This document shows positions 1 to 50,562 of a stretch of 50,562 nucleotides of DNA, piece after piece. The translations under genes were made by a program, and so were the position numbers. Numbering within the stretch: position 1 is the stretch's first letter; the number at the start of each line of letters is the position of its first letter. This DNA comes from Candidatus Moranbacteria bacterium CG_4_9_14_3_um_filter_44_28 (GTDB lineage Bacteria > Patescibacteriota > Minisyncoccia > Moranbacterales > UBA11712). The stretch lies in assembly GCA_002790655.1 (NCBI GenBank), contig PFVO01000042.1:1-50562 (forward strand), given 5' to 3'. The notes under the pieces were generated by a model. The model was not told the DNA's origin, made no database searches, and saw only the letters and a list, made by a program, of their open reading frames with translations.

Positions 1-184
1 ATTAGAGGAAAAAGGAGTCAACCTAAACCAAGGAGCTGAATCATTATTATCTTACCTTTTAGCCCGCCTTTCTTTCAAAGACTAGATCCAGCGCTTCCTG
101 CTTTTGCGAGAAATGAGTACTTGACACATACTGATTCGTCTGCTGAATTATAGTTTTAACATTGTTTATAATAAATTAAATTTT

Positions 185-427
185 ATGGATTACCTAGCAA
201 CTCATCAATGGATTTTATTCGCCGTCATTCTCTGGGCTCTTCCCTGGAAAGGTGTTGCGCTTTGGAGGGCGGCGCGAAGAAGGGATATCGGCTGGTTCAT
301 CGCCATTCTGATTCTCAATACTCTGGCAATTCTTGAAATAATTTATATTTTCTTTGTTTCCCGAAAGCCGCAAGCCGATATAGAATCACTCGGTGAAAAC
401 CAGCCCGTAAAAAAGAAAGTTATCTGA
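185..427 (+). CDS. Small two-TM membrane protein (resembles the DUF5652-type small membrane proteins of Patescibacteria, recalled from memory)
   Basis: 80-aa ORF with two hydrophobic helices (WILFAVILWALPW ; WFIAILILNTLAILEIIYIFFV) separated by a basic loop (WRAARRRD). No enzymatic motif. Confidence 0.5.
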   Translation: MDYLATHQWILFAVILWALPWKGVALWRAARRRDIGWFIAILILNTLAILEIIYIFFVSRKPQADIESLGENQPVKKKVI

Positions 428-431
428 CCTA

Positions 432-460
432 TTGACATTTGCCAAAGAAATTATTAGTAT
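432..460 (+). promoter_or_regulatory. Sigma70-like promoter candidate for groES (TTGACA-17 nt-TAGTAT)
   Basis: TTGACA at 432-437, a 17-nt spacer, then TAGTAT at 455-460, about 45 nt upstream of the groES ATG. AT-rich background raises the false-positive risk. No CIRCE inverted repeat seen. Confidence 0.4.
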
Positions 461-506
461 TTATATTTAGAAACAACAATTCGGCTAATAAATAAATTTT
501 CCATTT

Positions 507-779
507 ATGTCTAAGCCAAAAATCCAGCCCTTGGGCGAAAACGTGCTTGTTGAGCCGGCAAAATCAGACGCCAAAACCGCTTCGGGAATTGTTCTTCCCG
601 ATACCAGCGAAGAAAAACCGCAGGAGGGAACTATAATCGCCATTGGAGATGACAAAAAAATCAGAGCAAAGCCCGGACAAAAAGTGATTTACTCAAAGTA
701 TTCCGGAAATGAGATTAAGGTAGAAGAAAAGGAATACCTGCTCGTGAAAAACGAAGATATTCTGGCAATTGTGAGATAG
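507..779 (+). CDS. groES: Co-chaperonin GroES (Cpn10)
   Basis: 90 aa. IQPLGENVLVEP, GIVLPD..EKPQEGTIIAIG and YLLVKNEDILAIV match the Cpn10 fold signature and size. Confidence 0.93.
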   Translation: MSKPKIQPLGENVLVEPAKSDAKTASGIVLPDTSEEKPQEGTIIAIGDDKKIRAKPGQKVIYSKYSGNEIKVEEKEYLLVKNEDILAIVR

Positions 780-802
780 CCCTCTCTGCCGGCTAACAAC
801 TC

Positions 803-1633
803 CTATCTGCCGCTTTCTATTTTTCCTCCCGCACTTTTCCATTCTTCAATTCCGCCTTCCATTTGATATACACTGAAAAGATTCAAATCAAAAAGAATTG
901 ACGCTGCCTGATAACCTTCAGCCTCGTTTCCGCCATAAATGATTATCTTCTTCGCGACCGGAATTTCTTTTTTTCGCGTCTCGATTTCCGCGAGAGGAAT
1001 GTTAACGGCTCGGATTATGTGCTCGCGGGAAAAATCGCTTTTGCTCCTAACATCAAGAAACTGAATGGCATCCGGGTTCATTTCGGATTCTTTTTCAATG
1101 CCGGCAATCGAAATTCTTTTCACCTTCGAGCTGTTTCCGCCCGAGGCTCCCGACGAAATCAGCGGATAGCCTAGATCTCTCCAGCCGGAAATCCCTCCTT
1201 GGAGATATTTGCAGTTCACAAATCCCAAATCCAGCAGACGATTGACAAGGGAAGCCACGCTTTCCAAATCATCGCCGCTTCCAACAACAATAATGTCCGA
1301 CGTTTTTTGAATCTCCGGCAAACCGGAAATTTCCGCACCGGCCTTGCCCGCCTCAACATTAATTGAAGCTTCTATGTGGCCGTGGCTGAAATCGGAAACG
1401 CTGTTTGCGTCAAGAATGAATAATTTTGATCCATTTTTTATTTTTTTGAATAAATCTTGAGCGGAAATAGAGGGAGCTTTTATAATTTCCTCGCTGATTT
1501 TTTGCTCTTCGCGCTGGTTTCTTTTCTCGGCCGACTCGAAAACGAACGGCTTCAGCAAAAACCAGGCAATGACAAAAATTATAAGAACGAATCCAACAAT
1601 GAATATTCTCTGCTGTTCTTTTTCGCATCTCAT
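803..1633 (-). CDS. Membrane-anchored tandem rhodanese-homology-domain protein (both active-site loops lack Cys)
   Basis: N-terminal TM (IFIVGFVLIIFVIAWFLL) followed by two rhodanese-like modules (FILDANSVSDFSHGHIEASINV...IIVVGSGDD ; QFLDVRSKSDFSREHIIRAVNIP...KIIIYGGNE...GGIEEWKSAG). Confidence 0.75.
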   Translation of the reverse strand: MRCEKEQQRIFIVGFVLIIFVIAWFLLKPFVFESAEKRNQREEQKISEEIIKAPSISAQDLFKKIKNGSKLFILDANSVSDFSHGHIEASINVEAGKAGAEISGLPEIQKTSDIIVVGSGDDLESVASLVNRLLDLGFVNCKYLQGGISGWRDLGYPLISSGASGGNSSKVKRISIAGIEKESEMNPDAIQFLDVRSKSDFSREHIIRAVNIPLAEIETRKKEIPVAKKIIIYGGNEAEGYQAASILFDLNLFSVYQMEGGIEEWKSAGGKIESGR

Positions 1634-1637
1634 GGGT

Positions 1638-2597
1638 TCAGCCTCCTAAATTAATTCCTATAAAATTCTGGTTTCCCCGGATGAAGTCATTAATACTCAT
1701 TGGCTTTTTGCCTTCCAGCTGAATTTTTTTTAGCAAAATCAAACCCTTTCCTGTTTGTACGCCAACGTCCTGACCATATTTTACAACCTCGCCCGGTTTT
1801 TTTCCAGCGCTGGCTTTCTGTTCGGCAGAAATACTGATTAATTTCAGTCTGAACAGGCGTCCGTTTTTGTCATAAGAAGTAAAAATTCCCGGCCAGGGCT
1901 GATAGGCCCGGTGCTTGCGGTATATTTCTTCGGCTGGCTCACTCCAGTTGATTCTCCCGTCCTTGCGCCCGATAGGCTTGCAATATGTTGCTTTCGTCTC
2001 GTCCGGCGGCTGCGGTTTGATCTCTCCCGAAATCCAATCGGGAACAAATCCAACAAGCATCTTCGCTCCCAGCCTGCCCAATTTCCCCAGAAGATTTTTT
2101 GCTGTTTCGCTTTCGCCGACCTGAATTTTTTCCTGCATCAAAACATCGCCCTTGTCCATTTTTTCATTCATGAGCATCAGGGTAACTCCCGTTTCTTTTT
2201 CGCCGCCAAGAATTGCGCCCTGCACCGGCGACGCGCCGCGATATTTCGGAAGAAGAGACGCATGCACGTTGACAGAGCCGTAACGCGGAATTTTGAGAAT
2301 TTCTTTCGGCAAAATTTTTCCATAAGCGGCAACAATAATCAAATCCACCCCAATTTCTCTAATTTTTCCAATCAAACTTTCGTTCCGCAAATTTTCCGGC
2401 TGAAAAATTTTGATCTTTTTTCCAAACGCCAGCTTTTTCACCGGCGAAAAAATCGTTTCCTGTTTTCGGCCGATTTTTTTGTCCGGTTGCGTAAAAACAG
2501 CAACGACATTAAACCCGTTTTTTATCAGAGCTTTTAGGATAACCGCCGCAAAATCAGACGTTCCGAAAAAAATAATTTTTTTATTTCTTTTCTTCAT
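1638..2597 (-). CDS. fmt: Methionyl-tRNA formyltransferase
   Basis: IIFFGTSDFA N-terminus and the NVHASLLPKYRGASPVQ formyltransferase motif. Has the C-terminal Fmt domain. Lies immediately downstream of def with a 17-nt overlap. Confidence 0.93.
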   Translation of the reverse strand: MKKRNKKIIFFGTSDFAAVILKALIKNGFNVVAVFTQPDKKIGRKQETIFSPVKKLAFGKKIKIFQPENLRNESLIGKIREIGVDLIIVAAYGKILPKEILKIPRYGSVNVHASLLPKYRGASPVQGAILGGEKETGVTLMLMNEKMDKGDVLMQEKIQVGESETAKNLLGKLGRLGAKMLVGFVPDWISGEIKPQPPDETKATYCKPIGRKDGRINWSEPAEEIYRKHRAYQPWPGIFTSYDKNGRLFRLKLISISAEQKASAGKKPGEVVKYGQDVGVQTGKGLILLKKIQLEGKKPMSINDFIRGNQNFIGINLGG

Positions 2598-3036
2598 ATT
2601 TTACCGCTCGATCAATCACCAAAATCCCGTCTAAATGATCAATTTCATGCTGTAAAACCCGCGCCAAAAGCCCTTCGGCTTTGATTTTGATTTTTTTGCC
2701 GCTTAGGTCTCTGGCTTTTATTTTCACCTTCACCGGCCGCTCGACCGGAAAAAATTTTCCCGGAAAACTCAAACATCCCTCTTCAAAAATTTCTTTTTTT
2801 CGCGATTTGGATTTTATTTTCGGATTAATTAAAATATGGGGAACATTGTCCACCTTGGCGACGCAAATCCGGAGATCCGAACTGACCTGCGGCGCGGCCA
2901 ATCCGATTCCTTTTTCGGCTTCCATTACTTTCATCATACCGGAAACCAGCCGAGTCAGTTTCGAGTCTTTGAAATCATTGACTTCCCGCGTTTTTTTGCG
3001 AAGAAAATCGTTGGGGTATTTGAGAATTTTTAGCAT
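2581..3036 (-). CDS. def: Peptide deformylase
   Basis: All three PDF motifs are present: GIGLAAPQV, EGCLSFPG, QHEIDHLDG. Confidence 0.95.
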   Translation of the reverse strand: MLKILKYPNDFLRKKTREVNDFKDSKLTRLVSGMMKVMEAEKGIGLAAPQVSSDLRICVAKVDNVPHILINPKIKSKSRKKEIFEEGCLSFPGKFFPVERPVKVKIKARDLSGKKIKIKAEGLLARVLQHEIDHLDGILVIDRAVKYEEKK

Positions 3037-3040
3037 ATAT

Positions 3041-4984
3041 TTATATCGTGCTTATTGGATCAACGTCAACCGTCCAGCCTTTTCTCAAGCCGCCTATTAT
3101 CGGATATAGCGGCAGTTTTTCAAGCTTTTTACCGCACGGAATTTTTATCAAAATGTTTTTATAGAAATAACCTCTTTTTTTCGAGGCGGGCGGTTCATAC
3201 GGCTCGGAAACTTCTATTTCATTATTGCCAGCCGCCGCAAGCAAGTCAAATACCTCTTTTGTTTCTTTTTCAGTCTTCTTCTTTGAATTGTCCCGATAAA
3301 ATAATTTCACGATCCCCGAGAAAGGAGGATAAAAAAGTTTTTTTCGCAACTTGATTTCATTTTTATAAAAATCCCGATAGCTTTTCGAATTCAGATAGTC
3401 AAGAACTTCCTCTTTCGGTGAAAAGGTTTGTACAAGGAATCGGCCGGTCTCTTTCACTAAATTTTTGGCTTGTCTGAAATTGGAAAGCGCCTGCTCCATT
3501 GAATTGAAATCGGCGAGATGAAGATGCTCCTGCGCCGAAACAACACCGACCAGATCAAAATCAAAAAATCCGCCTAGCTTCAAAGCTATTTGAGTGCCAA
3601 TAATTATATCAATTTCCCCGTTTTTTAATTTTTCCCTGAATTCCTCGTATTTTTTGACGGATTTTACATTATCAATGTCAAGGCGGATTACTCTGGCCGA
3701 AGGAAAAAGCCTTTTGATTTTCCGCTCAACGAGCTGGGTCCCGATTCCAAGATGGGAAAACTGAAAACCGCCGCAATTCGGACAAAAACTGAAAAGGTCC
3801 GACCGAAACGGACAATGAAGGCAACGATAGCTGTGAGAATCTTCGAAATAGACAACGGGCCGGTCGCATTGGGGACATTTCAAAATGCTTTGGCAGTTTT
3901 GACAAACGGAAAACGTTGAATAACCGCGGCGTTTGGCAAGCAGCAATATCTTTTTTTTCCCGTCCAGCGCCCGGGAAATGCTTTCGTAAAGTTTTTTTGA
4001 AACAGGGAAGTCCGGATTGTTTCTTTCCCGATACAAGTCTGCGATTTCTGTCTTTTTTTCTTCTCCGGCGCTTTTTTCCATATTCAGTATCCGCCATTTT
4101 TCTTTTTCAGCTTTCCAAAAAGTTTCGATCGACGGGCTGAAGCTTTCCAAAACTATTTTTGCGTCCCATAAACCAGCCAGGATTTCAGCCGCCCTCACCG
4201 CGCTATAGCGGGGATTCATATTCCATTGTTTGTGGGAAATATCCTGTTCCTCTTCGAGAATCACCAGTCCCAGTTTTGAAAAAGAAAGAAGCACTCCCAG
4301 TTTAGTCGCTACAACAATTTTTATTTTCCCTTCCCTGATTTTTTTCCACAAGTAAAAAAATTGTCCTTTGGAAATTCTCCCGTGAACAAGCGCGATCTCT
4401 TCATCCGGAAAATACTCCTGGAATTTTCTTCGCATTTCATAGGAATAGTATATTTCCGGAACAAGAATAAGGCATTGTTTTCCCGTTTTCGCAACCCTGG
4501 AAACTAGCGACAAATTTAGATTTAATCTTTTTCCGGCAGAGCCGATAACTAAAAATTTTTTGTTTTTACTATTTAATACAATTTTAGCCTCTTTTATATA
4601 AGAAAACTTATTTTTACTAAAAATCTTCCTGATTTTTTCTTTTTTCTTTTTTATATTTAATATTTTTTCCGGCGTCATCAACTTCAAAAAAATCCCAAGC
4701 GGCGATAGATAATGATTTGATAATTTCTTCGCCAATTCAATCTGCCACTCGGAAAGCATTTTTTCTTCGACAACTGAATTAATTTTTTTCAATTTTATTC
4801 CGCCCGTTCGGGGAAAATCTTTTTTCGAGGAGACGACAATGCCCTGAATAATTCTCCGATGGAAGGGAATATTTGCCAAAGTTCCGATTGGAAGGGTTTT
4901 GTCGCATAAATACGAAAAAACCTGCGTTTTCAGAATCGGCAGGCGGACGAGGGGAGCGACTTGAATGATAAAATTCTTTTTCAT
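3041..4984 (-). CDS. priA: Primosomal protein N' (PriA helicase), with divergent motif I/II
   Basis: 647 aa. PriA-type N-terminus, helicase core (KQCLILVPEI, IVVATKLG, IIIGTQ) and the characteristic Cys-rich zinc region CQNCQ..CPQCD..CLHCP..CPNCGG. Walker A reads GSAGKR and motif II reads EEEQ. Confidence 0.85.
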   Translation of the reverse strand: MKKNFIIQVAPLVRLPILKTQVFSYLCDKTLPIGTLANIPFHRRIIQGIVVSSKKDFPRTGGIKLKKINSVVEEKMLSEWQIELAKKLSNHYLSPLGIFLKLMTPEKILNIKKKKEKIRKIFSKNKFSYIKEAKIVLNSKNKKFLVIGSAGKRLNLNLSLVSRVAKTGKQCLILVPEIYYSYEMRRKFQEYFPDEEIALVHGRISKGQFFYLWKKIREGKIKIVVATKLGVLLSFSKLGLVILEEEQDISHKQWNMNPRYSAVRAAEILAGLWDAKIVLESFSPSIETFWKAEKEKWRILNMEKSAGEEKKTEIADLYRERNNPDFPVSKKLYESISRALDGKKKILLLAKRRGYSTFSVCQNCQSILKCPQCDRPVVYFEDSHSYRCLHCPFRSDLFSFCPNCGGFQFSHLGIGTQLVERKIKRLFPSARVIRLDIDNVKSVKKYEEFREKLKNGEIDIIIGTQIALKLGGFFDFDLVGVVSAQEHLHLADFNSMEQALSNFRQAKNLVKETGRFLVQTFSPKEEVLDYLNSKSYRDFYKNEIKLRKKLFYPPFSGIVKLFYRDNSKKKTEKETKEVFDLLAAAGNNEIEVSEPYEPPASKKRGYFYKNILIKIPCGKKLEKLPLYPIIGGLRKGWTVDVDPISTI

Positions 4985-5517
4985 TGTGAATACTTTTCAA
5001 CGGAAAACTTATAGATTTCTATGCTTTTTTCTGTTTCTGGACTTATTCCGCCTTTTTGGCAGGCAATTGCGAGCTGCTGTTCGACTGTGTCAATTCCTTC
5101 AAGATTGGGGAGCAACAATCCGCACCGGCCATCGGGACATTTCACAATAACACCGTATTTTTTCGGGTCAAGTTCACTCATATCAGAAATCTTTTCAGAT
5201 TCACTCAACAAACTAATTTCGACCGACAAGTCAGCTAATTCATCAACCGAAATTGGAACAAACCGGTGATCCCTGGAACAGGCGGAGACCGCATTCATAA
5301 TAATTTCTTCCGCCAAATTTTTATGGGCTGGCAAATATGTCCCGATACATCCCCGCAGTTCTTTGTTTTTATGCAAACTCACGAAAACTCCGTGATTTTT
5401 TTCATAAAATTCCGGCGGCAAATTTTCAGAAATATCAATAATTTTTCCGGTTTTTATGTATTCCTCAATCGTGTATTTGGCTAGCTGAACATGGAAGCTC
5501 ATGAAAAAGATGTTCAA
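4981..5517 (-). CDS. AMMECR1-domain protein (AmmeMemoRadiSam system protein A-like)
   Basis: 178 aa. GVFVSLHKN.ELRGCIGT and PGVIV...GLLLP-type AMMECR1 signature (GVIVKCPDGRCGLLLPNL). 4-nt overlap with the priA start. Confidence 0.85.
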   Translation of the reverse strand: MNIFFMSFHVQLAKYTIEEYIKTGKIIDISENLPPEFYEKNHGVFVSLHKNKELRGCIGTYLPAHKNLAEEIIMNAVSACSRDHRFVPISVDELADLSVEISLLSESEKISDMSELDPKKYGVIVKCPDGRCGLLLPNLEGIDTVEQQLAIACQKGGISPETEKSIEIYKFSVEKYSQ

Positions 5518-5626
5518 TTTTAATTTCTAGTTTTGAATTTCGATTGAAACTTGAATGACTTAGTACTTTAATTAAAAATTAAATCATTAAGAATTGATTC
5601 AAAATTCGAAATTCTAAATTCATAAT

Positions 5627-6424
5627 TCACTTTATATTCAAACTCGCCACCATATATCCTACCCCAAACGGTGCTTCGTAGCTCAAAGATTTTACCTCCC
5701 AGCGAAGACCAGAAAGCGCTCCGAGAAGAATCACTATGGAGCGCAAACCGCATTCACCAGCCTCTTCGATAAGCTCCTGATCCAAATTAAGAATCCCTTT
5801 TATATTTTTCTGCTGAATCAATTCTGTCAATTTTTTGTCAAAAACCCTTCCTCGCGGAGAATAGCCGGCCGGCGCCTCCGGCGTCACCCGATGCGAAAGG
5901 TCCCCGCTGGCGATGAAAGAGATTATTTTCGGCGAACTTTGCAAAACCTTTCCCAATACTTCGCCAAATCTAAAATGATAATCAAGCGGCAGCATTGAAA
6001 AGGACATATGAATTAATCCGGGATTATAGCTCAAATCTTTTTCGCTGATCAAATAATACAACGGGACAAGCGCTCCGTGATCAAGCTCCAATTCTCTGGC
6101 GAGGCCAACCGGCAAACGGGCCGCTCGGCCGCTTGCCGCAATCTCATCAATCAGCTCCCGGTCATTCTCAAAAACAAATTTTCGCTGATCCCCAAACTGG
6201 CCCAAATCCCCGCGAAGGGTGGGGGAATAATTGATAACAAACTTATCATACTGAACCGGCCCATGGGGTGAGACAAGAACAATCGTATCCGCTTTCACCG
6301 CCCGAAACTTTTCACCAGCTGCTTTCATCGCGTTTACGGTTTTCCGGCACAAATTCAAGTTGCTCCGGCCAATAGTCGAGATTATGATAGGCGGATGGGG
6401 AGTGATAGCGGCGAATCTAATCAT
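5627..6424 (-). CDS. Class III extradiol dioxygenase subunit-B-like (LigB/DODA fold) protein
   Basis: Start trimmed to the internal ATG (MIRFAAITPHPP), which forms an ATGA overlap with the upstream radical-SAM stop. Motifs: PHPPII, LVSPHGP, LDHGALVPLYYL, ASGDLSHR. The longer track ORF (to 6559) overlaps the upstream gene. Confidence 0.75.
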   Translation of the reverse strand: MIRFAAITPHPPIIISTIGRSNLNLCRKTVNAMKAAGEKFRAVKADTIVLVSPHGPVQYDKFVINYSPTLRGDLGQFGDQRKFVFENDRELIDEIAASGRAARLPVGLARELELDHGALVPLYYLISEKDLSYNPGLIHMSFSMLPLDYHFRFGEVLGKVLQSSPKIISFIASGDLSHRVTPEAPAGYSPRGRVFDKKLTELIQQKNIKGILNLDQELIEEAGECGLRSIVILLGALSGLRWEVKSLSYEAPFGVGYMVASLNIK

Positions 6425-7353
6425 ATATTTCCCATATGAACGTATTTCAGTCCGGCTGATTTTCCGATTTCGTAAGCTTTTTTTATTTTTCCAATTGGTG
6501 TTTCGGGAAGATGCTGAAGTTTCCACGAAATCGCGCCCGAAAAAGCGCTTACATGCCACGGGACAAAATCGCCCAACTTATTTTTGACGAAGCGGGCAAT
6601 TTTTTCAAGCATTTTTTCGTCATCAGATAGAGTCGGGATTATGAGCGTTGTTGTCTCAAGCCATATTTTGCTTTTCACAACTGCTTTGCAGTTTTCAAGA
6701 ACCGGCCCAAGCCGCGCCCCGCAATTTTCGCGATAGAACTTGTCGTCGAAGGATTTTATGTCAATATTTATCGCATCAAGATAGGGTATGATCAACTTGA
6801 GAGTTTCTCCGCTCATAAAGCCGTTGGAGACCCAAATATTCTTAAGCCCCGCCTTTTTAGCCAGCTTCATCGTGTCGAGCGCGTATTCCAAAAAAATAGT
6901 CGGCTCGGTATAAGTATAGGAAATACTGGGACAATTATTTTCTTTGGCAAGCCGGACAACTTTTTTCGGCGGCAAGTCTTCTCCGCTATTTTCAATCATC
7001 TCCCGGGCCACGTCGGGCGTTTTGCCAAATTGAGATATCGTCCAATTTTGACAATTGCCGCAGCGAAAGTTGCAACCGACGGTACTAATTGAGAAGGTAT
7101 AAGTCCCCGGCATAAAATGAAAAAGCGGCTTTTTTTCAATCGGGTCAATATTGGCCGCAATGGCCCGGCCGTAAACCAATAGGTATAATTTTCCGCCGAT
7201 ATTCTCCCGCACACCGCACGTCCCGCGTTTCCCGGGAGCAATCACACAGCGATGCGAGCAAGTCTGACATTTGACAACCTTATTTTTCACTTCTTTATAT
7301 AGAATTGATTCTTTCATTGCTTTATACTTTTCTCTTTGATACAATCTTAACAT
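6421..7353 (-). CDS. AmmeMemoRadiSam-system radical SAM enzyme
   Basis: CNFRCGNCQNW (CxxxCxxC SAM cluster) preceded by an N-terminal Cys-rich segment (KCQTCSHRCVIAPGKRGTCGVREN), as in this family. An alternative start is at 7317 (MKESILYKE). Confidence 0.85.
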   Translation of the reverse strand: MLRLYQREKYKAMKESILYKEVKNKVVKCQTCSHRCVIAPGKRGTCGVRENIGGKLYLLVYGRAIAANIDPIEKKPLFHFMPGTYTFSISTVGCNFRCGNCQNWTISQFGKTPDVAREMIENSGEDLPPKKVVRLAKENNCPSISYTYTEPTIFLEYALDTMKLAKKAGLKNIWVSNGFMSGETLKLIIPYLDAINIDIKSFDDKFYRENCGARLGPVLENCKAVVKSKIWLETTTLIIPTLSDDEKMLEKIARFVKNKLGDFVPWHVSAFSGAISWKLQHLPETPIGKIKKAYEIGKSAGLKYVHMGNI

Positions 7354-7382
7354 AAAGAAAGTCTAATTAAAAGACAATAAAT

Positions 7383-7607
7383 ATGCCAAAGATTGAAAAG
7401 GAGGACAAAAAAACATCCAATGTCATAAATTTAAAAGACCGAAGAGGTGAGACAAGAGTTGATGTATTTCAGCGTCTGCATGAGGAAATGGTTAATAATC
7501 CCGATTTCCAAAAAGAGATGAGGCAAAAAGATTTGGATCTGCTGAAAAAAATAGAAAACGAAAACCCTCCGCCAAACCTGCGAGTTATTAAAAGATGCAA
7601 AAAATAA
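7383..7607 (+). CDS. Hypothetical small charged protein
   Basis: 74-aa ORF in an otherwise empty gap just upstream of glyA. No recognisable motif. Confidence 0.35.
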   Translation: MPKIEKEDKKTSNVINLKDRRGETRVDVFQRLHEEMVNNPDFQKEMRQKDLDLLKKIENENPPPNLRVIKRCKK

Positions 7608-7623
7608 TTTTTAGTTTTTACAT

Positions 7624-8919
7624 ATGAGAGACCGCGATCGATTTTATAAACATGTCAGGGAGGAGGATAAGAAAATTTTCAGTGCAATCTCCGGCGAACT
7701 TGACCGCCAGCAGTGGGGACTCGAGATGATCCCGTCGGAATCATATGCCTCCCGGGCAGTGCTCGAAGCGATGGGGTCGGTGCTGAACAATAAATATTCC
7801 GAAGGATATCCCAAAAAACGCTACTATGGAGGCCAGAAATACGCGGATATCACCGAGCAGATTGCCATCAGGCGCGCAAAATCGCTCTTCAAGGTCACTC
7901 ACGCCAATGTCCAGCCGTATTCAGGGTCACCGGCCAATTTCGCGGCCCTAAACGCTGTATGTACGCCAGGCGATACGATAATGGGCATGGATCTGCGGTT
8001 CGGAGGCCACTTGACACATGGCTGGAAGGTCAGTGTAACCGGAAAATACTTTAATTCCATTCAATACACCACGGACAAAAACGGCTTTTTGAATTTTGAC
8101 GAAATTGAGAAATTAGCCAAAAAACACAAACCGAAAGTCATCATTTGCGGATATACGGCTTATCCTCGCGTGATAGACTTTCCAAGATTCGCAAAAATCT
8201 CCCGGCGTGTCGGGGCTTACCTTCTGGCTGACATTGCCCACATCGCCGGGCTTGTCGCTGCCGGCGTTCATCCCAGCCCGGTTGGCCACGCAGAAATTAT
8301 TACGACCACCACTCACAAAACTTTGCGCGGTCCGCGAGCAGGAATGATTATGTGCAATGGCAACCCGTCTGACCCACTGAAACCCGTCAAAAATCCAACC
8401 AAAAAAGATTTGCCGACTCTCATTGACCGCTCAATTTTCCCGGGTCTTCAGGGCGGACCGCATATGCACACCATCGCCGGTATCGCCGTCGCTTTGAAAG
8501 AAGCCTCGACAAAAGAATTTCGGGATTGGGCGAAACAAGTTGTGAAAAACGCGCAAAAACTCGCCGAAATTTTCAACACCCGCGGATTGCGGCTTTCAAC
8601 CGGCGGGACAGATAATCATCTGATTTTGATGGATGTCACACCTTTCAAAATAACCGGAAAAGAGGCTGAAGAAAGGCTGGACAGAATCGGCGTGACGCTC
8701 AACAAAAACATGATCCCCTATGATCCGCGCCCGCCCTTTGACCCGAGCGGCATCCGCCTCGGAACACCCTGCGTCACCATCCGCGGAATGAAAGAAAAAG
8801 AAATGGAAATTCTCGGAAACGCCATCGCCAATACGCTGGAAAGCAGGAAGAATATAAAAAAATCAGCCAAAATTGTGAAAGAATTATGCCGGGAGTTTCC
8901 GCTCTACAAAAATTTATGA
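7624..8919 (+). CDS. glyA: Serine hydroxymethyltransferase
   Basis: SEGYPKKRYYGG, VQPYSGSPANFAA and TTTTHKTLRGPRAG (PLP-lysine motif). Confidence 0.95.
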   Translation: MRDRDRFYKHVREEDKKIFSAISGELDRQQWGLEMIPSESYASRAVLEAMGSVLNNKYSEGYPKKRYYGGQKYADITEQIAIRRAKSLFKVTHANVQPYSGSPANFAALNAVCTPGDTIMGMDLRFGGHLTHGWKVSVTGKYFNSIQYTTDKNGFLNFDEIEKLAKKHKPKVIICGYTAYPRVIDFPRFAKISRRVGAYLLADIAHIAGLVAAGVHPSPVGHAEIITTTTHKTLRGPRAGMIMCNGNPSDPLKPVKNPTKKDLPTLIDRSIFPGLQGGPHMHTIAGIAVALKEASTKEFRDWAKQVVKNAQKLAEIFNTRGLRLSTGGTDNHLILMDVTPFKITGKEAEERLDRIGVTLNKNMIPYDPRPPFDPSGIRLGTPCVTIRGMKEKEMEILGNAIANTLESRKNIKKSAKIVKELCREFPLYKNL

Positions 8920-9785
8920 AATTATTAAACGGTAAAAAACTAGCCGACAAAATAAAGCTTCGGTTGAAGAAAAAAATTGCCAAAATGAAAAAAAAACCGT
9001 CTTTAGCTATGGTCCTTGTTGGAAGCGACCAAGCGTCAAAAATTTATATCCGTAACAAGAAAAAGGCTTGCAAGGAAGTAGGAATAGAAAATAAAGAAAT
9101 AACTCTTCCGGTAAATATTTCACAAAAAAAATTGATTGCCGAAATCAAAAAATTGAATCGAAATAAAAAAATTACAGGCATTATTCTCCAGCTTCCAATT
9201 CCCGCGTATCTTGACAAGTATAAAGTTCTTGAAGCGATTGATCCGCGAAAAGACGCCGACTGTCTCCACCACTTGAATTTCGGAAAATTTTTACAGGTCG
9301 GTGAAAAAAAATCGGTTGTCATTCCGGCCACGGCCATTGGAATTATTAAGTTATTGGAGGAATATAAAATTCCAGTTGAAGGAAAAAGCGCGGTCGTAAT
9401 GGGTTATTCAGACATTGTTGGAAAACCGACAACGGAACTTTTGATAGACCGGAAGGCAACCGTCACCGTCTGCCATAGCAAGACCCAAAATCTAAAAAAT
9501 ATCACGCGAGAAGCGGATATAATCATTGTCAGCACCGGCGTGAAAAATATTCTCACCGGCGATATGGTAAAAGGGGGAGTAGTTGTGGTTGATGTCGGAA
9601 TCCACTATGTCCCAAATAAAAAAATTTACCCTCACACCAGATTCGGTGTGGGGGTCCACGGGGATGTAGATTTTGCTTCGGTTTCCAAAAAGGCTTCTTT
9701 CATCACCCCCGTCCCTGGCGGCGTCGGTCCGATGACGGTTGCCATGCTGATGTGGAATACGGTAAGACTAGTAAAAGCTAAATAA
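8916..9785 (+). CDS. folD: Bifunctional methylene-THF dehydrogenase / methenyl-THF cyclohydrolase
   Basis: Start set at the ATG forming an ATGA overlap with the glyA stop (MKLLNGKKLADKIK). Motifs: LAMVLVGSDQASKIY, GIILQLPIP, TPVPGGVGPMTVAMLM. Confidence 0.9.
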   Translation: MKLLNGKKLADKIKLRLKKKIAKMKKKPSLAMVLVGSDQASKIYIRNKKKACKEVGIENKEITLPVNISQKKLIAEIKKLNRNKKITGIILQLPIPAYLDKYKVLEAIDPRKDADCLHHLNFGKFLQVGEKKSVVIPATAIGIIKLLEEYKIPVEGKSAVVMGYSDIVGKPTTELLIDRKATVTVCHSKTQNLKNITREADIIIVSTGVKNILTGDMVKGGVVVVDVGIHYVPNKKIYPHTRFGVGVHGDVDFASVSKKASFITPVPGGVGPMTVAMLMWNTVRLVKAK

Positions 9786-11271
9786 CCTCCTCTTCCAGCT
9801 CCTCTCGGGGAGCTTTTTTTCTTTTTACGAGTTGTCTCACAATTTCAAGTTCCAGCGAGCCGAATTCTTTGAGAACGAAAAGAAAAAAGATATATATTGC
9901 AAACAGTATCGCGGACCAGAGAATGAAAGCATAATGTCCTTTTGGAAAAAAAGTTGAAATAAAATACATTACAAAAGAAGCCAGAATAATCTTTAGAAAA
10001 CTTGAAAATCTGAACAAGTATCCAAAATATCTGTAAGAATACGCGAGCACCAAGACCATCGCCACAAAAGAAGTTATTGAAGTGGCAACCGCTGCTCCAA
10101 CAAGTCCGTATTTTTTGATGAGGAAATAACTCAAGATGATATTCACCGCAAGACCCGCAAAAGAAATGATCATCGGCGCTTTCACTTTTCCCGCGCCATT
10201 TAAAGCAAAGGCCATTACATAAAAAATTGTGAGGAAAGTCACTCCCGACATCAAAATCGACATCGGAAGAGCGGCATCAAGAAATTTTTTTCCGTAGAAA
10301 ACTTGCAAAATCGGCGCAGAATAGACGGACATCAGAATCGCAATCGGGAGCAGAAACATCACCATCAGCCGTAATGACTGGCTGATGATTTTTTTTGTGT
10401 CAGAATGATTTTTGCTCGAAGTTGATTTGGAAACTGCCGGCAAAATAATAATCGTGAGCGCGTAGAACAAAAAATAGGGGATACGGCCGACGGTAATCGC
10501 GCCGTTATAAATTCCCGTCAAATAATCGTCGCGCAAAATTCCTTTCACAAGATAAAGATCAATCGTGATCAGAAATTCATAGGCGACAAGAAAAAGCGTC
10601 ATTGGCCAGGCGTAGCGCAAAAGCTTTCGCCAGTCAAAAAATCCTTCGGGTCTTATTTTTTTAAACTTGTCCAAGAGATTCGCTTCAAAGAATATCGAAA
10701 GGGGAGCGAGAATATAGCCAATAATTACTCCCTCGAGTGCGTAACCTTTTGACTTTAAGAGCCAGGCCAGGCCGAGAATAAAAACCAGTCGAGCAACAGA
10801 GCGGCTGGTTTTGAGCCAAGCCTGAATCTTGAATTCGTGAAGTCCTGTGTAGTAGTAGAAATAAAAAGAGGCAAGAGCGAAAGCGGGAATGACGAGCGAT
10901 GATAGTCTGAAAAGATTTGTGAGTGACGAATCGCGAAGAATGAGTGAGATAACAGGGGACAAAAGAAAAAACATCACTGTCACTCCGCCAATCAAAATAA
11001 ATTGGATTTTCGCGGTTTGTCTTTTAATAATCGGAATGAGGCCCAGCCGCGTGTCATAAATTTCCCCGAGATATTTCGCCATCGCCGTTGGCACGCCCTG
11101 CCCGATGAGAACCACGACCATCGTCGTGAGCGTCACCACCAGCCCATATCGTCCATATTCCGCCGGACTCAAAATCCGCCCCATGCCGGAATGGATAACA
11201 TAAGCCGAGAGATTATAAATAATCTCGCTTATAGTCACCCAGAAGAAAGATTTTACGAGAAACTTAGACAT
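9778..11271 (-). CDS. Polysaccharide/oligosaccharide flippase (Wzx / MOP superfamily)
   Basis: 497 aa with roughly 12-14 predicted TM helices. N-terminus is typical of the Polysacc_synt family (FFWVTISEIIYNLSAYVIHSGMGRILSPAEYGRYGLV). Confidence 0.75.
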   Translation of the reverse strand: MSKFLVKSFFWVTISEIIYNLSAYVIHSGMGRILSPAEYGRYGLVVTLTTMVVVLIGQGVPTAMAKYLGEIYDTRLGLIPIIKRQTAKIQFILIGGVTVMFFLLSPVISLILRDSSLTNLFRLSSLVIPAFALASFYFYYYTGLHEFKIQAWLKTSRSVARLVFILGLAWLLKSKGYALEGVIIGYILAPLSIFFEANLLDKFKKIRPEGFFDWRKLLRYAWPMTLFLVAYEFLITIDLYLVKGILRDDYLTGIYNGAITVGRIPYFLFYALTIIILPAVSKSTSSKNHSDTKKIISQSLRLMVMFLLPIAILMSVYSAPILQVFYGKKFLDAALPMSILMSGVTFLTIFYVMAFALNGAGKVKAPMIISFAGLAVNIILSYFLIKKYGLVGAAVATSITSFVAMVLVLAYSYRYFGYLFRFSSFLKIILASFVMYFISTFFPKGHYAFILWSAILFAIYIFFLFVLKEFGSLELEIVRQLVKRKKAPREELEEEVI

Positions 11272-11854
11272 GAATCCGAGATTTTATTTCATTAAATATT
11301 TCTTCTTTGTTTTTCTCCCCGTCAATCGTAACCATATCCCAATCCTTTATTTTTACAGAAAATATCTTTTCTTTCTTAATTAAATATTCCAACCCCTGAT
11401 CCGGCTTTCGCTCGCGCTGCATTATTTTTTCTGGAGAAATTTTTAAATAAAAAGCGAAATCTGGTTTGGGAATGAATTTCTCTGCAAACAATCTTTTATC
11501 CTTCCCTGATAAATAATTTATATTTACCGCACTGTCATAAAAATAACGATCGGATATAATATAGTCGACTTTTAATTTCTTTGTCATCCACCTGAACCTA
11601 AAAATATCAATCAACAGCGCTAATTTCCGTAGTTGTATTTGCAGCCAATTAGCTTTCGTCACGCTTTTTTCACTTGGAGGGATCCGACCCCTCCGATTTT
11701 TTAGGGGTCGGATCCCTAAATTCCCAATCGAAAACTCCACCGCGTGGAAATAATAAAAAGATTTTTCCTCTGATTTTAGGTAATTTTTGAGTAATTCTAT
11801 TTGAGTTGATTTTCCCGAACCATCGAGGCCGGAGATTGATATTAATTTTGACAA
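11264..11854 (-). CDS. Thymidylate-kinase-like P-loop kinase
   Basis: ISISGLDGSGKSTQ P-loop, SDRYFYDS (DRY motif) and PDFAFYL lid region. Overlaps the flippase start by 8 nt. Contains a palindromic element at 11678-11717. Confidence 0.65.
   Translation of the reverse strand: MSKLISISGLDGSGKSTQIELLKNYLKSEEKSFYYFHAVEFSIGNLGIRPLKNRRGRIPPSEKSVTKANWLQIQLRKLALLIDIFRFRWMTKKLKVDYIISDRYFYDSAVNINYLSGKDKRLFAEKFIPKPDFAFYLKISPEKIMQRERKPDQGLEYLIKKEKIFSVKIKDWDMVTIDGEKNKEEIFNEIKSRIHV
11678..11717. repeat. Perfect 15-bp-arm palindrome (AGGGATCCGACCCCT-10 nt-AGGGGTCGGATCCCT) inside the kinase CDS
   Basis: Read directly from the sequence. The arms are exact reverse complements and form a GC-rich island in AT-rich coding sequence. 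It is translated in-frame as ..LGIRPLKNRRGRIPP.. Confidence 0.85.
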
Positions 11855-11898
11855 TGTTATTTTTTTATGATTTAAATAGAGTTAAGGAGGATAAGGAT

Positions 11899-12096
11899 AT
11901 GCCCGTAGTAAATTTGGCCGGAGATATATCTCCCATTGGAGGATCCGGCGACAGTGATCCAGCAGGAAGAAGCGGTGATTACCGTAGACAATGCCCCGAC
12001 TGCGAGGGAAAAGGTAATCACATTAACCCCGGATCCTGTGGATTTGGAACAATCGTGGAAGAGTGCGAAACCTGCAATGGAACGGGGGAAATTTAA
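11899..12096 (+). CDS. Small protein with two DnaJ-type CxxCxGxG zinc-finger motifs
   Basis: 65 aa from the ATG preceded by a strong SD (AAGGAGG, 7-8 nt upstream). Motifs CPDCEGKG and CETCNGTG. Gly/Ser/Asp-rich N-terminus. Confidence 0.6.
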   Translation: MPVVNLAGDISPIGGSGDSDPAGRSGDYRRQCPDCEGKGNHINPGSCGFGTIVEECETCNGTGEI

Positions 12097-12204
12097 TGTA
12101 TAACCGGGCTGCTCTCACCGCCATGTCGCGTGCGTAATTCCGCCGGCATGGTATTTTTTTTAAAAAAATACCAGATACTAGATAATAATTGATAAATACA
12201 AACA

Positions 12205-13767
12205 CTACGCCATCAGCACCGCCACGGGCTGCATCTTTGCCACAACTTTGATGATCTTATTTTCGGTCATTCCGGCAATAACTTCTTCCACATCCTTATA
12301 ATGCGAACTGTCTTGATCGATAATCTGACGTGATTTGGCGTTGAAAAGCTTTACTTTATTTTTCTTCATTTTTTCCATCAGTTCTTCGCGATTTTGAGGA
12401 ACATTTCCTTGCTTTTCTTTTGCTTTTCCGGTTCCGTGGCTTGCGGAAAAGAACGTTGATTCATTTTCATCCGTCCCGACACCAAAATAAAAGGGCGTAG
12501 CCATCGAAGAGGGGATAAAAATCGGTTCGCCGGTTTCAGCAAAAACTTCACTGCTCCTAGAGTTGAGCTCTAGGAGGTTTTTCATTCTTTCCGGCCCATT
12601 CGCCCGCGAAGCGCCGTTGCGATGCACAAAAACTTCTTCGCCAAAATGTTCTTCTTCCTGCACGTGAACGTGCGGCATATCGTAAACAAGCGGCAATTCC
12701 TCCTCGCGGCCGAAAACTTTTTTGACCGCTTTTCGAATATTGTTCGTGAGAACCGCGCGATTGGCAAAGCCGTAATTGGCGCTCACGCGATGGGCGGTGA
12801 GATACATTCGCCCCAATTCAGACTCGGAATCAATCGGGTAATATTCTTTTTTGTTTTTCCATGCCGGAATATCGCGGCGCAATTGTTCGTGAGCCGGATT
12901 GTTGCGTTTCAAGAATTGGCGCCGCCCAAGTTCCAGAATAATTTTCTGGCTTCGATGTTCTTTTTCCTTGGGCGTGTAAAAATAGGAAGCGTACTGCCCG
13001 AGCATTCCGGAGCCGGTATGCATCAAAAATAAATATTGGTCTTTTTTGATGCCAAATTTTTGGGCAATTTCTTCATTGATAATATTTGAAACTTTCATAA
13101 GATCGAGAAAATGATTTCCGGCCGCGCCCAAAATTCCGAGCCGCAGCTGGGCAATTCGCAAAAATGTCTTTGGAATAGAATTCAAAATTTCTTTCTCCGA
13201 GGGAATATTTCCGCCCAAGGCGGATCCCTGCCCGTCCAGCAGGCGGGCGCCTCTGGCGGAGAAAAAATTGCCGCCGTTGAAGGTATATTTGTCTTCGTCG
13301 GAATCAATCTTGAGCTTTTCTAAAATTGCCCTTGACCCGCGCCGGCAAACATCCATCACAGTGTCAAAATTCACACGCGTTCCGACATAAGTCGTCGTTG
13401 GAATAACTTTCACCAGCTCTTCAAATAATTTATCAATCTGTGTTTCATTTAAATCCGATGTACTAAATGGCGTTTTTATTAAGCGCATCCCGCAATTGGG
13501 AGCCGTATCCATTGTTTGAGGAAGAATATATTTTTTTGTCGCAATTGCTGTCCCAGTCGGATTTTTGCGCCCTTTTTTGGAATGGACATCGGAAAGCGCC
13601 GTGACGTGATGGAAAACATGCGGGTCACTGGCGATATCAACAAGCTCCTGAATCGTCGCTTCACCAGGCATGAGATTGTCAGAAACATGAAAAACAACAG
13701 GGACTTTCATTGATCCTGAGGGATTAATGATTTTTTTATGCTGACTAATTGATTGAATCTCTCGCAT
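12205..13767 (-). CDS. rtcB: RtcB-family RNA 3'-phosphate ligase
   Basis: 520 aa. LSDVHSKKG, APNCGMR, GAAGNHFLDL, LMHTGSGMLG, HRNGASRA and SASHGTGK correspond to the RtcB metal- and GTP-binding histidine/cysteine motifs. Confidence 0.85.
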   Translation of the reverse strand: MREIQSISQHKKIINPSGSMKVPVVFHVSDNLMPGEATIQELVDIASDPHVFHHVTALSDVHSKKGRKNPTGTAIATKKYILPQTMDTAPNCGMRLIKTPFSTSDLNETQIDKLFEELVKVIPTTTYVGTRVNFDTVMDVCRRGSRAILEKLKIDSDEDKYTFNGGNFFSARGARLLDGQGSALGGNIPSEKEILNSIPKTFLRIAQLRLGILGAAGNHFLDLMKVSNIINEEIAQKFGIKKDQYLFLMHTGSGMLGQYASYFYTPKEKEHRSQKIILELGRRQFLKRNNPAHEQLRRDIPAWKNKKEYYPIDSESELGRMYLTAHRVSANYGFANRAVLTNNIRKAVKKVFGREEELPLVYDMPHVHVQEEEHFGEEVFVHRNGASRANGPERMKNLLELNSRSSEVFAETGEPIFIPSSMATPFYFGVGTDENESTFFSASHGTGKAKEKQGNVPQNREELMEKMKKNKVKLFNAKSRQIIDQDSSHYKDVEEVIAGMTENKIIKVVAKMQPVAVLMA

Positions 13768-13774
13768 AAAATAC

Positions 13775-14899
13775 TTACATATTTTTATAAACTGCTTCGT
13801 ATTCTTCTACAATTTTCATTATATCAAACTTTTCCCTCGCAAATTTCATTCCTTTTTCGCCCAAAGCTCCGCGAGCTTCGGGATTGTCGTACAAATATAG
13901 AATTTTTTCCTTAAGTGCTTCACGGTCGCCGGGATTGATCAAAATGCTATTATTGTCGTTCAAAAAATATCGTAACCTCTCAATATTACTTGCGATCATC
14001 GGCTTTCCGCAAGCCATTGCTTCGATAACCGCAAGGGGAATATCGAATTTTCCCGTCATCGTCCGGACTGGGAAAATGGAAATATCGCACAAATTGAAAA
14101 CATCTTCCATGACATAGCTCCCGTCGTCAATAAAAGCTACTCTGTCCAATATTCCAGCTTCTTCGAATTTCTTTTTTACTTCTTCTTTTTTACTAGCGTC
14201 TTTCCGGTTTTTTACCCGAACAGCCAGATGCAATTTGAAATTTTTGTTTTCTTTCGCGAGATCGGAAAAAACGGAAACAATATCGTCCATGTCCCCGAGA
14301 CGCACATATTCTCCCGTGTAGTTTATCACAAAATCATCTTCGGTTGTTTCAAATTTTTTCATCAGCTCCAGTTTTTTAGGTGCGGGGGAGAATAAATTAA
14401 TATCAATGCCGGGATAAATTCGCTTTACATTTTTAAATCCTAATTTTTCCAGCTTTTCTTTGGCGTAGTCGGAATAGGTAATAATAAAATCAGCGTGAAT
14501 AATCTTTTTTAATTTCTCCGCATCATATAAATCATCTCGCAGAGTCGCAAGGGTTTGGATTGTTTTTATCTTCTTGTTTCGCAAGCATAATTCCAGCGCA
14601 AAAACATTTAACTTCGTGGGAGTAAAGAAAGAATGGATAATATCGTAATCTTTTCCACCCTTCAGTAAAAACTCTTTAATTAAAAAAACATACGCCCGGA
14701 TTTTTTGCATCCAATTCCACTTTGATGATGAATAAATAAGGTGCTGGACAACATTTCCAGTGAGATCGGCAATTCTTCCGTGCGTTAATAGATGAACTTC
14801 AAAATCCCGCGCATACTTCGCCAGCGTATACGCAAAATCCTTTGAACCTTCATCCCAAGGAGGGCAAATTGGACGAGTCAAAAGCAAAACTCGCTTCAT
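13775..14899 (-). CDS. Glycosyltransferase family 4 (GT-B, group 1)
   Basis: C-terminal signature CDISIFPVRT..GKFDIPLAVIEAMACGKPMIASN (E-x7-E region). 374 aa. Confidence 0.8.
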   Translation of the reverse strand: MKRVLLLTRPICPPWDEGSKDFAYTLAKYARDFEVHLLTHGRIADLTGNVVQHLIYSSSKWNWMQKIRAYVFLIKEFLLKGGKDYDIIHSFFTPTKLNVFALELCLRNKKIKTIQTLATLRDDLYDAEKLKKIIHADFIITYSDYAKEKLEKLGFKNVKRIYPGIDINLFSPAPKKLELMKKFETTEDDFVINYTGEYVRLGDMDDIVSVFSDLAKENKNFKLHLAVRVKNRKDASKKEEVKKKFEEAGILDRVAFIDDGSYVMEDVFNLCDISIFPVRTMTGKFDIPLAVIEAMACGKPMIASNIERLRYFLNDNNSILINPGDREALKEKILYLYDNPEARGALGEKGMKFAREKFDIMKIVEEYEAVYKNM

Positions 14900-15264
14900 C
14901 GAATGTTTTTATAAATCTTATACTCCACATCTTTATAATCAACTACTATTGTAATTTTATTTTCTTTCGATTTCTCGTCCTCAATCACCGGCGAGATTTT
15001 TTGTTTGGCGCCGGCTTCGATTTTTATTTTGTCATCAATCACTTTGTCGTCACCGACAAAAATTTCATAATCGTACTCCGCCTTCCCCCCTTGATGATTC
15101 TCGATCGTGAAATCAAGCGAGTCGTCGCGGGGATTGTCAAAATATACCACACTCCACGATTTTTTATAGTCGTAATTGTGGTTTTTGGCTTCAATGACAA
15201 ACAAAACAGAAAAACTGATGAGGAGCAAAATTATTGTTGTGATGATGATTATTTTGCTGGACAT
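14896..15264 (-). CDS. Hypothetical membrane-anchored protein
   Basis: Start trimmed to MSSKIIIITTIILLLISF (single N-terminal TM); the longer track ORF overlaps the upstream gene. ATGA overlap with the downstream GT4. Confidence 0.5.
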   Translation of the reverse strand: MSSKIIIITTIILLLISFSVLFVIEAKNHNYDYKKSWSVVYFDNPRDDSLDFTIENHQGGKAEYDYEIFVGDDKVIDDKIKIEAGAKQKISPVIEDEKSKENKITIVVDYKDVEYKIYKNIR

Positions 15265-15271
15265 AAAAACT

Positions 15272-17137
15272 TCAAAGTCTAAAAACCGAAATGTAATTCG
15301 ACCCGTAGACTTTTGAAAACTCCGGATATTTTTCAAAACTGTTTCCCTCAAATTGGGCATTTAAGACCACATAATTAACGCCTGTCTCCGAAAAACACAT
15401 TTTTCCTTTATCGCTTTGAGGATCGCTAATCATATCCCGCGTGCAGGTTTCGCGCGGCTTGGTCGGGTCAACGTAGCGCGACAAGTTCCCGCGGCTCAAG
15501 GGATATTTGTAATCTTTCATAAAAAACAGTTTGTACCACGAATCGCCGTAGATGTTCACGTGATCTTTTAAAATAACATCCTGCGATGTATCAAGCGTCT
15601 TGGCAAGATAATCGGCCGAGTGAAAAGTTTGCATCGCTTCCTGAAACTGCGGGCGCGTTTTGAAAGCTTCGGCGCTGTCAGCCATTCCGTCCGTAATCAC
15701 AAAAAACATCAGCGTAAACAATAAAACCGTAGCAAAAAATCGCGATGCCGCTGACTGAAAAAATTCAAAATACCTGACAAGCGCGTAAGCGGAAAGGAGT
15801 GTGAGCGGCAAAAACAAGTAGTTCCCAATTCTGTCGCTGGGGATGTTGATGAAAAGCCATCCGGGTTTATAGGCCATAACAAACAAAATCGCGAACCAGC
15901 CCAAAGCAAAAGAATATCTGATTTTTTTTGGCTTTATATTCAAAAAAATCAGCAAAAATCCCAAAGCTCCCAGAAGTAGCCGCGCGCTCCCCACGCTCAT
16001 TTCAATTTGGTCAAAGTTGAGACCGATTCGCGTCACTTTTAAGGGAGAGCCGGTGGCCTGACCAATTGCGGCCGAATTGAAATAGGAGGGAGTAAAGATA
16101 AACAGAAGATATAAAAGAGAAGAAATAAGAAAGAAAATTGGAGCAGGTTTTAGGAATATCTTCAGCCAGTCGCCAATAATTCTGAAAACTCGCTTGAAAT
16201 TTAGAACCAGATATACAAACAGAATTGCCGCAACAGAAAATATTAAAATGAGAGAGCTCAAGTGATGCGTATAGAGAAGTCCGAGAAAAGAAAAAAGGGA
16301 AAGGCCGGCAAAAATCTGGTTTTTTTCTTTGAGAGCGCGGTAGAGAAAATAAAGCGCGATGGGAATAAGCATATTTCCAATTACGTTCCCAACTACCCCT
16401 CCGCTCACATACTTCGCCTGCGGCGCGTTGACGGCGTAAAGCACGCCCGCGACGAAAAAAGAAAAAGCAATAATATTTTTATCCTTGAAAAGCCGCGCCA
16501 AAAGAATCGCCATCGCGAAAATCCCGGCCACATTGAAGAGAAGCAGGACAAGAGCGGGCATTGCCGACATTAGGCTGACTCCGCTTATGAGATTCACTGC
16601 CGCGAAAATCATATGCTCCCCGATTATGAAATCCGGCATTCCATAGTCGGGAAGCTCTCCCGAATCAATAATTTTCTGGACCCAGTACATATGATGTCCG
16701 AGATCAGTTGAGGAGGGGAGAATTGTGTCAGAAAGATAAGCCGTTCGAATGAAGATGGCCAGCGCGATGGAAAGCAAAATGAAAACTGTCTGCCAGAAGG
16801 AGAAATCAAAAAAAGATTCTGACCCGTTTCTTTTCTCTCTGCTCTCCGATTTTTGGTTCTTTTTGCGAAATCTAAACTGAAATACAATGAAGCAAAGCAA
16901 GCAGAAAATCAGAATTGAACCAACAAGATTCAGACCCTTAAGGGGAACATTTATCCTTGCCAACAGCAAAACAATCAGATCGACCGAAATCAAACTCAAC
17001 GGAACGGCCAGAGCTGATTTCTCAAAAAAAGAAATCTTTTCATTTTTCCAGCCGAAAAACGCCAGCAACAAGAAAAATCCCGGAAGAATCAAGATGAAAG
17101 GAAGGACAAGAATGAGTTTTGGGAGAGAAATGAACAT
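15272..17137 (-). CDS. Large polytopic membrane protein, possible GT-C-type glycosyltransferase or polymerase
   Basis: 621 aa. About 14 hydrophobic helices followed by a roughly 130-aa soluble C-terminal domain. Embedded between glycosyltransferases. Confidence 0.5.
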   Translation of the reverse strand: MFISLPKLILVLPFILILPGFFLLLAFFGWKNEKISFFEKSALAVPLSLISVDLIVLLLARINVPLKGLNLVGSILIFCLLCFIVFQFRFRKKNQKSESREKRNGSESFFDFSFWQTVFILLSIALAIFIRTAYLSDTILPSSTDLGHHMYWVQKIIDSGELPDYGMPDFIIGEHMIFAAVNLISGVSLMSAMPALVLLLFNVAGIFAMAILLARLFKDKNIIAFSFFVAGVLYAVNAPQAKYVSGGVVGNVIGNMLIPIALYFLYRALKEKNQIFAGLSLFSFLGLLYTHHLSSLILIFSVAAILFVYLVLNFKRVFRIIGDWLKIFLKPAPIFFLISSLLYLLFIFTPSYFNSAAIGQATGSPLKVTRIGLNFDQIEMSVGSARLLLGALGFLLIFLNIKPKKIRYSFALGWFAILFVMAYKPGWLFINIPSDRIGNYLFLPLTLLSAYALVRYFEFFQSAASRFFATVLLFTLMFFVITDGMADSAEAFKTRPQFQEAMQTFHSADYLAKTLDTSQDVILKDHVNIYGDSWYKLFFMKDYKYPLSRGNLSRYVDPTKPRETCTRDMISDPQSDKGKMCFSETGVNYVVLNAQFEGNSFEKYPEFSKVYGSNYISVFRL

Positions 17138-17140
17138 AAA

Positions 17141-18217
17141 TTACTTCTCAACAACTTTTTGAATTTCTTCCAGATATCGTTTCGCTATTCTTTCCCAACT
17201 ATAATTTTCAATCGCATACCGCCGCGCTTTTTCGCCGAATCGATGCTGAAAATCGTCGTCAGCCAGCAACTCATTGATTTTTTTCGCCCACGCTTCCGCA
17301 TTTCCGCTTTCCACTAAAAAACCGTTTTCTCTGTCTTTGATCGCGTCCTTGAGGCCCTCAAGATCAGAGACGATGACAGGCAATTTACAGGTCGTTGCTT
17401 CAATAACCGAGATTCCAAATCCCTCCATGTCGCCGGGAATTTTTATATTTGGCTGGACAAAAACATCAGCCGTATTGAAGCAAATATCCCTCACTTCATC
17501 CGGTCGATAACCTAAGATTTTTACCCGATCATACAATTTTTTTTCCTGAACAGCGCTGGTGATATTATTTTTATCCGGACCGCTTCCAAGAACAACATAA
17601 ACTATATTTTCAGCCAATCTAGGTATAACGTTGCGAACGAACCAAGCTACTCCTTTTCTCTTTGCCAGTCTTCCCGAAGTAAGAATAATTTTTTTTCCTT
17701 CCAGTTTTTCACCAATTATCTGCTCAAGATCCGATCTTGAATAATTTCCAATATGCTGATTCGGACTGATGCCATTGGGAATAAAAACGAATTTTTCCTC
17801 CGGAATGCCTCTTTTTACGCCTTGTCTTATTGTTTCGTTTCCAACCGCAATCAGCTTATCAAGCGCCGGGATAAATTTTTCCATCCAGAGCCGGCGATAA
17901 AGCCAGAAGGGATAAGTGAGATCAAGGCCATGGCAAACACAAACCACTTTTTTTCGCGAGCCATAAAATAATTTTACCAGAAAACCCACGATTCCCAAAA
18001 CTCCATCACCTAAAAGGAGGATGTCAAATTTGCGGATTAAAAAAAGAGACCTTATCGAGACATAAGGCAGAAAAATTGGCAGAAATTTTTTTCCGCGCCG
18101 GTTGGCGATTATTTTCATATCGGCAATTTCCGACAAATGGCGCACCAGTTCATAATTTTGATTTTCCATTCCACCAATAATCGGGGGATAGGCACGGGAG
18201 ATAAAAAGAATTTTCAT
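17141..18217 (-). CDS. Glycosyltransferase family 4
   Basis: GT-B architecture. FVQPNIKIPGDMEGFGISVIEATTCKLPVIVSD (EX7E-type motif). Confidence 0.8.
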   Translation of the reverse strand: MKILFISRAYPPIIGGMENQNYELVRHLSEIADMKIIANRRGKKFLPIFLPYVSIRSLFLIRKFDILLLGDGVLGIVGFLVKLFYGSRKKVVCVCHGLDLTYPFWLYRRLWMEKFIPALDKLIAVGNETIRQGVKRGIPEEKFVFIPNGISPNQHIGNYSRSDLEQIIGEKLEGKKIILTSGRLAKRKGVAWFVRNVIPRLAENIVYVVLGSGPDKNNITSAVQEKKLYDRVKILGYRPDEVRDICFNTADVFVQPNIKIPGDMEGFGISVIEATTCKLPVIVSDLEGLKDAIKDRENGFLVESGNAEAWAKKINELLADDDFQHRFGEKARRYAIENYSWERIAKRYLEEIQKVVEK

Positions 18218-19164
18218 TTCTTATACTTCTCTTTCTTCAAAAAATACGTCTGATCTTCGGTGAGCTTGCGGTTCGTCTTGATCATATCGGCAATGAGCGC
18301 AAAAACGAAAAGCTGGATTCCGACCAGCAGCAAAACTCCGGCAAGCGCCAGCCAGGTCCGAAAAGGAGAAACTTTAAAATGGGAAAAATAATAAATCGAA
18401 AAAGCAATTCCTATGGAAAAAGCCATGGCAACAAGAACGACTCCGGGAACTCCAAAAAAAACAAGCGGCCGGGCGTCGCGGACCGTGCGCAGGATTATCA
18501 TAAAAGACTGAAATATGAATTTACTGACTGACTTTACGACTTTCGACTCGCGATCTTCAAAATAGGTCACCTCGACCGGAATCCACTTCACGATTAAGTT
18601 CTTTGAGATGGCATCAATGATTGTTTCCTGCGTGTAGGTGAAGCGATAGGCAAGGTTGAGCCGCAGCATCGTCTCGCGCGAGAGAGCCCGGAAACCGCAG
18701 GTGAGATCGTCAATCTTGTAGCGCAAAAATTTTCCGATGATGCCGGCCGCAAGGCGATTGAGCCAGTTTTTTATCCAAGGCATATTTTTTGCCGATTTAA
18801 TGCCGAAGCGGGAAGCCACGACCATATCCGCTTTTCCGGCGAGAATCAATTCTGTGAACTTCGGGATGTCGCTCGCCGGAAATTGGCCGTCGGCGTCAAT
18901 ATTCACGAAAGCATCCGCTTTGTGCTCGAGGGCCGATTCCACGGCCGTCCGGAAAGTCGCTCCAACTCCCTGGTTGCGAACGTGGCTTACGACAATGTCG
19001 GCTCCCGCTTCTTTTGAAACTTCGACTGTTTTGTCGCGCGAACCATCATCAACAACCTGAATTTTGACTTCGCTGAATCCATTGATATGCCGCGGGACTT
19101 TTTTTATCACTTCGCTAATGGTTTCTTCCTCGTTGTAAGCGGGAATATTGACAATTAGACGCAT
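18214..19164 (-). CDS. Glycosyltransferase family 2 with C-terminal TM helices (polyprenyl-phosphate sugar synthase-like, GtrB/DPM1-type)
   Basis: Start set at the ATG (MRLIVNIPAYNEEETI); the track start at 19179 is a TTG. VVDDGSRDKT and NIDADGQ (DxD) motifs, plus two C-terminal TM helices. Confidence 0.8.
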   Translation of the reverse strand: MRLIVNIPAYNEEETISEVIKKVPRHINGFSEVKIQVVDDGSRDKTVEVSKEAGADIVVSHVRNQGVGATFRTAVESALEHKADAFVNIDADGQFPASDIPKFTELILAGKADMVVASRFGIKSAKNMPWIKNWLNRLAAGIIGKFLRYKIDDLTCGFRALSRETMLRLNLAYRFTYTQETIIDAISKNLIVKWIPVEVTYFEDRESKVVKSVSKFIFQSFMIILRTVRDARPLVFFGVPGVVLVAMAFSIGIAFSIYYFSHFKVSPFRTWLALAGVLLLVGIQLFVFALIADMIKTNRKLTEDQTYFLKKEKYKK

Positions 19165-19321
19165 AATATAAAAATTCAAAATTTAAAAATCAAAATGCAA
19201 AATGACAATGCAAAATTCAAAATACCCCTATTTCTCATTGAATTTAATATAGCATATTAACCCAAAAAAATCCAGTTTATGGAATTGCTTTTTTGCTTTT
19301 TTTATTGTAAATTATAATTAT

Positions 19322-20449
19322 ATGAAAATCGGCATAAACGCTTCATTTTTGCGAAAACTCGACACCGGAATTGGGCAGGTTTCACACGGATTTGTCAAAG
19401 AAATAATCAGATCTCATTCAGACGAAAATGAGTATTTTTTATATCTTGAGAAAGATATCGAACTCAAACTGCCGAAAAATTTTCACAAAAGAATATTTTT
19501 GCCGACTTGGAAGCGCGACGATCTGATCCGGAAAATTTGGTGGGAGAAACTTTTGCTACCAAAAAAAGTGCGCGGAGACAAGTGCGATGTTTTTATTTCC
19601 CTCTATCAATGTCCGACAAATTTTGCAAAAAATATCAAACATAAAATGCTGGTTCACGACCTGATTCCGAAAATCTTTCCGGAATATCTCGACAACTGGC
19701 GCAAGAAATTATATTTCTACCTTTCCAACCGGGCCATTCGCCGCACCGACGAGATATTTACTATCTCCGAATGGTCAAAAAAGGATATTCACAAGTACCT
19801 GGAAATCCCGACTGAAAAAATAAAAGTGGCTCATCCAAGCGTCGGAGAGGAATTTTTTGAAAAAGCGGACGATGAAAAAGACAACCGAGTCCTGGAAAAA
19901 TATGGAGTTTACGGACGCTACATTTTTTATGTCGGCGGATTTGATTTTCGAAAAAATATTCCCGGACTGCTCAAGGCCTACGCGAAATTGCTGGAACGTT
20001 ATGAGATTAACGACGTAAATTTGGTGCTCGGCGGAGAAGATAAATCGCGCTTCAGCCCGCTCTTTACAGATGTTAGAAAAGAAATTAAAGACCTTGAGCT
20101 CGAAGAAAACGTGAAGTTAATCGGCTTTGTCGAACAAAAAGATATGCCGGCTCTTTATCGCCAGTGCGAGCTTTTTGTTCTGTCGTCTTTTTATGAAGGC
20201 TTTGGCCTAATGGCGCTTGAAGCGATGGCTTGCGGCGCGCCGACCGCCGTCTCAAAATCATCCTCTCTTCCCGAAGTCGGCGGTGACGCGGTTTTATATT
20301 TCAATCCCCACGATACCGAAGAAATGGCACGAGTGATGGGAAAAATTTTGCGCAACAACAAATTGCGACTGCGGCTCGCCGAAAAAGGCAGAGAGCGAGC
20401 CAAAAAATTCAGCTGGAAAAGTTTTGTGAAAGTTTTTTTTGAGAAATAA
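19322..20449 (+). CDS. Glycosyltransferase family 4
   Basis: FVLSSFYEGFGLMALEAMACGAPTAVSKSSSLPEV. 375 aa; paralogous in length and layout to 22996-24123. Confidence 0.85.
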   Translation: MKIGINASFLRKLDTGIGQVSHGFVKEIIRSHSDENEYFLYLEKDIELKLPKNFHKRIFLPTWKRDDLIRKIWWEKLLLPKKVRGDKCDVFISLYQCPTNFAKNIKHKMLVHDLIPKIFPEYLDNWRKKLYFYLSNRAIRRTDEIFTISEWSKKDIHKYLEIPTEKIKVAHPSVGEEFFEKADDEKDNRVLEKYGVYGRYIFYVGGFDFRKNIPGLLKAYAKLLERYEINDVNLVLGGEDKSRFSPLFTDVRKEIKDLELEENVKLIGFVEQKDMPALYRQCELFVLSSFYEGFGLMALEAMACGAPTAVSKSSSLPEVGGDAVLYFNPHDTEEMARVMGKILRNNKLRLRLAEKGRERAKKFSWKSFVKVFFEK

Positions 20450-20462
20450 ATTGGGAAATAAT

Positions 20463-20975
20463 ATGCCTGCGCCAGAAATAAGCATAGAAAAGGCGAAAAA
20501 AGACAAACTTTTTTATTTTGTCGCGAATGTGGTTGTCTGGCGCGAATCCGACAGACGATGTTTGATTTTGAAAAGAAGCGAACGGGAGAAAGTTCATCCG
20601 GGAAAATACGCCATGCCCGGCGGAAAATTGGAGTGGAAAGATATGGATCTCGCGCATCCAACCCGAATGAATGGCGATGTGATCGATTTCGAAAACGCCG
20701 TGGAAGATTTGGTGGCTCGGGAAACGCGAGAAGAAGCGGGAATTGAGATTGAAAAGAAACTATACTATATAAACAGCGTGGCCTTCGTCCGCCCCGACGG
20801 AATCCCTGTAATATTGGTGAAATTCGCCGCCAAATACAAAAGCGGAAATGTCTCGCCAAACCCGCACGACTTTTCCGATTTCGCATGGGTGAACGAGAAC
20901 GAAATTGTAAATTATGACTATATCAAGGGCATTGACGAGGAGATAAAGGAAACTATAAAAATTTTCGGGAAATAA
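20463..20975 (+). CDS. NUDIX hydrolase
   Basis: Start at the first ATG after the upstream stop. Nudix box PGGKLE...ENAVEDLVARETREEAGIE, interrupted by a roughly 19-aa insertion. Confidence 0.75.
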   Translation: MPAPEISIEKAKKDKLFYFVANVVVWRESDRRCLILKRSEREKVHPGKYAMPGGKLEWKDMDLAHPTRMNGDVIDFENAVEDLVARETREEAGIEIEKKLYYINSVAFVRPDGIPVILVKFAAKYKSGNVSPNPHDFSDFAWVNENEIVNYDYIKGIDEEIKETIKIFGK

Positions 20976-20993
20976 AATTATAAATATTTATTC

Positions 20994-22991
20994 ATGATTG
21001 AAAATCCAGAAAATAATTTTAATGTTTTGGAGTTTTTATCTCACGTGGACGTTAGCGATGAAGAAATTGATAATTTCAGGAAAGATCGAGTTTTATCAGA
21101 AAGAATAGACTTATTTAATGTTATAAAAAAGGAAAAACAAATGATAATGATCGCTATTGATCAATTACCGATCGGACAGCTCAATCGACTAATTGAGCTC
21201 GCAAAAACGAAAGACAAAGAAAGAATGTTTGTTATACATGATATAAAATCAGCTCTACTTGACTTAAACAATTGTACAGAAGATGAAAAAATGACTATTA
21301 AAGAAATATTTAGATATACAAAAACCATCCTCAAAAAACAAATTTCCATTCTTTGGATTTTCAGCGTGGCATTGGGATTTGCTCTGATTGTCTTCGCCGA
21401 CAAAAACAAATTGCCACTGGGAACGGGGGATTTTGTTTTTTTCGCGATTTTGGCGCTTTTCGTCGCGCTATACCGCCCGCGGTGGATATTTTTTCTCTTC
21501 GTGAGTTTCGTACCGCTTGAAAACATTATTCTTGTTGGCGGATTTTTGCCCCTGCAGCTTCGGCCGTACCAGTTTTTAGGCGGCATTCTGATTGTCGCAG
21601 TCGCAATTTTATATATCTTCAAAAAATTGAAATTTGAACTGCTGAAACCAAATTGGATTGACTGGCTGATATTTTCGCTTTTCTCGTTGAGTCTTTTGGC
21701 TGTTTTCAATGCGCCGAATAAATCCGCGACTCTCAAGCAAAATCTGGTTTTAATCTCGTTTGTCGCATTGTACTATCTCGTTCGTAATTTCATTCGAACC
21801 AAAGATGACTTAATCAAAACCACTTTCTTTTTTGTCGGTTCGTTTTTAGTTGTTGTAATATACGGATTTTATCAGGTATTTGCCGACAAATTCGGCTGGC
21901 AGTCTTTCGAGATAATGTTCGGCCGGCCGAATTCAACTTTCGCTGAACCGGACTGGCTGGGAATATTTTTATGCTTCGCGCTGGCAGTGTTGTTATCAGC
22001 GTTTCATTACTGTCATCCCGAGCGAAGCCGAGGGATCTTCGTTAATAATACAATGACTAGCCACAACTTAAGCATAAAGATTTCTCCACTCCTTCAGCTG
22101 AAGCCGAAGTCGGTCGAAATGACAAGAATAGTCACGTTATTTCTCATTTTCTTCAACCTAACCCTTCTCATTTTAACCCTTTCCCGCTCGGCTTGGATCG
22201 GCACTGCCGTAATTATAGTATTCTATTTAATTCTAAACCTCTACAAAAAGACGGAAGGGGGGATAAAACTAACCATCCAAAACTTTACAAATAAACTCGC
22301 GGTGGTCGCACTTATTATTCTTTTTTCCCTCGCGGCAATTCGTGTCGGCGGACTTTCCAAATTTGATATTTTCGACCGGGCCCGTTCGACAACCACCAGC
22401 GAACAAAAAATCACCATTGCCTGCAAAAGCAACATAAACGTTCCCGCTTCAATCAGGGACGTTGGCGAACTTTCAAAATACAATTGCCGCCACATTAATC
22501 TTGAGGAAATTAATTATTATAAGTCGCAGGGAAAAATCGTGACCGAAATTTATCGCAAAGATCCCAATGTTCTCACTCGTGGTCAAATTTATCAGAAAAG
22601 CTGGCAAATAATAAAGAGGCATCCAGTTCTAGGAGTTGGTTTTGGAACCATTACTCAAAAACTTGGCATAGATGCGCGAGGAGCCGGGCTCAACGAAAGT
22701 AATATTTTTCTCCAGATCTGGGTGGGAAGCGGAATTTTGGGATTGATTGCATTTTTGGTTGCAATCGGTTATTTATTTATGCACTCATTTAGAAAACTTT
22801 CGCCCGTCTGCCCGCTGGAAAAATGGTTCAGTTGCCCGGCTGTCAAAAACGAATTTGAAAGAAGCCTGGCTATTTTTACGGTCTTGGGAATTTTAGCCTT
22901 AATAATCCCGAATCTATTCAACGCCGGACTTTTTATGGGAATATTTTGGCTGGGATTGACGACAATCGTTTCCTCAAAAGAGATAAGATAA
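20994..22991 (+). CDS. O-antigen ligase / polymerase-like (Wzy_C domain) membrane protein with N-terminal cytoplasmic extension
   Basis: 665 aa with many TM helices and an LSRSAWIG motif typical of the Wzy_C family. Carries a repeat-derived in-frame insertion at about 22012-22123. Confidence 0.7.
   Translation: MIENPENNFNVLEFLSHVDVSDEEIDNFRKDRVLSERIDLFNVIKKEKQMIMIAIDQLPIGQLNRLIELAKTKDKERMFVIHDIKSALLDLNNCTEDEKMTIKEIFRYTKTILKKQISILWIFSVALGFALIVFADKNKLPLGTGDFVFFAILALFVALYRPRWIFFLFVSFVPLENIILVGGFLPLQLRPYQFLGGILIVAVAILYIFKKLKFELLKPNWIDWLIFSLFSLSLLAVFNAPNKSATLKQNLVLISFVALYYLVRNFIRTKDDLIKTTFFFVGSFLVVVIYGFYQVFADKFGWQSFEIMFGRPNSTFAEPDWLGIFLCFALAVLLSAFHYCHPERSRGIFVNNTMTSHNLSIKISPLLQLKPKSVEMTRIVTLFLIFFNLTLLILTLSRSAWIGTAVIIVFYLILNLYKKTEGGIKLTIQNFTNKLAVVALIILFSLAAIRVGGLSKFDIFDRARSTTTSEQKITIACKSNINVPASIRDVGELSKYNCRHINLEEINYYKSQGKIVTEIYRKDPNVLTRGQIYQKSWQIIKRHPVLGVGFGTITQKLGIDARGAGLNESNIFLQIWVGSGILGLIAFLVAIGYLFMHSFRKLSPVCPLEKWFSCPAVKNEFERSLAIFTVLGILALIIPNLFNAGLFMGIFWLGLTTIVSSKEIR
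22012..22123. repeat. Approx. 112-nt repeat element (GTCATCCCGAGCGAAGCCGAGGGATC ... CTTCAGCTGAAG ... GGTCGAAATGAC) translated in-frame within the ligase-like CDS
   Basis: GC-rich ends with GTCAT/ATGAC termini and an internal 12-bp perfect palindrome CTTCAGCTGAAG. The left end recurs at 33991-34022. Encodes ..CHPERSRGIFVNN...ISPLLQLKPKSVEMT.. between TM segments. Boundaries are approximate. Confidence 0.65.
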
Positions 22992-22995
22992 CTAA

Positions 22996-24123
22996 ATGAT
23001 AATTGGCATCGACATTCGAGTCATCGGCAAAAAATGCACCGGCGATGAGGTGTACTTTTTCAACTTGGTGAAAAATTTGGCGGCGATAGACAAAGCAAAC
23101 AAATATTTTCTTTTCACCGACCGCGATCAGGAAAAAGATTCTGATTTAGCTCGAGAAATTGAAAAGCTGGAACTGGGGTCTAATTTCAAAATTATTTTTC
23201 TGAATTCACCGAATCGCTTCTGGTGGAATTTGTGGGCTCTGCCGAATTATCTCCGCCAGAATCCGGTGGATATTTTCCATACTCAATACATCGCTCCTTT
23301 TTGGCTTCCAAAAAATATAAAATTAGTTCTCACTATCCACGATATTTCTTTCAACTTTTTTCCGAAATACATCAAAAAATCCGATTTGTTTTTCTTAAAA
23401 ACTCTTCTTCCGAGAAGCATCCGGCGGGCTGACAAAATAATCACCGTTTCCCAAAGCGAGCAGGAGCAAATTATAAATTTCTACAAAATCCAGCCGGAAA
23501 AAATTGATTTTGTCTACAACGGCGTGGATTATGAAAATTTTGCGAAAGAATTTTCTGAAGAGGAAAAAGAGAAGGTTCGACAAAAATACAATTTACCGCA
23601 AAAATTTCTGCTTTATATCGGAACTTTTCAGCCTCGGAAAAATATACCGGTTCTAATCGAAGCAATAAAATCTCTGGATATAAAATTAATCCTCGCCGGA
23701 AACAGAAACGCGCGCAATTTTGATAAAAAAATCAATGAAGTCATCGAAAAAAATAATTTTCAAAATAAAGTAATTTTTCCAGGATGGATTGATGAGGAAG
23801 ATAAGCCCGCGTTATTACAAATAGCCGATTGTTTTGTCTTCCCATCGCTCTATGAAGGTTTCGGCATTCCAATTGTTGAGGCCATGGCCGCCGGTACGCC
23901 GGTTATTTCTTCAAATAAGACATCCCTGCCCGAAGTAGGAAAAGACGGAGCTCTATTCTGCGACCCTAAAAACACCGACGAGTTTTCCAAAAGGATATAC
24001 CAAGCTATTGCCGATGAAAATTTAAAGGCTGATATAATTAAGAGGGGATCAGAAATAGCTAAATTATACTCCTGGCAAAAAACCGCCGAAAAGACTCTCA
24101 ACATGTATAAATCTCTAATGTAA
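22996..24123 (+). CDS. Glycosyltransferase family 4
   Basis: FVFPSLYEGFGIPIVEAMAAGTPVISSNKTSLPEV. 375 aa. Confidence 0.85.
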   Translation: MIIGIDIRVIGKKCTGDEVYFFNLVKNLAAIDKANKYFLFTDRDQEKDSDLAREIEKLELGSNFKIIFLNSPNRFWWNLWALPNYLRQNPVDIFHTQYIAPFWLPKNIKLVLTIHDISFNFFPKYIKKSDLFFLKTLLPRSIRRADKIITVSQSEQEQIINFYKIQPEKIDFVYNGVDYENFAKEFSEEEKEKVRQKYNLPQKFLLYIGTFQPRKNIPVLIEAIKSLDIKLILAGNRNARNFDKKINEVIEKNNFQNKVIFPGWIDEEDKPALLQIADCFVFPSLYEGFGIPIVEAMAAGTPVISSNKTSLPEVGKDGALFCDPKNTDEFSKRIYQAIADENLKADIIKRGSEIAKLYSWQKTAEKTLNMYKSLM

Positions 24124-24225
24124 TTCCTTGCATTGCCATAAATATTTTTTCATACTATACTCACAAAAGATGTCGCGAGGCTGATCATTTTTAATTTGTA
24201 CGCAAATTAATTAATATCAAAACTT

Positions 24226-25293
24226 ATGGGAATTTTCGGATCAAGATACGAAGAAGAAAGCGTCAGGCCAAGAAGGAAAAAATTTTACAAAAAAAAATGG
24301 TTTAAGATTTTGCTGGTGATTATTCTACTTATAGCCGCCACAGGCGGCTGGGCGATGTACAAAGCCGGAATGACTTTGAGCAAAATCTCAACCAAAGACG
24401 GATTTCTGAAATCGCTTTGGAAATCCATCCCGGGAGTCGGACCCGATGAACTTCAAGGGGAAAAAGAAGGACAGATCAACGTTCTGCTTCTTGGAATGCG
24501 CGGAAACAATATGCCGGGCGGGGGACTCTTGGCTGACACCATTATGGTCGTGATGGCCCGGCCGCAGGAAAATAAAGTTGCCCTCCTTTCCATTCCGCGC
24601 GATCTCTGGGTGAAGCATCCGGACAGCTCTACGCAAAGCAAAATAAACTCCATCCACGCACTCTATGAAGAAAAAGGCGAGGGGAAAGGTATGGAGGCCA
24701 TGAAGCAAGTTGTCGGTGACATAACAGGACTCCCCATTCACTACGCCGTCCGAATTGATTTTATAGGATTCAAGGAACTCGTTGAAACGGTTGGAGGAGT
24801 TGACATATATCTTGATCAGCTTTTCTCTGAACCAACCCAGTTCGAAGGCGAAAATGCGCTCAATTTTTCGCTCCCGGCTGGAAAAAATCACATTGATGGT
24901 CAAAGGGCTCTGTTTTTCGTCCGCGCCCGCTACGCGTCATCCGATTTTGAACGGGCCAAAAGACAACAGCAAGTTTTAATTGCTCTTAAGGACAAGCTCT
25001 TGAGTCTGGGAACGTTAGCAGATTTCGGAAAAGTGAATAACATTTTGAACGTATTGGGAGAAGACGTCCGCACCGATATGGACATTTCCGAAATGAAAAA
25101 CTTTTTTGAACTGGCAAACAAAACCCAGAACCCCCAAATCAAACAAAAAGTTCTCGACACTTCGGAGGGGGGGCTACTGTATTCGACCAAGGCCGACACG
25201 CCGGAAGGGAAAACATACGTACTGCTCCCGGCCGGCGGAAATTACAACAAAATCCGCGAAGTCGTAAAAAATATTTTCCAGCAAGAGAAATGA
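24226..25293 (+). CDS. LytR-CpsA-Psr (LCP) family glycopolymer transferase
   Basis: N-terminal TM. INVLLLGMRG, DTIMVV, LLSIPRDLWV, ALFFVRARY (conserved Arg residues of LCP). Confidence 0.85.
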   Translation: MGIFGSRYEEESVRPRRKKFYKKKWFKILLVIILLIAATGGWAMYKAGMTLSKISTKDGFLKSLWKSIPGVGPDELQGEKEGQINVLLLGMRGNNMPGGGLLADTIMVVMARPQENKVALLSIPRDLWVKHPDSSTQSKINSIHALYEEKGEGKGMEAMKQVVGDITGLPIHYAVRIDFIGFKELVETVGGVDIYLDQLFSEPTQFEGENALNFSLPAGKNHIDGQRALFFVRARYASSDFERAKRQQQVLIALKDKLLSLGTLADFGKVNNILNVLGEDVRTDMDISEMKNFFELANKTQNPQIKQKVLDTSEGGLLYSTKADTPEGKTYVLLPAGGNYNKIREVVKNIFQQEK

Positions 25294-25317
25294 GAAATTA
25301 GCAGTGAGAGATGAGAA

Positions 25318-26136
25318 ATGAAAAAAGAATTATCAATTATTGTCACGAGCTACAAAAACCCACCGGTTCTTCGGCTTTGTCTGGAATCGCTTCGGAAAAA
25401 TGTCCTTTGCAAAAATTATGAAATTCTGGTTCTTAACAGCTCCACAGAAGAAGATACGGAAATGATGATGAGAGAGGATTTTCCGGATGTTAAGTTCTTC
25501 CCATTTAAAAATAATTTGGGTTTTTCCAAGCTTGTAAATAACGGGCTGAAAAAAACAAAAGGCGATTATATTCTCATATTGAATGCGGATATAATAATAG
25601 AAAAAAAATCCGCGGATATACTGCTCCAGCAATTGAAAAATAACCCCTCCATTGGAATTATCGGTCCGAAACTGCTCAATTTTGACGGGAAAGTACAGCC
25701 CTCATGCTTTAAATTCTATACACCGTCCATAATTATATACCGCCGCACTTTTCTGGGAAGATTTCAGTTTGCCAAAAGAAAAATCAACAAATTTTTGTAT
25801 AAAGATAAAGATTTAGAAAAACCACAAGAAGTTGATTGGATAATGGGGTCCGCTATAATGACAATCCGCAGGGCATTCGAAAAAGTCGGGTTAATGGAAG
25901 AAAATTTCGGATTTATGTATTTCGAAGATGTCGATTGGTGCCGAAGATTTTGGGAAAAAGGATTTAAGGTCGTTTATTATCCGCACGCGAAAATGTTTCA
26001 CTATCACGGAAAAGGTTCGGCAAGCCAAAGCGCCCTAAAAGCCGTTCTTTTCAACAGGCTCACCAGAGAACACGTAAAAAGTGCTCTGAAATATTTTTGG
26101 AAATATCTCGGAAAACCAAATTCGCATCAAGAATGA
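25318..26136 (+). CDS. Glycosyltransferase family 2
   Basis: LSIIVTSYKNP, LNADIII (DxD-like), WIMGSAIMTIRRAF and YFEDVDWCRR are typical of GT2 rhamnosyl/galactosyltransferase-like enzymes. Confidence 0.85.
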   Translation: MKKELSIIVTSYKNPPVLRLCLESLRKNVLCKNYEILVLNSSTEEDTEMMMREDFPDVKFFPFKNNLGFSKLVNNGLKKTKGDYILILNADIIIEKKSADILLQQLKNNPSIGIIGPKLLNFDGKVQPSCFKFYTPSIIIYRRTFLGRFQFAKRKINKFLYKDKDLEKPQEVDWIMGSAIMTIRRAFEKVGLMEENFGFMYFEDVDWCRRFWEKGFKVVYYPHAKMFHYHGKGSASQSALKAVLFNRLTREHVKSALKYFWKYLGKPNSHQE

Positions 26137-26257
26137 TGCCTGCCCGAAATGCTTTGATTATCGAAGCAATTACAGAATAACAAATTAATAAGTTTATCAA
26201 AGAATAATAGACCGGTAGCAATAGGAGCATCTCAAAGCAGGCGGGCTAATCCGTGAA

Positions 26258-26279
26258 TTGCCTGCCGGCAGGCAGGCAA
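26258..26279. promoter_or_regulatory. GC-rich hairpin/palindrome ending 4 nt before the ctpA start codon
   Basis: TTGCCTGCC-GGCA-GGCAGGCAA (9-bp stem). It contains a 14-bp perfect palindrome GCCTGCCGGCAGGC at 26260-26273 and a GGCA x3 register ambiguity. Confidence 0.5.
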
Positions 26280-26283
26280 ATTT

Positions 26284-27537
26284 ATGAATGTAGAAACTAA
26301 TTACAAACCCAGCAAATTCCGCCGGCATTTCAAAATCTTTGTCGTCGTTGTTCTTGTCTGTACCAGTTTTTTCGCCGGGGTTTTCTATGCTGAATACAAG
26401 TCCTCCAGAACCAACAAGACTGCTGTTCTCGAAAACATTCTTGTAAAAAGCCACGAAAAAAAACAGCCGCAGGGCATGGACTTCAGTCTCTTTTGGGAAG
26501 CTTGGAATCTTATAAATGAAAAATATGTTGACAAAAGCAAGCTGGACCAGACGAAAATGATTTATGGATCCATTTCCGGGATGATAAAAGCGGTCGGCGA
26601 TCCTTTTTCCGGATTTATGAATCCGGAAGAAACCGAGGCTTTCTCGCAAGACATGGAAGGAACCTTTGACGGAATCGGCGTGGAGATCGGAATGAAAAAC
26701 GAAATTTTGACCGTGATTGCGCCCCTTGAAGGAACTCCGGCCGCAAAAGCCGGACTCAAAGCCGGAGATAAAATCCTCAAAATAGGAGATGAGCTTACAA
26801 CCGACATGTCGGTTGACCAAGCCGTTACAAAAATTCGCGGCCCGAAGGGAACCGAGATTACGCTCACTGTTCTTCGAAACGGCGACGACGAGCCAAAGGA
26901 AATCAAAATTACAAGGGACACAATAAGCGTAAAGAGCGTGAAACTTGAAACGAAAGACGGAGAAATCGCCATAGTCAAAATTTCGAAGTTCGGCGACGAC
27001 ACAACCGCGGAATTCAACAGAGTCGCATCCCGGATCATTACTCAAAAAAGCAAAGGAATCGTTTTGGATCTTCGCAACAATCCCGGCGGCTATCTTGAGT
27101 CAGCCATTGACATTTCCTCAAAATTCATTCCCCAGGGAGAAGTAATTGTCCTCGAGGAAACAAGCGACGGAAGCAAAAAAAATTATGACGCGCGGGGAGG
27201 AAGCATCCTTTCCGGACTGCCAGTCATCGTTTTGGTGAATGGCGGAAGCGCCAGCGCTTCAGAAATCACCGCGGGCGCCCTGCGAGACGACCTCGGCGCG
27301 ATTCTCGTTGGAAAAAAGACCTTCGGCAAAGGCTCCGTCCAGCAGCTTGAAAAATTGTCGGGTGGCTCGAGCTTGCGTATCACCATTGCCCGCTGGCTCA
27401 CTCCGAACGGGGACTATATAATGGAAAAAGGGATTGACCCGACCGTTGACATTGATCTCACGGATAATGATTACAACAATGACCGCGATCCTCAAATGGA
27501 CAGGGCCCTGGAAATCTTGAAGGAGAAAATTAAATAA
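26284..27537 (+). CDS. ctpA: S41 family C-terminal processing peptidase
   Basis: N-terminal TM, PDZ region (GIGVEIG...GTPAAKAGLKAGDKILKI), LDLRNNPGG, GGSASASEI (Ser nucleophile) and TFGKGSVQ (Lys). Confidence 0.9.
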   Translation: MNVETNYKPSKFRRHFKIFVVVVLVCTSFFAGVFYAEYKSSRTNKTAVLENILVKSHEKKQPQGMDFSLFWEAWNLINEKYVDKSKLDQTKMIYGSISGMIKAVGDPFSGFMNPEETEAFSQDMEGTFDGIGVEIGMKNEILTVIAPLEGTPAAKAGLKAGDKILKIGDELTTDMSVDQAVTKIRGPKGTEITLTVLRNGDDEPKEIKITRDTISVKSVKLETKDGEIAIVKISKFGDDTTAEFNRVASRIITQKSKGIVLDLRNNPGGYLESAIDISSKFIPQGEVIVLEETSDGSKKNYDARGGSILSGLPVIVLVNGGSASASEITAGALRDDLGAILVGKKTFGKGSVQQLEKLSGGSSLRITIARWLTPNGDYIMEKGIDPTVDIDLTDNDYNNDRDPQMDRALEILKEKIK

Positions 27538-27566
27538 TTGCCGGCATAATATTTTCAAGCTATAAT
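27538..27566 (+). promoter_or_regulatory. Sigma70-like promoter candidate for rplI (TTGCCG-17 nt-TATAAT)
   Basis: TTGCCG at 27538-27543, a 17-nt spacer, and a consensus TATAAT at 27561-27566, 24 nt upstream of the rplI ATG with a purine-rich RBS between. Confidence 0.5.
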
Positions 27567-27590
27567 TGAAACAGGAAAAGGAACAAAAAA

Positions 27591-28043
27591 ATGAAAGTTA
27601 TTTTACTGCAAGACGTTGAAAATCTGGGCAAGGAAGGAGAGGTTAAAGAAGTCGCTGATGGATTTGCGAGAAATTTTTTGCTTCCCAAGAAGCTGGCGGA
27701 GATCGCAACCGATGACGCAGTAAAAAAAGCTGAAAGCAAAAAACAAAAAAAGGCCGAGGAGGCGAAAACAGAACTCGAAGAAGTCCAAAAGCTGGCCGAA
27801 CAGCTGGAAGGGAGAGAATTATACATCAAGGTCAAAGAAGAAGACGGAAAACTTTTTGGCTCGATTAATGAAAAAACAATCGCAAAAACTTTCAAAGATG
27901 AGGGATTGAATATCAATCCGGAAAACGTGAAACTTGCCGAACCGATAAAGGAAATGGGCGAATACGACGCCCAAATCAATCTCGACCACGGACTGGAAGC
28001 AAATATTCGAATAATTCTTGTCAGTGAAAGCGAAGAGAAATAA
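27591..28043 (+). CDS. rplI: 50S ribosomal protein L9
   Basis: MKVILLQDVENLGKEGEVKEVADGFARNFLLPKKLA is the canonical L9 N-domain. 150 aa. Confidence 0.95.
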   Translation: MKVILLQDVENLGKEGEVKEVADGFARNFLLPKKLAEIATDDAVKKAESKKQKKAEEAKTELEEVQKLAEQLEGRELYIKVKEEDGKLFGSINEKTIAKTFKDEGLNINPENVKLAEPIKEMGEYDAQINLDHGLEANIRIILVSESEEK

Positions 28044-28070
28044 TTTTGTTTAGCATTTTAATAATTTTAG

Positions 28071-28101
28071 ATAGGGGTGAACTCATCACCCCTATTTTCT
28101 T
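28071..28101 (+). terminator. Rho-independent terminator after rplI, abutting the pyrG start
   Basis: ATAGGGGTGA-ACTCA-TCACCCCTAT (10-bp stem) followed by TTTTCTT. The pyrG ATG is at 28110. Confidence 0.7.
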
Positions 28102-28109
28102 AAAAAAAT

Positions 28110-29744
28110 ATGAAAAAGCCGAAATACATTTTTGTCGTAGGGGGAGTTATGAGCGGCGTTGGAAAAGGAACCACCACCGCGTCAATCGGAAATATTTTGC
28201 AATCCAAAGGGTATTGCGTGACAGCGATGAAAATTGATCCGTATCTGAACGTCGATGCCGGAACGATGAACCCGACCGAGCACGGCGAAGTTTTTGTGCT
28301 GGACGACGGAATGGAAACCGACCAGGATATGGGACACTATGAAAGATTTATGAATCTGACGCTTCCAAGCATCAGCTATATGACCAATGGAATGGTCTAT
28401 AAAACAATAATCGACCGTGAGCGTTCGATGGGCTATGGCGGCCGATGTGTTGACGTTGTTCCCGACGTTCCAAAGGAAATTATTCATCGAATCCAAAAAG
28501 CCCGTCAACATGCCAAAGCGGAAATTATGCTTGTTGAAATCGGCGGTACGCTTGGAGAGTATCAAGGTTTGCTTTTCCTTGAAGCCGGCAGAATGCTTCG
28601 CCTTGAAAATCGCGGGGATGTCCTTTTTGTCCTCGTAAGCTATCTTCCTGTCCCGCCAAAAATCGGAGAAATGAAGACAAAACCAACTCAATACGCGGTC
28701 CGGTCTCTGAACGCCGCTGGAATTCAGCCCGACGTTATCATTGCCCGGAGTGAACTTCCGCTAGACAAAAAGCGAAAGGAAAAAATCGCCGACCACTGCA
28801 ATTTACGCGAGGAAGACGTGATAAGCGCTCCTGATATTGAATCAGTCTATGAAGTGCCGGTAAATTTCGAAAAAGATAGAATCAGTGAAATTCTCCTTGA
28901 AAAACTCGGCCTCAAAGCAAAAAAGAAAGATATGAAAAAATGGCGCGCACTCGTAAAGAACATCAAACTTTCAAAAAAACCATTGCGAATTGGAATTGTC
29001 GGAAAATATTTTGGGACGGGAGATTTCGTTCTTTCGGACGCTTATATTTCCGTCATTGAGGCCATCAAACACGCCTGCTATTCATTCAAGCGAAAGCCGG
29101 CTATCAACTGGCTCAACAGCGAAGAATACGAAAAAAATCCGTCAAAACTAAAAGAACTTAAAAAATACGCCGGCATTATCGTCCCGGGCGGATTCGGGGA
29201 GCGGGGAGTGGAAGGAAAAATAAAGGCCATCAAATTCTGCCGCAAAAACAAAATTCCGTACTTTGGGCTATGTTACGGAATGCAGTTGATGGTTATTGAA
29301 TTTGCGCGAAATGTTTTGGGTATGAAAGGGGCAAACACAACTGAAATAAACCGGAACACAAAATATTCGGTCATCGACATTATGCCCGAGCAGAAAAAGA
29401 ATCTGGCTGACAAAAATTACGGAGCGACAATGCGGCTGGGAGCCTATCCCGCCATTTTGAAAAAAGGAACGATTGCGCACCAAGCTTATAAAAAACAAAC
29501 CATCTCCGAACGCCATCGCCACCGCTGGGAAGTAAATCCGGAATATATTGAAATTCTAGAGAAAAAGAGTCTGGTATTTTCCGGGAAATCTCCCGACGGC
29601 CGCCTTATGGAAATCGCCGAGCTTCCAAAAAAAACTCACCCGTTTTTTCTGGGAACCCAATTCCACCCGGAATTCAAATCCTCACCGCTCGTGCCACATC
29701 CATTGTTTCGGGAGTTTGTGAAAATAGCAATAAACAAAAAATAG
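28110..29744 (+). CDS. pyrG: CTP synthase
   Basis: KYIFVVGGVMSGVGKG, DPYLNVDAGTM, GLCYGMQ (GATase Cys) and FLGTQFHPEF. Confidence 0.96.
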   Translation: MKKPKYIFVVGGVMSGVGKGTTTASIGNILQSKGYCVTAMKIDPYLNVDAGTMNPTEHGEVFVLDDGMETDQDMGHYERFMNLTLPSISYMTNGMVYKTIIDRERSMGYGGRCVDVVPDVPKEIIHRIQKARQHAKAEIMLVEIGGTLGEYQGLLFLEAGRMLRLENRGDVLFVLVSYLPVPPKIGEMKTKPTQYAVRSLNAAGIQPDVIIARSELPLDKKRKEKIADHCNLREEDVISAPDIESVYEVPVNFEKDRISEILLEKLGLKAKKKDMKKWRALVKNIKLSKKPLRIGIVGKYFGTGDFVLSDAYISVIEAIKHACYSFKRKPAINWLNSEEYEKNPSKLKELKKYAGIIVPGGFGERGVEGKIKAIKFCRKNKIPYFGLCYGMQLMVIEFARNVLGMKGANTTEINRNTKYSVIDIMPEQKKNLADKNYGATMRLGAYPAILKKGTIAHQAYKKQTISERHRHRWEVNPEYIEILEKKSLVFSGKSPDGRLMEIAELPKKTHPFFLGTQFHPEFKSSPLVPHPLFREFVKIAINKK

Positions 29745-29768
29745 AAGCGTTGTTGCTTCTATTTTTAT
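29742..29768. terminator. Hairpin with flanking A/T runs between convergent pyrG and rpmA (bidirectional terminator candidate)
   Basis: AAAAAA-TAGAAGC-GTTGTT-GCTTCTA-TTTTTATT. 7-bp stem overlapping the pyrG stop codon. Confidence 0.55.
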
Positions 29769-29781
29769 TCTGTAAAAAATT

Positions 29782-30054
29782 TCATTCTACACTCACGAAT
29801 TGAGCGCGTTCAAGTTTCCCGGTGAATTTCCTGATTTTTCTCGCCGAAAATTTGACAATTCCATCCGCAATTGCAAAAAGAGTATCATCGCTCCCGCGTT
29901 TCACATTTTTTCCGGGACGGAATTTTGTTCCTCGTTGGCGGATGATTATATTTCCTGTCACAACTTTCTCACCGCCAAATTTCTTGACGCCAAGTCGCTT
30001 TGAAATCGAATCTCGTCCGAGTTGAGTGCTTCCTCCGGCTTTCCTGTGCGCCAT
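29782..30054 (-). CDS. rpmA: 50S ribosomal protein L27
   Basis: [16 protein letters not shown]...[18 protein letters not shown] is the canonical L27 sequence. 90 aa. Confidence 0.95.
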
Positions 30055-30130
30055 AAAATTAAATTAAATAGTAAAAAGAAAATAGCAAATATTTTTGAGG
30101 ACTATTGGATTTTATATTATAATATGGAAA

Positions 30131-30601
30131 ATGTCAACTTTCGAAGAGCTAAACCAAAATCAAATCCACAAAAAACCGACTCTTTCTCAAAAAATCAGTA
30201 AATTTTGGCTTGAATACGGGGACAAAATTATTCTTGCAATTGGTATTATTTTGATCGCGGAAATTTCATTTGAAGCCGGTTTTTTGCACGGGGAAAAGAA
30301 TAAAAAAGAGCCAATTGTAGTCAATCAACCGGCTTGCGCGCCTTGTCCAAAAGTTGAGGAAAATACTAATGCCAGTACAAACAATAATAATCCCCAGCAA
30401 AACAATCAAAGCAAAACCGAAACCCAACCGAATACTGAAAATCAAAAATGCGCCTTCGTTGCCAGTAAAAACTCAAACAAATATCACCTCCCGACCTGCC
30501 AGTGGGCCAACAAAATCAAACCGGAAAACAGAATTTGCTTTTCATCAAAAGAAGAAGCCGAGAGCAGGGGATACCAGCCGGCTAAATGTTGTATAAAGTA
30601 A
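30131..30601 (+). CDS. Membrane-anchored protein with C-terminal Ada-like metal-binding domain
   Basis: Start at the first ATG (the track start is a TTG). One TM, an N/Q-rich linker, and a C-terminal KYHLPTCQWANKI...FSSKEEAESRGYQPAKCC motif. Confidence 0.6.
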   Translation: MSTFEELNQNQIHKKPTLSQKISKFWLEYGDKIILAIGIILIAEISFEAGFLHGEKNKKEPIVVNQPACAPCPKVEENTNASTNNNNPQQNNQSKTETQPNTENQKCAFVASKNSNKYHLPTCQWANKIKPENRICFSSKEEAESRGYQPAKCCIK

Positions 30602-30612
30602 TTCCACAGAAC

Positions 30613-31110
30613 TTAACCCTCGAGCCTTTTTTGAAATAAATGCTCGCTTTTTTTATGTTTCCGATAGCGGACAATGAGAAGAACAAGCCCTGTGTAAACG
30701 AGAAGCGCAATCGCCCCGGCAACGATAAAGAAGCCAAGAATAATCGGCAGGGTACAATTAAAGAAAAAAACTTTTCCGATAAAAAATTTCCAGCCCAGAT
30801 GGCGGTTTGAATTGAAGCTACTCATCAGACTTTCATAATTGTTTCCGGTCAAAAACGCTCCGACAAAAACCGCGGCCGGCAAAACTACGAACGTAGCCCA
30901 CATATTGGTTGCTATCACACCGGCCGCCGCCGCCAGACGATTGAAACGAAGAAGAGTTGAAACGATCAGAGTCGTTGCCACGCCTTCACCCGGCGCAATG
31001 CCGAAAAATACTCCCAGCGCGGCGCCGGCCGCGATTTTGTGGGGCGTGTCATCAATAAGAAAAAATCTTTTCAGGAAATTCTTAATCTTATCTTTGGACC
31101 ATCTGTACAT
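30613..31110 (-). CDS. DUF2062-like small membrane protein
   Basis: 165 aa. N-terminal DTPHKIAAGAALGVFFGIAP motif and 3-4 TM helices. Confidence 0.55.
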   Translation of the reverse strand: MYRWSKDKIKNFLKRFFLIDDTPHKIAAGAALGVFFGIAPGEGVATTLIVSTLLRFNRLAAAAGVIATNMWATFVVLPAAVFVGAFLTGNNYESLMSSFNSNRHLGWKFFIGKVFFFNCTLPIILGFFIVAGAIALLVYTGLVLLIVRYRKHKKSEHLFQKRLEG

Positions 31111-31113
31111 GAC

Positions 31114-32235
31114 TTACGATTTTTTAACAACAAAACTTTTTGATTCTTTATCCACTTCTTTTGCTTTTTCAACTTTTTTTCGTGTCTCGAAAGGCAAAAT
31201 TCCGAGAATATTTTTGAGGGCAATGCCATCAACCTTGAGAACTTCCTCCCATTTGTCAAGCGGCTCAAGAATTGAGCGCAGTTTTTCTTTATCGTACTTA
31301 TACGTCTTCCGGAGAGCCCGCAAAATTCTTCCCTGATCCGAAAAAACCTGCTCAATCGCATTATCATCCATATATTTACTGATAATCTCCTGTATCTTCA
31401 TAGTCCGGTCTGATTTTGAACCAATCTCGCCCTTGAGATTGATATATTCATTAATATATTTTTTGATTTCGTCGTCTTTGATTTCCTGCTTCTTGAATTT
31501 GTGCTTCCACATCGGGCAGAGATTCTGATATCCGCACCAGTCGCAAAGCCCGGAAATTTGCGGTTCGAATTTTGACTGGTTTATCTGATTAATGAGGTCA
31601 AGCATTAGCTCTTCGCTTTTTTTCACTTGCTCCAATGTTCTTCGGGAGGATAATTTTACTCCGTGCTTTAGGTAATAAAGGCTCACTTTTATTTTATCAA
31701 GATTGTCAATCTCCTTCGGATAGCGTTCCAAAAACTCGTCGAGGTATATGGAAAGCTGAAGGTCATTGTCCACTTTTTCCTGACTAGGCAGTTTGCGGGT
31801 GGTTTTATAATCGATTATTTCGTATCCGTCTTCAGTTTTGTCGATTCGGTCGATAATTCCCGCGACAATATGTTTTTCGCCACCCCTTTCAATTTCAACC
31901 TGAAAGCGGGATTCCAAATCAATGATATTTATTCTCGCCGGATCATTTTTTTTGTAATAATCCTGAAGCATCGAAACGCCTTGCGCGAAGGCCGCCCGTT
32001 CCTCGGTCTCATCGGAAAAAACCTCCGCGTTCCAATTTTTGGAATAAAAATCAAGCGCCTGTTCGAGAGTGGGGGAAAGAATTCCGGGAGTATGCACCAG
32101 CTTCAACGTACTGTGAAGAAGCGTCCCGAAAAACTGCTCCTTGGATTTGGGAACTTTTATCCGGTCGATTTCCTGATATTTGTACTTTCGCGGACAGGTG
32201 CGAAAGGTATCCAGAGCGGAATAAGAAGTATTCAT
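31114..32235 (-). CDS. PD-(D/E)XK nuclease family protein with Cas4/AddB-type Fe-S cysteines
   Basis: Start set at the ATG (MNTSYSALDTFRTCPRKYKYQ); the track start at 32274 is a TTG. GIIDRID..YEIIDYKT (D..D/ExK) motif. C-terminal CDWCGYQNLCP plus the N-terminal Cys form the 4-Cys pattern. Confidence 0.75.
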   Translation of the reverse strand: MNTSYSALDTFRTCPRKYKYQEIDRIKVPKSKEQFFGTLLHSTLKLVHTPGILSPTLEQALDFYSKNWNAEVFSDETEERAAFAQGVSMLQDYYKKNDPARINIIDLESRFQVEIERGGEKHIVAGIIDRIDKTEDGYEIIDYKTTRKLPSQEKVDNDLQLSIYLDEFLERYPKEIDNLDKIKVSLYYLKHGVKLSSRRTLEQVKKSEELMLDLINQINQSKFEPQISGLCDWCGYQNLCPMWKHKFKKQEIKDDEIKKYINEYINLKGEIGSKSDRTMKIQEIISKYMDDNAIEQVFSDQGRILRALRKTYKYDKEKLRSILEPLDKWEEVLKVDGIALKNILGILPFETRKKVEKAKEVDKESKSFVVKKS

Positions 32236-32279
32236 ACTAGTACGAATTTTACCCGCCTTTCTTTTTTCCCGCAAGTTTA

Positions 32280-32312
32280 CCCCGACACCGGATAAGGAAT
32301 TCGGTGTCGGGG
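32280..32312. repeat. Intergenic GC-rich hairpin CCCCGACACCG-11 nt-CGGTGTCGGGG
   Basis: Perfect 11-bp arms. The left flank plus arm (GTTTACCCCGACACC) is near-identical to the left end of the intragenic element at 38921-38935 (GTTTACCCCGCACC). Confidence 0.8.
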
Positions 32313-32381
32313 CGGGTTGAAATAAAAAAAGAAAGGTGATAGAATGAAAACAACTGAAATTTAATCATTAATCCAACCGCT

Positions 32382-32639
32382 ATGACGGAGCAGGAAGTCG
32401 GAAAAGTAATCCACTACTACAACAAGGCGATGGTGGCGGTAGTGAGGCTTTCCGGAAATCTCAAGACGGGAGACGCGATAAAAATCGCAAAAGGCGAAGA
32501 CGAATTCGAGATGAAAATCGCCTCAATGCAGGTCAACCACGAGTCGGTCGAGAGCGGCAAGGCAGGTGATGAAGTGGCGATTAAGGTTGATAGCCCGACC
32601 AAAGAAGGAGCGGCAGTCAGCCTTGTAACAGCGGAGTAG
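32382..32639 (+). CDS. Small EF-Tu-domain-2-like beta-barrel protein (translation elongation factor-like)
   Basis: 85 aa. GKVIHYYNKAMVAVVRLSG.LKTGD.I.I.....EF...I.SMQVNHESVESGKAGDEVAIKV resembles the GTP_EFTU_D2 barrel. Confidence 0.5.
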   Translation: MTEQEVGKVIHYYNKAMVAVVRLSGNLKTGDAIKIAKGEDEFEMKIASMQVNHESVESGKAGDEVAIKVDSPTKEGAAVSLVTAE

Positions 32640-32761
32640 CTGGAAAAAAAACTTGAACTTTAACTCACTCGGAACACGAGATGGGTTGGTGTTGTCTTGC
32701 AGATGTCTAGCCCTGCAAAAATTTCTGCAATAAATTGTTTATGAATAGAGTAATATAATAA

Positions 32762-33973
32762 ATGCATATGAAAAAGAAAAGGATTTATCTGGATTATGCT
32801 TCAACCACCCCGCTTGACCCGCGGGTTTTTGCCACGATGAAACCTTATTTTCAGGAAAAATTCGGCAACCCGATGTCGCTTCACTCATTCGGACAAGAGG
32901 CGAGCAAGGCAGTGGAAAAAGCGCGAAAATATGCGGCTGATTTTTTTGGATGCGAGCCCAGTGAAATAATTTTCACTTCCGGAGCAACGGAAAGCAACAA
33001 CCTTGTTATCAAAGGAGTGACTATCGGCTATGCGTCGCAACTCAAAAAAAATAAAAAAAATAAGCTAAAGCCGCATATTATTACTACCCAATTTGAACAT
33101 TCCTGCGTCTTGAGCGCCTGCAAGAAACTTGAGGAGCAGGGGATGGCGGAAATTACTTACTTGCCCGTAGAGAAAGAAGGAGTCGTTAATATAAAAGAGG
33201 CACAAAGAGCCATAAAAAAGAATACTATCCTGGTTTCCATAATGTACGTCAACAATGAAATCGGAACTATTCAGCCGATCAAAGAGATTGGAAAATTAAT
33301 CACCAAAATCAACGAAAACCGTGGAACAAAAATTATTTTCCACACCGATGCAGTGCAGGCAATCAACTATCTTGATTGCAAAGTTGACAATCTCGGTACA
33401 GACCTCCTCACTGCATCCGCTCACAAGATTTACGGCCCGAAAGGCGTCGGATGTCTCTATATTCGCAAAAATACGCCGATCCGGCGAATCCAAGACGGCG
33501 GGGGACATGAATTTGGCCTGCGTTCCGGTACCCACAACGTCCCCGGAATCGTCGGTTTAGGAATGGCGCTCGAACTTGCCGACAAAGAAAGAAAGAAAAA
33601 TTATAAAATTGTCGAGAAACTGCGCGATCATCTGATTTCACGGATTATGAAGGAAATCAAGGGGGTGAAACTCAACGGATCAAAAATAAAACGAATTCCC
33701 AACAATGCCAACTTTATTTTTAAGGATGCAGAAGGCGAGGGACTATTGCTGGGACTGGATATGAAGGGTATTGCCGTTTCTACCGGAAGTGCCTGCTCGG
33801 CCGGCGACCTTCGTCCATCACATGTTCTTTTGGCAATCGGTCTTTCCGAAGAAGAAAGTCACGGGAGCCTTCGCGTAACACTTGGGAAGTACACAACAAA
33901 GCAGGAAGTTGATTATTTTATCAATGCGCTAAAAGAAGTTGTTAATCGATTAAGAAAGATAGCAGGAAAATGA
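32762..33973 (+). CDS. Cysteine desulfurase (NifS/IscS class)
   Basis: IYLDYASTTP, TSGATESNN, HTDAVQA, SAHKIYGPKGVG (PLP Lys) and STGSACSAG (catalytic Cys loop). Confidence 0.92.
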   Translation: MHMKKKRIYLDYASTTPLDPRVFATMKPYFQEKFGNPMSLHSFGQEASKAVEKARKYAADFFGCEPSEIIFTSGATESNNLVIKGVTIGYASQLKKNKKNKLKPHIITTQFEHSCVLSACKKLEEQGMAEITYLPVEKEGVVNIKEAQRAIKKNTILVSIMYVNNEIGTIQPIKEIGKLITKINENRGTKIIFHTDAVQAINYLDCKVDNLGTDLLTASAHKIYGPKGVGCLYIRKNTPIRRIQDGGGHEFGLRSGTHNVPGIVGLGMALELADKERKKNYKIVEKLRDHLISRIMKEIKGVKLNGSKIKRIPNNANFIFKDAEGEGLLLGLDMKGIAVSTGSACSAGDLRPSHVLLAIGLSEEESHGSLRVTLGKYTTKQEVDYFINALKEVVNRLRKIAGK

Positions 33974-34026
33974 TTCCGCTTCAGCGGAATCATCCCGAGC
34001 GAGCGTAGTGAGCCGAGGGATCCCCT
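33972..34026. repeat. Composite GC-rich repeat in the nifS-iscU spacer, related to the left end of the element at 22012
   Basis: Hairpin GATTCCGC-TTCA-GCGGAATC is followed by CATCCCGAGCGA-GCGTAGTG-AGCCGAGGGATC. The two outer blocks match 22014-22037 exactly, apart from an 8-nt insertion. Confidence 0.7.
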
Positions 34027-34055
34027 CAAATTACCAAACGGCCAAACTAAACATT

Positions 34056-34520
34056 ATGAACTATTCAAAACTCGTCCTCCAGCATTTCATGCACCCCAAA
34101 AACCAAGGCCGGCTCAAAAATCCGGACGGGGTTGGTATGGTTGGCAATCCGGCTTGCGGTGATATTATGACGGTTTATATCAAAGTAAAAAAAATCAAAG
34201 GCAAACCCCAAAGCAGAACAAGTTCGCTACGGGGCGAGGAAATTATTTCCGACATCAAATTTGAAACTTTGGGCTGCGCCGCGGCGATCGCAACCTCATC
34301 TATGGTCACTGAAATGGCCAAAGGCAAAAATTTGAACGACGCAGCCAAAATCACGCGCCAGGACGTCGCTAGCGGCCTTGAGGGCCTTCCGCCGGCCAAA
34401 ATGCACTGCTCAAACCTCGCCGAAGAAGCCCTGAAACGGGCAATTGAGGATTATAGGCCTAAATCACTAGGGAAGACGAAAACTCGGAAATCAACCGGGA
34501 ATAGAAAAAGGGGGAAATAA
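34056..34520 (+). CDS. Fe-S cluster scaffold protein (IscU/NifU N-terminal type)
   Basis: Start set at MNYSKLVLQHFMHPKNQG; the track GTG start lies inside the repeat. Three cluster cysteines (GNPACGD, LGCAAAIATSS, HCSNLA). Basic C-terminal tail. Confidence 0.88.
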   Translation: MNYSKLVLQHFMHPKNQGRLKNPDGVGMVGNPACGDIMTVYIKVKKIKGKPQSRTSSLRGEEIISDIKFETLGCAAAIATSSMVTEMAKGKNLNDAAKITRQDVASGLEGLPPAKMHCSNLAEEALKRAIEDYRPKSLGKTKTRKSTGNRKRGK

Positions 34521-34547
34521 TTTTTTTCTTCATATTTATTTATAAAT

Positions 34548-34585
34548 AAAACCTCCGCTGAAAAAGAGTAGGGCGGAGGTTTTTG
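34548..34585 (+). terminator. Rho-independent terminator after iscU
   Basis: AAA-ACCTCCGC-14 nt loop-GCGGAGGT-TTTT. Confidence 0.65.
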
Positions 34586-34735
34586 GTTGCAGAAAAATAA
34601 TTTTTATTCTTATCTTGTTTTTCAAAAATTCAGAGGGAAAGAAGAGGCTAGGATATGGATATAGTGTCGTACAATGTAGCTTGGACGACATTTCTTATTG
34701 TCCAAGCTAATTATTAAACTACCGTTTGCCGTTTA

Positions 34736-36058
34736 TTAATGGTAAACAATCATCTGGTCAACCACTACACCGCTTCCGTATAAAGCGCCCACGTAGGCTT
34801 TCGTCGAGCTCAAGAAAATATTAGCTCCCCAATAAGGATCGTGGACGACGTATTCCCCGTTTTTATCTTTTGAGTGAATGATCACGTAATGGCCCGCTCC
34901 CCTCTTCACAGCTTTCACAAAAACAATAACCGGATTTTTATTTTTCAACTCCTTGTCAACTGTATCCCAGTCAATATTTCCATGTCCCGTGGAAGACGCA
35001 AGCTCCACTCCTTTCCACGATTTCGGCCAAACGATAAGATCATGATAAAAAACCGGCTGCTGGGCAAGAACGCCGGGATTGATATCAACCCCGTGATAGC
35101 GAAAAACCATCGAGACCGCCGTCACCGCGCAACCATAGCTTTTCATAAGCGTGTTTGAAAAGCCAATATGCTGATCGCCCCAGCGCGGATCACGCTGGGA
35201 AAAATACCAGCTTGTTGAAGCCAGCCCCGATTTGGGTTTTTTAAGTGTTGCTTCCACTGCCGCGAGATCCGCGCTTTTTTCCTGACTCAATTCGGAAATA
35301 TCCCCAAGAAGTTCCTGTTTCTGCTCTTCCACCCGGGCCAGCATCTCCTGATACTTCTGCTCTTCCCCTCGCGTCTCGGTCAAAAGAGTTTCTTTGGATC
35401 CTTGCTCGTTGTCAAGGTAGTGCTTTTTCTCACCAATCTGACCCTGTTTTTCCTTGAGCTCATTGTTTTTGTCCTCGAGTTTTCTTTTGCTATCAGCCAA
35501 TTCATCCCGGGCGCTTATCACTGACGTCAAAACCTCGTCAACTTTAGCTCCCGTTTGAGCTACATAATCCGGCTGGCTCAAATAGCTGGAAAGGCTAACG
35601 TCGCGAAGCATTAATTCCATCAAAGAATCCCGATTATTTTCGTAATATGCCTGAAGCACGCTTCCCAGCAGTTCTTTTTTGTAATCAATTTCCTTTTCTT
35701 TTTCTCCGATTTGCTTGACCAAACTATCTATATCATTTGTTGTCGCGTCAATCTGCACTTGAAGCTTGGCGATATCATTTTCCAGGCTGGCAATTTGCCC
35801 CTCCATAAGTTCAATTTGATTTTGAAGCGTCTGGGCTTTGCTTTGCTTCATTTCAATCATCTGGCGATAGCTTTCCGCTTTTTTCTGAAGGTCCTCAATT
35901 TGCTCCTGTTTATTCTGAATTTGCTGCTGATTGCTGTTATCGGTCGTACTTTGAGCAATAACGCAGCTAAATAAAAAAGAAAAAATCAAAAAAGTTATCG
36001 CAAAGCGATTCCATATATTTGATATTTGATATTTGATATTTGATATTAACTCGAACAT
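34736..36058 (-). CDS. Secreted coiled-coil protein with C-terminal C39-like cysteine peptidase domain (putative cell-wall hydrolase)
   Basis: Signal/anchor FAITFLIFSFLFSCVIAQS. About 250 aa of heptad-rich Q/E/K coiled coil. C-terminus WYFSQRDPRW...SYGCAVTAVSMVF...GAGHYVIIHS...VHDP matches the Peptidase_C39_2 layout. Confidence 0.7.
   Translation of the reverse strand: MFELISNIKYQISNIWNRFAITFLIFSFLFSCVIAQSTTDNSNQQQIQNKQEQIEDLQKKAESYRQMIEMKQSKAQTLQNQIELMEGQIASLENDIAKLQVQIDATTNDIDSLVKQIGEKEKEIDYKKELLGSVLQAYYENNRDSLMELMLRDVSLSSYLSQPDYVAQTGAKVDEVLTSVISARDELADSKRKLEDKNNELKEKQGQIGEKKHYLDNEQGSKETLLTETRGEEQKYQEMLARVEEQKQELLGDISELSQEKSADLAAVEATLKKPKSGLASTSWYFSQRDPRWGDQHIGFSNTLMKSYGCAVTAVSMVFRYHGVDINPGVLAQQPVFYHDLIVWPKSWKGVELASSTGHGNIDWDTVDKELKNKNPVIVFVKAVKRGAGHYVIIHSKDKNGEYVVHDPYWGANIFLSSTKAYVGALYGSGVVVDQMIVYH
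36015..36047. repeat. Tandem heptanucleotide repeat (ATATTTG x4.7) within codons 4-15 of the hydrolase gene
   Basis: Read directly: ATATTTG at 36015, 36022, 36029 and 36036, plus a partial unit to 36047. Encodes ..ISNIKYQISNI.. on the minus strand. Confidence 0.9.
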
Positions 36059-36069
36059 TTTCAGAACAA

Positions 36070-37545
36070 TTATTTTATCTTTTCAATTGCTTTTTGTATT
36101 CTAAAAAGGGTTTCCCTCTTCCCTACCGCCCACGCTACCTCCCACGGCGACGGACTTTTTTCTTTCCCGGTGAGAGCCACCCGAAGCGGCCAGAGCAGCT
36201 CTCCCCTATTCTCCGGATCAGCCGCGGCTAGGAGTTTATTTTTTAAATTTTCTAATGTCCATTTACTCTCCTCGACAGAAGAAATAATATCCAAAGCTTT
36301 TTTGAGGGATATCGCTAAATTATTGTTATCCATATCTTTCCATTTTAAAAGATCCTTTTCGTATGTTGGTTTTTTAAGGTAAACTTCTTTATTTTCGGCA
36401 ATGTCTGACAATTTCTTTATTCTTTCTTTTTCGACGGCGACAATTTTTTCAATATACTCGTCTGACAATTTCTCCTCATCTTCTTCAAGATATGGCCGAC
36501 TTGGTTCAATAAGCTCCCAGTCTTCCTTTTTTCGGAGATAAATACTATTCATCCAATCCAATTTATCTCTGTCGAAGATTGCTCCGGATTTATTGAGTTT
36601 TGATATGTCAAATTCCTCGATCAATTCTTCCAAAGTAAAAAATTCCTGTTCCGTTTTCGGATTCCAGCCCAGAAGGGCGATGAAATTCACCACTGCTTCC
36701 GGCAGATATCCCTTTTTCATGAAATCCCCGACACTGACGTCTCCGTCGCGCTTGGAAAGTTTCTTTTTCGTGTTTTTATTGAGTATCACGCAGAGATGTC
36801 CGTACTGCGGCGGATTCCAGTCAAACGCCTGATAAAGAAGCAGGTGTTTTGGCGTGCTGGAAAGCCATTCCTCCCCTCGCAATACAAGGGTTGTTTTCAT
36901 TAAATGATCGTCCACGACGTGGGCCAAGTGATAAGTGGGATAGCCATCTGATTTCAATATTACAAAGTCGTCTAAATTCTTGTTGGTAAACTTGACTTTA
37001 CCGCGCACGACATCTTCAAATTCCGTCTCCCCTGTCTCCGGAACATCAAAACGAATGACACATTTTTCGCCGTTCGCGATTTTCTTCTCGGCTTCCTCCC
37101 GCGAAATTTCTTTGAGACAAAGTTTGTCGTAAGCCGGGGCGAGGCGAGCTTTTTCCTGAACGGCCCGCAAACTGTCGAGTCTTTCCGGAGTGCAGAAGCA
37201 ATAATAGGCTTTCTTTTTTTCCACTAGCTCATGGGCATATTTTTTATAAATTTCAAGTCTTTTTGATTGAATATACGGCTTATATTCCCCTTTTTCATAA
37301 ATATCTCCTTTTTCATTGACAAAAACTCCCTCGTTATGCTTGAGACCCGCCCAGTCAAGTGAATCTATCAGTTTTTTTATCGCGCCGGGAACAACCCGCT
37401 TTTGATCCGTATCTTCGATCCGCAAAAAATAATCTCCTTTATGTTTTTTCGCATAAAGAAAATTATAAAGAGCCGTTCGCAGTCCTCCAATATGCAAATA
37501 TCCGGTTGGGCTGGGCGCAAAACGCACCCGGACTTTTTTGTTCAT
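36070..37545 (-). CDS. gltX: Glutamyl-tRNA synthetase
   Basis: RFAPSPTGYLHIGG (HIGH) and KLSKRDG (KMSKS). 491 aa. Confidence 0.95.
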   Translation of the reverse strand: MNKKVRVRFAPSPTGYLHIGGLRTALYNFLYAKKHKGDYFLRIEDTDQKRVVPGAIKKLIDSLDWAGLKHNEGVFVNEKGDIYEKGEYKPYIQSKRLEIYKKYAHELVEKKKAYYCFCTPERLDSLRAVQEKARLAPAYDKLCLKEISREEAEKKIANGEKCVIRFDVPETGETEFEDVVRGKVKFTNKNLDDFVILKSDGYPTYHLAHVVDDHLMKTTLVLRGEEWLSSTPKHLLLYQAFDWNPPQYGHLCVILNKNTKKKLSKRDGDVSVGDFMKKGYLPEAVVNFIALLGWNPKTEQEFFTLEELIEEFDISKLNKSGAIFDRDKLDWMNSIYLRKKEDWELIEPSRPYLEEDEEKLSDEYIEKIVAVEKERIKKLSDIAENKEVYLKKPTYEKDLLKWKDMDNNNLAISLKKALDIISSVEESKWTLENLKNKLLAAADPENRGELLWPLRVALTGKEKSPSPWEVAWAVGKRETLFRIQKAIEKIK

Positions 37546-37548
37546 AAG

Positions 37549-38088
37549 TTATACCGTGATTATTATAAACGGCATCTGCCAATATAAAAAGGTCGCGAGG
37601 AGCAACGCCGCCAAAAACAAATTGCGCAAAACAAAATAGGCCGTTGGGTTATTCAAAACTGACCAGCGCGAGAGAAATCCGTGCCGGGAAAAACTATTAA
37701 AAACCAGGGCTGACGTGAAAAAAAGAAATATAAAAAAGATAAAGAGAAGAAGCGCCAGGACATCGGAAAGAAAAAAATTCTGTTCAATGAGATAGCCAAA
37801 AAAATAACGCGCCATCGGGGCATAGAGTATCTGGATGAAAAACAAATAGGAAAAAAATATCGCGCTCGTAATCCGTTCCACTTTTGCTGTAAAATCTTCT
37901 GCATACTGCTGATTGGATACCAGAACCGCAAAAAAATAAACCGCGAGGATTATATGCAAAAGATAAACAAGAGCCGCCGACCAGAAAATGTAATTTTGAA
38001 ACAAAACAAAACCCAGAACTAGAGCCAGGATGACTGAAAAAATTAATGTGATTATTCGCAAACTCGACATCTCATTTTGATTTAACAA
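37549..38088 (-). CDS. Hypothetical polytopic membrane protein
   Basis: 179 aa with about 5 TM helices. No catalytic motif. Confidence 0.45.
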   Translation of the reverse strand: MLNQNEMSSLRIITLIFSVILALVLGFVLFQNYIFWSAALVYLLHIILAVYFFAVLVSNQQYAEDFTAKVERITSAIFFSYLFFIQILYAPMARYFFGYLIEQNFFLSDVLALLLFIFFIFLFFTSALVFNSFSRHGFLSRWSVLNNPTAYFVLRNLFLAALLLATFLYWQMPFIIITV

Positions 38089-38794
38089 CAGTTAAAATTG
38101 GAAAAACAATAACCGCGTTCCAAATTCTTCGGAGCCTCTTTGGCTCCTGAACGAGCCGGAATAGCCATTCCAGCCCTGCCTTTCGCATCCATTTCGGCGC
38201 CCGTTTCATTTTCCCGATGAGAAAATCAAACGCTCCCCCTACCCCGACCAGAATCTTGGCGTTCGTAAATTTCGATCGGTTTTCAAAAATAAATTTTTCC
38301 TGCTCCGGCGCGCCAAAATTCACAAAAATGATTTCCGAGTTTTTCACCGCCTCACCTTCAAAAAAATTTCTCTCTAAATATCTCGCTTCCACATCTACTT
38401 CATACTTCCGCTCTATTCCCCGTTTTATCTCTTCGGGACTGCTCAAGCTGTCTCTGCAGACAATAACCAATACTTTTTTTCTATTTTTCTTTGCCAATTT
38501 CAGCAAATAATCCGTCAAATCCACTCCGGTATATCTCGACTTTATTCTTCTACCTTTCAGCGCAGCTGCGAACTTAATACCAAATCCGTCACACAAGTTC
38601 AAATCTGAACTATTAAGAATATCTTGATAATTTTTGTCGTGATAACCCTTTAGAATAATTTCGGGATTAAGCGTGGCAATAAATTTTTGTTGCGGCGGGT
38701 TTTCCAAAATACCTTTTAACCAGTCATTAACTTCCTCTCTTAAGAGATTATCCACTCTTATACTTAATAATTTAACATTCGCATTCATTCGCAT
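38072..38794 (-). CDS. WecB/TagA/CpsF family glycosyltransferase (GT26)
   Basis: ATLNPEII, LNLCDGFGI, VNFGAPEQEKF, VGVGGAFDF, P.WMRKAGLEWLFRL..EPKR..R. Confidence 0.88.
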   Translation of the reverse strand: MRMNANVKLLSIRVDNLLREEVNDWLKGILENPPQQKFIATLNPEIILKGYHDKNYQDILNSSDLNLCDGFGIKFAAALKGRRIKSRYTGVDLTDYLLKLAKKNRKKVLVIVCRDSLSSPEEIKRGIERKYEVDVEARYLERNFFEGEAVKNSEIIFVNFGAPEQEKFIFENRSKFTNAKILVGVGGAFDFLIGKMKRAPKWMRKAGLEWLFRLVQEPKRLRRIWNAVIVFPILTVVKSK

Positions 38795-38795
38795 T

Positions 38796-39494
38796 TTATT
38801 CTAACAGAAATGACTCCAGAATATAATAAACTCTCTTGCCCTTCTCAAATTTGCTTTCGTATAACTCGATCGAGTTCACCGAAACGGAAAATTTGAAATC
38901 TCTTTCCACTTCCGGCTCCGGTTTACCCCGCACCACAGATTTATCTTGCCGTCCGGCAGATAAGTGATCATAGCATTCTGTGGTGCGGGGTAAAATTTTT
39001 CTCCATTTTTCCTTTCTGATTCTTCCCAGAGTAATATGAGGTCTAAACTCTCTCTTTTCCCCTACGTGAAATCCAAGCGCTTTATCCAGCCGATATTTTA
39101 GATCAGACAATTCGTCGCTTTTCTCGCCCGTTGCCCAAATCATTTTCTTTATTTCGTCAGTCGGCCCCGGCTCTATTTTTACAAATTCCAGTTCGAAAGA
39201 CTGAAAATCCTGAACGGCGCTCTGAATAACCTCACAGACACCCAAAATATTTTCATCTGAAACGTAACCCAGAAAAATGAGCGTCAGGTGAAAATTTTCC
39301 CATCGAACCCATTTCACCCCGCACCACAGCCGGTTTTGATCTTTTATTCGCCTGGATAATCGATTTGAGCCATGCAAACGAAGCTGTGGTGCGGGGCAAG
39401 CGGGTAAATCCCCATATTCTTTTTCGACAAAACGAAACAGGCGCTTTTTGACGTCTTCCGGCAAACCAATTGCCACAAACAAGCGCTTTTGCAT
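38796..39494 (-). CDS. thpR: 2H-phosphoesterase (RNA 2',3'-cyclic phosphodiesterase ThpR / 2'-5' RNA ligase LigT) carrying two in-frame palindromic insertions
   Basis: Start at the ATG (MQKRLFVAIGLP); the track start is a TTG. Two HxTx motifs (HLTLIFLG, HITLGR) and a LigT-like C-terminus (FSVSVNSIELYES). About 49 aa longer than expected, accounted for by the elements at 38926-38990 and 39317-39396. Confidence 0.8.
   Translation of the reverse strand: MQKRLFVAIGLPEDVKKRLFRFVEKEYGDLPACPAPQLRLHGSNRLSRRIKDQNRLWCGVKWVRWENFHLTLIFLGYVSDENILGVCEVIQSAVQDFQSFELEFVKIEPGPTDEIKKMIWATGEKSDELSDLKYRLDKALGFHVGEKREFRPHITLGRIRKEKWRKILPRTTECYDHLSAGRQDKSVVRGKPEPEVERDFKFSVSVNSIELYESKFEKGKRVYYILESFLLE
38926..38990. 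repeat. Intragenic hairpin element copy A: CCCCGCACCACAG-39 nt-CTGTGGTGCGGGG
   Basis: Exact 13-bp inverted arms at 38926-38938 and 38978-38990; they extend to 17 bp with the TTTA/TAAA flanks. Translated as PRTTECYDHLSAGRQDKSVVRG. Confidence 0.9.
39317..39396. repeat. Intragenic hairpin element copy B: CCCCGCACCACAG-54 nt-CTGTGGTGCGGGG
   Basis: Exact 13-bp arms at 39317-39329 and 39384-39396. Translated in a different frame from copies A and C (..CPAPQLRLHGSNRLSRRIKDQNRLWCGV..). Confidence 0.9.
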
Positions 39495-39539
39495 AAGAAA
39501 ATTATAGCATTTTACCAACCAATTTTCAACCCGAATCTT

Positions 39540-41750
39540 CTACTCCACTTCCACGTCATAAATCGTCGCCACGTCTGATTTTTCTTCGGAACGGATTTCG
39601 GATCCATCGGCGGCGCGAATGTCGAAAATCACTTCGTTTTCTCCCGGCCGGATATCTTTTACTTTCGCTTCAATTGAAATTTTCGTATCAAGCTGGGTAA
39701 TATATTTTTTGTAAACTTCCTGCCCGTTAACAAGAACCTTAAGTCCGAGAGGCTTATAGAGTTTAATTTTAAAATTGAATTTCCCATCCTGCGGAATTTG
39801 CGCCATATTCACGATTTTCACACCCGCCCCGTTTTCCGCCCAGCGCTGAAGGCCGTTTTTTGACTTGCTCTTGCCGACCCAGTGTTTATTTGAATAATCC
39901 ATCGCCAAAAACATATGTTCCGGTATATCACTCTGGTCAATCTTGCAGGCATAAAGGTACTCATCCTTATATTCATCCGCACATTTTATGACATTTTGGA
40001 TATAAGCCCTGGCCGAATACAGCATGTTTAAATCACCTTTCGCTGGATTTCCCTTGAGTCCCTCTTTGTCTAATATGATATACCGGATATTATAATAATT
40101 TAGAATTTCGCTTGATATCTTATAATATGAATCCTTCATTATGTCGCGGTCATTGCCATTGCTCCCGTCCGGCAAATCATAAAGAATAGTCCGGATAATT
40201 GGAGTCCCTCGCTGAAAAGTATAATGATCCTTTATTACCCGGGCAAAATCGTAGCCATTTATTGTATTTTTGCGATGAATGCTCTTCCATACCAAATCAC
40301 GCGAAGCAAAATCATAATCCGTGCTCCCGGGGACTTCAAGCACGCTGTAATTTTCCTTGTCTTGACCTAATTTTTCATAAAAAGAAGAATGGAGAAGCAG
40401 ATTAGTCTTGAGAGGAATTGCGAGAAATTCAAGGATGATGATTATGCTAATTATAAAAAATACAATTTTTTGTCTGCGACCAAGCCCAAAAAGATCGATG
40501 CGTTTGCTTTTTGCAATATCACCAGTTGGCGATTCTTCTTTTATTCCTTCCTTTTTATTTCTTATTTTTGATATCACATACGTGCTTCCCCACGCCGCGA
40601 GAACGGAAAAGGCCAGCATAGAATATACAAAAAGCCGTCCGACAGTTCGGATATTATTAAAAAACGGAAGATAATTATAGGCCAGGAGATACGGCATTTT
40701 TATCGGCGGTTCGATTTGCCCCTTGAAATGAAGGTATGGTCCGAGAGACAAAATATAGAAGCCAAGGGCCACTGCCAGCCAAAACCACTTCTGGGAAATC
40801 CGGTTTTTGAAGAAAGCGAAAGTTGAAAGCAACAGCACAAAAAATCCGACGTAAACTGAAAATGTGCTGTCCGTTCTCCTTTCGAAAGTTTGCCGGACCC
40901 CCGAAAAAGCGTTCGGCCAAAAAGAATGAAAAGAAGGAGGGATGAAAATGCTCAAAGTGTCATTGGAGTATTTCACTGCCGCCTTAAATCCCGGATCGAG
41001 ATAATTGTCTCCAGAAGAGGCTATATTAAACAACGAACGGAACATAAAAAAGAAAAGGACTGATAAGACAAGAAGGCTGATAACCGCATAGAGCCAAAAC
41101 TTGCCTTTCAAAAAAATCTTCGGCTGGAAAATAAGTTTATAGACGAGAAAGAATAAAACGAATATTACGGTAAACGCCAGAAGCTGATGTTCGGAAAAAC
41201 CGATCAAAAGCAAAAACAATCCCGCCAGCGCGAAATTTTTGAACTTCAAGTCATCAAAAAATTTGAAAAGATAAAGCGCGAAAAACGGCAGCCACTCCTG
41301 ATGCATTGTGCCCACGTTGGTACTCAACGAATTGTGAAGATGAAACGGCGAAAAAGCGAAAATAATTCCGGCAAGGAGCGACGCTGATTTACTTTTTGTA
41401 AAGTAATAAGCCAGAAGATAGGCACCGAACCCGGAAAGGATAAACGACGCGAAAAAAAGCAGATTATAGCCGATTATTTTTCCAAAAATCAGCTCGAAAT
41501 AAGCATAGAGCGTGATGATGTTAAATTCCGACCGCCCCGCGAGTTCAATTGTTCCCTTGAAAATGCCAAGATCCTCGAGGACATTGACTCTTTCCCCCAC
41601 CGTTCCAATTACCTGCATTGTATCCGACCCGAAACTGGGAACGGAAGAAAAAAAATGCCAAAAAGCAGGCCAGGTGAGAATAAGCGTTAAGACGGCATAA
41701 AAAATAATTATTTGTAAAGATTCGTGTTTTTTCTTTTCAGATTTTTCCAT
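39540..41750 (-). CDS. Large polytopic membrane protein with C-terminal soluble domain (putative GT-C glycosyltransferase)
   Basis: 736 aa. About 12 TM helices in the first roughly 430 aa, then a roughly 300-aa soluble beta-rich C-terminus. Lies in the glycosylation operon. Confidence 0.5.
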   Translation of the reverse strand: MEKSEKKKHESLQIIIFYAVLTLILTWPAFWHFFSSVPSFGSDTMQVIGTVGERVNVLEDLGIFKGTIELAGRSEFNIITLYAYFELIFGKIIGYNLLFFASFILSGFGAYLLAYYFTKSKSASLLAGIIFAFSPFHLHNSLSTNVGTMHQEWLPFFALYLFKFFDDLKFKNFALAGLFLLLIGFSEHQLLAFTVIFVLFFLVYKLIFQPKIFLKGKFWLYAVISLLVLSVLFFFMFRSLFNIASSGDNYLDPGFKAAVKYSNDTLSIFIPPSFHSFWPNAFSGVRQTFERRTDSTFSVYVGFFVLLLSTFAFFKNRISQKWFWLAVALGFYILSLGPYLHFKGQIEPPIKMPYLLAYNYLPFFNNIRTVGRLFVYSMLAFSVLAAWGSTYVISKIRNKKEGIKEESPTGDIAKSKRIDLFGLGRRQKIVFFIISIIIILEFLAIPLKTNLLLHSSFYEKLGQDKENYSVLEVPGSTDYDFASRDLVWKSIHRKNTINGYDFARVIKDHYTFQRGTPIIRTILYDLPDGSNGNDRDIMKDSYYKISSEILNYYNIRYIILDKEGLKGNPAKGDLNMLYSARAYIQNVIKCADEYKDEYLYACKIDQSDIPEHMFLAMDYSNKHWVGKSKSKNGLQRWAENGAGVKIVNMAQIPQDGKFNFKIKLYKPLGLKVLVNGQEVYKKYITQLDTKISIEAKVKDIRPGENEVIFDIRAADGSEIRSEEKSDVATIYDVEVE

Positions 41751-41824
41751 GGTCCAAATAAAATATTAAATAGAAAATAGAAAATATTTTTGAATTTTTA
41801 CTATTTTCTTTTTGCTTTTTTATA

Positions 41825-42553
41825 TTATTTATATTTCCCTCTCCAATCATTCACTCTTATCCTCAACAAATCCCAGGTCATGTTGAGCGGATCACGGACC
41901 AGCCGGATATGGCTTTCCGGTGGATTTTGGAGAGAAATGGGAAGTTCCTTCATTTTATAACCGAATTTATTGGCCAAGAAAATCACCTCTGCGTCAAAAG
42001 CAAATCTTTTCACGGTGAGGCGCGAAAAAATTTTCATCGCCGCTTCCCGGCGAAAAACTTTGAAGCCGCACTGGGTATCCTTTATGTTCCATATGTTTAT
42101 GATTATTATCCGCAACAGCCGGAATATTTTTTCCATGATCCGCCGATGCCAGACCACGGGCCTCAAGATTTTCAGCCCCGGCACAAAACGCGAAGCGATT
42201 ACAAGATCAAAACCATTCTTCACCTCCTCCAAAAATCCATCGAGTTCTTCTATGGGAATTCCTAGATCGGCATCCAGAAACATTACCGTCTCAAAACGAC
42301 TCTTCAAAATGCCCCGCTGGACCGCTTTTCCTTTTCCCTCATTGGGCTGATTGTCAATTATCCTTATTGGAAACTCTTTCTGGAATCTCCTCAACTCTTC
42401 AAGGGTTTTGTCAGCGCTCCCGTCGTTGACCGCAATCAGCTCAAAATCATGAAAACGATTATTTAAGTAATCGAAAATGTTTTTAAGATTGAAGTAAATG
42501 GTTTTTTCCTCATTAAAACAAGGAACAACCACCGAAATCCGGCCGCTTTTCAT
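41825..42553 (-). CDS. Glycosyltransferase family 2 (dolichyl/polyprenyl-phosphate glycosyltransferase-like)
   Basis: ISVVVPCFNEEKTI, AVNDGSADKT, FLDADLG (DxD) and TQCGFKVFRR. Confidence 0.88.
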   Translation of the reverse strand: MKSGRISVVVPCFNEEKTIYFNLKNIFDYLNNRFHDFELIAVNDGSADKTLEELRRFQKEFPIRIIDNQPNEGKGKAVQRGILKSRFETVMFLDADLGIPIEELDGFLEEVKNGFDLVIASRFVPGLKILRPVVWHRRIMEKIFRLLRIIIINIWNIKDTQCGFKVFRREAAMKIFSRLTVKRFAFDAEVIFLANKFGYKMKELPISLQNPPESHIRLVRDPLNMTWDLLRIRVNDWRGKYK

Positions 42554-42597
42554 AGATATTTTTAAATTTCCTCAATTCTATTTTACTCTAATTCAAA

Positions 42598-44331
42598 TTA
42601 TTTTTCCAATGAGATCCCGAAGATATCTTTCCAAAATATTCTTTTCGACTTCTCTTCTTTTTCTCCTGCAAAAAAAGCACCCGCGTCTTCTTTTGGATTT
42701 ATTTTATACACAGTGAGCGCTCCAAACTTATTTTGCGATAAAATATCAAATTTTTCTTTGTTTTTCAGGCTGAAATTTTTGCTGCGGGTCAGACCAAAGG
42801 CATAAAAACATCCGTCCTGCCCGCCGTCATAATTTTTAATGGAAACCGCATTCAGATTTGCAAGTGCCAGCACGTATTTCGCGGGCGACTTGTATTCCGA
42901 GCTGGCGCTTATAAAAATAAGCGGCTTATCACAATCGCGTTTAATATATTCGGATGCTTTCTCGAGATGCCAAAGCACGATGCCATCCTGCGCTTTGAGA
43001 ATAATTGTTCGCTTAGGATAAACCACCCGCTTCTGGGAGGACCTTATTTCTTTAAACCAGAAATAGGTTCCAGTGAGATTCCCAAAAAACATTATCGAGA
43101 GCGCCAAAACAACGCAGATTTTCCAAAAAATACGTCGTTTCTCCCAGAAAAATACGGCAAGATAGCCGACAAAAATAAACGGCAGCGCGAGAAGCGGCAA
43201 AAAAAATCGCGGCCGGATTTGATAAGCAATCGGGATATAAGCCAAAAAATATACCGGAAACCAAAGAAGCGAAACAAGAATAAAATTTTTCCTGCCCGAA
43301 TTTTCCTCGCGGCGATAAAACTTGAAACCGAAAAACAGCGCCGGCAAAATCGCGCCCAGCCAGGAAACTATCGCCCCTTTAATGCCAGTCTTCCTGCTTA
43401 TCCAGCTCGTCAAAATCAAAAACCAATTTTGCCCGAAGTAGCGGATATCCCGCTTTACATTTTGCCAAAAACTGTGCGCTGACGGTTTTTCCTTAAGAGC
43501 CGATATGAACTCGCGGGTATTTTCTCCCTTGGAGATAACTTCATTCAAAAATACAGGGAGATAGAATAAAAGGACAACAAAAACAAATATCACCGCTTTT
43601 TTCCAGTCCAAGAATTTGCCGGCGTCTTTTCTGTTTTTCCAGAGAAAAATTGCCGTTATCACCGGCAGAGTCAGAAAGGAAAGAAAATGAAGCTGAGTCG
43701 AGACCGCGAAAGAAGCGCCTGCCAGAATCACCCAGCGCAAGCGGTATTTTATTTTCTTGCCCCGCACCACAGATTCCTCCGATGAAGCGGCAGTATTTTT
43801 ATTTAATAGACCTTGGCGACTTTCTGTGGTGCGGGGTGAATCGAATACGTTGAGAAGCGAATAAAAATAAAGAAGATTGAAAAAAGAGAGTGAATTCGGA
43901 TTCCAGGCAAAGCGGGAGTACTGAATTCCCAAAAAGCAAACGGAATAAAGTCCCGCGAGCACCAGCGACCAGTCGCGGGAAAAATATTTTTTGGCGAATA
44001 TGTAAAAAAGCGGAATGGAAAGAATTCCGAAAAGCAAATCCGGAAAGGCCATCACCGCCGGATGCGTGCTCTGGAAAATAGCCGCCGCCAGATATTGGAA
44101 ATAATAAAATACCGGCCCGACATTCAGCTCCGTTCCGCCTGCCTTTGGTCCGAGAAGCGGAAGCCAGCCTGGCCCCTTTTCAAAAGCGTCGCGGATAAGC
44201 ATTGCGTCCCGGGCCTGGTCCATTTTGAAAAACAGCCAGTCGGAAAAATGCCAGACGCGCAAAAAAACGGCCAGGCCCAGAACAAAGAAAAAAATTATTT
44301 CTTTGTAATTTTTTTTGAGGAAATCTTTCAT
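42598..44331 (-). CDS. ArnT/PMT-like GT-C glycosyltransferase (GT39/GT83-like) with an in-frame palindromic insertion
   Basis: 577 aa. N-terminal FFKMDQARD (DxD-like loop 1 motif), multiple TM helices and a C-terminal soluble domain. Element copy C lies at 43760-43836. Confidence 0.65.
   Translation of the reverse strand: MKDFLKKNYKEIIFFFVLGLAVFLRVWHFSDWLFFKMDQARDAMLIRDAFEKGPGWLPLLGPKAGGTELNVGPVFYYFQYLAAAIFQSTHPAVMAFPDLLFGILSIPLFYIFAKKYFSRDWSLVLAGLYSVCFLGIQYSRFAWNPNSLSFFNLLYFYSLLNVFDSPRTTESRQGLLNKNTAASSEESVVRGKKIKYRLRWVILAGASFAVSTQLHFLSFLTLPVITAIFLWKNRKDAGKFLDWKKAVIFVFVVLLFYLPVFLNEVISKGENTREFISALKEKPSAHSFWQNVKRDIRYFGQNWFLILTSWISRKTGIKGAIVSWLGAILPALFFGFKFYRREENSGRKNFILVSLLWFPVYFLAYIPIAYQIRPRFFLPLLALPFIFVGYLAVFFWEKRRIFWKICVVLALSIMFFGNLTGTYFWFKEIRSSQKRVVYPKRTIILKAQDGIVLWHLEKASEYIKRDCDKPLIFISASSEYKSPAKYVLALANLNAVSIKNYDGGQDGCFYAFGLTRSKNFSLKNKEKFDILSQNKFGALTVYKINPKEDAGAFFAGEKEEKSKRIFWKDIFGISLEK
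43760..43836. repeat. Intragenic hairpin element copy C: CCCCGCACCACAG-51 nt-CTGTGGTGCGGGG
   Basis: Exact 13-bp arms at 43760-43772 and 43824-43836. Translated as PRTTESRQGLLNKNTAASSEESVVRG. Confidence 0.9.
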
Positions 44332-45528
44332 TTAATTTCCCGGATCAAGGCTTTTTACCCGCGCTTTGCCGCTATGCCGGCTGTCGCTGAATGAAATGTA
44401 CAATTTGTTTTCCGAAACGGCGAGTGAGGGATCTCCTTTTCCTTTTCCACTCGAAAGATATTTGCTTCCCCTGCTCTTCGTTTTTTCCCAACCCTGGCCG
44501 CTCCAGGATTTGGCTTTCACTTTCCATTTTCCCCGCCCGATTTTCTTCGAGTAAGCGACAAAAACTTTTCCTGCTTGATTTGCGGCTATCGCCGGCTCAA
44601 CGGTTCCTCCCGTTTCCGCGATTCCCCCGCCGACACTTTCCCAAGAGCTGCCGTTCCATTTGAGAACATGAATATTTTTTTCGTTTTTTCCCGCATAAGT
44701 GAGAAACAGATTCCTGTTCACGTCAGCCGCAAGATTTGGGCTGAACCCCCGCTCTTCGCTTATTAGTCCGTCCGGATGATACCCGTCAGAAAGATTTTCC
44801 CAGGAACTGCCATCCCATTTTTTTGCCCGAATTCTCCCGCCGGAATTGATGTCTTCAAAGGCAGCGTAAATTTGATTGTCAATCCGCGACGGAGCCAATG
44901 TTACTTCGGAAGCTGTTGAATCGCTAATCAGGCCATCCGGATTATTCCCGTCTTCAACGTTGCTCCAGCCAGAGACGTCATTCCACTTCATTACCCGGAT
45001 TCGCTCACTGCTTGCCTCATCGCGAAAAGCGGCGTACAAATTTTCCTGCGACCGGTCAAAACACAAATCAGGTTCAAATCCCTGCTGACTGCTTATATAA
45101 CCGAGCGCGTGGCCGGAATCCTCCAAATCCGACCAGCTCGATCCGCTCCATTTTCGCACTCTCGCTCTTCTTCCCGCGTCTAAATCCGTATACGCCGCAT
45201 AAATGTCATCGCCTTTCGTTTCCAGAACCGGGTTCCAGCCATTGCGGGCAATATAGCCCTTTTTTGAGTCGCCGGATAAATCAGTCCAGCTTGAGCCATC
45301 AAATTCTCTGACAAAAACTCTGTCCCGTTTGTTTTGGAAAGCGAGATATATTTTCCCCGAATCAGAAACAGCAATGTTAGTTTCATTGGCTTTCTCCAGA
45401 CTCGCCAGCCCGTTTTTTGTCTTTCGGCCGTTCAAATCCGTCCAGTTGTAATTCGAAGCCGAATACACAAAAAGAGGCAAAAAAACCGCCGCGAAGAGAA
45501 AAAAAATTATTTTATTTTTTCTTATCAT
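44332..45528 (-). CDS. Secreted protein with seven ~50-aa repeats (beta-propeller-like, possible lectin)
   Basis: Signal peptide IIFFLFAAVFLPLFVYSA. Seven repeats each carry [SG]SW[ST][DN]L ... [IL]Y[AL]A[FY] ... R[VI]..KW. ATGA and zero-gap junctions with both neighbours. Confidence 0.6.
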   Translation of the reverse strand: MIRKNKIIFFLFAAVFLPLFVYSASNYNWTDLNGRKTKNGLASLEKANETNIAVSDSGKIYLAFQNKRDRVFVREFDGSSWTDLSGDSKKGYIARNGWNPVLETKGDDIYAAYTDLDAGRRARVRKWSGSSWSDLEDSGHALGYISSQQGFEPDLCFDRSQENLYAAFRDEASSERIRVMKWNDVSGWSNVEDGNNPDGLISDSTASEVTLAPSRIDNQIYAAFEDINSGGRIRAKKWDGSSWENLSDGYHPDGLISEERGFSPNLAADVNRNLFLTYAGKNEKNIHVLKWNGSSWESVGGGIAETGGTVEPAIAANQAGKVFVAYSKKIGRGKWKVKAKSWSGQGWEKTKSRGSKYLSSGKGKGDPSLAVSENKLYISFSDSRHSGKARVKSLDPGN

Positions 45529-46409
45529 TGTGATATTTGTTTACTCACGCTGTAATTTGCCGGCTTTTTTCCGTATTGAATGACGGAGATTCCAACCTCG
45601 CCGCTTTCTCCGTCTGTTTCCACGCTTATGTCGGCAAAACTGCCTCTTGCTTTGCTGTCAGTCAGGTTATTGATAACAAAATAATTTATGCCATTTTTTT
45701 TCTCGCTGTAATTGACGGCATGATGTCCGCTGAAGACCGCAACGACATTCCCGTATTTCTCCAAAACGTTCCTCACCGCGTCCGCGCTAAGTATATTAAT
45801 TCTCCAACTGCTTCCTTCCGGAGTCGAGACAGGACTATGATGGGAAAAAACAATTACCGGAAGTTCAGTATTCAGTTGTTCATCAAGCCAGGCAAGCTCT
45901 TTATCGGAAACTCTCCCGTTGGTCTTGTATTCGTCTTCGCCGGAAGCCAGATCATTCGTATCCAGAGTAATTATCCTTGCACCTTTCGTGTCCGTTACTG
46001 AATGATTATAATTGATTCCTAGATTTTCCTGAACTTCTTTTTTGGACAAATGGGATAAATCATGATTGCCGATGCAGTATCTTCTTGGAGCATCAAGACG
46101 CCTGAAGACCCTGTTAATTTCAATCATTTGTTTCTTGGCTTTTTTCTTGCTGACCCCGCTACCAAGAATGTAATCACCGCCCCCAATGACCAAGTCCGGC
46201 TTAAATTGGTTATTGTAATGTGCAACTGCTTGTTTTAAATATTTTTTGGCTTTATGGGGCAGCTTATGGGTGAATTTCTTGTATTTCCCGTATTCCCAAT
46301 CCGTCACAAAGCCGATTTTGAGCGTTTCGGCTCTGGCAAAAGAAAAAAGCGCAAAATTCGCCAGCAAAATGAAGATTATTAAAATAACTTTATTTTTTGT
46401 TTTTGGCAT
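45525..46409 (-). CDS. Secreted/anchored calcineurin-like metallophosphoesterase
   Basis: Start trimmed to MPKTKNKVILIIFILLANFALFSFARA (TGATG junction with the upstream GT2). GGGDYILG, GNHD, FSHHSP and GHHAVN motifs. Confidence 0.8.
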   Translation of the reverse strand: MPKTKNKVILIIFILLANFALFSFARAETLKIGFVTDWEYGKYKKFTHKLPHKAKKYLKQAVAHYNNQFKPDLVIGGGDYILGSGVSKKKAKKQMIEINRVFRRLDAPRRYCIGNHDLSHLSKKEVQENLGINYNHSVTDTKGARIITLDTNDLASGEDEYKTNGRVSDKELAWLDEQLNTELPVIVFSHHSPVSTPEGSSWRINILSADAVRNVLEKYGNVVAVFSGHHAVNYSEKKNGINYFVINNLTDSKARGSFADISVETDGESGEVGISVIQYGKKPANYSVSKQISQ

Positions 46410-47386
46410 CAGTGGAACTCCCCCTTTCTCTTTTGAATAATATGTCTTTTCTTCAGAAGACCCGGAATATTCCAAATCACGCTTCCCCACGCTCTCAATA
46501 TTACAATCGCCACTCTCGCTTTGCTCTGCCCGCTTACAAATTCCGTCTCCCGTTTCTTTTTTCTGAAAACATTGAAAACTAGCCGGACATAACTCAAAAG
46601 TCTCCAAAACAAAGTCTTTACCATCAATCCGCAGGGATAATTTTTGATAATCGTGAAAAAATAATTCCGGTGAAGATAGTAAGCTTTCATAAGCGATGTT
46701 TTTCCAGCCGTTCCGCTGTGAACGTGATAGACGATCGAGCGCGGGCAATAATATGATTTTAGACCAGCCAGCTTGATTCGCCAAGCCAAATCCACGTCTT
46801 CATAAAAAGCAAAGTGGCCGTTATCAAAATATTCCCCTTTTCTAAATTGCGTCTTTTCCAGCGCTTCCCCCGTAAAAAGCGAGGCTGTCCCGTTCGCGCC
46901 GAAAATTTCTTTTTCTTCGCCGTATTTTTTCCCGCTTTCGCCATATCCTCTGTTATGAGCCGTTCCATCGCGCGTTATATAAATTCCCGCGCAATCGATT
47001 TTATTTTTCTCGAAAAAATTCAGAATTTTCGGCTGGATTGAGCCGGCATCCGGATGCCTTTCAGCACAATTTACCAATTTTTCAACGTATTTTTCGTCCA
47101 ACTTTGTATCATTATTTAAAATAACAACGTACTTTACGTTTTTGTCCTCAAGCGCTTTTTTGATACCTATATTATATCCAAAGCAGAAACCGGTGTTTTT
47201 TTGGAGTTTTATAATTTCCGTTTCCGGATAATTTTTCCCGACGAAATCAACCGAATCGTCTTTTGATCCGTTGTCCACGAAAATTATTTTGAAATTTTTG
47301 TAAGTATGATCTTGAAGCGAGCCAAAACAATCCTTGAGATATTTCTTCCCATTCCAATTGACGATAATTACGGCTATATTAATCAT
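46409..47386 (-). CDS. Glycosyltransferase family 2
   Basis: INIAVIIVNWNGKKYL, FVDNGSKDDS, ILNNDT and FAFYEDVDLAWR. Confidence 0.88.
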   Translation of the reverse strand: MINIAVIIVNWNGKKYLKDCFGSLQDHTYKNFKIIFVDNGSKDDSVDFVGKNYPETEIIKLQKNTGFCFGYNIGIKKALEDKNVKYVVILNNDTKLDEKYVEKLVNCAERHPDAGSIQPKILNFFEKNKIDCAGIYITRDGTAHNRGYGESGKKYGEEKEIFGANGTASLFTGEALEKTQFRKGEYFDNGHFAFYEDVDLAWRIKLAGLKSYYCPRSIVYHVHSGTAGKTSLMKAYYLHRNYFFTIIKNYPCGLMVKTLFWRLLSYVRLVFNVFRKKKRETEFVSGQSKARVAIVILRAWGSVIWNIPGLLKKRHIIQKRKGEFH

Positions 47387-47465
47387 AATAAATTTACGAA
47401 AGCGAAAAATAGAATTTCGAGAGTATCGCGTTCTGCCCGACTTTTGTCGGAGCAGGTTAGCCTAC

Positions 47466-48683
47466 TCAAGAAATGCTATTTTTCGCTTTCGCATCTTGCA
47501 ACCTCGACCGCAGGTAATTATAATATTCGCTGTTGTGGCTGTTTTTCGTTGTGTAGTCCCGCAAAGCTTTTTTTCGAGCTTCCTTGCCCATGCGCTCGCG
47601 CAAGTTTTTATCCAAAATAAGTTTTTCCAGCTTTTCAAGCCATTCTTTGATATCTCTGGCAAGAAAACCATCCTCGCCATCAAAAATTGCCTTACTGAAT
47701 GTCTGATTCCTCACAGCTACTGTCGGAACGCCCAAAATTCCAGCTTCGAAAAACTTGAGCTCTGATTTTGATTCGCAGAACGGATTGTCTTTTTCAAGCG
47801 GAATTATGTTTATATCAACACTCGATATGTTCTTAAAATGTTCTTCTCGAGAAACAAATGGCAGCTTCTCGATTTGATTTTGAAATTTATCGAATTTCTC
47901 GCTGATGTCGAGCGGACCGGCGAGAACCAATTTCACGTTCGGATATTTCTCGAGAATTAGAATCAGCGCGTCCTCGATCGTCGCGAAATTTTTGTCGTGC
48001 CCTTTTGTCCCGGCAAAATATCCTATTCTCAAGCCATTATCTTCTGTCAAAGGCCCAACCTTCCGCATTTTTTCTTTTAGAATTTTATCAGCTACTTCAA
48101 GATCTTTTAGAGACAGTTTGTTTTTTGACACAAAAACTCTTTTCCCATAACTTTCTAAAATTTTTGCAAGATATGTCGTGGTAGTTGTGCAAACTTTCAC
48201 GTACGGATCTTTTAATACTTCCGCCCCGACTCCTTTTTCGTATTGCCTTCGCTCCAGAGCATTCATCTTTTCAAGATGAAACATATACCTGAAATATTTC
48301 GGATTAAAAACCAGATCATCTGTTTCAAAAATAATTTCGCCTTTATTTTTTTTGATTTCCTCTATCAGCTTGGCAATCCCCGGGGTATATAAAATCCGAT
48401 GAAAAATGAAGATTTTGAATTTATCCGCGTACCTCGGGAGAAAAGGATTATCCTGAATCGTCACTGAACATTTGAAACCATGAAGTTCTAATTCTTCTCT
48501 TTGATTGTGCGCTCGATATCTTGCGCTGTCTCCAACCCCAACTGTCACAAACAAAATATCCCCCGGCCGAACCCGGCCGAACTGCGCCAGAAATGATTTC
48601 GCTACCCGCTTCCCGCCGCGAAACAGCCCTTCCTGTTTTAGAGCGCTAATCACTTTTCCGGTTTTTATAATCAGAGTTTTCAT
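47466..48683 (-). CDS. Glycosyltransferase (GT-B, group-1-like C-terminal half) with divergent N-terminal domain
   Basis: C-terminal ..IIPLEKDNPFCESKSELKFFEAGILGVPTVAVRN.. resembles the GT1/GT4 nucleotide-sugar-binding half. ATGA overlap with the upstream GT4. Confidence 0.6.
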   Translation of the reverse strand: MKTLIIKTGKVISALKQEGLFRGGKRVAKSFLAQFGRVRPGDILFVTVGVGDSARYRAHNQREELELHGFKCSVTIQDNPFLPRYADKFKIFIFHRILYTPGIAKLIEEIKKNKGEIIFETDDLVFNPKYFRYMFHLEKMNALERRQYEKGVGAEVLKDPYVKVCTTTTTYLAKILESYGKRVFVSKNKLSLKDLEVADKILKEKMRKVGPLTEDNGLRIGYFAGTKGHDKNFATIEDALILILEKYPNVKLVLAGPLDISEKFDKFQNQIEKLPFVSREEHFKNISSVDINIIPLEKDNPFCESKSELKFFEAGILGVPTVAVRNQTFSKAIFDGEDGFLARDIKEWLEKLEKLILDKNLRERMGKEARKKALRDYTTKNSHNSEYYNYLRSRLQDAKAKNSIS

Positions 48684-49858
48684 CTCACCAGTAATTTGAA
48701 AATTTCAAATAATTTCCGGGCTTCTTTTTCTTCACTCAAATTTTCTAAATCATAATCTACCCTGTCCTCGCTCTCGATATTCGCTAAATTTTTCGCGAAA
48801 TCATTAAATGATTTCAAATAATATCCCTTCTCACCTAATCTTGCCCGATTGAATTCATTTTCAAAACAAATCACCGGAAGACCCGCCGCCATGTAGTTCA
48901 CCAATTTTCCGCTTGATTCGGTTGAATCTTTTTTCGGGTCTATTCCAGCGTTCGCGAGGACGAGATAATGCGGGAGAGAAAAATAATTCACCTTTCCGGC
49001 AAAATATACCAAATCTCCGAGATTATTTTCTTCGATAAATTTTTTATATTTTTCTTCGTCGCTTCCGAAGCCGCCGAGCAGAAGCTTCCAGCCACTATTT
49101 TTCCAAAGCTCGGCTTTTTCCTTCCCCGACTCGTCGGGGAATTCCTCAAAGCCAAGCTTTTTAAAAGCTTCGAGTAAATTTCCAACCCCCTTATTATCGC
49201 TCAATCCGCCGACATAGACCAGCAGCTTGCTGTTCCCGGCCCATTCTTTTATTTTCTTGATTTTTTCCTGCTCTTCTTTCGATAAATTTTGCGTATTTTT
49301 AAATAAATCCATGTCTACCCCGTCCTTTATTACAGTTGTAGGTGTCGGACACCTACAAATAACATTTTCACTGCTAACCACAACTCTATCCGCCCAGTGA
49401 ATAATTCTTTTCGAAAACCAAACAAAAAATTTTCGGGCAACGGAATTTTTTCGGCTATAGCTCGCAAATTCTTCATCAATATTCCCCTGCAGATCAAAAA
49501 TGATTGGAATATTTTTTCGGCAGGCCAGTTTTTTGGCCAGATATCCGACTGCCAGTCCTTCGTAAAGATGCATGTGAATCAAGTCCGGCTGGAAATTCCT
49601 GATTTCCCGCCACGCCAAAAAAAGAAGTTTGAAATCAAGCCAAAGTTTCCCCCACGAAAATCCAGACGTTGTTTTTTTGTACCATTTCGGACCTTTTATC
49701 CTCGCGATATCAAGTCCGGGAACATTTTCGCCGATATGATAAGTACAAAGGCGCATCCGCGCGCCCAGTTTTTGCAAATATTTGGCTTCGTTATAGATTC
49801 TTATATGACAGCCGCGGTCAGAAAAAAAAGGCGTCGCGGCGATGGTCAATATTTTCAT
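48680..49858 (-). CDS. Glycosyltransferase family 4
   Basis: Start at the ATG (MKILTIAATPFFSDRGCHIR); the track start is a TTG. GT-B layout. Contains a 23-bp palindrome at 49336-49358. Confidence 0.75.
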   Translation of the reverse strand: MKILTIAATPFFSDRGCHIRIYNEAKYLQKLGARMRLCTYHIGENVPGLDIARIKGPKWYKKTTSGFSWGKLWLDFKLLFLAWREIRNFQPDLIHMHLYEGLAVGYLAKKLACRKNIPIIFDLQGNIDEEFASYSRKNSVARKFFVWFSKRIIHWADRVVVSSENVICRCPTPTTVIKDGVDMDLFKNTQNLSKEEQEKIKKIKEWAGNSKLLVYVGGLSDNKGVGNLLEAFKKLGFEEFPDESGKEKAELWKNSGWKLLLGGFGSDEEKYKKFIEENNLGDLVYFAGKVNYFSLPHYLVLANAGIDPKKDSTESSGKLVNYMAAGLPVICFENEFNRARLGEKGYYLKSFNDFAKNLANIESEDRVDYDLENLSEEKEARKLFEIFKLLVR

Positions 49859-49910
49859 GAATGTAAAATGCAAATCTCAAAATTAAAAATGACAATGTAA
49901 ATTGTCAAAA

Positions 49911-50282
49911 TTATTTCTTTTCTTTTAAAGTTATGATGCCCTTAGCAATAACATTTGATATTTCGACTAATTCTTGTAATAACCAGCTCAATTCTTTTTG
50001 ATCTCCCTTCCCAGTATCTCGCAAAAGAGCTAGCCATACTTTCGATTCATTCGCTGATTTCAGAGAATGAGTGAAAAAATTTATAAAATCCTTTTTTGAA
50101 CTTGCTGAATTTGCTTCGATATAATTAGCCAGAATACTTGTCCCGCTTCTTAACAATTGCTTTCCCATAACATCACATACGGAATTCTTGGGAAGTTTAT
50201 CTATAAATTTAATCAGTCTCAAAACAAAATTGTATAATCTTTTTTTAAATTCATTTTTAAATTTTGCCTTGTCATTTTCCAT
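49911..50282 (-). CDS. Four-helix-bundle protein (23S rRNA intervening-sequence protein / Avd-like family)
   Basis: 123 aa. GKQLLRSGTSILANYIEANSASSKKDFINFF.HSLKSANESKVWLALL matches the family signature (QL.RS.tSI.aN..EA....SkkDFi....i...E..Et.yWL.LL). Confidence 0.8.
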   Translation of the reverse strand: MENDKAKFKNEFKKRLYNFVLRLIKFIDKLPKNSVCDVMGKQLLRSGTSILANYIEANSASSKKDFINFFTHSLKSANESKVWLALLRDTGKGDQKELSWLLQELVEISNVIAKGIITLKEKK

Positions 50283-50298
50283 TTTGATTTTTTCATTT

Positions 50299-50562
50299 TC
50301 AATTTTTTATGATTTCTCTTATCTTATAATTCATCTTCCCCTGCGACTTGTAATAGTTTTTCACCGCGATATCGGCCAGAAGTCCGAAAACAAAAAGCTG
50401 AATTCCCATGAGCACCAAAAACACGGCGACAAGCGGCCAGATTTTATTTGAGAGCGGAACGTTATAAAAAACTCGCGCGGTTATAAGTCCGGCGCCCGAA
50501 ACCACGCCCAGAAAGAAAATAATTAACCCTCCCGCCCCAAACAAATGCAAAGGACGGTTGGC
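50299..50562 (-). CDS. C-terminal part of a GT2 polyprenyl-phosphate glycosyltransferase (partial; continues beyond the window)
   Basis: The two C-terminal TM helices and the MGIQLFVFGLLADI motif parallel the C-terminus of the GT2 at 18214-19164 (VGIQLFVFALIADM). The ORF is open to the window edge. Confidence 0.65.
   Translation of the reverse strand, partial: ANRPLHLFGAGGLIIFFLGVVSGAGLITARVFYNVPLSNKIWPLVAVFLVLMGIQLFVFGLLADIAVKNYYKSQGKMNYKIREIIKN

Follow-up and report, generated by a model that had tools for sequence, protein, structure and literature searches.

In-frame hairpin inserts in thpR and a glycosyltransferase gene of a Moranbacteria genome: a dispersed repeat family with conserved 13-nt arms

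Results

The window in this study, i.e. the whole stretch of DNA that was analysed, covers positions 1 to 50,562 (50,562 nt) of contig PFVO01000042.1 of Candidatus Moranbacteria bacterium CG_4_9_14_3_um_filter_44_28. Its GC content is 42%, and ca. 94% of it is coding. On the minus strand, thpR occupies 38796–39494 and encodes 232 aa, with an ATG at 39494 (MQKRL) and the stop at 38796. Its product was assigned to ThpR/LigT (RNA 2',3'-cyclic phosphodiesterase) by TIGR02258 (105.2 bits vs a cutoff of 65.7) and by Pfam LigT_PEase (PF02834; E = 1.6e-16). The AlphaFold model (mean pLDDT 86) showed a confident 2H fold, and in Foldseek comparisons with 1vdx, 1iuh, 5ldq, and 4qak (E = 5e-12 to 1e-10; TMt 0.74–0.80, the TM score normalised to the target) it matched the LigT/ThpR structures of P. 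horikoshii, T. thermophilus, and E. coli. The initial annotation, which was made from the sequence of the window, had described three LigT-like segments, two intact HxTx motifs, and a gene that appeared functional. The three segments were all found in this one minus-strand ORF, and the motifs are indeed intact, H69-L-T71 and H153-I-T155 being invariant in an alignment of 94 homologues. The dN/dS of the thpR core ranged from 0.06 to 0.18, the latter value being that between the window strain and the strain of orthologue P0002, the two strains with both of the inserts described below. Since these low values indicate purifying selection, and both HxT motifs are retained, thpR is predicted to be a functional gene despite both inserts and not a pseudogene.

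Two pairs of exact 13-nt arms, CCCCGCACCACAG/CTGTGGTGCGGGG, lie within thpR at the positions given in the initial annotation, namely 38926–38938/38978–38990 (e1) and 39317–39329/39384–39396 (e2). The two arm-bounded blocks described there are thus present; the list was incomplete in that the window holds a third exact pair (e3) at 43760–43772/43824–43836, 4.4 kb away. This pair lies in a gene on the minus strand at 42598–44331, which encodes a PMT_2-like (GT-C type) membrane glycosyltransferase of 577 aa (PF13231; E = 1.4e-6). When up to two mismatches were allowed, the window contained six arm matches, every one of them exact, vs a chance expectation of 0.23 on average and two at most; six were reached in none of 100 shuffles (the observed number being ca. 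26-fold above expectation). Measured from end to end, the hairpins are 65 nt (e1, 38926–38990), 80 nt (e2, 39317–39396), and 77 nt (e3, 43760–43836) long, and their perfect inverted repeats range from 13 to 18 bp, the stem of e1 extending to 18 bp. RNA folding predicted a strong outer stem in all three (z = −4.3 to −7.9), and e1 folded at −41 kcal/mol (z = −7.9) with a second, inner hairpin. The interiors of e1, e2, and e3 did not align with one another. The hairpins had no match when the whole window was searched with Rfam at gathering thresholds, and permissive E-values in the region returned only sub-threshold, miRNA-like hairpin noise. A role as terminator was considered and rejected, the sense strand having no T-run after the hairpins.

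The homologue search with ThpR found 154 sequences, including about 90 orthologues of ca. 181 aa; the orthologues from Moranbacteria and Parcubacteria were nearly all 181 aa long. Protein and DNA alignments with these orthologues delimited e1 as a 23-aa (69-nt) insert, PRTTECYDHLSAGRQDKSVVRGK, at residues 168–190 and e2 as a 28-aa (84-nt) insert, ACPAPQLRLHGSNRLSRRIKDQNRLWCG, at residues 32–59. The proposal that the two blocks are in-frame insertions that lengthen the protein was thus borne out, close orthologues being empty at both positions. Its sizes were slightly too small: the estimates of ca. 22 and 27 aa become 23 and 28 aa, and ThpR is 51 aa, not 49 aa, above the 181-aa norm. The placement of the blocks in loops between structural elements was also right, because residues 32–59 and 168–190 are low-confidence segments (pLDDT 49–65 vs 86 overall) that form loops between the core secondary-structure elements of the AlphaFold model. 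The second insert, e2, was confined to two strains, that of the window and that of P0002, which are 90% identical, and its removal restored LPVKW, as in the orthologues. An e1 with a homologous interior is common to P0002, P0003, and P0004; the site is empty in P0005, P0006, P0008, and most other orthologues. Orthologues with homologous peptides at both sites but without the arms, which would have contradicted the insertion reading, were not encountered; P0007 was the sole orthologue that combined a homologous peptide with a degraded arm, and it is simply a decayed copy of the e1 insertion. Besides, orthologue P0011 (locus L021) carries a 44-nt copy at a third position of thpR; three different ThpR loops have therefore been struck in different lineages. 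In the glycosyltransferase, e3 adds 27 aa (81 nt) when compared with the orthologue at locus L022, in which a 27-aa gap marks the empty site. The orthologue at L032 is filled, its arms and flanks being identical to those of e3 and its interior being diverged, with a 3-nt indel.

When placed in a common orientation, most copies share the layout 5'-TTYR-CCCCGCACCACAG-AAYG…variable…CTGTGGTGCGGGG-NNNN, in which the hairpin begins after TTYR and ends before NNNN. Across the family, the hairpins range from 44 to 83 nt, with CCCCGCACCA/TGGTGCGGGG as the arm core and a poorly conserved interior that often contains a second hairpin. The termini pair together into a single stem, without separate subterminal hairpins. 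The rules for target and tail that follow rest on few cases, the number of distinct copies being ca. 10. TTYR stands directly 5' of nine of the nine CPR copies. Four of the five coding copies lengthen their gene by the hairpin and a further 4 nt: e1 spans 38922–38990 on the minus strand, with the tail TAAA at 38922–38925; e2 spans 39317–39400 on the plus strand, with the tail CAAG (plus strand); e3 spans 43756–43836 on the minus strand, with the tail CAAG; and the P0011 copy follows the same rule. The exception is a copy at locus L017 (hairpin plus 5 nt). Excising the hairpin plus 4 nt made the filled genes colinear with their empty orthologues (LPVKW, ILPEP, FDSK vs FDGK, and GFRAGEK vs GFRPGEK). 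Direct TTTA…TTTA flanks were seen at all four Portnoybacteria-type copies and would be just as compatible with a 4-bp target duplication, whereas none of the five Moranbacteria copies had a direct flanking repeat (TTTA/TAAA, TTCA/CAAG twice, TTCG/CGAA, and TTCG/TAAA). The flanks thus do not establish a classical target duplication, and a clean model of target-site duplication, of either TA or 4 bp, was rejected because the Moranbacteria copies do not fit it.

Public collections were scanned for both arms at a spacing of 30–60 nt only. Exact arm pairs were found at three genome loci (two in the Portnoybacteria MAG PEUE01 and one in a contig with 62% GC binned as Akkermansiaceae) and nine metagenome loci, and these collapsed to four further elements. 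Three of the four are intergenic (83, 74, and 77 nt); the fourth (L012, 77 nt) lies in frame in a radical-SAM gene, and its interior resembles that of the intergenic copy at L007, with compensatory changes in an inner hairpin. Looser arm matching in the retrieved loci revealed two more copies, the one in P0011 and a 79-nt copy of the P0002 strain in the N-terminal region of a C39-peptidase-like gene (L017:4984–5062). The arms of the latter are changed in a compensatory way (…CCAAAT/ATTTGG…), and the orthologue in the window is empty. On the basis of these comparisons, the arm-bearing hairpins are one family, with members in Moranbacteria, in Portnoybacteria, and in one further bacterium at least. 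No match to the arm pair was obtained in viral contigs, a blastn search of plasmids with e1 found nothing, and the ca. 4 kb past the end of the window held no additional copy. The ca. 0.3 Mb of the window and the loci yielded no transposase and no autonomous element bounded by the same arms, nor was an HUH/Y1, RAYT, or TnpA transposase gene seen there. The full-text literature search for the arm sequence returned just unrelated eukaryotic primers, and that for MITE or palindromic insertions in CPR/Patescibacteria returned nothing relevant. The initial annotation did not note that its blocks recur as a dispersed repeat, both in further genes and lineages and between genes, nor that one copy is polymorphic in nature.

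The net lengths of the five coding inserts delimited by an empty orthologue were 69, 84, 81, 84, and 48 nt, each a multiple of three and leaving the host frame free of stops; counting L012, all six independent coding copies had a net length of 3n and were open in the host frame. Between the window and L032, the orthologous copies of e3 differ by a sole indel, of exactly 3 nt. From the 3n lengths, the open host frame, and this lone 3-nt indel, we infer that the inserts are probably translated as extra loops. The arms are stop-free in all six frames. Since each whole element is stop-free in only about three of the six, the frame in which a copy lies is selected rather than intrinsic. The peptides of the inserts include TTECYDHLSAGR and LHGSNR.

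It was also considered that the elements might be intervening sequences, with the hairpins directing cleavage of the mRNA and its subsequent re-ligation, which would give a mature protein without the inserts. The stems are conserved, as such removal would lead one to expect, and the host gene encodes an RNA-end-healing enzyme, which is a merely suggestive coincidence. However, removal from the RNA would lift the constraints on length and frame that are evident in the six coding copies and in the 3-nt indel of e3, and it is therefore very unlikely. In addition, the stem is a perfect helix without bulge-helix-bulge geometry, and the same family occurs in intergenic DNA.

The dN/dS of the thpR inserts was about 0.6–1.4, and that of the e3 interior was ca. 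0.57 with a pS of 0.55 (near saturation). These values show that the peptide sequence of the inserts evolves neutrally and is not under selection. If the inserted peptides were functional parts of ThpR, maintained by selection on the protein, this would account for the persistence of e1 in several diverged lineages and for the partial retention of a short interior motif, HLSAGR. That motif, however, coincides with the inner DNA hairpin, and the near-neutral dN/dS, the low pLDDT of the inserts, and the presence and absence of e1 within one population all speak against a selected peptide. The same arms are, moreover, read in two frames (PRTT…VVRG in e1 and e3; PAPQ…LWCG in e2), and we regard a protein-level function as highly improbable. 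The idea that e1 is younger than its host gene (dS 0.2–0.25 vs 1.3–2.9 for the core) was dropped: the invariant arms accounted for most of the deficit, the numbers for the interior by itself were too small, and the e3 interior was near saturation.

Loss of e1 was observed directly among natural strains. In the 90%-identity cluster of the window ThpR (P0001), we found P0121, which is the window protein minus the 23 residues of e1, with e2 retained. Loci L028–L031, from four other samples, were 99.8–100% identical to the window over 8–12.6 kb and lacked exactly the 69-nt e1 copy. The filled allele of the window reads AAAAATTTTA[CCCC…GGGG]TAAACCGGAG, and the empty allele of L028–L031 reads AAAAATTTTACCGGAG, in which AAAAATTTTA is joined to CCGGAG; the microhomology at the deletion is 3 nt only (ACC). 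The same boundary of loss was seen in the P0003 lineage (L013 vs L032), with TTTTT[CCCC…GGGG]CAGGCCGGAG as the filled and TTTTTCCGGAG as the empty allele. In a distance tree built from insert-free columns, the empty P0005 and P0006 were sisters of the filled window protein and P0002, and the filled P0003, P0004, and P0007 branched further out. The host of e3 showed a patchy distribution of the same kind, the empty L022 being nearer to the window than the filled L032 (26% vs 32% nucleotide divergence of the glycosyltransferase gene). The simplest history of these copies is that they were inserted long ago and were then lost repeatedly without a trace. There were also recent gains, namely e2 (window and P0002 strains only) and the peptidase copy at L017 (P0002 strain only). 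The 90% clusters contained no insert-less variants of the e3, L012, and L017 copies; the shorter members of these clusters were fragments or a split gene, the split having nothing to do with the element.

Long perfect hairpins stimulate slippage deletions. The losses could be due to replication slippage across the hairpin between direct repeats of 2–3 nt, with selection of the in-frame outcomes, in which case the family itself may have ceased to be mobile. The deletion of e1 can indeed be written between ACC...ACC in the window lineage or CC...CC in the P0003 lineage, and the ca. 0.3 Mb searched held no transposase, which is what an immobile family would show. Against slippage, the microhomology is just 2–3 nt, the boundary of hairpin plus 4 nt also delimits the e2, e3, and L021 insertions, which slippage does not predict, and e2 and the L017 copy are new insertions in recent lineages. 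We consider this explanation a real possibility, albeit short of an even chance; it applies to the losses and not to the insertions.

The arms were compared between orthologous copies that had remained in place. Between the window and P0004, the arms of e1 differed at 0 of 26 positions and the interior at 10 of 39, with a core pS of 0.73. Between the window and L032, the arms of e3 differed at 0 of 26 positions and the interior at 22 of 48 plus the indel, with a host pS of 0.69. Across the orthologue comparisons of e1 and e3, host synonymous differences amounted to 62–73% and interior differences to 26–46%. The chance of 0 of 26 differences at the host nucleotide divergence of 27% and 32% is ca. 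3e-4 and ca. 4e-5, respectively. Because the arms have not diverged where synonymous sites are near saturation, some constraint in place must be assumed in most lineages. Arm changes did occur in P0003 (one, compensated: CAA…TTG), in P0007 (7 of 26, the right arm being decayed), and in P0002 (3 of 52 over e1 and e2, a rate about that of the interior). The constraint could reflect recognition by a protein, a structural role of the DNA or RNA, or another process.

One reading of the constraint is that the hairpins are kept for a role in the host at the site where they lie, such as binding a conserved protein, governing the stability or processing of the mRNA, or pausing the ribosome, the insertions having been domesticated. 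The identity of orthologous arms in e1 and e3 is what such a role would require. The often compensatory nature of the arm changes (CAA/TTG in P0003, AAAT/ATTT in L017) and the occurrence of the same 13-nt arms in different CPR orders and in the contig with 62% GC point in the same direction. However, e1 is evidently dispensable, since it is cleanly absent from otherwise identical strains and from most orthologues, and the arms decay in P0007 and P0002. The lack of an Rfam match and of a sense-strand T-run after the hairpins, and the location of copies in unrelated genes and intergenic DNA, also argue against such a role, which we therefore consider unlikely.

Discussion

Taken together, the blocks in thpR quite probably belong to a family of hairpin repeats that resembles the Rickettsia RPEs, REPs, and MITEs, is translated as tolerated loops, and is lost seamlessly. 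Since CPR genomes are tiny and ca. 94% of the window is coding, a mobile repeat has almost only genes to land in. A copy whose net length is 3n and whose target is a surface loop that tolerates it would pass through transcription and translation and give the protein one more disordered loop; as the arms are stop-free in all frames, such a copy would simply be read through. ThpR keeps its HxT active-site motifs and remains under purifying selection as the insert peptides drift. The copies are not inert, since e1 has been taken out seamlessly, with the hairpin plus 4 nt, in otherwise identical natural strains, and comparable clean absences are seen in other lineages. A tolerated mobile repeat leaves one observation unexplained: a selfish resident copy is expected to decay, whereas the arms of e1 and e3 are identical between diverged orthologues.

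We infer that the mobility depends on an enzyme acting in trans. Such an enzyme would recognise the foot of the hairpin and the adjacent tetranucleotides, and would cut and join without duplication. By analogy with known systems, a single-strand mechanism of the HUH/Y1 type, which involves no duplication and excises seamlessly, would fit best. It is doubtful, though conceivable, that a trans-acting system, HUH-like or new, is still active and widespread in CPR and beyond, inserting and excising hairpin cassettes with the arms as its recognition module. If this were true, the loop insertions would be reversible and in frame, the reduced CPR genomes would harbour a new mechanism of mobile elements and not just a likeness of RPEs, and the arms would be conserved through interaction with the enzyme or through a host function of the hairpin.

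Ogata et al. reportedly described the Rickettsia palindromic elements in 2000 and 2002. According to PMC3733652, in-frame palindromic repeats are known as Rickettsia RPEs and intragenic REPs, and RPEs are ca. 100–150 bp long, conserved over their full length within a family, and tagged with CGTC at one end. Like RPEs, the present elements are short palindromes that recur across a small genome, lie in frame in intact, apparently functional genes at positions compatible with the fold, and have empty sites in orthologues. They differ from RPEs in their length of 44–83 nt, in the conservation of the 13-nt arms only, in their CPR host, and in their clean loss within a natural population. Their ends, CCCCGC.../...GCGGGG with TTYR and YRAR flanks, carry neither the CGTC tag nor GTAG.

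The likeness to REPs and REPINs, which are associated with RAYT, an IS200/IS605-type HUH enzyme, lies in the GC-rich hairpins, sometimes intragenic (PMC3733652), in the conserved tetranucleotide at the hairpin foot, in the absence of target duplication from the Moranbacteria copies, and in seamless loss. Unlike in those systems, there is no GTAG tag here, neither a RAYT nor a TnpA was found to be encoded by the window and the loci, and REPs are single imperfect palindromes of 20–40 nt, whereas the present elements consist of two arms around a variable core of 18–57 nt. Bacterial MITEs such as the Correia elements of Neisseria likewise have terminal inverted repeats, measure 50–150 nt, are non-coding, form hairpins once transcribed, and are polymorphic for presence and absence. 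In classical MITEs, however, the interior is conserved, the target-site duplication is clear (TA in the case of Correia), and there is a full-length relative among the IS elements; the present elements vary in their interior, and five of five Moranbacteria copies lack the duplication. Fungal mitochondria contain GC-cluster or double-hairpin elements, which are GC-rich palindromes in an AT-richer genome and lie in frame in protein genes; these belong to a different genetic system and have no sequence relation to the present elements. The present family is set apart by its architecture, in which short invariant arms enclose a free interior and 4 nt follow as a tail, by its CPR host, and by the coexistence of filled and empty alleles in nature.

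Filled and empty alleles coexist in otherwise identical groundwater populations, and removal leaves no scar. These populations offer a natural system in which to study the tolerance of proteins to random loop insertions, the movement of palindromic repeats where the machinery for repair and recombination is minimal, and the reason for which hairpin arms resist mutation. For annotation, unexplained differences in the length of CPR proteins may often correspond to such elements. Two further likenesses were noted, that of CCCCGCACCA to a tRNA acceptor end and that of CCCCGC...GCGGGG(A)TAAAC to type I-E CRISPR repeats; both are short and were taken as coincidence.

Distribution of the hairpin family in and beyond the window

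The GC-rich hairpin family with 13-nt inverted arms has three copies in the roughly 55 kb of genome sequence covered: e1 (38922-38990) and e2 (39317-39400) in thpR and e3 (43756-43836) in a glycosyltransferase gene. All of them lie inside 38922-43836, less than 5 kb apart. Neither the other 45 kb of the window nor a 4-kb upstream extension contained further copies of the family. The grouping of the three copies within 5 kb may reflect local hopping.

In a strain ca. 90% identical to that of the window (locus L017), an additional 79-nt copy was found at 4984-5062, in the N-terminal region of a C39-peptidase-like gene. Its counterpart in the window is an empty site at about 35990-36010 whose sequence makes a short palindrome of its own (ATCGC TTT GCGAT); the L017 element is placed in the loop of this palindrome. 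In the syntenic region of another relative (L022), the C39-peptidase gene is followed by a free-standing LAGLIDADG_1 homing-endonuclease gene (14657-15166), which is missing from the corresponding place in the window.

The thpR gene of another Moranbacteria lineage, encoding the homologue P0011, has a third insertion site (L021:726-769), where a 44-nt family copy with the arms CCCCGCACCACGG/CGTGGGGCGGGG adds 16 aa (PAPRGVMGVGSWGGVN). This copy is an insertion event independent of the e1 and e2 sites. Rare population variants of the window ThpR were represented by P0122, P0123, and P0124, each on one contig; the substitutions among them include H153Y, which hits the second catalytic HxT motif, and R-to-W and P-to-L changes at positions within the e1 arms.

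Outside the CPR bins, an exact 13-nt arm pair, identical to that of the family and spanning 75 nt end to end, was located in an intergenic region of an Akkermansiaceae MAG (L002:3940-4014, JALRFY010000247.1), on a contig of 62% GC. Either the range of the family extends beyond CPR, or this contig was mis-binned or transferred.

Other features of the window

A free-standing gene for a '23S rRNA-intervening sequence protein' (PF05635, E=2e-19) is present at the window end (49911-50282, minus strand).

A thymidylate-kinase-like gene (ORF 11264-11854, minus strand) contains, in-frame at 11678-11717, a GC-rich hairpin with a perfect 15-bp stem (AGGGATCCGACCCCT and AGGGGTCGGATCCCT, 10 nt apart), which encodes a peptide containing LGIRPLKNRRGRIPP. 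The Thymidylate_kin Pfam match of this ORF is broken in two with an offset of ca. 17 residues. This hairpin may be an in-frame insertion from a second hairpin family, unrelated to that with 13-nt arms.

Follow-up and report, generated by a model that had tools for sequence, protein, structure and literature searches.

Palindromic elements inserted in frame within Moranbacteria genes and their relatives in other Patescibacteria

Palindromic elements in described systems

The described elements closest to those reported here are the Rickettsia palindromic elements (RPEs), MITE-like repeats located in frame within protein-coding genes (Ogata et al. 2000, via PMC10969869); as PMC10969869 presents them, RPEs make in-frame palindromic MITEs an established phenomenon. 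According to that account, the likeness is considerable: short palindromic mobile DNA lies in unrelated housekeeping genes, the frame is kept and an extra peptide is translated, orthologous positions are retained across related species, and the hosts are host-dependent bacteria with reduced genomes. The differences begin with the phylum, which is here Patescibacteria. In the same account, RPEs measure ~100–150 bp and have a conserved peptide, whereas the elements compared here measure 65–92 nt and conserve only their 13 bp ends, with peptides that vary by site and frame; a clean 4 bp duplication is also documented for the elements described here. Likened by behaviour, the elements appear to work like RPEs but are not classed as members of the RPE family. 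The phenomenon is thus known, and what this study documents is an RPE-like form of it in the Candidate Phyla Radiation.

MITEs such as Correia/CREE, ERIC, BOX/RUP and Nezha resemble our elements in being dispersed, non-coding and able to form hairpins, in having terminal inverted repeats and a target-site duplication, and in their presence/absence polymorphism. They differ in that copy number here is very low, the internal sequences have diverged almost completely, compensatory evolution has kept the ends of old copies perfect, and no parent IS was found at the loci examined. The REPIN-RAYT system offers another likeness, namely a hairpin in which two conserved units face each other across a less conserved spacer, and long vertical persistence with conserved sequence. 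However, the arms described here are not palindromic REPs and have no GTAG-like head, and the elements are largely intragenic, carry 4 bp target duplications and have no RAYT among the proteins scanned. REP/REPIN membership, which implies an extragenic, imperfectly palindromic unit with a conserved 5' tetranucleotide, was rejected: the arm CCCCGCACCACAG is not self-complementary and most copies are intragenic. The terminal inverted repeats and five duplicated tetranucleotides speak against membership of the IS200/IS605-type PATEs. Hairpin-containing coding insertions also occur as the byps of Magnusiomyces mitochondria and the T4 gene 60 hop, which are thought to be derivatives of mobile GC-rich palindromes; byps, with their internal stops or frameshifts, have to be skipped, whereas in our elements all mid-gene copies are open, have a length that is a multiple of three (3n) and would thus be read through.

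Hairpins A, B and C and their host genes

The window, that is, the whole stretch of DNA analysed (50,562 nt, contig PFVO01000042.1 of Candidatus Moranbacteria bacterium CG_4_9_14_3_um_filter_44_28), contains CCCCGCACCACAG exactly six times, as three inverted pairs that delimit hairpins A, B and C; no further match with two or fewer mismatches was found in it. Shuffling gave an expectation of 0.23 occurrences and none of 100 shuffles reached six, which rules out chance similarity. An assembly or adapter artefact is likewise ruled out by orthologous insertions with ordinary divergence in independent JGI, ENA, NCBI and Logan assemblies. The features are as follows:

38796..39494, (-) strand: host gene 1, RNA 2',3'-cyclic phosphodiesterase ThpR/LigT, 232 aa from MQKR, carrying A and B
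38926..38990, (-) strand: element A, arms 38926–38938 and 38978–38990, core 39 nt, inside ThpR
38922..38925, (-) strand: extra 4 nt of insertion A, TAAA in gene orientation
39317..39396, (-) strand: element B, two 13 nt arms and a 54 nt core, inside ThpR
39397..39400, (-) strand: extra 4 nt of insertion B, CAAG on the + strand
42598..44331, (-) strand: host gene 2, GT39/PMT_2-like glycosyltransferase, 577 aa, carrying C
43760..43836, (-) strand: element C, two 13 nt arms and a 51 nt core, inside the GT39-like protein
43837..43840, (-) strand: extra 4 nt of insertion C, TTCA in gene orientation

A preliminary description of the window had reported three hairpins with six identical 13 nt arms and unrelated cores of 39, 54 and 51 nt, and both observations are borne out: the hairpins lie at all three positions, and no significant similarity was detected among the A, B and C cores. 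Nor was similarity significant between these cores and those of copies elsewhere (p 0.36–0.57, all core comparisons). Each of the three folds as a strong hairpin (z −4.2 to −8.7). Together the three copies in the window span no more than 5 kb, and the genes there form a single same-strand cluster.

Both host ORFs read through the elements and, as had been described, the arms are read in two frames, PRTTE..SVVRG in A and C and PAPQ..LWCG in B. The ThpR/LigT ORF spans 38796–39518 on the (-) strand; the protein from MQKR has 232 aa, vs 181 aa in most orthologues, and Pfam domains PF02834 and PF13563 are present in ThpR homologues. Element A, translated as PRTTECYDHLSAGRQDKSVVRG, is located after the second HxT motif of ThpR, and element B, translated in the other frame as CPAPQ...LWCG, before the first. 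Element C, read as PRTTESRQGLLNKNTAASSEESVVRG, forms part of a loop in the GT39-like membrane glycosyltransferase, which measures 577 aa compared with ~545–552 aa in empty orthologues. When the cores were shuffled, 42% (A), 30% (B) and 31% (C) of trials were free of stops, and the chance of all three elements being open and in frame is ~0.0015. The AlphaFold model of ThpR is of low confidence (mean pLDDT 52), with the insert segments as its least confident parts, predicted as coil.

Insertion sites, target duplication and reading frame

Comparison with empty orthologous sites revealed a net insertion equal to the element plus 4 nt, i.e. 69 nt for A (38922–38990, 23 codons), 84 nt for B (39317–39400, 28 codons) and 81 nt for C (43760–43840, 27 codons). 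With the element written as [E], site A reads ATT CTG CCG in empty alleles vs ATT TTA[E]TAAA CCG in filled ones; site B, TTG CCC/GTG AGG TGG vs TTA CCC G CTTG[E]TG AAA TGG; and site C, TTC GAC GAG AGC (empty, P0099) vs TTT GAT TCA[E]C AAG AGC (filled, P0077). The flanks TTTA/TAAA, TTCA/CAAG and CTTG/TGAA are present as previously described, but the 2 nt direct repeats within them, once considered as a target duplication, do not fit the gain of element plus 4 nt at empty sites. This net gain resolves the paradox of the earlier account, in which a 2 bp duplication conflicted with the preserved frame.

Four flank rules were fitted: a 2 bp duplication, a 4 bp duplication, an inverted duplication and an IS200-like terminal tetranucleotide. 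A 4 bp direct duplication fits eight copies, flanked by clean repeats of five sequences (TTTA four times, TTCA, TCAA, CGGA and CGAG), while the flanks of A, B, C and D (the latter a copy in a close relative, see below) fit only as diverged duplications. The 4 nt flank of A differs between orthologues (TAAA, TGAA, CAGG and CAAA), and TAAA is probably a diverged second copy of the TTTA target duplication. At site C, P0074 retains CGAG on the opposite side. For the copy at L023:3175–3253, the uninterrupted host motif GAGF/IGSH is readable in the orthologue L026. The perfect terminal inverted repeats, together with 4 bp direct target duplications in eight copies, overturn the earlier judgement that these elements are not typical MITEs; their small non-coding size, fixed-length duplication and polymorphism at unrelated loci also agree with that class. 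A, B and C themselves have no matching 4 bp flanks. The right flank CAAG, common to B and C, is odd, and duplication decay gives no obvious explanation for it.

The 3n length had been presented as a property of the elements. At mid-gene sites, net length was indeed 3n and the insertion stop-free in 7 out of 7 cases. However, only 3 of the 6 intergenic copies had a 3n net length (78, 81 and 87 nt, vs 79, 113 and 158 nt in the other three), and an 83 nt copy at the 5' end of a gene disrupted that ORF. Therefore, the 3n length reflects survivorship and not an intrinsic rule.

Distribution, age and evolution of arms and cores

The 13-mer is not confined to the three window sites: the same arms recur at unrelated loci, also of other organisms. 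Related Patescibacteria loci carry them, including two in Portnoybacteria, and they also occur on one 63%-GC Akkermansiaceae contig. Two sediment contigs have the same arms, one in an intergenic position (L007) and one in frame in a B12/radical-SAM gene (L012), with cores 75% identical to each other. Two sister arm types were also detected; the terminal inverted repeats are perfect over 13–15 bp and the outer CCCCG is common to all three arm types. In total, the elements, of 65–154 nt and without any protein of their own, occupy no fewer than 12 independent sites, spread over five or more lineages. Two arm-like matches, L016:3325 and L012:4099, were discarded as VVRG motifs of host proteins.

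The family is sparse. Exact-arm hairpins were present in only 2 of 185,579 species representatives, the specific cores were absent from all other proteins among 5.8 billion, and a chimeric query with the translated cores of six subfamilies retrieved only four known host proteins from the same 5.8 billion, which indicates that there has been no high-copy burst. No element was found in two scans of viral contigs, a literature search for the 13-mer returned only an unrelated primer match, and Rfam gave zero matches for the hairpins at either gathering or permissive thresholds.

A comparison of orthologous genes, proposed in the preliminary description as a check, yielded filled and empty alleles among relatives. 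Orthologous copies of A occur in P0002, P0003 and P0004, with a degenerate one in P0007; B was found only in P0001 and P0002; and C has orthologous copies in P0069, P0070 and P0077, a degenerate one in P0074 and a paralogue copy in L021. Two sites that are empty in the window are filled in relatives:

35990..36007, (-) strand: empty site RFA/ITF in a peptidase C39-like gene; the close relative L013 carries copy D here
41244..41261, (-) strand: empty site FFD/DLK in a 736-aa membrane protein; the L021 and L025 orthologues are filled (site F)

Copy D has the arms CCCCGCACCAAAT/ATTTGGTGCGGGG and a net length of +84 nt; the ThpR genes of L013 and the window are 92% identical in nucleotides, yet only L013 carries this copy. 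The hairpin of L021 and L025 at site F is in frame and has the sister arm type CCCCGTTAGAAAT. The two GT39 paralogues are both filled in L021 and both empty in L022, with GT39 orthologues 89% identical in nucleotides. Sites D, C (orthologue and paralogue) and F are thus filled or empty in relatives whose closest pairs are 89–92% identical. Given that A and C are common to orthologues only 64–76% identical, these copies are old. Empty alleles nevertheless predominate and many lineages are without the elements; the filled alleles are scattered among them, which implies repeated clean loss (16–23 losses vs 5 gains on NJ trees for sites A, C and F). Site C has no flanking direct repeats that would account for a route of clean loss.

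Arms and cores have evolved very differently. Between intact orthologous copies, the arms differ at only 0–3 of 26 positions (P down to 4e-5), whereas the host genes differ by 24–36% overall and by 39–55% at third positions, so that arms change 5–10 times more slowly than the host gene. This contrast bears out the earlier proposal that the arms are constrained at the nucleotide and not the peptide level. Most changes fixed in the arms are compensatory, single ones being rare: double changes were found at ten stem pairs, a number reached in 0 of 500 shuffles, and one change, a pair of substitutions synonymous at both positions (CGC>CGT with GTG>GTA), restores the base pair. No strand-consistent G.U pattern was detected in the stems. 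Arm-to-arm gene conversion was rejected as the sole cause of this covariation, since it would preserve the pairs while leaving the substitution rate undiminished. Such long upkeep of base pairing is the unusual feature of these hairpins: inverted repeats of a dead MITE would be expected to decay before the hosts had diverged by more than 30%, so the stems must be subject to more than simple parasitism, and the arms are probably held by selection for an intact stem. Where one of the compared copies is the degenerate P0007, arm differences rise to 7–9 of 26. Stem condition is bimodal, with nearly perfect arms in most lineages and decayed ones in P0007 and P0074.

The cores of orthologous copies differ by 25–62%, yet they acquire no stops, and their indels are multiples of 3 (4–5 lineages per site). 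The maintenance of stop-free cores with only 3n length changes over such deep divergence argues that the cores are translated, and mid-gene copies thus appear, from sequence, to be made as part of the host protein. Since the copies predate the divergence of these lineages and core divergence is about that of the host genes, the cores look unrelated; no special mechanism is needed for this, the cores being almost neutral.

Origin of the elements and competing readings

Taking the observed anatomy, 4 bp duplication, net length, age, rates, covariation and patchy presence together, we consider it probable that A, B and C descend vertically from old insertions of a MITE family of Patescibacteria (relatives of Moranbacteria and Portnoybacteria). 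Of the options listed in the preliminary description, the one that the data support is that of mobile hairpins of RPE type that persist where an in-frame insertion is tolerated. The element would be a short core bounded on either side by a perfect 13 bp terminal inverted repeat (CCCCGCACCACAG), and its insertion would duplicate 4 bp of target, usually TTTA or TTCA for these arms, so that each event adds 26 + core + 4 nt. Insertion itself would obey no frame rule; in essential or useful genes, only 3n, stop-free copies would escape purifying selection, to be translated as 23–28-residue surface loops, probably disordered, and the elements would be cleanly lost again in many lineages. Movement would depend on a DDE-type transposase supplied from another locus. 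Neither a transposase nor a recombinase or HUH protein was found in the window, in L012 and L002 or in the gene tables of L021–L026, Pfam scans of ~50 proteins gave zero matches to Y1_Tnp or to any transposase or recombinase, and no autonomous element with the same ends was found in the window or the loci examined. Besides this lack of a mobiliser at the loci covered, several observations count against a MITE: the low copy number, the rarity of exact-arm hairpins among species representatives, the unmatched 4 bp flanks of A, B and C with the CAAG of B and C, the intact stems of old copies, and clean loss at site C in the absence of flanking direct repeats. The stem would be needed at the DNA or RNA level, and our best guess is that it serves as a binding or processing site of a cognate enzyme or as an mRNA structure.

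In that case, housekeeping proteins of the Candidate Phyla Radiation would have gained translated loops from palindromic mobile DNA. These small genomes often show unexplained length differences between orthologues, which complicate annotation and structure prediction, and the 13-mer together with the outer CCCCG...CGGGG rule provides a simple flag for such insertions in Patescibacteria gene models. The filled, decayed and empty states across lineages also constitute a natural experiment on the tolerance of hairpins within ORFs, on stem selection and on their removal.

A role for the stems in the host, as mRNA structures or protein-bound DNA hairpins whatever their origin, is possible though unlikely, and it overlaps with a MITE origin and does not exclude it. 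Stability or processing sites in a long glycosylation operon, or translational pausing, are the roles proposed. The slow arms, the compensatory changes (even a purely synonymous pair), the same-strand clustering of the window copies and the bimodal stem retention, as if P0007 and P0074 had lost a trans factor, all agree with such a role; however, the host genes are functionally unrelated, some copies lie between genes or in a distant phylum, the many lineages with empty alleles manage without them, and the stems show neither an Rfam family nor strand-consistent G.U pairs. We regard as improbable a different mode of movement, in which an HUH tyrosine transposase moves a single-strand hairpin, as in IS200/IS605 PATEs or REPIN-RAYT, inserting it 3' of a tetranucleotide together with its own 3' tetranucleotide and excising it seamlessly. 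Such excision would account for the many clean empty alleles, the whole element is a single hairpin, the 4 nt gained are not always a copy of the target, and the core begins with AA at five independent sites (with the TTYA flank on the left), hinting at polarity. Nevertheless, five different 4 nt repeats resemble true target duplications, which the HUH family does not make, the arms are terminal and perfectly inverted rather than subterminal hairpins, they lack both the palindrome and the GTAG-type head of a REP, and the ~50 scanned proteins include no Y1 or RAYT.

The remaining two options of the earlier account fare worse. RNA-level elements, whose stems would be cut from the transcript and the ends rejoined, or hopped over by the ribosome, are very improbable. 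RtcB (12205–13767) and ThpR are both encoded in the window and the stems are very stable, but a removed or skipped core could gain stops and non-3n indels, and neither appeared over 25–60% core divergence; moreover, a perfect stem leaves no bulge-helix-bulge motif, no ribozyme or other Rfam match was found, and the take-off and landing codons are unmatched in A, B and C. An RNA intron or bypassed gap was therefore rejected, its splice or hop motif being absent alongside stop-free 3n cores. Less credible still is that A, B and C are very short invertible segments, in which recombination between arms would flip the core and turn the protein off (A and B) or change the loop (C). The perfect inverted repeats are there, and flipping in silico did introduce stops in A and B and leave C open, as had been stated, but the elements have one orientation in all 4–5 orthologues per site and in every independent assembly, no invertase or other recombinase is encoded in the window, and the target duplications and presence/absence pattern fit insertion instead. 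Invertases are not known to form synapses across cores as short as 39–54 bp.

As a more tentative suggestion, which we rate as rather unlikely, the stems may be the substrate of a hairpin-specific maintenance and excision system acting within Patescibacteria coding sequences (REPIN-RAYT-like), or have an mRNA-structure function. If so, this would account for the upkeep of perfect 13 bp pairing, through compensatory and even synonymous changes, at more than 30% host divergence, for stem decay in two lineages and for clean, concerted loss, as in L022, where both GT39 paralogues are empty.

Palindromic elements in the window and in other contigs

The 13-mer CCCCGCACCACAG matches the window exactly six times, against 0.23 matches expected from shuffles, and these form three inverted pairs, with no further matches at up to two mismatches. 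The feature is real and was well described: the arms, cores, open reading frames and frames (A shares that of C, B lies in another) given in the preliminary description were all reproduced, as was the in-silico flipping of the cores, which yields stops in A and B and an open frame in C. Each element is predicted to fold into a strong hairpin (z -4.2 to -8.7), no similarity is detectable among the three cores, and the chance of three random cores all being stop-free and in frame is ~0.0015.

Elements and host genes in the window
38796-39518, minus: ThpR/LigT, 2',3'-cyclic phosphodiesterase gene, hosting A and B
38926-38990: element A, core of 39 nt
39317-39396: element B, core of 54 nt
42598-44331, minus: GT39/PMT_2-like glycosyltransferase gene, hosting C
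43760-43836: element C, core of 51 nt

Hairpins with exact arms occur in further contigs. Additional copies came from relaxed scans, from a covariance model and from a search of the fetched loci for generic CCCC...GGGG hairpins. Two sister arm types differ in their inner arms and have the outer CCCCG in common.

Copies outside the window
Portnoybacteria MAG, two intergenic loci: exact arms
L002:3940-4014, Akkermansiaceae MAG (63% GC): exact arms, 49-nt core, without TTYA flanks
L007, JGI contig: exact arms, intergenic
L012, JGI contig: exact arms, in frame in a B12/radical-SAM gene
L013:4984-5062: copy D, arms CCCCGCACCAAAT/ATTTGGTGCGGGG, in a peptidase C39-like gene whose window orthologue lacks it
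L021:3926-3999: copy in a GT39 paralogue
L023:3175-3253, minus: copy at the 5' end of an epimerase gene, arms CCCCCCACCACCC/GGGTGGTGCGGGG
L021:6590-6669, L025:12987-13078 and L012:10641-10749: sister arm type CCCCGTTAGAAAT(T)
L012:5727-5880: sister arm type CCCCGCACCTTTCC

The CCCCGTTAGAAAT(T) type lies in frame at one site in the orthologue of the window ORF at 39540-41750, where the window site (41244-41261) is empty. The cores in L007 and L012 are 75% identical despite unrelated loci. The copy in L002, flanked by genes for a methylpurine glycosylase and a Whirly-domain protein, belongs to a phylum remote from Patescibacteria, which suggests that the element family, or its transposase, has spread horizontally. 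No copies were found in the viral contigs scanned, no Rfam family matches the elements, and the literature search returned no paper that mentions the 13-mer. Two weak covariance-model matches were also observed. At L012:10236-10279 a 16-bp hairpin closes on a 4-nt loop and has an arm-like outer stem, CCCGTACCA; on the Portnoybacteria contig (L003:2023-2134) lies a diverged copy whose outer stems, CCCCGCGCC/GGTGCGGGG, are 9 bp long and whose core is 92 nt. Host DNA encoding VVRG agrees with the 13-nt arm at 10-11 positions in L016:3325-3337, L012:4099-4111 and window 37001-37013; these were rejected as elements, being host motifs (DVVRGK of GltX, VVRGEGE of the B12-rSAM protein), and illustrate that arm-like sequence arises naturally in neighbouring genes.

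Target duplication and reading frame

Direct repeats of 4 bp surround eight copies and comprise five sequences (four times TTTA, and TTCA, TCAA, CGGA and CGAG), the last three being the clean duplications of the sister types. At the epimerase site, the empty orthologue reads GGA TTC ATT, whereas L023 reads GGG TTCA[element]TTCA TC. Aligned with empty orthologues, as protein and codon by codon, the window sites show a net gain of 23 codons for A (69 nt = 65 + 4), 28 for B (84 nt = 80 + 4) and 27 for C (81 nt = 77 + 4). The 2-nt repeats noted earlier are thus ruled out as the duplication, and the supposed conflict between duplication and frame preservation disappears with them. Because the arms total 26 nt and the duplication 4 nt, an insertion is 3n whenever its core is.

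Seven independent sites lie mid-gene, and net length is a multiple of three at every one of them: A, B, C, the C paralogue, the L012 rSAM copy, D (core 53 nt, net gain 84 nt) and F, the FFD/DLK position of a membrane-protein gene, a site that the window has in its empty form. Net lengths of the intergenic copies are 87, 78, 81, 79, 113 and 158 nt, and the 83-nt epimerase copy brought in a stop that left the old N-terminus stranded. The 3n pattern first described holds at every mid-gene site and in three of the six intergenic copies, but not in the epimerase copy, as selection on insertions predicts; the rule is a selective filter and not a property of the element. The elements are a new family of in-frame palindromic MITEs in Patescibacteria and work like the Rickettsia palindromic elements, MITE-like repeats repeatedly seen as in-frame fusions (PMC10969869), the likeness being this filter on insertions inside genes.

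In the gene for the NAD-dependent epimerase, compared here with its orthologue L026:2370-3302, the copy (duplication TTCA) falls within the Rossmann motif. The original start, MKILVTGGAGF, is left upstream and reads into a stop, and the annotated start now lies within the element (MKKKSQKILVTGGAGFIGSH). GGAG is encoded by the right arm, whose changes are matched in the left arm. At its end the core carries a diverged duplicate, 31 nt long, of the host 5' end, which encodes KILVT a second time.

In old copies, the host-codon side is conserved and the opposite side varies among orthologues (TAAA, TGAA, CAGG and CAAA for A; TCAA and CAGG for F), consistent with the variable side being a decayed duplicate copy within the new loop. 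TTCA...CAAG flanks are common to B and all C-type copies (C orthologues and the GT39 paralogue copy), GATTCA and CAAG being invariant across the five C-type copies. Beside the GGGG end, CAAG stands in B and all five C-type copies (window 39397-39400 and 43756-43759; L021, L023 and L024), and CAGG in A of the orthologue P0003 and F of L025 (L015:1785-1788 and L025:13079-13082). This recurrence spans different reading frames and genes, and simple target duplication does not account for it.

Age of the insertions and selection on the stems

Insertion A is common to ThpR orthologues of 72-92% nucleotide identity and degenerate in one more lineage; insertion C is common to GT39 orthologues 64-70% identical to the window gene, occurs also in a paralogue and is degenerate in the orthologue P0074.

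Pairwise differences between intact orthologous copies
Host gene: 24-36% overall, 39-55% at third positions
Element core: 25-62%
Arms: 0-3 of 26 nt (P down to 4e-5)

Pairs that include the degenerate P0007 copy differ at 7-9 arm positions. Every indel within a core has a length divisible by three, and stops are absent throughout, so the cores appear to be translated and otherwise nearly free to vary. Unrecognisable cores are expected of copies that separated earlier than these lineages diverged; the reported pattern of invariant arms and unrelated cores stands, and needs no special mechanism.

Filled alleles are never sisters in neighbour-joining trees. Only 5 of 38 GT39 alleles are filled, implying 16-23 losses after one gain or else five gains, and the ThpR tree implies 4-13 losses. 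Core grouping mirrors the hosts (the window with P0069; P0070 with P0077, whose cores have in common a 3-nt deletion and the string ATTACT), and core divergence is comparable to host divergence; both favour old insertion with repeated loss over recent transfer. Both GT39 paralogues are filled in L021 and both empty in L022 (orthologue 89% identical), where one junction looks precise save two substitutions and the other has three different codons.

Arm changes are mostly double, restoring the base pair: G13>A with C1'>T in P0003, G5>T with C>A in the L021 paralogue, and C6>T with G>A in P0077; copy D and the epimerase copy each add two such cases, and the F-type pair adds one. Across 19 aligned copies, ten stem pairs changed on both sides, a number reached in 0 of 500 shuffles, and covariation in slid registers fell far below the true register. 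The P0077 change is synonymous on both sides (CGC>CGT and GTG>GTA), which places the constraint on nucleic acid and not protein, as had been proposed. Arm-to-arm conversion as the sole cause would keep pairing and would not lower the substitution rate; the low arm rate requires purifying selection on the stems. The aligned copies thus indicate that stem pairing is under selection, and such long-term conservation is unusual.

Mobilization, alternatives and neighbouring features

About 50 proteins from the window, L012 and L002 include no transposase, recombinase or HUH protein; they are housekeeping or cell-envelope enzymes, among them RtcB and a PD-(D/E)XK nuclease. Movement by an HUH/REPIN-like mechanism would account for seamless loss and for a hint of polarity, but conflicts with the five different duplicated tetranucleotides. 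Inversion of the cores between the arms, suggested earlier, finds no support given their constant orientation, the absence of an invertase from the window and their very short length. Nor is RNA excision or ribosomal hopping, the earlier RNA-level proposal, supported, as the cores are held translatable. Exaptation of the stems for a function is possible and, if true, would be the most interesting outcome.

Other features were observed in the window. An unrelated long hairpin between two glycosyltransferase genes (47397-47491; 29-nt arms, 90% complementary, 37 nt apart) is a candidate for a further palindromic element. Within the thymidylate kinase ORF, whose Pfam match falls in two separate stretches, lies a perfect palindrome of 15 bp, AGGGATCCGACCCCT / AGGGGTCGGATCCCT, with a 10-nt loop (11678-11717). 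RtcB (12205-13767, minus; 520 aa) aligns 477 residues to a 426-position Pfam model, and the ~50 extra residues could be decayed insertions. A 23S rRNA intervening-sequence protein (PF05635) is encoded at the window end (49911-50282, minus), and in a syntenic relative an 89-aa LAGLIDADG fragment (L023:18980-19249) adjoins the peptidase C39 gene.
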